Below the pieces are notes generated by a model that saw only the letters and a list, made by a program, of their open reading frames with translations, made no database searches and had not been told where the DNA came from. This document shows positions 1 to 32,583 of a DNA stretch of 32,583 nucleotides, one piece after another; position 1 is the stretch's first letter; every line of letters starts with the position of its first letter. The translations under genes were made by a program, and so were the position numbers. Source of the DNA: a virus (lineage: Duplodnaviria; Caudoviricetes); the IMG/VR virus record IMGVR_UViG_3300046786_000480, positions 1 to 32,583 of that record; one strand, given 5' to 3'.

Positions 1-12
1 TTCACGCGCCAT

Positions 13-438
13 TTATGCCTCCACCATCGGCAGCCAGTTAAGGACTGAGCCGTCATAAAAATAGGTTGTCCGCGCCCCGTCGTTTGTCTCGTCAGCCAGC
101 ACAATGACAAACCCCGGCGCGGTGCCGGTTACATCAATATTTGCATACGTCGCAAACGTCCCACGGTCGCCGGTTCCGATGGCGACATTGTGCAATGTTT
201 TCGTGATGCTGCCGGTCGTGATGGCAATGTCGTATTTTCCAGAGTCGGCGTAGAACGAGAAAAACCCGTACATGTCAGCGTCGATTGTACTGTCATCAAT
301 GACCGTTGTCCCTGCTGAATCCGACCAAATGACGGCAGCGCCACCACCGGCCAGCGTGACAACAACGGAGGCATACGGCGCAACGCTGACGGATTCGTCG
401 GCGCTGAAAACTGATTGCTGATAGATGTGTTTGGCCAT
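13..438 (-). CDS. Tail fibre/receptor-binding-associated protein
   Basis: Distal end of the tail operon; the motif DADMYGFFSFYADSGKYDIAI resembles N-terminal anchor domains of phage tail fibres/spikes. Confidence 0.5.
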   Translation of the reverse strand: MAKHIYQQSVFSADESVSVAPYASVVVTLAGGGAAVIWSDSAGTTVIDDSTIDADMYGFFSFYADSGKYDIAITTGSITKTLHNVAIGTGDRGTFATYANIDVTGTAPGFVIVLADETNDGARTTYFYDGSVLNWLPMVEA

Positions 439-441
439 GGG

Positions 442-1065
442 TTAGTACTCAATCAAAATGATGCCAGTCGCCCCGGCCTGCCCCGTTCCGCTACCAGCAC
501 CTCCGCCGCCGACCGCATAAGCAATCAGGTCGCCTGGTTCGACGGAAAGGACGCCAATACACGTTGCCCCGCCACCGCCTCCGGGATATCCGCCGCCGCC
601 ATTGAATGGAAGCACGTCGACTCCGATACCGCTGCCGCCATCTCCAAAAACAGTACCGCCGCCGTTGGTAAATCCACCGGTCATCCCGCGAAGATTTAGC
701 GTTCCGCCTGTTGCCGATGCCGCCCCCGTCCCCGCGCCAGCAGAGTCTCCGGCTGGCCCGCCACCAGCCGTCAGCGTGGAAAATGTCGTATCCGTTCCGT
801 CAGTTCCAGCCGATCCGTCTCCGCCGCCGCCTCCGCCTCCGGTAGCGGTAACCTTGATCCGGTAAACGCCATTAGGGACAGTCCAGTTGCCAGAGCCTGA
901 AGTTATAACCGCCATGGCCCCAATGCCGTTAAGCCACGGCGCACCTGTTCCGCGCTGTGCGATGCTGACCGGGTTTGTATCCAGCGCCGACGCAGTTGCA
1001 GCGCGCAGAATCTTGTTCGCGCCGAGGTCGTCATTGTCCAATGTCACATAGCTTGTCGCTGTCAT
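442..1065 (-). CDS. Glycine-rich tail tip/fibre protein
   Basis: WTVPNGVYRIKVTATGGGGGG ... IAYAVGGGG ... GIILIEY is a typical phage glycine-rich tail domain; follows the tail hub gene. Confidence 0.7.
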   Translation of the reverse strand: MTATSYVTLDNDDLGANKILRAATASALDTNPVSIAQRGTGAPWLNGIGAMAVITSGSGNWTVPNGVYRIKVTATGGGGGGGDGSAGTDGTDTTFSTLTAGGGPAGDSAGAGTGAASATGGTLNLRGMTGGFTNGGGTVFGDGGSGIGVDVLPFNGGGGYPGGGGGATCIGVLSVEPGDLIAYAVGGGGAGSGTGQAGATGIILIEY

Positions 1066-2849
1066 AGCAGTACCTTTCCGGCAACGCTGCCGTTTATGAA
1101 TCCGTCATCCGCCGCGATGAACATGTAATAGGCCTGCTCATCTGTTGTCACATCGCTGTACTCATCGCCAGCCGTGAACGTGTCCGGAGCGATGCGGGCA
1201 AATGCGCCAACCCGCCCAGATGCAAACGCATCCTGCCTCGCCGTGATCTTGACCGTGTCGTCACCGCTACGGGATTTTAGCACACGAATGAGTGTCGGCA
1301 GCGCCTCGCCGAACTCATCCACAGCGGCAATTGTGGTCAGGTTGATAAACTCTCCCGTCTTGATGCTGTCGTCCTTGCGGTCTAGTTGTAACTCAACCCT
1401 GAACGGGACAAACGAGCGATTGAGCAGCATCCGGTCAACGAGGCCCGTCAATTCCGCCCGGTTGCCGGTAGGATGCCATCGCCCGAATATCGACTTTGAC
1501 CGGCGTCCGTTGTACTCGTTGACGCCCTGGGAGTCGGCATTGATGGTCACAAAGCCGTCGCGATAGTTGCCGATGTCGTCAATCTTTTTCACGGGGTCGC
1601 GCTGACCCATGGTCACAAAGACCTCGTTAAGCAGACGCTCGGAGTCGTCCAGGCACTTCACCGACCCGCTGATGATATGCTCGTCGTCGTTGATGCTGGA
1701 TATGATTTCCGTCAGGTCAGGCGGGCGAACACACCGATACTGGATTTCGCGGCTCTCCTCGTCCCACCAGATGGCCCACGTCGATGTCTGCGGGACCAGT
1801 TCGTCAAAAGACTTTTTGACGCCTTCAGGGTCGCACACAAGGCGCGTGATCCGGAACCCGGCAATCCATGTCGTTGATTCAGCCAGCCAGTCAGCATAGG
1901 GGATGTAGGCGGAGTCAATGGCAGCGCCATCCTCAAGCAGCACTTGGAAAACATCAATCGGACGCATTGCCTTAAAGTAGGCGCATTTCTGCACCAGGTC
2001 GCCTGCCGCGTGTGTCGTGCGTGTGGTTTCGTACTGGTCGAACCCGCCCACGGTGACGCCGGTCAGCCGGATGCCGCCTGTGTGCGCGGTCGTGCCGGTG
2101 TACTTGTAAATCTCGTCACCGATGCGGACGGCGCTGAAAGACGGCTCCCACGATTGGATTGCGTACTCGGTTGGCCGGTCGGTGATAATGTCCAGCGTGG
2201 TGTAGCTCGTTGTCGCGTCGAGACTGGTTTCCAGTCGGCCAGTGCTGCGAATCGGGTACTCGGCCCTGTCGTTGTCGGCCAGCTTGAGCGGATCTTTTGC
2301 GGTCAAGACGACATTGCCACGGCCCCAGCCTTTCAGCTCCTCGGCAATGAAATCCATGCGCTTGCAGTTCGACAGGCTGAACGGCTTATGCACGTATCCG
2401 CGATACCATTTGACAGAGCGGCCATTGTAAAACGGCCAGCGGTGCTTGAATCGCGGCCAAAACGTGCCGCGCTCCATGGGGTTGTATGTGCGGGCGGATA
2501 GATACGGGTCGATGCCGATGTCATCATGTGGCGCGTCAAGCAAGGTAAAAGATACTGAGGTGCGTTTTCCGAGACCGTTTTCGGGGTCTGGCTCTCCGCT
2601 GTCGGACTGAACTGATTTCAAAAACGGGATGTAACCATCGGGGCAGATGCTGGCCGGAGTGCAAAACGAGAGTGTGAAATCGGACGCGGCGTAGTTTGTT
2701 TTGTCCTTGCAGGTCGCCCATGAGTTGAAACACGTGGCTGTGGCTGTGCAGGGTGCTGTCCCGTTCGTCAGGCTGCACTTTTCGACCGTGATCTGCATCA
2801 CGTCGATGCGCTCGCGGGCTGGGTCAGCTTTGAGGGTGTCATAGGACAT
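1062..2849 (-). CDS. Tail tip/baseplate hub protein
   Basis: 595 aa, second gene after the tape measure; N-terminal Cys cluster (CSL..C...CFNSWATC). Confidence 0.65.
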   Translation of the reverse strand: MSYDTLKADPARERIDVMQITVEKCSLTNGTAPCTATATCFNSWATCKDKTNYAASDFTLSFCTPASICPDGYIPFLKSVQSDSGEPDPENGLGKRTSVSFTLLDAPHDDIGIDPYLSARTYNPMERGTFWPRFKHRWPFYNGRSVKWYRGYVHKPFSLSNCKRMDFIAEELKGWGRGNVVLTAKDPLKLADNDRAEYPIRSTGRLETSLDATTSYTTLDIITDRPTEYAIQSWEPSFSAVRIGDEIYKYTGTTAHTGGIRLTGVTVGGFDQYETTRTTHAAGDLVQKCAYFKAMRPIDVFQVLLEDGAAIDSAYIPYADWLAESTTWIAGFRITRLVCDPEGVKKSFDELVPQTSTWAIWWDEESREIQYRCVRPPDLTEIISSINDDEHIISGSVKCLDDSERLLNEVFVTMGQRDPVKKIDDIGNYRDGFVTINADSQGVNEYNGRRSKSIFGRWHPTGNRAELTGLVDRMLLNRSFVPFRVELQLDRKDDSIKTGEFINLTTIAAVDEFGEALPTLIRVLKSRSGDDTVKITARQDAFASGRVGAFARIAPDTFTAGDEYSDVTTDEQAYYMFIAADDGFINGSVAGKVLL

Positions 2850-3609
2850 GCTTCGGCCCCTCCATCTTCAAAGAGATGCGCATGGCGTCCGTCTGCGAGT
2901 ATGCTGCCGTCGGGTCGCCGGTCACGGCTCCGTACACGACATGCTCCGGGAAATCCTTCAGGTTCCACGCGAGGAACACGCCTACCGTCCGCATCAGTTG
3001 CCGGAGGGCCGGCCAGTTCGTGCCGACCCAGTCCGGGTCGATCATGTCGAACTTGAGACTCTCCTCGATGCGCTGCGACTCGACCGACGTGCCGAGAATC
3101 TGGCCGGTAACACTTGCGGTGTTGCTCAGCTTCTCACTTGGGTTGAAAAGTGACGGTTCGTAGCCAACACCGATGCCGACCGGGATTTGTGTCCTTGCCC
3201 CGGCCTTGAACACAGCAATGCTCGGCGTCGAACTGCACACAATACGCAATGCCGACGCGCTGACCGACTCAAAGACCCACGCCACGCAACCGGCCCCGGT
3301 GCGGCTCAATGCCGAGCCAATGGCAGCCCAGGAACTGCCGTTGTACCATTCGAGGGTGTACGTGCCAGCGGATGCCGTGACGTAGATCGCGGCATAGTTG
3401 ATGGATTTGGAGCCAGAAAACGTCGCCGTGATCGTTGCGCCCGCTGTCGGCGTCCACCGGCTGTAGGTGGTCATGGTCCGCACAGCAACCGATGTACTGC
3501 TGCTGTTCGTGGCCGTCATCGTCGCTGACCTGACCTCATCCGCAATCAGCAGGTGAGGCAGGAACCGGTTAGCGTTCGTGATGGCTGTTGCAATGTGTGT
3601 GCTGCTCAT
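2839..3609 (-). CDS. Distal tail protein (putative)
   Basis: Directly downstream of the tape measure gene with overlapping start/stop; beta-rich composition. Confidence 0.55.
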   Translation of the reverse strand: MSSTHIATAITNANRFLPHLLIADEVRSATMTATNSSSTSVAVRTMTTYSRWTPTAGATITATFSGSKSINYAAIYVTASAGTYTLEWYNGSSWAAIGSALSRTGAGCVAWVFESVSASALRIVCSSTPSIAVFKAGARTQIPVGIGVGYEPSLFNPSEKLSNTASVTGQILGTSVESQRIEESLKFDMIDPDWVGTNWPALRQLMRTVGVFLAWNLKDFPEHVVYGAVTGDPTAAYSQTDAMRISLKMEGPKHVL

Positions 3610-5714
3610 TGTCTTACAAACTCCACTCTGCCAAACCGTGCGCCGTCCACCAATCGTTCGCCCATGGCCTCCATTAGCTCGGCCACATCCTCATCTCGCC
3701 ACAGTCCGCGAGACTGGATGCGGATGTCTACAACGCTGGCCCGCACAGGCTGTTGCTGTGATGATGCAATGCCGGACGTGTCTGGTGCTGATGCTGCCCC
3801 GCCTGCGCTGCCTCCACCACTCGAAGATGCAGACCCGCCACCTCCGAAACTTGTAGATGCAATCGATGCAATGTTTGCGGCTTGGGCAGCGGCGGCGGCA
3901 GCTGCAAACGCAAATGCCAGCGGAGGCCCGCCGAGCTTGCTGCCCCACTTGAAAGCATCAACAACGGATTCGCGGGCGCTTATCAGTGCATTAGCGATTG
4001 CCGCAGCCTTTCCGAGTTCGAAAAGTTTGCGGCTGTGTGTATTCATCAGCGCTGCAACGTCGGTCAGCGCCTTTTGCGTGTGAGTCCTTTTTTCAATGGC
4101 TGATTTTTTGTCAATCGACAGCAGCCTGTTTTCGTGATCCTTGGCCATCTTCTCCTTGTAGGCAATCTGTGATTCCTTGGCAATGTTCTCCATTTCCGCG
4201 TATATGGCGTAGTCGGCCAGCTTGCGCTGATACTCAAGATTTTCGAGTTCGGCCTCTGATGCGAATTGCTCTTGCAGGCGCTGGCGTTTAGCCTCATACG
4301 CCGCGTTTTCCATCTCGGATTCTTGGGCAATCCTGTCCATTTCCGCGACAATCTGGTTATTCCAGTAGATTTGCTGGTCAGCGGCGCGTTTCTCGGCGGC
4401 AGCGCGCTCCTTCTCGGCCTTCTTGTCAGGTTCGGCAGTGGCTGTTGTCTTGCCTTTTCCGCTGCCTTGTTTTGTGTCGAGTATGCCGGTACCGTCCAGC
4501 AGCTTTTCCAGTTCAGCGCGACGGGCCAGGAACTCGCCTTGCGCTTTGATGTTGGCGTTCTCGGCAAGAATGGCAGCAGTCGATGCTTGATAGGCGTCCT
4601 CGTAGGCCTTGTAACGTGCGTCACCACGCGCCAGCGCACCGGAGATGGTGTCGCTGGTGAATATGGCTTTTGATGCCTCTTTCAGTGTCTGAAACCCGCT
4701 CACGCCTTTAGCAACAAAATCCGTGATTTCAATTGTCAGTAGCTTGATGCCGGTGCGGATGTTGTTCGGCATGTCAACGAAGGCCCGCCAGCCTGCGCCC
4801 ATGACGGCTTTGATGGCCGCACCCACGCCGCCGATAGCCTCGCCTGCGCCGTCAATCTCGTCTGCTGCACGGCTGAATGTCTCGCCCCATGTGACGGTTA
4901 GGCGCGTGAACTCGGTGAAGATGGAATTGTCCATGGCTTCGGACAGGCCCATCAGCGCACTAGCCACAGCAGACGATGCGCCGACCGTCTGATCCATTTT
5001 GCCGACGATCTCAATAAATGAGTTTTTGATGGTGGTCGTTGCGCCTGCAATCGTCGGAGCCATGCGCGCAAACTGCTCATCAACAGCTGCCCCTTGCTGG
5101 TTCAATGCCTCGATGACAGCGGCGGATGTAATCTTTCCTTGTTCGCCCAGTTTCCGCAGTTCGCCAACCGTGACGCCCATGCCTTCAGCAATCGCCATGG
5201 CCAGCGCCGGAGCCTGCTCCATGACGCTGTTGAGTTCCTCGCCCCGGAGCGTACCGGACGCGAAAGCCTGCCCGAGTTGGGTCAATGCGGCTTCAGCAGA
5301 CTGGGCGGACGTGCCGGAGATTACCATCAGTTTGTTGATGGTTTCTGTCGTGTCGCCCACTTCAGACAGTGACAGCCCGAGCGCCCCGGCGTTTTGAGCG
5401 AGGCGCTGATAGACTTCGGCGGTTGCTTCGAGCGGTGAGCGGGTACGCTGGGCAATCTCAAACAGGTCAGACTGCGCGGCGTATAGCTCGTCGCTTGATT
5501 TCGTGACCAGTGACAGCCGGTTGGAAATGGTCGTGTAGGCTTCAGCGGCCTGCATGACCTCACGGACACCAAAAGCAGCGCCCAAGGTAACAGCCAGCGA
5601 TTTCATGGCTGATGCCGCCTTTCCGCCCGCTTGCGTCAGCCCACCAAGCGAACCGGATGCCTCGTCAATTTGGCGGTAGTCGGCCCGTAGAATCAGTTCA
5701 GCCAGCGTTGTCAT
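3606..5714 (-). CDS. Tail tape measure protein
   Basis: 702 aa, Ala-rich helical; tape-measure N-terminal motif QLGQAFASGTLRGEELNSVMEQAP; follows the tail chaperone genes. Confidence 0.95.
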   Translation of the reverse strand: MTTLAELILRADYRQIDEASGSLGGLTQAGGKAASAMKSLAVTLGAAFGVREVMQAAEAYTTISNRLSLVTKSSDELYAAQSDLFEIAQRTRSPLEATAEVYQRLAQNAGALGLSLSEVGDTTETINKLMVISGTSAQSAEAALTQLGQAFASGTLRGEELNSVMEQAPALAMAIAEGMGVTVGELRKLGEQGKITSAAVIEALNQQGAAVDEQFARMAPTIAGATTTIKNSFIEIVGKMDQTVGASSAVASALMGLSEAMDNSIFTEFTRLTVTWGETFSRAADEIDGAGEAIGGVGAAIKAVMGAGWRAFVDMPNNIRTGIKLLTIEITDFVAKGVSGFQTLKEASKAIFTSDTISGALARGDARYKAYEDAYQASTAAILAENANIKAQGEFLARRAELEKLLDGTGILDTKQGSGKGKTTATAEPDKKAEKERAAAEKRAADQQIYWNNQIVAEMDRIAQESEMENAAYEAKRQRLQEQFASEAELENLEYQRKLADYAIYAEMENIAKESQIAYKEKMAKDHENRLLSIDKKSAIEKRTHTQKALTDVAALMNTHSRKLFELGKAAAIANALISARESVVDAFKWGSKLGGPPLAFAFAAAAAAAQAANIASIASTSFGGGGSASSSGGGSAGGAASAPDTSGIASSQQQPVRASVVDIRIQSRGLWRDEDVAELMEAMGERLVDGARFGRVEFVRQ

Positions 5715-6043
5715 CGGTTATGGCCCTCTGTACAGCGGACTCTATCCGCATGATTGTTTCCGATTCCCAGCCGTGCAGCGGGATGCCGACCATTTGCGAC
5801 CATGCCTGTAGCTCCTGCCATGTCAGCGCCTGCCCGCGCTTAATCTGGCAGTAATACGCCCACAGGTATTGCAGTTCCTCGGGCGCATCTGGTGTCGTCA
5901 GCGCCTTCGGTTTGCGCCCGGTCTGCCGCCATACGCTCGTCAGGTGGTCGCGGAGTCGTCCGGTTCCGCCTTTTGGGGGCTGCTCAAGTCGGGCTTCGGC
6001 TCGGCAGTGCTCAATGAGCCGGTCGAGCCGCTGCCGAAAAAAA
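5698..6043 (-). CDS. Tail assembly chaperone gpT-like extension, made by -1 frameshift (not in ORF track)
   Basis: The -1 frame after T TTT TTC reads RQRLDRLIEHCRAEARLEQPPKGGTGRLRDHLTSVWRQTG...LQYLWAYYCQIKRGQALTWQELQAWSQMVGIPLHGWESETIMRIE...DNAG*, open up to the tape measure start. Confidence 0.85.
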
Positions 6044-6395
6044 CAGAGGCATCCGATGTGGTGCGGTCGAGCCAGTCAGCCAGATACGGCGCATTGGCCA
6101 GCAGATTCATGACCCCTTCGCGGCTGAAATCATCTTCCAGCGACCATCCGGAGACGGACGAGGCAAGCAGGTCCATCATGGCGGCATCACGCAGTTTCTT
6201 GCGCTCGCTGTCGGGTGTGGCCGGGTCAATCATGGCGGCAGCGGTAAACACGGCTGCCCGTTTCTGCCGGAAAGAATCGGAATCGGTGTGGTGGACATGC
6301 AGCCATTCCGCTGTCAATCGCCCATCACGACCGGGAATCATGACGCGGCGACCAAGGTTGGCCGCCTCCAGGGTGAAGAAATCAGATGCCTTCAT
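5940..6395 (-). CDS. Tail assembly chaperone (gpG-like)
   Basis: Lies between the major tail and tape measure genes and contains a slippery heptamer. Confidence 0.85.
   Translation of the reverse strand: MKASDFFTLEAANLGRRVMIPGRDGRLTAEWLHVHHTDSDSFRQKRAAVFTAAAMIDPATPDSERKKLRDAAMMDLLASSVSGWSLEDDFSREGVMNLLANAPYLADWLDRTTSDASVFFGSGSTGSLSTAEPKPDLSSPQKAEPDDSATT
6036..6042 (-). other. Programmed -1 ribosomal frameshift site T TTT TTC
   Basis: In-frame GTT TTT TTC fits X XXY YYZ; the -1 frame stays open for ~113 codons. Confidence 0.85.
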
Positions 6396-7297
6396 TATGC
6401 GCGCTCAATCTTGAGTTGGGTTGCGTCGCTGCTGCTGTAGATGGCTTGGAAAGGCATCGTGATGCTGATTTCACGCTCGCCGCCTACTTCCGGCTTGCCG
6501 CCTGTGAATTTGACCTTCGGCAGCGTGAATGTGTACGTAGCCACGCCGTCTGTCAGGGTGAACACGATGGCCACTTCGCTTTCGTCCTCGAAGGCATCAA
6601 GCAGGGTGTCGTCCTGATAATACGCAGTCAGCTCGCCGGTGACAATCGAGCGGCCAGCCGCGCCACGGATGCGGGTGGTTTCGCCCACAACCGGCAAATT
6701 TTCAATGCCGTTTTCCAGCGTCAGCTTGATGGCGCTGATGCAGGTCACGGCACTGCCGCCCACCGTGATTGAGCCTGACGGAGAATCCATGACGTTTTCG
6801 TTCGGGTCGGCGGTGTAGGAGCTGCCAGCAATAGCCGTGCCAGATCCTGTGTCGTCCATGCCCAGCACGCTAAACGTGCCGGTGACGATTCCGGTCGCCG
6901 GGCATTCCAGGCTGAACGAGTTGAACTCGCAGCCGACGGCGCGACGGTAGCGGGTGACGTCGGCGAAGAAGCGCTCAATGGTAAATGACCGGCGAGTCGT
7001 GCCAGCCTTCAGCACGTCAGTCGACCACGTCCCCATCATCACAGCTTGCAACAGGTCATCCCACGAGGCATCACGGAACTCAATCCCGATGTCGCCGGAT
7101 GCCTGACGGACGCCGTGGCGGAAGTCGTTCAACTGCCGGTCGGAGCGGATGGTTTCCGACTGGAATGTCTCTTTTTCCAGACCGATTGAATGACTGGTCG
7201 GGTTGATGACCTGAAAAGCCGGAGTGGCCGGGGTAGTGCCGTAGGTGACTTCAGCGATGTACGCGAGCCGAGCCAGTGAACCGCCTGCAATTGCCAT
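6395..7297 (-). CDS. Major tail tube protein
   Basis: LAYIAEVTYGTTPATPAF ... SETIRSDRQ ... RRSFTIERFF motifs of siphovirus tail tube proteins; synteny. Confidence 0.9.
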   Translation of the reverse strand: MAIAGGSLARLAYIAEVTYGTTPATPAFQVINPTSHSIGLEKETFQSETIRSDRQLNDFRHGVRQASGDIGIEFRDASWDDLLQAVMMGTWSTDVLKAGTTRRSFTIERFFADVTRYRRAVGCEFNSFSLECPATGIVTGTFSVLGMDDTGSGTAIAGSSYTADPNENVMDSPSGSITVGGSAVTCISAIKLTLENGIENLPVVGETTRIRGAAGRSIVTGELTAYYQDDTLLDAFEDESEVAIVFTLTDGVATYTFTLPKVKFTGGKPEVGGEREISITMPFQAIYSSSDATQLKIERA

Positions 7298-7299
7298 GA

Positions 7300-7710
7300 T
7301 TATGATCTCCGCACATACGCGCTAAAGTTGATTGTCAAAACTGACCGTAGCCAGCCGTTTTCGGTTGATAGGGTGGTGGGGGTTGCGCCCCAGATTACGA
7401 CCTGCTGGCCATCATGGGTCAGACGTGTTCCGGATGTGTAGTCCGCGCAAATCTCGTCGATCTTTTCCAGCGCCTCGCCATCTCCGCGCCCTGTGCGGTA
7501 CATGAGGTCAACTTGGAAAATGCCGGTGACTTCGTTCGTGCCGTCATCGCCCAGCGTTGCCGCATCGCTGCCAGCCCACAGAACAAACAGCCGCGCATGG
7601 TCGTCGCCCGCTGCCGGATTGTAGTCCCGGTTTGGATAGTAGGTGGTCAGGCCGTAAGCGCCTGCTGACCATGACTCAAACAGCGCGGATTGAATGTCGG
7701 CGAACCTCAT
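7300..7710 (-). CDS. Tail terminator protein
   Basis: Directly upstream of the tail tube gene; GIFQVDLMY..G.G motif. Confidence 0.75.
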   Translation of the reverse strand: MRFADIQSALFESWSAGAYGLTTYYPNRDYNPAAGDDHARLFVLWAGSDAATLGDDGTNEVTGIFQVDLMYRTGRGDGEALEKIDEICADYTSGTRLTHDGQQVVIWGATPTTLSTENGWLRSVLTINFSAYVRRS

Positions 7711-8099
7711 ACCTGATTCTCCGCTGCCGATTGCCTGACGATGCGGAGGATGCGGGCGTGATTGATGCGCACCATGCCACGAGGGGCCTGGCTGCTGCCG
7801 CCAAATTCGATCTTTTCCGCGTAGTCCATGTTATTGACGAGGTAGTTTACCGATCCGGCCCCGCCAATTTTGCGCACGGCTTTTGCAATGGTAGCGCCGC
7901 CGCCCTTGTCTACGTCAGCTGTCGTGCCGGATGTTGGAGATTCTTGCGATGCCTGCCAATTTCCACGCAGTCTCCCGGTATCAACTGGCGTAGACATAAT
8001 CGTGCTGGAAAACCATTTGATTGTGATTCCCCTGCATGTCTCATCCAGCGACTTACCGACGCGACGGGCGAATCGTTCCAGATCGGATTCAAAACTCAT
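7707..8099 (-). CDS. Tail completion/neck protein (HK97 gp10-like)
   Basis: TPVDTGRLRGNW ... NNMDYAEKIEFG.S.QAPRGMVR motif. Confidence 0.85.
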   Translation of the reverse strand: MSFESDLERFARRVGKSLDETCRGITIKWFSSTIMSTPVDTGRLRGNWQASQESPTSGTTADVDKGGGATIAKAVRKIGGAGSVNYLVNNMDYAEKIEFGGSSQAPRGMVRINHARILRIVRQSAAENQV

Positions 8100-8515
8100 C
8101 GCCGAACCCTCACGACATAGGCAAGGATGGTTCCAGCGGGACGCACTTCATTGATTTCCTGAATAGCCCAACTGCCAGCAACACCAGCGCCCAGGATGAT
8201 GCCGGGAGCGCCGCCGACGGTTGTTGCGGTCGTGTCTCCGATGCTGGATACGTCGATGCGGTCGCCCATCCTGACCTCAACATCCGGCATCATGACGAGT
8301 TCGCGGTCTCCGGACTGGATGCGTGTGCCGTCAACGAGACGGCGGGCGATCTCGCGGAAAACGCCGATGGATGCGATGACGGTATTCCCGCCAGATGTTG
8401 GCTTGTTCGTCGTGTTGTCAAAATTGAGCGCAGGCCGAACAATGTTGACCGCCGTCCCGTACTCAGTCAGCAGCCTGGTGACAGTCGCGGCCATGCGGTC
8501 ATAGAAGGCAGTCAT
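8096..8515 (-). CDS. Head closure protein
   Basis: FYDRMAATVTRLLTEYG ... VDGTRIQSGD ... VRPAGTILAY; synteny. Confidence 0.75.
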   Translation of the reverse strand: MTAFYDRMAATVTRLLTEYGTAVNIVRPALNFDNTTNKPTSGGNTVIASIGVFREIARRLVDGTRIQSGDRELVMMPDVEVRMGDRIDVSSIGDTTATTVGGAPGIILGAGVAGSWAIQEINEVRPAGTILAYVVRVRR

Positions 8516-9006
8516 GCGCGCACTACCATCAGCCCGCTGTTTTTCAGCAGCGTCCTGAGAATGGCTTGCGACTCGCGGGTTTTCGTAACCTTCGCGGCTT
8601 GGCCGGGGTTTGCGTATTCGACTTCGACAGCGCCAGCAATGTTCTCACGGACGACGGGGAGTGCCGATGCCGGGTTATACATGTCGAGGCCTGCAACTTG
8701 CTCAACGGTGAGCGCGCATTGGCAGTTGATAACCTGGCGGGGGATTTCGTTGTTGAGCCACGCCCAGCCTTCGATGATGGCGTTATTGCGTGGCCAGGAT
8801 AGCGGTTGGTTGCGCTCTGTCAGCGTACCGACAAAACGGTTCCGGTTTGATTCGAGGTAGTCGGTAGACTTGACGAGATAGGCTTCAACGGTTGCGTCAG
8901 CGGGCAGGGTAATGCCACGCACAGCCGCGTAGAGCTTGAAATCAGCGAGAGAGATGTAGGAGTTGGCCCCGCTTACGACTGAGCCATTTTCAACGACGAT
9001 AGCCAT
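8512..9006 (-). CDS. Head-tail adaptor (DnaT-like domain family)
   Basis: IVVENGSVVSGANSYISLAD ... QPLSWPR ... IPRQV motifs; probable start at ATG 9006 after GAGG. Confidence 0.8.
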   Translation of the reverse strand: MAIVVENGSVVSGANSYISLADFKLYAAVRGITLPADATVEAYLVKSTDYLESNRNRFVGTLTERNQPLSWPRNNAIIEGWAWLNNEIPRQVINCQCALTVEQVAGLDMYNPASALPVVRENIAGAVEVEYANPGQAAKVTKTRESQAILRTLLKNSGLMVVRA

Positions 9007-9010
9007 AATA

Positions 9011-9211
9011 TCACCCCTCAATTATCTCATAACTGCTCGGGGTTACTTCAATTGCAGCCATAACCGTTATTTTTGCAAAAACAAAATCATCGCCTGATGA
9101 TATTTTTCCAATTTCAATTCCTGTGACACCAGTCATGGCAGTGCCATCAACAATCACAACCGTTCCGTTAGCTGTGCCATCAGACTTTATCGAGACGTTG
9201 CTTATTGCCAT
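9011..9211 (-). CDS. Small AT-rich hypothetical protein
   Basis: 66 aa ORF filling the capsid-adaptor gap; visibly lower GC than its flanks. Confidence 0.55.
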   Translation of the reverse strand: MAISNVSIKSDGTANGTVVIVDGTAMTGVTGIEIGKISSGDDFVFAKITVMAAIEVTPSSYEIIEG

Positions 9212-9259
9212 GGCGATTCATCCGCAGGTGGGGTTGTGGGCGTCCTTGCCCGGTGTACC

Positions 9260-10420
9260 TTAGCCCAGCAACAGCGCGGTGTGTTCCGGCTTGATGTTCT
9301 TCACGCCCCAAGCAAGGGAGATGTGATAAACGACCTTGCGGAAGCCCGGATATACCGAGACTTCAAAGGTCAGGCCAGAGCGCGGGTCAGTGATCTGCAT
9401 CACGTCGATAGCCATGTCACCGGCAGCAGGACGCGACGGCAGACGAGCGGCCAGCACGATGGCGGACGAGGCAAACGCCATGTTGCGCGGGCCGGTAGCA
9501 ATCACGGTGATGGCGCGGGTTGCAACGCCTTGGGCCTTACGCAGGCCGGGGGCGGCGATGGTGATGCTGTCGCCAGATGCCGGGTTACCGCCAGCAAACG
9601 AGACGGAGGTCACGACGTACTGATTGGTATCGTTGGCCAGTGTAATCACGTCACCGGCAGCGACTACGCCCGTGCCAGCGGTAGCCAGCGGCAGGACGGT
9701 TTGACCGACAGTAAAGGCGGCGCTGGTGGTCGTGGCGTTTGCCATTGCGCCAGCGGTCGGAGTGACAATCTGCGCGGATTCGCGGATGGCCATGCCGGAC
9801 GGACGGACGAGAATGCCCTGCTCGTTGATCGGAACGTCACCGCGCCCGACCTGGACGCCGTACAGGGTATGCAACTTGGCCCCGGCAGTGGTATCCACAA
9901 TCAGATTCAGGCTCTGCGGATTCGCGCCGTTGTCCAGCAGGATCTTGCGGGCGTCCATCGCGCCTCCAAGGGTCGTGGCGAACGGGGTAGTAGTGGCAGT
10001 ACCGGCAGCGCGGGAGGTAGTCGCGTACAGGGCAGCAAGGTCAGCCTCAACCTCGTTGACCAGGGCGCGCATGGCTTGCGTGATCTGGTTGTTCTGCACG
10101 TTTGAAGCGCCGGGGCCGGAGTTCAGGCTGCGCTCTTCCTCGCCGTTCCAGGAGAACGGGCGAGACTTGCTCTTTGTGATGGTGATTGCGGTTGCGCCAA
10201 TGGTCTGGTCGTATTCGGACGGAACAGACATTGCGGGCGTGTTGTCAATGGCGGCATTGGCGGACGGGGCCACGTCAACATAGACGGACTGGCCAACAGC
10301 GGCAGCAGAGGCGCGGGCATCGAGGGTTACGGCAGGAATCAGGCCGACGAGTTCGCGGGATACAACATCGAGGGACGCATAGAGCGCGGGAATCAGGTTC
10401 GTCAGGGTGTTGGTGGTCAT
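9260..10420 (-). CDS. Major capsid protein (P22 coat-like, with insertion domain)
   Basis: NTLTNLIPALYASLDVVSRELVGLIPAV start and ITDPRSGLTFEV...AWGVKNIKPEH end; follows the scaffold gene; GAGG SD. Confidence 0.9.
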   Translation of the reverse strand: MTTNTLTNLIPALYASLDVVSRELVGLIPAVTLDARASAAAVGQSVYVDVAPSANAAIDNTPAMSVPSEYDQTIGATAITITKSKSRPFSWNGEEERSLNSGPGASNVQNNQITQAMRALVNEVEADLAALYATTSRAAGTATTTPFATTLGGAMDARKILLDNGANPQSLNLIVDTTAGAKLHTLYGVQVGRGDVPINEQGILVRPSGMAIRESAQIVTPTAGAMANATTTSAAFTVGQTVLPLATAGTGVVAAGDVITLANDTNQYVVTSVSFAGGNPASGDSITIAAPGLRKAQGVATRAITVIATGPRNMAFASSAIVLAARLPSRPAAGDMAIDVMQITDPRSGLTFEVSVYPGFRKVVYHISLAWGVKNIKPEHTALLLG

Positions 10421-10437
10421 AGCAAATTACCTCAGGT

Positions 10438-11136
10438 TCAGGAGACTTTACCGCCAGACTTGATGTGCGCCATTCGCTGGTCTGCACTCATCTGGCCGAA
10501 TTGGGCGCGTGTAACGGTTATCGCGGCCCCGCCGCCTTTACCACTGCCACCGCTGGCCCCGCCACCGGAAGCGCGAGAACTCGCAATCACCGGCGCGAAC
10601 GCCTGATTTGATGCAAATTCCGCTTTGAGTTCGTCCAGGGTGAGCGCCGAAGGCTTGCCATCCTGCCCGATAACCACAGTTTGCGGCTGTCCGTCGCGAA
10701 TGTCAACAGAGAGCCGGGCGCGGATGTGGGGCATCAGCAGGGAGGATGATCCGGGGATGGATAGCTCGTTGGCCATGCTGACCGCGACGTTATCCACCAG
10801 CAGTTTATTCAGGGTTCCGCGCATGTTCCCGAGTTCGGCTTCTTTCGCGGCAATGCCTTCGTCGTATTTCTGCTTCCATGACTTGTCGAGCGCGTCGACG
10901 TCGCCAGACTTGCGGGCGGACTCCTCGGACGCCTTGCGGGCCAGCTCTTCGGCTTCCTTGGCTTTCTGCGCTGCCGACTTCTTTTCAGCCAGCAGCTCAT
11001 CAACCTTCTTTTTCAGGCCGGTCGTGTCTTCAATGCCATCGACCTTCAGCCGGAACTTTCCGGATTCGGTCTTGTCGTACATGCCAGCAATGGCGGCGTC
11101 CAGACCTTCGACGGTATCAACTTCGTATTTCAGCAT
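10438..11136 (-). CDS. Capsid scaffolding protein
   Basis: Coiled coil with Gly-rich C-terminus (ASGGGASGG); directly upstream of the capsid gene. Confidence 0.85.
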   Translation of the reverse strand: MLKYEVDTVEGLDAAIAGMYDKTESGKFRLKVDGIEDTTGLKKKVDELLAEKKSAAQKAKEAEELARKASEESARKSGDVDALDKSWKQKYDEGIAAKEAELGNMRGTLNKLLVDNVAVSMANELSIPGSSSLLMPHIRARLSVDIRDGQPQTVVIGQDGKPSALTLDELKAEFASNQAFAPVIASSRASGGGASGGSGKGGGAAITVTRAQFGQMSADQRMAHIKSGGKVS

Positions 11137-11171
11137 GGTTTTGCTCCCGGAGCGTGTGCGGCCCAGCCGCG

Positions 11172-12269
11172 TTATAGTCCTGCGCGAGCGAACGCGACAG
11201 GCTCAAGTTCTTTCATTTGCTCAAGTGTGAGCGGTTCAAAATTCTTACCCAGGTTCAGTTCCGCAAACCTTTCCGCCGACAGCCCGCCCTTGCGGAACAG
11301 TTCGCCGCGAGTTGGGCCTAGCGCCACATCCTGAAACGCATCCGGCTGCGTCTTGAGCCATTCATAATAATTCTGACCCGCAGATACTTGTTCGCCGCCG
11401 TCTGCGCCTTTGGATGCGCGGGTTGCGCCCTCGTCGAGAATGTCAAAAGCCGGGTCAAGCACAGCGATGGTTGTCGAGCGGCATTGCGGGTGGAGTGGTG
11501 GGCGCGGGCCGGAGTCAAGCGGAAATCGTTTGCCGTCAAGGCTGCGGCATTGGATCGTTGTTCTGGAATCAAGTGCGGCAACCCATTCCAGCCCAAGCAC
11601 GATGTCATCGTTTGCGCGGAAGAAGGTCTCGCGGGCAACTTGCGCCGAGTGCTGCACGGCTGTCCGCACAAGCACGGTGTTTGCCCGGTCAATCTGCGCC
11701 AATGTCCCATCCTGGCCGCGCATTTTCGAGGTTCCGCGCAGACTGCGAACAATCTCGGCGGTGTTTTTTCCCTGATAATAACCCTGCTGAATGACGCCAT
11801 TTACATATTCGATGCTGTCATCCGTCCAGCCCTGAAGCCACGGCTCAAGCAATGCGCCCTGGCGGTACCCCTGAACGGCAAGCGGTGCAGTCATCACGGC
11901 TGTCCGCACCTGTTCCGGCGAGGGAATGACGGACTCAAACGGGACTTTTGAAACAGTCTGGAGATTGCGCGCCTCAAGTTGGGCCTGATACACAGCGGCG
12001 TCTATTAGGTCGCCCGTCAGTTGCGTGGTGTAGCCGCCAAATATCGCCCGCAGGTCGCGCTCGATGGCGTCCAGCAGGATCTGGATGCGCTTGGCGTCGT
12101 AGGTCTCAATATCGGCCGCAATCAGCCGCATCTGCAAATCACGTTCAGCCTGTTGCAGGAATGGCTTGAACTTGGCGACCTCTGCGGACTTCAGGCGGTC
12201 AAGCATGACCTGCTGACGCGTGGCCAGCGTGATTTGCTCGGGCGCTGTCTTGCCTGCCGGTTCAGCCAT
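11172..12269 (-). CDS. Minor head protein (SPP1 gp7/MuF family)
   Basis: WVAALDSRTTIQCRSLDG ... PPLHPQCRST motif. Confidence 0.9.
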   Translation of the reverse strand: MAEPAGKTAPEQITLATRQQVMLDRLKSAEVAKFKPFLQQAERDLQMRLIAADIETYDAKRIQILLDAIERDLRAIFGGYTTQLTGDLIDAAVYQAQLEARNLQTVSKVPFESVIPSPEQVRTAVMTAPLAVQGYRQGALLEPWLQGWTDDSIEYVNGVIQQGYYQGKNTAEIVRSLRGTSKMRGQDGTLAQIDRANTVLVRTAVQHSAQVARETFFRANDDIVLGLEWVAALDSRTTIQCRSLDGKRFPLDSGPRPPLHPQCRSTTIAVLDPAFDILDEGATRASKGADGGEQVSAGQNYYEWLKTQPDAFQDVALGPTRGELFRKGGLSAERFAELNLGKNFEPLTLEQMKELEPVAFARAGL

Positions 12270-13680
12270 TCATGCCGCCCATGCGCGGCACGGTGTCGCC
12301 GGATTCCTCGCGCAGGTCATCGTCGGTTTTGTCGGCGCTGACGAGTTGGAGTTTTCGCATCAGTCGGTAGAGTTCGGAGTCTGGCAGCTTGCCGAGCTGG
12401 TTGGCGGACAGTAGCGCGGTCAGCAGTTGGGCATCCACGGACAGTTGCTCTTTGTCCATTTCGATGCTGTATTCCACCTCGCCAGCGCCGCCCATGTACA
12501 TCTGCGCATAAAGCAACGCCTGCTCGTATGCCTCGCTGACGTTTTCGCAGACGAGCGACAGGACGGAATGGTTTGCGGCGACTTCAGCGCGGGCCTGTTC
12601 AGCAGTTTTTGCGACTCCGCCAGGCTGCATCAGTCGAGCGCCGAGGGCAATCATGCGGTTTTCCAGCGCAGTCAGTTCGGCTGGGATGGCTTGGTCAGCC
12701 GGGGCGATGGCGTATTTAAAGTCGCCACCCACCGGCAGCGGCAGCATGGCGCGGCTACCCATGGCCACGTTGTTTTCTGCCAGCCAGTCACGCCAGGATT
12801 CCGACAGGCCGGTGATTGTCGGCTGAGGCTGGCCAGCGTAAAACAGAGCGTTGTACCAGTCAGCGGCCAACTGGTAGTGCTTGGCGTTGAGGCTGGCAAT
12901 GTCCATCAAAGGGGCGTTGTCGATGCTCGTGTCATTGTTCTCGCTGCCGATGAAACAGAACGGAATCTCTGACCACGGCAGGCCGTTCGCCATTGTCGGC
13001 ATAGATTCACCGACGAGGATTAGCTCATCAGGCCGGTTGGTGTCGCGCTGCCACAGCCGGACGACATAGACGCCATCCATCAGCCGTAGTTCGCGCCATT
13101 GATCGACCTCAGTTAGCGAGAAATCACCAGCATTTATTGCGGTCTCGCGGATGACGACGAGCGACAGCCGGTTGATGGCCCCGACTTTCTCCGTCCGCCA
13201 GTTGATGACCGCTTCAGGAGGATACGCGATGACATTGGGTCGGATAGCGCCGGTTTGCATGTCGGCGACGGACAGCGCTCCGGAGGACTCAGGGAAATCG
13301 ACAAACAGTGCGGCCCGTCCGGCTCGCAGCACATCGGCGGCGACAGATTGTGATTGCTGATAGATGCTGATGCCGCTGCCGTCAATGTCGGTGTCCACGT
13401 ATTGCAGGTTGGCGGGCGTGGACAGTTCCGGCCATTTGCCGAACGCCGCACCAATCATAGATTTGCATGTCTGGCCAACGACCGGAAAAAGGCAGGCGCG
13501 TTGCAGGTAGCGGGCATAGATTGCGCCGTTGCTATCATCGCCGAGCATGTTTGGGTCTGGCAGGTACAGGACGCCTTTTGCTTTGACTGCGGCCTGTCCG
13601 TCAATGAAATCCCGGGCCATTTCCCACTGCGGCAGAGCCTCGCGATAGTCGGCGCGCTCAAATGATACGTTATCGGTCAT
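12262..13680 (-). CDS. Portal protein (DUF4055-like)
   Basis: Follows TerL; AVKAKGVLYLP ... YARYLQRA ... IPFCFIGSENND ... PLMDIASLN motifs. Confidence 0.9.
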   Translation of the reverse strand: MTDNVSFERADYREALPQWEMARDFIDGQAAVKAKGVLYLPDPNMLGDDSNGAIYARYLQRACLFPVVGQTCKSMIGAAFGKWPELSTPANLQYVDTDIDGSGISIYQQSQSVAADVLRAGRAALFVDFPESSGALSVADMQTGAIRPNVIAYPPEAVINWRTEKVGAINRLSLVVIRETAINAGDFSLTEVDQWRELRLMDGVYVVRLWQRDTNRPDELILVGESMPTMANGLPWSEIPFCFIGSENNDTSIDNAPLMDIASLNAKHYQLAADWYNALFYAGQPQPTITGLSESWRDWLAENNVAMGSRAMLPLPVGGDFKYAIAPADQAIPAELTALENRMIALGARLMQPGGVAKTAEQARAEVAANHSVLSLVCENVSEAYEQALLYAQMYMGGAGEVEYSIEMDKEQLSVDAQLLTALLSANQLGKLPDSELYRLMRKLQLVSADKTDDDLREESGDTVPRMGGMNG

Positions 13681-15902
13681 CAGAAGTTCATCCGCATTTT
13701 TGGCATTCCGGGGGTATCGCCACTCTTAATCATGCCGCCCAGTGCATAGCGGCAATTGTGCACAAGCACGCCAGACGCAAAAAATTCTTCCGCATCCTCC
13801 ACCATTAAATCATACACTGCATTTCTTGTCCCTGTATCTCGCACGCATAGCACACGATCTTCCGCAATAAACGGTTCTTGCGTACTTGCTGACGGCAAAA
13901 GGTACGGAGCATTCCCCGCACGCCCTTTGCTCGTTATCAACCCCGGAATCCCTTCTGGATGCAGACTTGCACTTGTTTGAGCAAAAGACATCCGAGCTTC
14001 CGATCTTTCTTGCTGTAAAAACACCGCCGCATTGCTGGCAATTTTTTTCAATGCCGGTGAAGTTTTTATAAGCCAGCGCACCAATTTCCTGATGCTTTTT
14101 TCTTCCCTCCGTGGATGCGTGCCACGCTTTTGATAGCGGCCTAATCCTGTCAAGGTGCGCTTCGTGCTCATCTGATCTTCCGCCCCATGCGCAGTGATGC
14201 TGACGGTGGTCTTTTGCGGTAATGCAATCAAGGTTTGAAATGTCGTTGTTTTGCTTGTTTTCATCCTTGTGGTGGATGTGATGGCCGTCAGGAATGGGGC
14301 CAAAATTATCCTCCCAAATTTGCCTATGCAGGTATAGGCATCCTCTGGGCGTAGACCTCTTGAAGTAATCTCGATCAGATTTGTTTTTTGCGGAAGGGTA
14401 TCTGTGCCACCGACATCCGCCGTATTCGATGCATTCTGATTCACGCATGGCAAGCCACTCAAGGAAAGTATCCTGTCATTGTAACCCATGCTATCCATTC
14501 GCACGAATCCTTTTTGCGCGTTAAAAATGCGGTGGTCTTCTGTTGTCCTCAGTGTCCTTCCGCCTTCCGTAACCATCTCAAAAATTCGGGCATGATCTTT
14601 TATTTTTGCTGCCGCCAATACGGTTTTCCATCCGCGCCTTGTCATCACAAGGTCGCCAACAACTACATCCTGAACAGGAATATCGCCCCGCATGGTTGCA
14701 ATCATCTGGCCCTTTTCAATGCAGGCATCCCAGTAGTGGTTATTGGCGTCTTCGATGTCAGGCAGTATATCACCCGTCCGTTTGTCTGTCTTGAAACTGT
14801 ACAGCCTCGCCTCTTTCTGCATTTCCACGCATCGGGCGTGGATGACAATCTGCTTGAACGACTTGATGAATGAAATGCCATCCTCAACACTCCCTGCCCA
14901 TTTCTTCACTGGCTCAATGCGGGGCATGTGCGGGCGCTGTTTGTTCGGGTCTGGACGTTTCAGGTAGCTGATGGACTCAGGGCGGGCAGAGTCTGCGCGG
15001 ACGACATGCGAACAGATGCCAGGGATGCGTTGCTCCAGATAAGCGGCGGTGTCATCCAGTTCCAGCCCGACTCGTCCGGCCTCTCGCTCAATCCACAGCC
15101 GGTTGTCGTGTATCCAGCATTTGACGGCTGCGCTCGGGTCGTTGGCGAATCCGAAATCAAGCCCGTGATATGGGCCTTGCCAGTCTTGCGCCGGGTCGAA
15201 CTCATCGACGCGCCATTTGCCCTTGAATATCTGGCTATCGGACTTGCTGTTGTAGCCGCCCTCCCATACATGCGCGAAGGAATCAGAGTTGTATTTCCGG
15301 TCGTACTCGCGCTCTTTGCGGAGCGTTTCGGGAAGGAACGGGTTATCCGTGCTGTTGACATGCACCAGAATGAATCCATCCGCTTCCGGGCCTGTCTTGG
15401 GCCGGTCGGCAAAAAACTTATCAACAGGGTCATCAGGCTGGTCGGGATTCCAACTGAACCAGATTTCGGATGACTCATTGCGAATGGTCGGGCGCAGCAG
15501 TTCCAGGGAGCGGGCAGACAGGTTTTGCGCTTCTTCCACCCATGCCCGGTCGAATCCTTCCAGCGACTTGATGCTGTCGGCTGTGTGGTCCTGCATCCCC
15601 TGAAAAATGATGATGCCGTTGCCGTTGCGTGAACGGATCTCGGTGAGCGTGACATCGAACAGATGCGAGACGCCAAGCGCCGTGATTTTCTGCTTCAGCA
15701 GCTCGCGAGCGGAAAACTGGAGCGACTTCTGGATTTCGCGGATACATACAGAGCGTTGATGCGGGTTTGCCGCGTGCTCCTCGATGAGCATTTCGGCGAA
15801 CAGATGCGATTTGCCGGAGCCTCGTCCACCTTTTGCGCCCTTGTACCGGGCAGGGTATAGCAGTGGCTCAGCCCATGCGGGCGTCTCAATTACCAGTTCC
15901 AT
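13680..15902 (-). CDS. terL: Terminase large subunit (PBSX-like), intein-containing; 417 aa after splicing
   Basis: Walker A GGRGSGKS, Walker B WVEEA, nuclease GLDFGFANDP; splicing restores the C-terminal NHYWDA|CRYAL motif. Confidence 0.95.
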   Translation of the reverse strand: MELVIETPAWAEPLLYPARYKGAKGGRGSGKSHLFAEMLIEEHAANPHQRSVCIREIQKSLQFSARELLKQKITALGVSHLFDVTLTEIRSRNGNGIIIFQGMQDHTADSIKSLEGFDRAWVEEAQNLSARSLELLRPTIRNESSEIWFSWNPDQPDDPVDKFFADRPKTGPEADGFILVHVNSTDNPFLPETLRKEREYDRKYNSDSFAHVWEGGYNSKSDSQIFKGKWRVDEFDPAQDWQGPYHGLDFGFANDPSAAVKCWIHDNRLWIEREAGRVGLELDDTAAYLEQRIPGICSHVVRADSARPESISYLKRPDPNKQRPHMPRIEPVKKWAGSVEDGISFIKSFKQIVIHARCVEMQKEARLYSFKTDKRTGDILPDIEDANNHYWDACIEKGQMIATMRGDIPVQDVVVGDLVMTRRGWKTVLAAAKIKDHARIFEMVTEGGRTLRTTEDHRIFNAQKGFVRMDSMGYNDRILSLSGLPCVNQNASNTADVGGTDTLPQKTNLIEITSRGLRPEDAYTCIGKFGRIILAPFLTAITSTTRMKTSKTTTFQTLIALPQKTTVSITAHGAEDQMSTKRTLTGLGRYQKRGTHPRREEKSIRKLVRWLIKTSPALKKIASNAAVFLQQERSEARMSFAQTSASLHPEGIPGLITSKGRAGNAPYLLPSASTQEPFIAEDRVLCVRDTGTRNAVYDLMVEDAEEFFASGVLVHNCRYALGGMIKSGDTPGMPKMRMNF
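13755..14723 (-). mobile_element. Intein (323 aa, TerL residues 394-716)
   Basis: Block A CIEKGQMIAT, block B LRTTEDHRIF, block F VYDLMVEDAEEFFASG, block G VLVHN followed by +1 Cys. Confidence 0.95.
13810..14448 (-). CDS. HNH homing endonuclease nested out of frame inside the intein
   Basis: LHRQIWEDNFGPIPDGHHIHHKDENKQNNDISNL...H HNH motif plus two C-terminal Zn modules (CQQC..FCSNKC; CGEC..YCGRSC); -1 frame relative to TerL; GAGTGG 6 nt before the ATG. Confidence 0.9.
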   Translation of the reverse strand: MRESECIEYGGCRWHRYPSAKNKSDRDYFKRSTPRGCLYLHRQIWEDNFGPIPDGHHIHHKDENKQNNDISNLDCITAKDHRQHHCAWGGRSDEHEAHLDRIRPLSKAWHASTEGRKKHQEIGALAYKNFTGIEKNCQQCGGVFTARKIGSSDVFCSNKCKSASRRDSGVDNEQRACGECSVPFAVSKYARTVYCGRSCAMRARYRDKKCSV

Positions 15903-16287
15903 CGGGGGTCGGCTTGATGATGCGGCGAGTGATCTGGGTTACTTGCACAGTGCCGGTATGCTCGGTCTCAGATTTGTCCTTCCAGCCGAACCTGTTTTTC
16001 ATGTTAAAAATCCAGACGGTCGAATTGCCATCAAGGCCCATCGCCATTTCCCGGCCCCGCTCTTCCCACCAATGCTCACACAGCGCCTTGGACTCCTTTA
16101 TGGTTTCACGAAAATCATCGGAATCATCAAGCAGGGTTTCCCATGCCGACATTCCAATGCCCAATTTGCAGCGGATGGTTACAGCGGATTGCCCGTCTTG
16201 TCCACACTGACGAACGATCTCATGCCAGTCATCCGGAAGGTCTGCTGTGGTCGTGCGCGGTCTCCCCAGCGGTCTACCTGTTGTCAT
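15886..16287 (-). CDS. terS: Terminase small subunit
   Basis: GRPLGRP ... CEHWWEERGREMA ... WIFNMKNRFGWKDK; upstream of TerL; ATG at 16287 overlaps the holin stop (TAATG). Confidence 0.85.
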   Translation of the reverse strand: MTTGRPLGRPRTTTADLPDDWHEIVRQCGQDGQSAVTIRCKLGIGMSAWETLLDDSDDFRETIKESKALCEHWWEERGREMAMGLDGNSTVWIFNMKNRFGWKDKSETEHTGTVQVTQITRRIIKPTPDGTGN

Positions 16288-16490
16288 TACCGCTTCCCCC
16301 GCATCTGCCACAATTTCGGCAGCAGCAGCACAATCTGGATAACCGTGTAGATGATGGTGAGCACAATCAGCCAGTCTTGCAGCGGGTGGCCAGCAATCAC
16401 CATGCCGGAGACTACGACCGGCGGCGTAACCTTGGCCGTCACCGCGCCCACCTCCGCTACGTGTTGGGCATGCTCAGTTCTGTCAAGCAT
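16287..16490 (-). CDS. Holin (T7 gp17.5-like)
   Basis: PPVVVSGMVIAGHPLQDWLIVLTIIYTVIQI with basic C-terminus; located in the lysis cassette. Confidence 0.75.
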   Translation of the reverse strand: MLDRTEHAQHVAEVGAVTAKVTPPVVVSGMVIAGHPLQDWLIVLTIIYTVIQIVLLLPKLWQMRGKR

Positions 16491-16677
16491 TGCCTGTGTC
16501 CTTGGTGTTGTCTTCGGCCAGAATCAGTTTAAGCCCGGCGGATACCCCAGCAAGAGCTGACAGGTAGGCGGCGTAGGCCGGGAATACTGGCGTCAGTGCC
16601 AGCGCCACCAGACCGATACCCGACCATGTGGATTGCCGCTCCAGCTTGCTCTTGATGCGGCTCATGGATGCGCTCAT
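16483..16677 (-). CDS. Small membrane protein, holin/antiholin-like
   Basis: 64 aa with two hydrophobic segments after KLERQSTW; lies between endolysin and holin. Confidence 0.6.
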   Translation of the reverse strand: MSASMSRIKSKLERQSTWSGIGLVALALTPVFPAYAAYLSALAGVSAGLKLILAEDNTKDTGNA

Positions 16678-17114
16678 GCGTCACCTCTGAGAGTTTTACC
16701 GGATTGCAGGTCAGCCAATGTCAGACCGCCCGTGTATTGAAAATGCGGGAACTCCGGAAAGCGCTTCCAGTCGCCAGCCCATTCCAGCCCGCAAGATTTC
16801 CCGATGTCGCCAATTTTGCGCCAGAGCCTGCCAGCGTCGCCGGTCGTGCTCCAGCATGGCTTGCCGTGAACAATCGGCACAATGTCAAACGCCAGACGCC
16901 AGTTATGCCATGACTGCCCGCCCTTGGCGTTGGTGACCACCGGGCCTACTGCGCCGCCCCGTCCTTGCGCATAGAGCGCATCCTGACTTTCACGGTCGCG
17001 GTATGTGCTGGTAATGAGCAGCGTGATTCCGTCAGCATCGCAGGCGGAAATCATGGCCAGTGCGCGACGCTTGACGGCAGGGTGAAGGTCGTTGAGGTCA
17101 CGCGATGAAATCAT
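16674..17114 (-). CDS. Endolysin, M15 family L-Ala-D-Glu peptidase
   Basis: TYRDRESQDALYAQGR ... VTNAKGGQSWHNWRLAFD ... WAGDW...EFPHFQ; ATG 17114 with GAGG SD. Confidence 0.9.
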   Translation of the reverse strand: MISSRDLNDLHPAVKRRALAMISACDADGITLLITSTYRDRESQDALYAQGRGGAVGPVVTNAKGGQSWHNWRLAFDIVPIVHGKPCWSTTGDAGRLWRKIGDIGKSCGLEWAGDWKRFPEFPHFQYTGGLTLADLQSGKTLRGDA

Positions 17115-17161
17115 GTTGGCCTCTGAATAAAAAACCAGGCGCTTGTCCGGGAAGGGGATAT

Positions 17162-17368
17162 TCAGAGTGTAGCGGTGGCCGCGAGTAGTTGCAACCACCG
17201 ATAGTGCGGCATGTCCGCATGATCGGAATCCAGCGGCGCGCACCATTTCCGGACAGTGCGCATGTCAACGGCCAGCAGTTCGCCCGCTGCCTGCTGGGTT
17301 AGCCCTGCATGTTTCAGCAGGGCGCGGAGGTTGGCGGGGGTGTAGCCAGTATCAGGAAAATCAGTCAT
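17162..17368 (-). CDS. XRE-type HTH DNA-binding protein
   Basis: TPANLRALLKHAGLTQQAAGELLAVDMRTVRKW; ATG 17368 with AGGA SD. Confidence 0.8.
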   Translation of the reverse strand: MTDFPDTGYTPANLRALLKHAGLTQQAAGELLAVDMRTVRKWCAPLDSDHADMPHYRWLQLLAATATL

Positions 17369-17801
17369 TGCCGCTTTCCTGTGCCTCAAGCAATGCAAGC
17401 TCATCTTGCAAAACCTTGATCTGTTCAGCCATGCGGTACTTGCGCACAAAGCGGGCGGAATCAGCGGTGTCTGCCCATTCCTGGCTGTACTGAACGACGC
17501 CAGCAGTCTTTGCCCATGCCAACACGCCGTCAACGATGTCGCCTTGAATCTGGTACGACGCCGACAGCATATCAACAATGTCGCCATCGACGGCGCGGAA
17601 GGTTGCGCCGGTCGCGGCTGCGGCTTCAATCCGTGCTGCGTATTCGCTGAAGTTCATGATGTTCATCCTGTCTAGCATTTCAATCAGGCATGGCGCTGGC
17701 TTAATCAATCCGCTCAGCATGTCCGCCTGCATGTTTGGGTTTATGGTTCGTGACGCTCTGGCCCAGCGGTACAGCCTGAGCCAGTTGCGTTGTGTGCTCA
17801 C
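17361..17801 (-). CDS. Hypothetical protein (GTG start at 17801 or internal ATG at 17657)
   Basis: GTGA overlap with the upstream ORF; a second SD-ATG (AGGATGAACATCATG) lies at 17657. Confidence 0.6.
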   Translation of the reverse strand: MSTQRNWLRLYRWARASRTINPNMQADMLSGLIKPAPCLIEMLDRMNIMNFSEYAARIEAAAATGATFRAVDGDIVDMLSASYQIQGDIVDGVLAWAKTAGVVQYSQEWADTADSARFVRKYRMAEQIKVLQDELALLEAQESGND

Positions 17802-17947
17802 TTGCGGAGTGCGTCGTAAACTTCACCGGCCAACTTGGCGTGAGTTCCTTCGCCAAGCACTGCGTCAATGGCTTGCGGCAAGCTCTTGCCAGCGGCAAGT
17901 TGTTCCAGAATCTTGGCGCTGATTGCTGCGTTTTTGATGGCTTCCAT
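17798..17947 (-). CDS. 49 aa hypothetical protein MEAIKNAAISAKILEQLAAGKSLPQAIDAVLGEGTHAKLAGEVYDALRK (not in ORF track)
   Basis: AGGTG SD; first gene after a predicted promoter; stop overlaps the next start. Confidence 0.7.
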   Translation of the reverse strand: MEAIKNAAISAKILEQLAAGKSLPQAIDAVLGEGTHAKLAGEVYDALRK

Positions 17948-17997
17948 GATGTTCACCTATTTCATTCCGGTCTGCGTTATTGCCTCCCGATGAGTTA

Positions 17998-18026
17998 ATA
18001 ATAGGCCACCATCGTTCCCATGTAAA
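17998..18026 (-). promoter_or_regulatory. Sigma70-like promoter TTTACA-N17-TATTAT
   Basis: 5/6 match at each hexamer, 17 bp spacer, AT-rich upstream tract. Confidence 0.7.
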
Positions 18027-18171
18027 GCTGTATCGGCATAAATAGTTCCTTTTTTTGCATCGCTGGCGAACGGAGTGCCAAGGCCAATCCATCTGCATCC
18101 ACATAGTGGAATGGGGCAAACGCCGTAGCCAGGGCATGGCGGCTCATCCTGGCCGAACAACTCCGGCTGGA

Positions 18172-18474
18172 TCAGTTCAGTATCGGGCGACATGTCACCC
18201 TCGCAAAATACCATTTACGCCCTGCAATGCGGTCGTTCAGGTGTTTGTACATGTCAGCCGTGAAGTCGGTTGGCATGGCCTTCTTAGCCTCGAACTTAAC
18301 CACGTCTTCCCGTATCAAATCACCGTCCTCGTACCGGATGACGGCTGACACCTTCCAGTTATGCGGCTTGGTGCAGTACCGGGCGCATCCGTTTTCGTGA
18401 CGTATCGGGCCTTCGATGCCGGACGGGGTGACACGGAAGGCGGCGAATGGCTGGTGTTGGAGTGGTTTTTTCAT
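18172..18474 (-). CDS. Hypothetical protein
   Basis: Start overlaps the stop of the upstream gene; same operon direction. Confidence 0.55.
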   Translation of the reverse strand: MKKPLQHQPFAAFRVTPSGIEGPIRHENGCARYCTKPHNWKVSAVIRYEDGDLIREDVVKFEAKKAMPTDFTADMYKHLNDRIAGRKWYFARVTCRPILN

Positions 18475-18902
18475 ACTAGCCTCACATCAATCCCATAGCG
18501 CAATTTCATCAAATGAATTTTGAGTCGGAATACTGGATTTTTGCGCAGGTGTGGCGATTTCGCATCTTCGACGATGTCCCGGCTGATGCCGGAATCACAG
18601 TACACAAAATCAGCCACGTATCGGATGTCCGGCTTCTTGCGCTGATTCCCGTTTTCGTCCGGCAGCGTGACTGATTCGGCCAGCACAAACGCAACTTGAC
18701 GGCGCAGGCAGGTAATCACGCCAGCCTTCTGCATCAACCCCAATTCCTGCCACCGTTTCAGTTCTCGCCCGCTATCGAACATCATGCCGTTATATTCGCG
18801 TTTAACGGCCCTGTGTTTGTTCGCCCGTACCTTCGCACTACCGTACGCACGAACGGCGCTAGAAGTGGCCTTCCCGGTCGTTGTTGGCGTGGATTTGGTC
18901 AT
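18471..18902 (-). CDS. DUF1064-like PD-(D/E)xK endonuclease
   Basis: NKHRAVK...FDSGRELKRWQEL ... LRRQVAFVL ... YVADFVY ... VEDAKS. Confidence 0.85.
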   Translation of the reverse strand: MTKSTPTTTGKATSSAVRAYGSAKVRANKHRAVKREYNGMMFDSGRELKRWQELGLMQKAGVITCLRRQVAFVLAESVTLPDENGNQRKKPDIRYVADFVYCDSGISRDIVEDAKSPHLRKNPVFRLKIHLMKLRYGIDVRLV

Positions 18903-19660
18903 GATTCACCCCCGTCATAGCATCCGCACGGCATTGGCTTCTCGAAATGATCCGCGAACATGTCCGGCGTGGCCAGCATCGAACCCCATGACCAGGAGCG
19001 ACCCAACCCCTTTACCGACGACAGGTCAGCATTTTGCTCGATAGCGATGGCGCGGGCCGCAAGATCCGGATGCAGCGCATGTAACTCCAGTATTTCACCG
19101 CGACGCATATTTGGGCAGAAAAAACAGGACGACTTCCCAGGCAGCGGCAGTCCTTCGTTTTTGATAGCTGCCACGCAATCAGCCCGACCCCATCCGTAAT
19201 CAAGCAGCGGGTAGGCAACAGTGTATTTCTGATCGTCGTAGTCGCGAACCCGGTGCGATTCATCCGCATCGTAGCCAATCAACTTTACGACCCTGCCGCC
19301 GCTTTTCCAAACATCCAAAGCCAGCGGGTGATGATTCAAAAACTTGTCAATCGGTTGGATTTTGAACTTTTGCGAACAGGACTTGAATCCGTAGGCAATG
19401 CTTGGCAGTGCACCGCGATTCAGGCAATCCTGCTCCAGCGTCTGCTCCTGGCCGTGCTTGTTGGTGTTACGGACAACCGTCAAATCCGGGAATCCGTTGC
19501 GATTGAGCCAATCGCGCTTAACCTGCATGTATTCGTATGTGTGCGGCCTTTCGCTGCCGGTATCCGCAAACACGATTACATCGGGCGTCACGCCAGCATC
19601 GCGCAACCCAATCAGCATAGCCATGCTGTTTGTTCCGCCTCCGTCCGACATAACGATCAT
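18899..19660 (-). CDS. PAPS reductase-like (PP-loop) family protein
   Basis: SDGGGTNS PP-loop variant, FADTGSE, CSQKFKIQP, KSSCFFCP, C-terminal CGCYDG. Confidence 0.8.
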   Translation of the reverse strand: MIVMSDGGGTNSMAMLIGLRDAGVTPDVIVFADTGSERPHTYEYMQVKRDWLNRNGFPDLTVVRNTNKHGQEQTLEQDCLNRGALPSIAYGFKSCSQKFKIQPIDKFLNHHPLALDVWKSGGRVVKLIGYDADESHRVRDYDDQKYTVAYPLLDYGWGRADCVAAIKNEGLPLPGKSSCFFCPNMRRGEILELHALHPDLAARAIAIEQNADLSSVKGLGRSWSWGSMLATPDMFADHFEKPMPCGCYDGGES

Positions 19661-20022
19661 GTCTGCGCCCCGATATGCTCAAGCAGCGCCTGTTCAGCCG
19701 TTTTCAGCGCAACCATCCCGGCTGTACACAGGCTGAGATAACAAAGCGACTCCCAAGTTTCCGGCGTGGCGTCCAGTATTTTCAGCAGCGCCCGGCGGCG
19801 GTACTCGTTCGGATTGACAATCCGACCTTTGCGCTTGATTTCGTCGCGGATGTACCACAGCGCCTTTTGCAGATCTTGAGCCGGTGCGCCTTTGTCGCGA
19901 TGGCGGAAAATGTACTTGAACGCATTGCCTCGATTGAACGACAGGTGGCGCGTAACCTGGATGCATTCGACGCCAGAAGCATGTCCGCAGTAGTGGGCGG
20001 GGCTGTTTACCGGGTCGGTCAT
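19657..20022 (-). CDS. DUF3310 family (nucleotide kinase-like) protein
   Basis: DPVNSPAHY ... ECI ... FNRGNAFKYIFR ... QDLQKALWYI. Confidence 0.85.
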   Translation of the reverse strand: MTDPVNSPAHYCGHASGVECIQVTRHLSFNRGNAFKYIFRHRDKGAPAQDLQKALWYIRDEIKRKGRIVNPNEYRRRALLKILDATPETWESLCYLSLCTAGMVALKTAEQALLEHIGAQT

Positions 20023-20372
20023 TGCGGAACTCCCCAATGATGTTTTTTAACCTGCCCGGTGACGTACAACTCAAGCGCATCCGCTTTGCTGATTCCGTTG
20101 CGTTGCGCGTACTGGCTAACCGAGTTGTTGCAAAGCCCGTATTTTTTGCAGTGCGCCATCAGCGATGCAGTCTCTCCACGAAATACAAACGCCTTGCTTT
20201 TCGGCTTGCTGATACCGTTGCGCTCAAACATACGGATAGCGGCCTGATGCGTCATGTTCGCCAGCAGGCCGATGGTTTCCCACTTGCCGCCGGATTGTTC
20301 AATCAGTTCGGCCAGCACTTGTGGAACAGGCTTACCCGTCCGCGCTGATTCGCGTTGTTCCCATGATCTCAT
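20019..20372 (-). CDS. Putative DNA-binding protein with two HTH-like repeats
   Basis: Repeated RNGISK segments; FRGETASLMAHCKKYGL resembles phage DNA-binding modules; GGGGA SD. Confidence 0.55.
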   Translation of the reverse strand: MRSWEQRESARTGKPVPQVLAELIEQSGGKWETIGLLANMTHQAAIRMFERNGISKPKSKAFVFRGETASLMAHCKKYGLCNNSVSQYAQRNGISKADALELYVTGQVKKHHWGVPQ

Positions 20373-20419
20373 GGTGTAATCCCCGTTGCGTGGAGCGGGC
20401 TGGCCGCTCCGTGTTGTTT

Positions 20420-20608
20420 TCAAGCCGACAGGCTTGCTTGAGTCCAGCCAGAAATCCACGCTTTCATTTCCTGCGCGCTGCGCTTGTCGCCAATCTTGCG
20501 GCCCTTGAGCATGTCCATCATGTTTCCATCAAGGCAAGGCGCGCACTTGATTCCGGAAGCGAAAGCGATTGCGCCGAAGGTCTTAGCTGCTTGAGTGTTT
20601 GCGTTCAT
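20420..20608 (-). CDS. Small protein with Rmf-like W..GW terminus
   Basis: GGAG SD, downstream of its own promoter; ends EMKAWISGWTQA. Confidence 0.65.
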   Translation of the reverse strand: MNANTQAAKTFGAIAFASGIKCAPCLDGNMMDMLKGRKIGDKRSAQEMKAWISGWTQASLSA

Positions 20609-20855
20609 GGTGTTGCTCCGGTCTGCCTGTTTGGTATGCCCCAAGTATTGCACTAGCAATATCATCCGTCAACCACTTTCCCGTAATCCGCTCGTAAATA
20701 ACCCGGCTGACGTACTCCGCGAATCCAGCCGGGTCAGTATTGGCCCGTTCACGCATACCCTGCGCCGTCTTTTCGGACAGCGCGTGGCAGTAGTGGCCCT
20801 GTTCGAGTTGGCAGAGGCGGCAGGTGACTAGGTGGTGGTGGAGGCTCAAAGCCAC
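20583..20855 (-). CDS. Hypothetical Cys/His-containing protein
   Basis: Overlaps the dnaB stop; HLVTCRLC...HYC; its 3' end overlaps a predicted promoter. Confidence 0.45.
   Translation of the reverse strand: MALSLHHHLVTCRLCQLEQGHYCHALSEKTAQGMRERANTDPAGFAEYVSRVIYERITGKWLTDDIASAILGAYQTGRPEQHHERKHSSS
20644..20672 (-). promoter_or_regulatory. Promoter TTGACG-N17-AATACT (TG extended -10) with operator ATTGC-N4-GCAAT at 20647-20660
   Basis: Same architecture as the promoters at 25643 and 28052. Confidence 0.75.
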
Positions 20856-22165
20856 GTATCCAACTCATAAAACCGAAAGGTCGGGCCGTCATATCCGACG
20901 TTTACCGATCCACAGCCGCCGTTCCTATTCTTGCTGACGATGATCTCAGCCTTCCCCATGTTTTCCTGCACGGGGTCTTTGTCGTACTTTTCCTGGCGAT
21001 GCACAAACATAATCAAATCGGCATCCTGTGCAAGTTGGCCGGTCTCGCGCAAGTCCCCGTTATTCGGCTTGCGCTGGTTCTTTTCGACATCCTTCGTTAG
21101 TTGGGACAGGACGATAAACGGCGCTTTAAAATCCATCGCCATGCGCTTCAGTTCGCGGCTGATGGTGGCCAGTTCAGAGCTACGGTTAGGGTTTGACTTG
21201 TTAGCCTCCATGAGTTGCACATAGTCAGCCATAACCATCCCGATGCCGCCATGCTCACGGGCTATGCGCTTCAGTACTGAGCGCATCTTGGCTGGGGTCA
21301 TAAGCGATGTGTCACACACCTTCAGCAGCGGATTCTGCAAACGCCCTGCAGCCGTGTAAATCTTGGTCAGCTCGTCGCCCTTTGCCGATCCACGCTTGAT
21401 GCCGGAATAATGCGTCTTGCTTTCCGTTGCCACCATGCGTCGCCCAATGTCAATGGCGGGCATCTCCAGGCTGAATATCACCAAGGGAAGTTTTGCGCTT
21501 TCCATGGCGTTCTGCATCAGGTTCACGGCAAAGGCGGTTTTTCCCATGCTTGGAGGCCCGGCGACAATGACCATGCTGCACTTTTGCAGGCCGTCCGTCA
21601 TGTCGTCCAGTGGTGGTATGCCCGTGCTTATGCCGGAGATTCCGGGGTTTTCCATGGCGCGCTCGAAGTCGGCACAAACATCACGGAACAACTGGACGCC
21701 ATCAACCAACGGAACATCATCCGACATGCTCCCGGAAATTACGGTTGACAGGATGCTTTCGGCCTCAGCAAGCAACTCGTCCAACTTGCGCCCTTGATGG
21801 TTTTCAGCAAGTTCGGATATCTGGCTTCCGGCGCTCATCAGCAGGCGGATGACAGACACCTCGCGTATCCGCTTGGCGTACTTCATGGCGGCTGCGGCTG
21901 ACGCATAGGCGGACGAGGCTATCTTGGTCAGGATTCCATTCAGTTGCTCGCGCCCTGTTTCCTTCAGGTGTTCCGCAACCGATACGGCATCAAACGGCCT
22001 GCGCATGGCGTCAAGGTCTGTAACAGCCTTCCAGATAGTCCGGTGAGACGGGTTGCAAAAGTCTGTCATGCTGACGATTCCCATCAGGTCGGACAGGCAA
22101 TCCGGGTTTTCCATGGCTGCGGATATTACGTTCTGCTCAAGTACTGTTGTGTCGAGTGATTGCAT
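20846..22165 (-). CDS. dnaB: Replicative DNA helicase DnaB-like
   Basis: AGPPSMGKT, FSLEM, DYVQLM, LSQL, DLRETGQLAQDADLIMFVHR, KNRNG. Confidence 0.95.
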   Translation of the reverse strand: MQSLDTTVLEQNVISAAMENPDCLSDLMGIVSMTDFCNPSHRTIWKAVTDLDAMRRPFDAVSVAEHLKETGREQLNGILTKIASSAYASAAAAMKYAKRIREVSVIRLLMSAGSQISELAENHQGRKLDELLAEAESILSTVISGSMSDDVPLVDGVQLFRDVCADFERAMENPGISGISTGIPPLDDMTDGLQKCSMVIVAGPPSMGKTAFAVNLMQNAMESAKLPLVIFSLEMPAIDIGRRMVATESKTHYSGIKRGSAKGDELTKIYTAAGRLQNPLLKVCDTSLMTPAKMRSVLKRIAREHGGIGMVMADYVQLMEANKSNPNRSSELATISRELKRMAMDFKAPFIVLSQLTKDVEKNQRKPNNGDLRETGQLAQDADLIMFVHRQEKYDKDPVQENMGKAEIIVSKNRNGGCGSVNVGYDGPTFRFYELDTWL

Positions 22166-22166
22166 T

Positions 22167-22988
22167 TTATTTTAACCCTGCTTGGAGTTTTGCTTTTCTT
22201 GCAAGTTCGCGGTCGGCGTCAGTTGTTGGCGGCTTTGGGTCTCGTTTGATTTGTTGCAGCGCCATCCATCCCGGCCCCTCGCTTGCCGCTGGCTGCGCTG
22301 ACGGTCTTGGCGCTTCGTTGCGCTGCGTCTTGAACCAGCGGATCAACAGGTTTTCCCATTCGCCCTGATTGTTCTCCATCCCCTTGGCTTCGTAGTAGCT
22401 CCGGAACGCCGCCAACGTCTCCGGCTTAATCAAGTCTGGGTTGACGCCTTGCGGAATCGCCCTGGCCTTCAGTTGGCCAGATGGTTGCCACTCTAACGTC
22501 ATCAGCATCTTGATTCTGTGCGGTGCTTCAACCTCGCTGCTGAACAGCTTTTCGTGGCTCGGCTGGTTCAATGCTGGTTCTTTGTGGGTTAAGTGGTGGT
22601 TAGGCGGCACCTCCTGCCGGTCTAGACCGGCACCTCCTGCCGGTACCCCGGCACCTCCTGCCGGGGGTGCGGCGTTTGGCGCAGGGGGTGCATTTGCTGC
22701 CGGGGGTGCGCCATTTGCCGGTATGGCCCTGTTTTTGAGGGTCAGTCTGTACAGATTGCTCTTGTTGAACCGGTGCTCAATAGCCACAAAACCCATGCTT
22801 TCCAGCTCGGAAATGGCGTCACGAATCGCCCGCTCGCTCAATCCTGTGCGGTCTTTCAGGTCGGCCATTGACGGCCAGCAGGTGTGATTGTCGTCAGATG
22901 CCCGGTCAGCCAGCGCAATCAGGACGTATTTTTGCGTCGGCTTCAGCCCTTTGATGCTCCAAACTTCACTCATGATTCTGATTCCCAT
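22167..22988 (-). CDS. Replication initiator (N-terminal HTH, DnaT-like C-terminal region)
   Basis: KYVLIALADRA...CWPSMADLKDRTGLSERAIR; upstream of dnaB; internal iterons; ATG 22988 with AGGA SD. Confidence 0.85.
   Translation of the reverse strand: MGIRIMSEVWSIKGLKPTQKYVLIALADRASDDNHTCWPSMADLKDRTGLSERAIRDAISELESMGFVAIEHRFNKSNLYRLTLKNRAIPANGAPPAANAPPAPNAAPPAGGAGVPAGGAGLDRQEVPPNHHLTHKEPALNQPSHEKLFSSEVEAPHRIKMLMTLEWQPSGQLKARAIPQGVNPDLIKPETLAAFRSYYEAKGMENNQGEWENLLIRWFKTQRNEAPRPSAQPAASEGPGWMALQQIKRDPKPPTTDADRELARKAKLQAGLK
22605..22722. repeat. Iteron-like repeats, probable replication origin
   Basis: CGGCACCTCCTGCCGG x3 (22605, 22628, 22649) followed by three GGGGGTGC units of opposite polarity, inside the initiator gene as in lambda O. 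Confidence 0.75.
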
Positions 22989-22989
22989 G

Positions 22990-23265
22990 TCATTTCCTGG
23001 CCTGCTTTGTGCGAACGTCAAGCAGCCATTTTGTGGCAATCGTCGAGGCTTCGCTGTTTTGGTGGCGGTCAGGATGGCAAAGCCGAATGATTCGCATCAG
23101 CATGTCATCTGGGATGGTTTCGCTGATTCGGATGTACACCGTTTCAGGCTCGGGCGGAGGCTCTGCGGCCTTCTTCATTTTGATGTAGCAAGGGACGCAG
23201 ACTGTTTTCCAACCTTCGTCGGCAACGAATCTATCCCCGCAGTGCTTGCAGTTCTTGATTGGCAT
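22990..23265 (-). CDS. Zn-finger plus J-domain-like (HPD) protein
   Basis: CKHC...CVPC at the N-terminus; IIRLCHPDRHQNSEASTIATKWL at the C-terminus. Confidence 0.7.
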   Translation of the reverse strand: MPIKNCKHCGDRFVADEGWKTVCVPCYIKMKKAAEPPPEPETVYIRISETIPDDMLMRIIRLCHPDRHQNSEASTIATKWLLDVRTKQARK

Positions 23266-23274
23266 TTTGCGCTC

Positions 23275-23430
23275 AATAAAAAACCCCTAAACCTGGACTG
23301 TGGTCGAACTCCCCGTTAGCGCCGAGTGGACAGGCGGGAAACGCTAATGGAGACACAGTTCAGGTTTAGAGGCTCTGATTGCCTGCCCAACTCTTTGCCG
23401 CTGGATTGGTTTCGACCCCGACACCAGCAC
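23275..23430 (-). promoter_or_regulatory. Structured leader/attenuator upstream of the replication genes
   Basis: 19 bp stem (23284-23302/23354-23372) followed by a U-tract on the minus strand; upstream hairpin loop GGTCGAA is complementary to TTCGACC in the long hairpin. Confidence 0.6.
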
Positions 23431-23434
23431 ACGT

Positions 23435-23463
23435 ATTTTACCGCATATTCCGCACCCTGTAAC
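23435..23463 (-). promoter_or_regulatory. Promoter GTTACA-N17-TAAAAT
   Basis: 17 bp spacer; directly upstream of the structured leader. Confidence 0.55.
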
Positions 23464-24504
23464 CTAGAAAAGTGCGTCTTGCGTGTTCGTGGCGCTCAGG
23501 CAGTGCGGCGACGCCCACACCGTTTCACTGCTGGAATTTTCCTTTGCCTCGTCTGTCATTGCGTACCCCTTCCTGGCCGTCCAGTTATGCAATTTCCAGC
23601 CTAGCTTCAGCAGATCGTCGTGCTCGCCAGCGTGACCACAAATAACGATCCTTAGCTGCTTGTTGTCGCCGTTCGCGGCACACCAATCGCGAACCTGCGC
23701 CGATATTCCCAGCCCCATTCCGCCCGCGCCGTAGTCCATCGCGCCCTTGTCGTATGGTGGGTCAAGAAATATTCCAGTCAGTCCGTGGCGAGTTGTCACG
23801 CTGTCCTTGCATACCCTTTTCCAGTCGCCGCAAGCTACGCGAACATCACGCAGGCGGGCGTACAGCAGGTTAAACCACTCCGCTATATATTCTCCCCGCC
23901 CGGCGCTCAGGTGCGGGAGTTGGCGGTTGATGCCCTGCCCGGCGCTCAGGTGCGGGAGTTTGCGGTTGATGCCCCGCCCGGCGTTACCAAGGTGCGGGAG
24001 TTTGCGGTTGATGCCCCGCCCGGCGCTCAGGTGCGGGAGTTGGCGGCTATCAACTATTTTTTCGCCATCCCACACCCACGGGCCGTTTCCGGAACACCAA
24101 CCAGAGCCAATCCAATTACACGCGCCCCAGCACCACCACCCCGCTATTTTTGCATCGTAAAAATCCGGGTCATGCAGAGCCTCGCGTAACGACTCTGTTT
24201 GACGGACAAGCCAACTGTGCCGGGCCAGCAGATCGGCTTCATTCACCGGCCAGTCAGCATGAAAGGCAACAAGTGACGGGTCTTTTGATATTGCGCGCCA
24301 GAAATTAGCCACAAACCCGTCAAAGTCGTTTATGGTTTCCACTCCGCCACCATCCGGCCTTCCCAGTATCATTGCGGCGCTTCCCGCGAATGGCTCAACA
24401 TAGTTATCCGGCTGGCCCAACAAAGACCAAACCAGCTCGCAGGCGTTTGATTTCCCCCCGAAATAGGGGAATGGCGCGGCAAGTGTTCCAGCGATTGATT
24501 TCAA
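23464..24504 (-). CDS. DNA adenine methyltransferase (Dam/D12-like) with internal peptide repeats
   Basis: APFPYFGGKS, YVEPFAGS, ETINDFDG, FLDPPY; TTG start with GAGG SD. Confidence 0.9.
   Translation of the reverse strand: MKSIAGTLAAPFPYFGGKSNACELVWSLLGQPDNYVEPFAGSAAMILGRPDGGGVETINDFDGFVANFWRAISKDPSLVAFHADWPVNEADLLARHSWLVRQTESLREALHDPDFYDAKIAGWWCWGACNWIGSGWCSGNGPWVWDGEKIVDSRQLPHLSAGRGINRKLPHLGNAGRGINRKLPHLSAGQGINRQLPHLSAGRGEYIAEWFNLLYARLRDVRVACGDWKRVCKDSVTTRHGLTGIFLDPPYDKGAMDYGAGGMGLGISAQVRDWCAANGDNKQLRIVICGHAGEHDDLLKLGWKLHNWTARKGYAMTDEAKENSSSETVWASPHCLSATNTQDALF
23894..24046 (-). repeat. In-frame tandem repeat, ~4 x 39-42 bp (R[QK]LPHLSAG[RQ]GIN)
   Basis: Visible directly in both DNA and protein. 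Confidence 0.95.
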
Positions 24505-24553
24505 TTCGTACCTCGAAAAATAGGACTACCCGCCAATTTCGGCGGACAAATGC

Positions 24554-24589
24554 AGATTACATGGGAGCGGAAATAATTGCAAGCGCAAT
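24554..24589 (-). promoter_or_regulatory. Methyltransferase promoter TTGCAA-N17-TAATCT with operator ATTGC-AAGC-GCAAT (24576-24589) over the -35
   Basis: 17 bp spacer; perfect copy of the recurring palindrome. Confidence 0.6.
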
Positions 24590-24662
24590 ATTTTTAGGGG
24601 GGGTGCGGAATGGTCGCCGGATGGTGCGGTCAGCGAACTGATCCCGTCCGGCGTGAGTTGTG

Positions 24663-24821
24663 CTAGCCAAGCAGGCGCTTTACCTGCCGATCCATTGCGT
24701 TGAGATGGATTTGGTTGCCGTGCTTGTCCTCGGCGAACACGCCATGCACCACCACCCGCGCCTTTGAGTTGGCGCGAATCAATTCTTCGCGCCATGCCTT
24801 GCTGTATGCTTTGTGTCCCAT
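24663..24821 (-). CDS. 52 aa hypothetical protein
   Basis: GAGGTG SD before ATG 24821 (MGHKAYSKAWREELIRAN...). Confidence 0.55.
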   Translation of the reverse strand: MGHKAYSKAWREELIRANSKARVVVHGVFAEDKHGNQIHLNAMDRQVKRLLG

Positions 24822-24867
24822 GATGTCACCTCGTTGTTTTATCGAAACGCGGATAAAAGTTGATAAT

Positions 24868-24934
24868 TGGATGTTGCAGCGGCGGGAATCGAACCCGCGA
24901 CCCATAGGAACTGCCGACTGTTCTACGCTGCAAC
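24868..24934 (-). ncRNA. tRNA-like element lacking the anticodon arm
   Basis: TGCAGCG TA GAAC-AGTCGGCA-GTTC CTATG GGTC GCGGG-TTCGATT-CCCGC CGCTGCA ACATCCA: intact acceptor, D and T arms, only 5 nt between the D arm and the variable loop. Confidence 0.8.
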
Positions 24935-25231
24935 GATCAAGACACTCCCCGACCACTACCGCCACCAGGCTTGTCATAGCTCTAAGTCAATGCCTTGATC
25001 GTTGGCCTGTTGACCGGACAGGCTCCGGGCTACACTGGGCGGGCCTTTGTGTAGTCTCGATGTTGCTCTGTGTTTCGACAGCGTTTCCGCTGGATGTCCC
25101 GACAGATGCAACGATCAGCGCCCTGCACCCGTTCGGGCCGTCTTGTGACGCCATCAGACACAATGCTGATTCCGGGTTTTCACCGGCAAGGCGCTGATCG
25201 TTGGGCTGGTTACGCCAGCAACTCGCATCTG
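24931..25231 (-). ncRNA. Multi-hairpin structured RNA region downstream of cro
   Basis: Two long stems that both begin CAACGATCA (25203-25186/25126-25109; 25004-24989/24946-24931), whose only non-Watson-Crick pairs are G-U on the minus strand; several small hairpins including CAGCG-GAAA-CGCTG and GCTGG-CGTAA-CCAGC. Confidence 0.7.
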
Positions 25232-25338
25232 ATCGACCCGGCGATGAACCGGAGAGTTTTCCCATTTCACCACGTGTCTACTGCATTTTATCCCCTATCC
25301 TGACGCCCGCCGATTGCCGTCAGCTAAAACGCAGACCC

Positions 25339-25569
25339 TCATCCCTGAGCCGATGCAGTGCCGGTTCCTTGAAACGCTTTACGCCGCCGGAAGATGCGCT
25401 TGTATTCTTTTTCAATCGCATCACCCAGCTCTTTCGACATCTTTACGCCGCGAGTTCCGCCAGCCAATGCGCTAACATGGCCCTGAGTGCAGCCAATTTT
25501 TTCACCCAACTCTGTCTGAGTCATCCCGGATTCATCCAGGATTGCGTTGATAATTTGCTTGTAGTCCAT
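25339..25569 (-). CDS. Cro-like XRE HTH regulator
   Basis: GMTQTELGEKIGCTQGHVSALAGG; first gene from the divergent promoter region. Confidence 0.85.
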   Translation of the reverse strand: MDYKQIINAILDESGMTQTELGEKIGCTQGHVSALAGGTRGVKMSKELGDAIEKEYKRIFRRRKAFQGTGTASAQG

Positions 25570-25592
25570 CGTATCGCCCTCTGTCTGCCGCT

Positions 25593-25621
25593 ACTATATA
25601 GCGCCCGCAATAGTCGCGCAA
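25593..25621 (-). promoter_or_regulatory. Leftward promoter TTGCGC-N17-TATAGT with imperfect operator at 25598-25611
   Basis: 17 bp spacer; ATTGC-GGGC-GCTAT on the minus strand. Confidence 0.65.
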
Positions 25622-25642
25622 GATTATTTTTAGCGTATGGGG

Positions 25643-25671
25643 TTGACGGCATTTATTGCGGGTGCAATACT
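25643..25671 (+). promoter_or_regulatory. Rightward promoter TTGACG-N17-AATACT with operator ATTGC-GGGT-GCAAT (25655-25668)
   Basis: The 17-mer ATTGCGGGTGCAATACT is identical to 28064-28080. Confidence 0.8.
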
Positions 25672-25704
25672 CAATCCATCGAAACGAACCAAGGAAAACG
25701 ACAA

Positions 25705-25992
25705 ATGAGCCAGCCCATCCACACCACCATCGAACTGTCCGGCGTCAAGCTGGAAGTGATCGGAACGTATTATCCTGGCGAGTCGGCCAGCGTGGATTGC
25801 CCCGGCGAAGCTGAATCTGTCGAGCTTGAGCAGATGCTCACACCGAAAGGCGACGACATCGGCGAACTGATTGCAAGCAGCCGCGAGCTGCAACGAGACG
25901 CTGAGGAACTGACCATCGCCGCCCACAAAGAGGGCGCGCTGTGCGCCGCTGAAGATCATGCGGATTGTGTCCGCAAAGGAGAGTTCAAATGA
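25705..25992 (+). CDS. Acidic hypothetical early protein
   Basis: AAGGA SD, ATG 25705 (MSQPIHTTIEL...); first gene of the rightward operon. Confidence 0.7.
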   Translation: MSQPIHTTIELSGVKLEVIGTYYPGESASVDCPGEAESVELEQMLTPKGDDIGELIASSRELQRDAEELTIAAHKEGALCAAEDHADCVRKGEFK

Positions 25993-26168
25993 AAGAGAAT
26001 CTGATTCTGGCGGCAATCGCCGTTATTGTCGTTATCCTGTCGGCATCAGCCGGAGTTGTTGCGGCCTACATGACGCTCAAGCATGGCGCGTCGTTCGGCT
26101 TGATACTGATAGCGTTTACCATCGGTGCTGTGCTGCTGATTGACTGGAAAGGTGAGCGCAATGTTTGA
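25989..26168 (+). CDS. Small two-TM membrane protein
   Basis: ATGA overlap; two hydrophobic helices. Confidence 0.65.
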   Translation: MKENLILAAIAVIVVILSASAGVVAAYMTLKHGASFGLILIAFTIGAVLLIDWKGERNV

Positions 26169-26448
26169 TCTCGAGCGCCACAAGCAAATCAACCGGCGGA
26201 TGCTTGAGCCGTTTCCGCCTGAGTTGGTCGGAGAATATCCCGCAGTTGACGTACTGCGCCAGGTTCACCGCATGGCAAAAATAACAGCGAACTTGCTGGA
26301 TGACGCCCGCATCTACGGCGACATGCCAGACGAACAGGAATATTCGAATTACCTGCAATCCGTCGCATACGATGCGGCAAAACTGATGCTCTCGGCTGCT
26401 GAAGATGCGCTGCGGGCGATGACTGACAAGGGGATGAAAAATGAATAA
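26161..26448 (+). CDS. Hypothetical protein
   Basis: AGGTGA SD; overlaps both neighbours. Confidence 0.65.
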   Translation: MFDLERHKQINRRMLEPFPPELVGEYPAVDVLRQVHRMAKITANLLDDARIYGDMPDEQEYSNYLQSVAYDAAKLMLSAAEDALRAMTDKGMKNE

Positions 26449-27007
26449 ATCGGAATCAATCGCGGCGCTGTCTGCCGCACTCGCCAAGGCTCAAGCTGAA
26501 ATCGAAAACGCCAGCAAGACGGCGAACAACCCGCATTTCAAAAGCAAATACGCTGACCTCGCGGAAGTGCTGAACACTGTGCGCCCGGTCATGTCCCGCC
26601 ATGGCATCGCCATCGTGCAGATGCCGTCGTTTGAATCCGGGCTGGCCAGCGTGGAAACCCTGATGACGCACAGTTCCGGCGAGTGGATCAGCAACATCTG
26701 CTCCGCGCCGGTCAGCAAGCAGGACGCACAAGGCGTCGGCAGCGCCATTACCTACCTGCGCCGGTACTCGCTGGCAGCGTTTGCAGGCATCGCCCAGGAA
26801 GACGACGACGCCAATGCAGCCGTCGGCCAGCGTCAAGCGCCAGCTACCGCCAAGCCCGCAGAAAAGCCAGCTTTGCCTGATGACCGGTTCCGCGCCGCGT
26901 GCGATGCTATCGCGTCCGGAAAAACGTCGGTGCAGATTGTCCGCTCACGCTACGCATTGACGGCTGAACAGGACAACGAGTTGCATGTTTTGGAGTCCGC
27001 ACAATGA
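26441..27007 (+). CDS. erf: ERF-family single-strand annealing protein
   Basis: NPHFKSKYADL ... QGVGSAITYLRRYSLAAFAGIAQEDDDAN. Confidence 0.95.
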   Translation: MNKSESIAALSAALAKAQAEIENASKTANNPHFKSKYADLAEVLNTVRPVMSRHGIAIVQMPSFESGLASVETLMTHSSGEWISNICSAPVSKQDAQGVGSAITYLRRYSLAAFAGIAQEDDDANAAVGQRQAPATAKPAEKPALPDDRFRAACDAIASGKTSVQIVRSRYALTAEQDNELHVLESAQ

Positions 27008-27627
27008 TGATTATCCGCGCATCCGCGCTCGGCGAAGTCATGGCCCCGGCAAAGAAAGCCGGGGAGCTTTCCGCAGGCGCGAAGACGTTTGTTATGAAGG
27101 AGTTCAGGCGCAACCTGTTTGGATTTCGCGAGCAGGTTAGCACAAAGGAAATGGAAAAAGGCTTGTTCTGTGAACAGGCCGCCATTGATCTTTACAATAC
27201 GGTTTTTTTCACGGACTGCACGAAAAACACAAAACGCATAACGAACGATCACATCACCGGCGAGTGCGACATATTCACCGGCGACACCGTGATTGATCTG
27301 AAATGCTCATGGAGCATGACATCATTCCCGGTGTTTCACCGAGACGCGCAAGACTCCGGTTATGAGTGGCAACTCCGCGCCTACATGATGCTCCTGGACT
27401 GCCCCAAGGCTGTGCTGGCGTATTGCATGGTCAGCACCCCGGAACACCTGATTCGCTGGGAAGATCCGAGCATCCACGCGGTTGACCACATCGACCCTGT
27501 TAAACGTGTTACGCGCCTGTTTTACGAACGTGACGCGGAAAAGGAAAAGGCTATCATTGAGCGCGTGCAACTCTGCCGCGACTACTACAACCAACTCGCG
27601 GACGAGTATTCCGCACAAACGAGGTGA
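27004..27627 (+). CDS. Lambda-exonuclease/YqaJ-like nuclease
   Basis: IRASALG ... MEKG...E ... ITGECDI ... DLKCSW ... YEWQLRAYM; adjacent to erf. Confidence 0.8.
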   Translation: MMIIRASALGEVMAPAKKAGELSAGAKTFVMKEFRRNLFGFREQVSTKEMEKGLFCEQAAIDLYNTVFFTDCTKNTKRITNDHITGECDIFTGDTVIDLKCSWSMTSFPVFHRDAQDSGYEWQLRAYMMLLDCPKAVLAYCMVSTPEHLIRWEDPSIHAVDHIDPVKRVTRLFYERDAEKEKAIIERVQLCRDYYNQLADEYSAQTR

Positions 27628-27631
27628 CACC

Positions 27632-28021
27632 ATGTTTATCGAACTAATCCGACTCGGCAAAGACGCTGAGCTGAAACAGGCTGGGCAGACTGAAATCTTG
27701 AGCCTGTATGCCGCCTATGATGTCGGTTTCGGCGACAAGAAGAAAACCCAATGGATTGGCCTGACCATGTTCGGAAAACGCGCCGCACAGGTCGCGCACA
27801 TGATGACGAAAGGCACACTCATTATGGCGACGATGGATGAGGTTCAGGTCGAGGAATACAACGGCAAAAGCTACCTAAAAGCCAAGCTTGTCGAGTTCAA
27901 GTTTGCAGGCGGGAAGAAACAGGACGGCCAGGATTCCGAACCGGCACCGCGCCAGCAACGGGCAGCACCGCAACCGGCCCCGGTCGATGATTTTGACGAC
28001 GGAAGTGACCTCCCGTTCTGA
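27632..28021 (+). CDS. ssb: Single-stranded DNA-binding protein
   Basis: RLGKDAELK N-terminus; acidic DDFDDGSDLPF tail; GAGGTG SD. Confidence 0.9.
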   Translation: MFIELIRLGKDAELKQAGQTEILSLYAAYDVGFGDKKKTQWIGLTMFGKRAAQVAHMMTKGTLIMATMDEVQVEEYNGKSYLKAKLVEFKFAGGKKQDGQDSEPAPRQQRAAPQPAPVDDFDDGSDLPF

Positions 28022-28039
28022 TGTAGCCACAATAAAACT

Positions 28040-28080
28040 ATTGCGCCAGCATTGACTAACACCATTGCGGGTGCAATACT
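28040..28080 (+). promoter_or_regulatory. Promoter TTGACT-N17-AATACT with tandem operators (28040-28053 imperfect; 28064-28077 perfect)
   Basis: Intergenic; repeats the architecture at 25643. Confidence 0.8.
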
Positions 28081-28105
28081 AAACGGACTGAAAAGGGGAT
28101 TCAAA

Positions 28106-29317
28106 ATGACGCAAGAAATCGCAGTAATCGACAACACTGCAATCGCTCAGGCTTTTGCAACTCCATCCGGCATTGACGTGCTGATTCAGCGCATCAAGTC
28201 TGAGGCATCCGCTGAGGTGCCGGACTTGACGACAAAAAAGGGCCGCGACCGTATCGCATCGTTGGCCTACAAGGTCAGCAAGACAAAAACACTGGTAGAC
28301 GACTTTGGTAAAGAACTGGTTGCCGAAGAAAAGAAGCGCCTCGCCCTGATCGACGCCGACCGCAAGAAATGGCGCGACGAGTGCGACAAGTTGCGCGACG
28401 AAATCCGCAAGCCGCTGACGGATTGGGAGCAGGCTGAGTCTGACCGGGTGCAGCAGCACAAAGACGCCATCCAGCAACTGCGCGAACTGTCGGCGCTGGC
28501 CATGGGTACCGACTCCGCAGCCATTTCCAGCCTGATTGCTCAAGCCGAAGCCGTCACGCTTGGCGACCACTGGCAGGAGTTTGCGGCAGAGGCTGGCAAG
28601 GCCAAAGACGAAACGCTGTCAATTCTGCGTCTTGACTTGCAGCGCCGTCAGCAATACGAAGCCGAACAGGCCGAGCTTGCCCGCCTGCGAGCCGAGGCAG
28701 CACGACGCGAACAGGAAGACGCAGACCGGCGCGCCGCTGAAGCAAAGGCTGAGGCCGAACGATTGGCCGCTGAGCGCGAGGCGCAACGCATCCGCGAGGC
28801 TGAAGAACGCGCCCGCCGTGAGGCTGAGGGGGCCGCTGCCAAGGCTCGTGCTGATGCAGAAGCTGCCGCCCGTGCCGAACGTGAAGCCATTGAAGCCAAA
28901 GCCCGTGCCGAACGTGAAGCCGCAGAACGCGCACGCATCGCATCAGAACAGGCAGAGGCCCGCGCCAAGGCAGAAGCCGAAGCCGCGAAGCTGCGCGAAC
29001 AGGATGCCGAGCGCCGTCGCATGGAGTCGGAAGAACGCGCCAAGCGAGAGGCCCAGGAAGCCAAAGAACGCGCCGAACGTGACCGGGTTGCAGCAGTCGA
29101 GGCCGAACGCCAACGCGCCGAACGCCAGCGCATTGCGGAACAGGAAGCGGCGGCGAAGGCTCAGGCAGAACGCGAGGCCAACAAGGAACACATGCGCCGC
29201 ATTAACCGCGAAGCATTGGCCGGGATTATGGCGGTAGGCATCAGCGAGGAACAGGGCAAGGCGCTGATAAAGGCGATTGCGTCCGGCGCTGTTCAGCATG
29301 TGTCGATTTCGTATTAA
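28106..29317 (+). CDS. Long Ala/Glu/Arg-rich coiled-coil phage protein (often labelled TolA-like)
   Basis: PDLTTKKGRDRIASLAYKVSKTKT N-terminus; H..RINREA ... IASGAVQHVSISY C-terminus. Confidence 0.8.
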   Translation: MTQEIAVIDNTAIAQAFATPSGIDVLIQRIKSEASAEVPDLTTKKGRDRIASLAYKVSKTKTLVDDFGKELVAEEKKRLALIDADRKKWRDECDKLRDEIRKPLTDWEQAESDRVQQHKDAIQQLRELSALAMGTDSAAISSLIAQAEAVTLGDHWQEFAAEAGKAKDETLSILRLDLQRRQQYEAEQAELARLRAEAARREQEDADRRAAEAKAEAERLAAEREAQRIREAEERARREAEGAAAKARADAEAAARAEREAIEAKARAEREAAERARIASEQAEARAKAEAEAAKLREQDAERRRMESEERAKREAQEAKERAERDRVAAVEAERQRAERQRIAEQEAAAKAQAEREANKEHMRRINREALAGIMAVGISEEQGKALIKAIASGAVQHVSISY

Positions 29318-29329
29318 GAGGCGAATGTC

Positions 29330-29554
29330 ATGACAAGAAAGCGACCCGAACCGCTCCACCTGACCCCTGTCACCGTCACCGACGACCTTGCCGGATTCCA
29401 CGCCGAATCCGGCTGCGGCAAGCAGGCATTCAGCGCCACATCGGCGCGGGATGCCGTTGAGCAGGTGGCGCGGATACTGGGGATTGACTTCCGTGATGTG
29501 TTTTTCGCGAGACAGGGAAACGCGTCGACTTATGTGATTCGGAGAAGGGTATGA
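29330..29554 (+). CDS. Hypothetical protein
   Basis: GAGG SD; ATGA overlap with the next gene. Confidence 0.6.
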   Translation: MTRKRPEPLHLTPVTVTDDLAGFHAESGCGKQAFSATSARDAVEQVARILGIDFRDVFFARQGNASTYVIRRRV

Positions 29555-30231
29555 CCCGCCGCTTCTGGACCGACTACGAACGCGCCGAACTGTCACGGCG
29601 CTATCCCAATGAATTGACCGCGGTCATCGCCTCCGACATTGGGCGCACCGAACAGCAGGTCTGCTACGCCGCGCACAAAATGGGCCTGAAGAAGTCGCCG
29701 GAGTTTCTTTCCAGCCCTGAATCCACGCAGTTCAAAACCGGACACGCGCCGACGCAGTTCAAGCCGGGTCTGGTGCCGTGGAACAAGGGGATTGCGGGCA
29801 GCACCGGCAACCACCCGAACACGAAGGCCACGCAGTTCAAGCCGGGGCGCAAGCCGGAGGAAGCGCGAAACTATCGCCCCGTCGGCAGCGTTCGCGTGAC
29901 GCGCGACGGCTATCTGGAGCGCAAGATCACGGACGATCAATCCATTGCACCGGCACGGCGCTGGGTGGCTGTCCACCGGCTGGTCTGGGAAGCCGTCAAC
30001 GGTCCGGTGCCGAAGGGTCGGATCGTCGTATTCCGCCCCGGCATGGCCACCACCGACCCCGACCTGATCACGATTGACCGGGTTGAGATGATCACCCGCG
30101 CCGAGAACATGGCGCGAAACACCATCCACGCACGGGATGAGGAATTGCGCGAGCTGTCCATGCTCAAGCGCCGCCTTACCCGCGCCGTCAACAAGAGAAT
30201 CCGTCATGAAGAACAAACACCAAGACCTTAA
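29551..30231 (+). CDS. HNH-related protein with TQFKPG repeats (degenerate catalytic motif)
   Basis: TQFK[TP]G x3; WVAVHRLVWEAVNGPVPKG; ITRAENMARN; the canonical His residues are absent. Confidence 0.75.
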   Translation: MTRRFWTDYERAELSRRYPNELTAVIASDIGRTEQQVCYAAHKMGLKKSPEFLSSPESTQFKTGHAPTQFKPGLVPWNKGIAGSTGNHPNTKATQFKPGRKPEEARNYRPVGSVRVTRDGYLERKITDDQSIAPARRWVAVHRLVWEAVNGPVPKGRIVVFRPGMATTDPDLITIDRVEMITRAENMARNTIHARDEELRELSMLKRRLTRAVNKRIRHEEQTPRP

Positions 30232-30439
30232 TAACCACCTGTTTGCGGCCCTGGAAGCGCTGCACGATCTGGAAAACCCGATGGACGTGGAGCGCGCCAA
30301 AGCCATTGCGATGGTTGGAAACACACTCATCGCCAGCGCCAAGCTGGAAATCGAGATGCGGAGGATGACCGATGGCATCGCGGATTCCGGATTTTTTGTC
30401 AGCTCCAACCAACCGAAGCAGGTGCGCCATGAACATTGA
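30206..30439 (+). CDS. Conserved phage protein (DLNNHLF..LE.L type), usually paired with the HNH-related gene
   Basis: MKNKHQDLNNHLFAALEAL...VERAKAI...IASAKLEI. Confidence 0.75.
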   Translation: MKNKHQDLNNHLFAALEALHDLENPMDVERAKAIAMVGNTLIASAKLEIEMRRMTDGIADSGFFVSSNQPKQVRHEH

Positions 30440-30665
30440 AGAACTGAAGCGGCTGGCGGGGGCGCATCGCCTTGCTGATGTTACGCCCGCCGCCATTCTG
30501 GAGTTGATCCGGCAGCGCGACGAACTGATGGAGGCGCTGAAAGAAGCCCGCGAACTTGTCGAGGATTGGGGCGCATATGCACCGGCCTACATGCAGGAAA
30601 AGCATGACCTTGAGGGTGATATGAACAAACTGGATGCGGCCATCGCCCGCGCGGAGGCACCATGA
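30429..30665 (+). CDS. Ead/Ea22-like hypothetical protein
   Basis: MNIEELKRLA...PAAILELIRQRDELMEALK. Confidence 0.6.
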   Translation: MNIEELKRLAGAHRLADVTPAAILELIRQRDELMEALKEARELVEDWGAYAPAYMQEKHDLEGDMNKLDAAIARAEAP

Positions 30666-31024
30666 CCATCTCCATCCACCTCCACGACATCCGCGACCAC
30701 GACCGCATCCAGAAATCATTTGAAACGTGGGCGCAGCAACAGGGCTTCAAGGACTTGACGCAATCCATGGGCCGCTACAACCGCGCCGTTGTGCGCTGGA
30801 TGTGGGAGGCGTGGCAGGAACAGGCCGAGAAGATAGATGACATGGCGGCAGCACTTGAGCGCGCCCACAACCGGCAGACAGGGCTGCTGAAGCAGTGCCA
30901 CGACATTGATGCACGACGAGCCGCAGCAGTCGCCCAGGCTGCATCGTTGGCCGCTGAAGTTGAGCGGCTGAACCTGATAATTTCGCGTCTGTCCGTTGAG
31001 GGGCAGGACGCGGTGGAGATGTGA
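30662..31024 (+). CDS. Hypothetical protein with coiled coil
   Basis: GGAGG SD, ATGA overlap; FETWA...WMWEAWQ motif common in phage early genes. Confidence 0.65.
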   Translation: MTISIHLHDIRDHDRIQKSFETWAQQQGFKDLTQSMGRYNRAVVRWMWEAWQEQAEKIDDMAAALERAHNRQTGLLKQCHDIDARRAAAVAQAASLAAEVERLNLIISRLSVEGQDAVEM

Positions 31025-31039
31025 GATGAGGATGGAAAA

Positions 31040-31261
31040 ATGAAAATCGACGGGTATGACGCGCTCGACAGCGCATGCAAGAAACGGTGGTGCTGGAGCC
31101 CCGGCAACTACCAGCACCGTGGCGCCTGCGGATCGGGCGGCAGCCGTAACACCTGCATGACGACGCGCTGCTGTCTGGAACGGGCATATCGCGGCTGCCC
31201 CGATCCTGTGCCGGAACCTGGGGCGCCGGCACCGTGGGGTGAAGTGACGCCCAACGCATAG
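31040..31261 (+). CDS. Small Cys-rich protein ending inside an attC site
   Basis: GAGGATGGA SD; 7 Cys; last codons CCC AAC GCA TAG lie within the attC. Confidence 0.65.
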   Translation: MKIDGYDALDSACKKRWCWSPGNYQHRGACGSGGSRNTCMTTRCCLERAYRGCPDPVPEPGAPAPWGEVTPNA

Positions 31262-31311
31262 CTAAGGGGCGCGCGGCTTTTCGCGCGTCCCGCTTGAGCG
31301 CCGGGTTAGGT
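31249..31311 (-). mobile_element. Integron-type attC site (63 bp)
   Basis: Minus strand: ACCTAAC-CCGGC-GCT[C]AAG-[C]GGG[A]CGCGCG-AAAAGC-CGCGCG-CCC-CTTAGC-TATGC-GTTGGGC, i.e. R'' RYYYAAC, L'' with extra base, stem-loop, L', R' GTTRRRY. Confidence 0.85.
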
Positions 31312-31353
31312 TCCGTGGTTGATAACGAAACACAAAATAAATGTAAAAAGTTC

Positions 31354-31382
31354 TTTACTATCGTTTGATTGCGCACTACAAT
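31354..31382 (+). promoter_or_regulatory. Cassette-internal promoter TTTACT-N17-TACAAT
   Basis: 17 bp spacer, AT-rich UP-like tract, followed by a strong AAGGAG SD. Confidence 0.7.
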
Positions 31383-31417
31383 AACTACATCAACTCAACA
31401 AACGAAGGAGAAACAAA

Positions 31418-31588
31418 ATGTTCTACACACAAGCAACCCTCGGAAAAATTAACAAAGACGTAGTGACCTACTTTGAAACAGAAGCAGCAGCAAAGCGTGC
31501 GGCAAAGCGCCAAGCAAAAGACAAGGATTACACGGCGGTCTGGTACGGCAACCCGAACCGGATGGAAGCAAGGGTTCAAGTTAAATGA
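31418..31588 (+). CDS. 56 aa protein MFYTQATLGKINKDVVTYFETEAAAKRAAKRQAKDKDYTAVWYGNPNRMEARVQVK (not in ORF track)
   Basis: AAGGAG SD, own promoter, ATGA coupling to the next ORF. Confidence 0.75.
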   Translation: MFYTQATLGKINKDVVTYFETEAAAKRAAKRQAKDKDYTAVWYGNPNRMEARVQVK

Positions 31589-31755
31589 CAACCAGAGGCG
31601 GCCCAGGAAGGGGCCAAGGCCGCAAGCCCGTGAAGCAGGGAGAGGAAACGGTAACGATCTCCCTGCGCATGACGACGGCGCAGCGGGAAAAGCTGGCACG
31701 GCTGGGCGGTGCCGAATGGGTGCGGCAGAAGATTGACCGCGCAAAAGAAACATAA
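31585..31755 (+). CDS. 56 aa AT-hook/ribbon-helix-helix-like DNA-binding protein MTTRGGPGRGQGRKP...TISLRMTTAQREKLARLGGAEWVRQKIDRAKET (not in ORF track)
   Basis: RGG.GRGQGRKP hook followed by a beta-helix-helix pattern; its TAA stop is part of the attC core. Confidence 0.75.
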   Translation: MTTRGGPGRGQGRKPVKQGEETVTISLRMTTAQREKLARLGGAEWVRQKIDRAKET

Positions 31756-31808
31756 CGCTTGAGGTATGCGGCGTGCGCAGCACGTCCGACATGAGTGAAA
31801 TGTTATGC
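31750..31808 (-). mobile_element. Integron-type attC site (59 bp)
   Basis: Minus strand: GCATAAC-ATTTC-ACT[C]ATG-[T]CGG[A]CGTGC-TGC-GCACG-CCG-CATACC-TCAAGC-GTTATGT. Confidence 0.8.
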
Positions 31809-31823
31809 AGCAAGGATGGATTT

Positions 31824-32066
31824 ATGAACAGAAAAGGCAGCGGAAACGAAACGCGATTCGACGGCGTGGCTACAAAAATTGATGCCGCCAGAAATTCAGC
31901 GCCGGGTATCGGTGTGCGATTGAAGTACACCCGCTGGTGCGAGAGGTGCGGGAAGGACAAGCCAGCGGCTGGTGCAAAGCAACTGATGCCGGGTGTTTTT
32001 CGGTGCGCTGACTGCTGCGCTGGTTTGCGGCATAACGCAATGTATACCGCAAAACCTGCAATATAG
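31824..32066 (+). CDS. Small Zn-finger protein (CERC...CADC) carried on a cassette
   Basis: AAGGA/TGGA SD, ATG 31824; reads through the recombination core (CAT AAC GCA). Confidence 0.65.
   Translation: MNRKGSGNETRFDGVATKIDAARNSAPGIGVRLKYTRWCERCGKDKPAAGAKQLMPGVFRCADCCAGLRHNAMYTAKPAI
32030..32047 (-). mobile_element. Terminal attI/attG-like half site
   Basis: Minus strand GTATAC-ATTGC-GTTATGC; the core GTTATGC exactly complements the R'' GCATAAC of the adjacent attC; no partner arm seen. Confidence 0.55.
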
Positions 32067-32154
32067 CGTGGCAACTTACACCACAAAAACAACCTCTACC
32101 GCACGCCAGCCGTGCGCGAGTAGCTCTGATAAAAATAGCGGCAAAGGACGCAAA

Positions 32155-32427
32155 ATGAATGAACGAAAAAAGCTGATTGAACGACTGCGCTTGGACTACA
32201 CCGCATCAACTATGGCCCTGACACTGATGCATCAAGCCGCTGACATGCTCGAAGCTGATGTGGAGCCAAAGTGCTCAGACCAAGCACCCCAACTACAGCG
32301 GCCAAGGCTGACTGATGATGAGATTTTCTCGATGTGCAGCGGGTACTCAGGAAACTACACAAGCGGAAGATTTGACTATTACAAGTTTGCCCGTGCAGTT
32401 GAGCGGAAAGTGAGGGGTGAAGCATGA
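32155..32427 (+). CDS. Hypothetical phage protein
   Basis: AAGGA SD; KLIERLR...QAADMLEA and LTDDEI...FARAVER motifs. Confidence 0.7.
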   Translation: MNERKKLIERLRLDYTASTMALTLMHQAADMLEADVEPKCSDQAPQLQRPRLTDDEIFSMCSGYSGNYTSGRFDYYKFARAVERKVRGEA

Positions 32428-32583
32428 GCAAGTACACACCAGGGCCTTGGAGGGTTATCCCAGAGCATGAAATGGTGATTGGCGCTGGAGATGCCACTAT
32501 CGTGTATGAGTTGAACACGAACGAAGATGACGCACGCCTAATAGCCGCAGCGCCTGAGTTGCTTGAGGCGTTGAAGGAATGCG
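32424..32583 (+). CDS. Hypothetical phage protein, truncated by window end
   Basis: MSKYTPGPW...DARLIAAAPELLEALK, a common phage early gene family. Confidence 0.75.
   Translation, partial: MSKYTPGPWRVIPEHEMVIGAGDATIVYELNTNEDDARLIAAAPELLEALKEC

What the first reader, a model, noticed from the sequence alone, without database searches (positions are those of the whole stretch)
31249..32047. Integron-like gene cassette array in a phage early region, with no integrase in view
Seen: two attC-type sites on the minus strand (63 bp at 31249-31311, 59 bp at 31750-31808) with R''/L''/L'/R' boxes and the expected extrahelical bases, plus a lone core GTTATGC at 32030-32036. The cores follow the cassette rule. 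Cassette 1 (31756-32035) starts G|TTATGC and ends GCATAAC (7/7 complementary). Cassette 2 (31255-31755) starts G|TTATGT and ends ACCTAAC (6/7, better than the 5/7 match to that attC's own R', GTTGGGC). Established: this is the footprint left by IntI-mediated cassette insertion. Inference: the phage gains or shuffles early genes through attC recombination, using a host integron integrase in trans or one encoded outside the window. The reconstructed empty site is GACGCCCAA|CGCAATGTATAC.
Basis: partly seen in the sequence, partly recalled or inferred. Interest (0 to 1): 0.92.

Follow-up and report, generated by a model that had tools for sequence, protein, structure and literature searches.

The report
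Backwards integron array in a phage
This phage carries two real integron gene cassettes and a bacterial-type docking site but no integrase in the sequenced part, its cassette genes face the opposite way from those in bacteria, and the same cassettes sit beside other neighbours in other samples, so the phage likely swaps early genes with a borrowed host enzyme.

Summary
Observation confirmed and extended. A covariance model built only from 46 bacterial attC sites hits this 32.6-kb phage at exactly 31249-31311 and 31750-31808, minus strand (37 and 35 bits; next 8.7). Site 1 is 87% identical to a class 1 integron attC. The 'lone core' is the R box of a genuine Comamonadaceae-type attI: the motif occurs in 30 of 301 family genomes and lies about 140 nt from an intI start in 14 of 31 loci. 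No integrase was found in the contig (78% complete) or in near-complete relatives. Cassette 1 recurs letter for letter in four other studies, ending at the predicted junctions, in three of them beside other neighbours. Likely mechanism: host IntI in trans; phage transcription selects inverted cassettes. No recombination, circle or expression was shown. Phage attC clusters are published (Qi 2023); I found no paper on the inverted, attI-anchored form. This scan noted it before on other genomes. New variant; interest 0.68.

The parts
31021..31254 (-). Remnant of cassette 3 (oldest); its attC and first ORF are missing here
   Evidence: In L024 and L026 the same DNA is preceded by an attC (L024 3763-3830, L026 3773-3830) whose R'' box is fully complementary to this cassette's core; homology to the window starts at 31021 and ends at 31256-31257 in L024, L025, L027
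31040..31261 (+). 73-aa Cys-rich ORF of cassette 3; its stop codon lies inside attC site 1
   Evidence: no PHROG or Pfam match; 95-97% identical copies in 4 viral loci
31249..31311 (-). attC site 1 (top strand = minus); predicted crossover 31254|31255
   Evidence: covariance model 37.4 bits; 87% identical over 63 nt to the attC behind blaOXA-198 in a class 1 integron, same polarity
31255..31755 (-). Cassette 2 (501 nt): promoter-like site plus two small inverted ORFs
   Evidence: 13 of 21 distinct viral loci with the second ORF have an attC at one or both ends, with differing neighbours; contig pieces end at 31756-31758 in 7 of 8 runs laid
31354..31382 (+). Sigma-70 promoter-like site inside cassette 2
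   Evidence: 9 of 12 consensus matches; 1 found against 1.3 expected by chance, but the spot is conserved among relatives; function untested
31418..31588 (+). 56-aa ORF, variable slot of cassette 2 (other genes fill it in relatives)
   Evidence: strong RBS; no family match; replaced in relatives and in contigs that skip 31420-31595
31585..31755 (+). 56-aa ORF, probably a ribbon-helix-helix DNA-binding protein; stop codon in the core of site 2
   Evidence: no Pfam match; nearest named Atlas clusters are RHH/CopG-like at 0.87-0.90, a lead only; 23 viral loci
31750..31808 (-). attC site 2 (top strand = minus), L box with two non-standard pairs; predicted crossover 31755|31756
   Evidence: covariance model 35.2 bits; 82.5% identical to the first attC of a complete Diaphorobacter integron
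31756..32035 (-). Cassette 1 (280 nt), next to attI
   Evidence: 0-mismatch contig pieces spanning 31752/3-32038/9 in runs X3, X4, X8, X11 (4 studies), with other neighbours in X3, X4, X11
31824..32066 (+). 80-aa zinc-finger ORF of cassette 1, inverted; it reads through the junction and takes its last residues and stop codon from attI
   Evidence: phrog_54 DksA-like zinc finger, E 2e-6; PF01258 below cut-off; same reading frame through attI in 5 of 5 phage loci
32030..32070 (-). attI of Comamonadaceae/Burkholderiaceae type: R box 32030-32036, 5-nt spacer, L box 32042-32048; predicted crossover 32035|32036; no intI follows
   Evidence: motif in 30 of 301 family genomes, 0 for the reversed control; intI starts 138-142 nt away in 14 of 31 loci; annotated integron integrase 140 nt away in NZ_CP049911; 20 viral contigs carry the motif
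32094..32139 (+). Copy of a dispersed host chromosomal repeat, standing where the intI promoter region lies in bacteria
   Evidence: 1 match in the window, 0 in 100 shuffles; 84 copies in G128 and 1-5 in four other genomes, 0 for controls
26441..28021 (+). Context: Erf-like annealing protein, exonuclease, SSB at the head of the early operon that runs into the array
   Evidence: PHROG matches

Best explanation
This is an integron cassette array (one attI, two attC sites, two whole cassettes and a remnant) in a phage early operon, with genes facing opposite to the bacterial norm and no integrase in the sequenced part, and it is likely loaded and reshuffled by a host integron integrase acting in trans. 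Shown: the sites, their polarity, the host-type attI, the inverted genes, and exchange of neighbours at the AA|C junctions among phages. Inferred: a phage ancestor took up a Comamonadaceae attI without intI; in a host that has IntI (probably SOS-induced) circular cassettes insert at 32035|32036, the newest next to attI, older ones pushed towards the early promoter, where their attC sites decay (cassette 3). IntI fixes cassette polarity, and attI points against the phage early transcript, so only cassettes whose genes are antisense to attC would be read; that would select a phage-adapted pool of inverted cassettes.
For: Bacterial-only covariance model hits both sites and nothing else. Polarity confirmed by two named integrons. 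attI identity. Same attI preceded by a different cassette in each of 4 viral contigs; 13 of 20 viral contigs with the attI motif have attC sites on the expected side and strand, 1 of 20 has intI. Cassette rule in phage arrays: start core fits its own R'' better than the same site's R' in 49 of 63 intervals, equal 8, worse 6. In 35 pairs sharing only the R'-side neighbour, attC bodies are at background identity (0.54 against 0.53); two pairs sharing the R''-side cassette keep the attC at 0.98-1.0 and diverge within the R' box. Cassette 1 identical in four studies, ends at the junctions. Inversion: 52 anti, 2 same, 9 unclear of 63 phage intervals against 11 anti, 37 same, 60 unclear of 108 bacterial; PHROG matches on the antisense strand 16 of 59, on the sense strand 0 of 54. 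No PF00589 in G000 or in 4 of 5 relatives at least 90% complete; the fifth has one match at E 3e-14 and no attC at its RHH gene; no IntI over cut-off in 5 more, two of them at least 90% complete. IntI over cut-off in 80 of 201 family genomes. IntI1 recombines 5 of 6 phage attC sites tested (PMC9892861).
Against: No recombination, excised circle or empty site was seen (no such joint in 8 runs, contigs only). Site 2 has a damaged L box and failed the strict scan. The contig is 78% complete, so an integrase may lie in the missing part. Mean attC identity among the 24 pairs sharing the R''-side cassette is only 0.61, and one R'-side pair shares its attC at 0.82. 8 of 21 viral loci and 15 of 15 bacterial loci with the RHH-like gene have no flanking attC. 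The 63 phage intervals are not independent: loci were found through this window's genes. The length-based strand caller miscalled the window's own cassette 2. Expression and the host are not shown.
Confidence: 0.72

Rival explanations
1. Fossil array: cassettes were assembled by IntI long ago and now move among phages only by homologous recombination (Erf-like protein, exonuclease) or en bloc; the sites here are no longer used.
For: Erf, exonuclease and SSB are encoded 3-5 kb upstream. Decay is visible: cassette 3 lost its attC, L005/L026 lost site 1, site 2 has L-box mismatches. The inner slot of cassette 2 is swapped without any att site.
Against: Cassette 1 is letter-identical in four studies and changes both neighbours at the junctions; the exchanged neighbours share only the core, attC bodies at background identity; the attI boxes are conserved in 20 viral contigs.
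Confidence: 0.15
2. The recombinase is phage-encoded: an IntI or other enzyme in the missing fifth of this genome or in a co-infecting phage works the array.
For: Contig 78% complete. Earlier scan notes describe phage-borne intI and a small recombinase in other phage groups (unchecked AI notes, not support).
Against: No intI follows the attI in the window or in 19 of 20 viral contigs; near-complete relatives with arrays have no PF00589 or IntI match; the attI is of a bacterial chromosomal family. A cassette ORF labelled 'integrase' by PHROGs has no Pfam match and no homolog in the window.
Confidence: 0.1
3. A captured piece of a host integron, with bacterial cargo, carried passively by one phage.
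For: attI and the neighbouring repeat are host-type; one bacterial locus (L037) has attI plus repeat without intI; both attC sites resemble bacterial ones.
Against: Genes are inverted relative to bacterial arrays; the cassette proteins have nearest clusters mostly in viruses; the RHH-like gene was not found beside an attC in 301 family genomes; many phages hold such arrays with different cargo.
Confidence: 0.03

Closest known systems
CALINs in phage genomes (Qi et al. 2023, PMC9892861; main text read, supplement searched)
   Same: At least two attC sites in a phage, no intI nearby; phage attC sites shown there to recombine with IntI1; one prophage CALIN (Shewanella M16-3) has an attI.
   Different: Here a host-type attI anchors the array in the early operon of a lambdoid-type phage, genes are antisense to attC, and cassettes are shown exchanged among phages. 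In TJE1, their example, the 2 attC sites my model found lie on the same strand as the annotated genes. The paper does not discuss gene inversion in the parts read; its figures were not visible.
Sedentary chromosomal integrons of Comamonadaceae/Burkholderiaceae (e.g. Diaphorobacter sp. HDW4A, NZ_CP049911)
   Same: Same attI family, similar attC sites, same order attI - cassette - attC, same core rule.
   Different: No intI, no LexA-type box right of attI, a host repeat and a phage gene in their place; genes inverted; ORFs often borrow their stop codon from the next element (25 of 52).
SALINs and attG secondary-site insertion (Loot et al., 10.1101/2022.09.11.507474; passages read)
   Same: Cassettes standing away from any intI, inserted by IntI in trans.
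   Different: The target here is a conserved attI reused in many phages, not an arbitrary genomic site.
Class 1 integron cassettes (blaOXA-198 cassette, NZ_MG958650)
   Same: attC site 1 is 87% identical to that cassette's attC.
   Different: No resistance gene, no intI1, no attI1; cargo is small phage-type genes in reverse.

Membership tests
attC site | R''/R' boxes with AAC/GTT and L''/L' inverted repeats forming a hairpin | tested here: met
   site 2 has two non-standard L-box pairs
attC site | Extrahelical G in L'' on the bottom strand, setting polarity (PMC2727003, passages read) | tested here: met
   G31296 and G31793 on the + strand; polarity agrees with two named integrons
attC site | Covariance-model match | tested here: met
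   own model from 46 bacterial sites, 37.4 and 35.2 bits; the IntegronFinder model itself was not available
attC site | Recombined by IntI as folded bottom strand | not testable with these tools
   bench assay needed
Gene cassette | Unit from G|TT core to own attC, moving intact between arrays | tested here: met
Gene cassette (typical) | ORF on the attC top strand, readable from Pc | tested here: not met
   all window cassette ORFs are antisense; 52 against 2 of 63 in phage arrays
attI site | R box, 5-nt spacer, L box, lying upstream of a divergent intI in bacterial integrons and at the head of the array | tested here: met
   homologous motif next to intI in 14 of 31 bacterial loci; different first cassettes in 4 phages
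Complete integron | intI gene beside attI | tested here: not met
   contig extends 550 nt beyond attI without intI; 22% of the genome unseen
Complete integron | Pc promoter reading into the array | tested here: inconclusive
   consensus scan found no minus-strand promoter in 29000-32583; weak test
CALIN (PMC4889954, passages read) | Two or more attC sites, no neighbouring intI | tested here: met
attG/SALIN insertion | Target is a genomic site unlike attI and attC | tested here: not met
   target is an attI homolog

The most novel reading that the evidence does not exclude
Betaproteobacterial phages run their own integron economy: a captured host attI, set against the early transcript, lets them use the host's integrase to acquire and reorder accessory early genes (DNA methyltransferases, nucleases, small regulators) from a phage-specific pool of inverted cassettes that stay silent in bacterial integrons, so part of phage genome mosaicism is site-specific and programmed.
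Probability: 0.55. Interest if true: 0.85.

Novelty: new variant of a known kind. Interest (0 to 1): 0.68.

Why it matters
Phage mosaicism is usually put down to homologous or illegitimate recombination (own knowledge). Here gene-sized modules change neighbours at one defined base, next to a host-type attI, in many phages of wastewater and freshwater samples. If host IntI does this, integrons, now seen as anti-phage libraries (search listings), are also used by phages, and cassettes can pass between phage and chromosomal arrays. Inverted cassettes built from phage-type genes also give a handle on the open question of how cassettes arise (stated as unknown in PMC4889954). The array is small and its three sites can be tested in a standard assay.

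Tried and rejected
Rfam scan of the window: nothing at the sites. Folding energy as a test: z-scores too weak to decide. Strict rule-based scanner: finds site 1, misses site 2. First IntI tblastn used the wrong ORF and was repeated. The top 30 IntI loci of the family carry other attI variants, at most 15 of 22 identical; the matching family came from a pattern search. Two of six exact genome matches (L038, L040) lie in unrelated coding DNA and were treated as chance; several of the 31 loci (L115, L123, L128, L131) look the same. Annotated phages: no match to 31000-32200. Cassette 1 protein: only its own cluster and one viral hit that is the attI read-through. No excision circle or empty site in 8 runs; contigs cannot show absence. 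RNA run X15 covers cassette 2 but contigs give neither strand nor level, so expression is not shown. The PHROG 'integrase' label on an L051 cassette ORF was rejected. Literature: 7 searches found Qi 2023 as the only study of phage attC arrays; PMC13366799 only cites it; subscription journals are not covered, bioRxiv supplements are closed and figures were not visible. No structure or complex prediction was run.

Full report
Setting. The window is a whole virus record of 32,583 nt, linear, 78% complete. PHROG matches show a tailed phage of lambdoid layout: head, tail, terminase, lysis and replication genes on the minus strand; Erf-like annealing protein, exonuclease, SSB, HNH nuclease and small genes on the plus strand from about 26 kb on. 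The finding lies at the far end of that plus-strand early operon. A repressor or integrase was not identified, so lysogeny is not shown. Runs holding the stretch come mostly from freshwater, wastewater and activated sludge.

The observation. The two sites, the core, the cassette lengths (280 and 501 nt) and the complementarity counts are as written. To test them without circularity I collected attC sites from chromosomal integrons of Burkholderiaceae, aligned 46 of them (91.6% of cells paired, 9 of 14 pairs with compensatory change) and built a covariance model. It finds 31249-31311 and 31750-31808 full length on the minus strand at 37.4 and 35.2 bits; the other two matches score under 9 bits. 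Independently, site 1 is 87% identical to the attC behind blaOXA-198 in a class 1 integron and site 2 is 82.5% identical to the first attC of a Diaphorobacter integron, and in both the cassette genes lie on the strand that corresponds to the window's minus strand. So minus is the top strand. Weak points: site 2 has two non-standard pairs in its L box and failed my strict scanner, and folding energy alone is unremarkable.

The lone core is an attI. The 19 nt starting at the core match 6 places in the genome collection; in two (L036, L041) the start of a broken intI follows within 64-139 nt, two look like chance. With two mismatches the motif occurs in 30 of 301 genomes of that family and never as the reversed control; in 14 of 31 loci an intI begins 138-142 nt away, pointing outwards, three or more of them full length. 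In the named Diaphorobacter record the annotated integron integrase starts 140 nt from the homologous site. In the phage the intI side is replaced by a copy of a dispersed host repeat (32094-32139; 84 copies in G128) and the next phage gene. The motif is in 20 viral contigs (four are the contigs, and L170 and L172 look like one phage); 13 have attC sites on the expected side and strand, 12 have the repeat by a loose pattern, 1 has intI. The host is therefore likely a Comamonadaceae-type betaproteobacterium (inference).

The cassettes move. The exact attI is preceded by a different cassette in each of four other viral contigs. The 73-aa gene is followed by other DNA from 31256-31257 on in three of four relatives; the fourth (L026) keeps cassette 2 but has lost site 1. 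The second gene of cassette 2 is flanked by an attC in 13 of 21 distinct viral loci, with changing neighbours. In assembled contigs of eight runs, cassette 1 appears without a mismatch from 31752/3 to 32038/9 in four runs of four studies, with another attC-like sequence after it in X3 and X4 and other DNA before it in X4 and X11; pieces of cassette 2 end at 31756-31758 in seven runs. Across 63 intervals between neighbouring phage attC sites the start core fits the cassette's own R'' better than that site's R' in 49, equally in 8, worse in 6. Where two arrays share only the R'-side neighbour (35 pairs) the attC bodies are at background identity; two pairs sharing the R''-side cassette keep the attC body and diverge inside R'. 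The mean for all 24 such pairs is only 0.61, partly through loop insertions, and one R'-side pair shares its attC. No circle and no empty site was seen; contigs drop rare forms.

Correction of the empty site. In L024 and L026 the 73-aa gene is the second ORF of a cassette headed by its own attC, whose R'' box is fully complementary to the core at 31249-31255; the window has lost that attC and the first ORF.

The genes are inverted. All ORFs in the window's cassettes are on the plus strand, the attC bottom strand. Using ribosome-binding sites, 52 of 63 phage intervals code antisense, 2 sense, 9 unclear; of 108 bacterial intervals 37 sense, 11 antisense, 60 unclear; by ORF length 43/8/12 and 9/79/20 (which miscalled the window's cassette 2). 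PHROG matches fall on 16 of 59 antisense ORFs (methyltransferases, Mom-like protein, endonuclease, RNA ligase, unknowns) and on 0 of 54 sense ORFs; 10 of 106 bacterial cassette ORFs match. The sample is biased towards relatives of this window and repeats some cassettes. In 25 of 52 inverted cassettes the stop codon lies past the crossover, and the gene next to attI reads into it in the same frame in 5 of 5 phages. The published TJE1 cluster is canonical at the 2 sites my model found.

No integrase. PF00589 finds nothing in G000; a family IntI gives no tblastn hit under E 0.4. Of 18 related records, 2 have a tyrosine recombinase, both at loci whose RHH-like gene lacks attC; 4 of 5 near-complete records have none. 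Five further records, four of them with the exact attI, have no IntI over cut-off. In contrast 80 of 201 family genomes have IntI, and 11 of 30 loci show a LexA-type box upstream (consensus recalled).

Mechanism. Shown: anatomy, polarity, attI identity, inversion, exchange at the junctions. Established: IntI recombines folded attC bottom strands at R', the extrahelical G setting the strand (PMC2727003, passages); IntI1 accepts phage attC sites (PMC9892861, main text). Inferred: host IntI acts in trans, plausibly under SOS; new cassettes enter at 32035|32036; because attI faces the early transcript, only antisense cassettes are read, which would select an inverted pool; older cassettes lose their attC and become fixed phage genes. 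I give this 0.72, a fossil array moved by homologous recombination 0.15, a phage-encoded enzyme 0.10, passive capture 0.03.

Novelty. By definition this is a CALIN with an orphan attI (PMC4889954, passages); it fails membership as a complete integron and as an attG insertion (10.1101/2022.09.11.507474, passages). Phage CALINs are in print. Seven searches gave no paper on inverted, attI-anchored arrays in phage early operons, within the library's limits. Earlier notes of this scan report the same kind of array on other genomes (none on look-alike DNA); they are unchecked and not counted as support. Verdict: real, new variant of a known kind, interest 0.68.

Noticed in passing
window 32094-32139: Copy of a dispersed Comamonadaceae-type chromosomal repeat (84 copies in G128) right of attI; the attI-plus-repeat block recurs in 12 of 20 viral contigs and in bacterial locus L037. 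I did not identify the repeat family.
   Followed up: partly
window 31420-31595: The first ORF of cassette 2 is a variable slot: relatives keep promoter, RBS and the RHH-like gene but carry unrelated small genes between, exchanged without att sites.
   Followed up: partly
window 24872-24965, minus strand: tRNA- or tmRNA-like sequence ending in CCA-like letters (Rfam tmRNA, E 2e-4, below gathering score; ARAGORN found nothing); could be a degenerate tRNA or an attP-like piece.
   Followed up: no
window 13680-15902, minus strand: Terminase large subunit of 740 aa matches profiles in separate pieces (18-262, 265-393), longer than usual; an intein or inserted domain is possible.
   Followed up: no
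window 23464-24504, minus strand: 346-aa ORF with only an N-terminal D12 adenine methyltransferase match.
   Followed up: no
L005/L026 4219-4240 and after the RHH-like gene; L001, L002, L004 after the same gene: Short non-attC sites starting with AAC stand where attC or attI is expected; some look like other attI types or collapsed attC sites, one with a small hairpin.
   Followed up: no
L030 (G324) right of attI: attI lies between an AlpA-like small gene side and a convergent 379-aa ORF that looks like a phage integrase (recalled motifs, not scanned), that is near the likely attP region.
   Followed up: no
L168 2571-2923: attC sites of the same polarity also lie beyond attI, suggesting a second array on the other side.
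   Followed up: no
L024 4217 onwards: The 73-aa gene is fused at its AAC to an HNH-like sequence of a higher-GC phage with no attC, a possible secondary-site insertion or chimeric contig.
   Followed up: no
L017 2368-2469 and L073 3237-3338: Nearly the same 102-nt attC stands in a phage locus and beside a bacterial intI, hinting at traffic of a cassette between the two pools.
   Followed up: no
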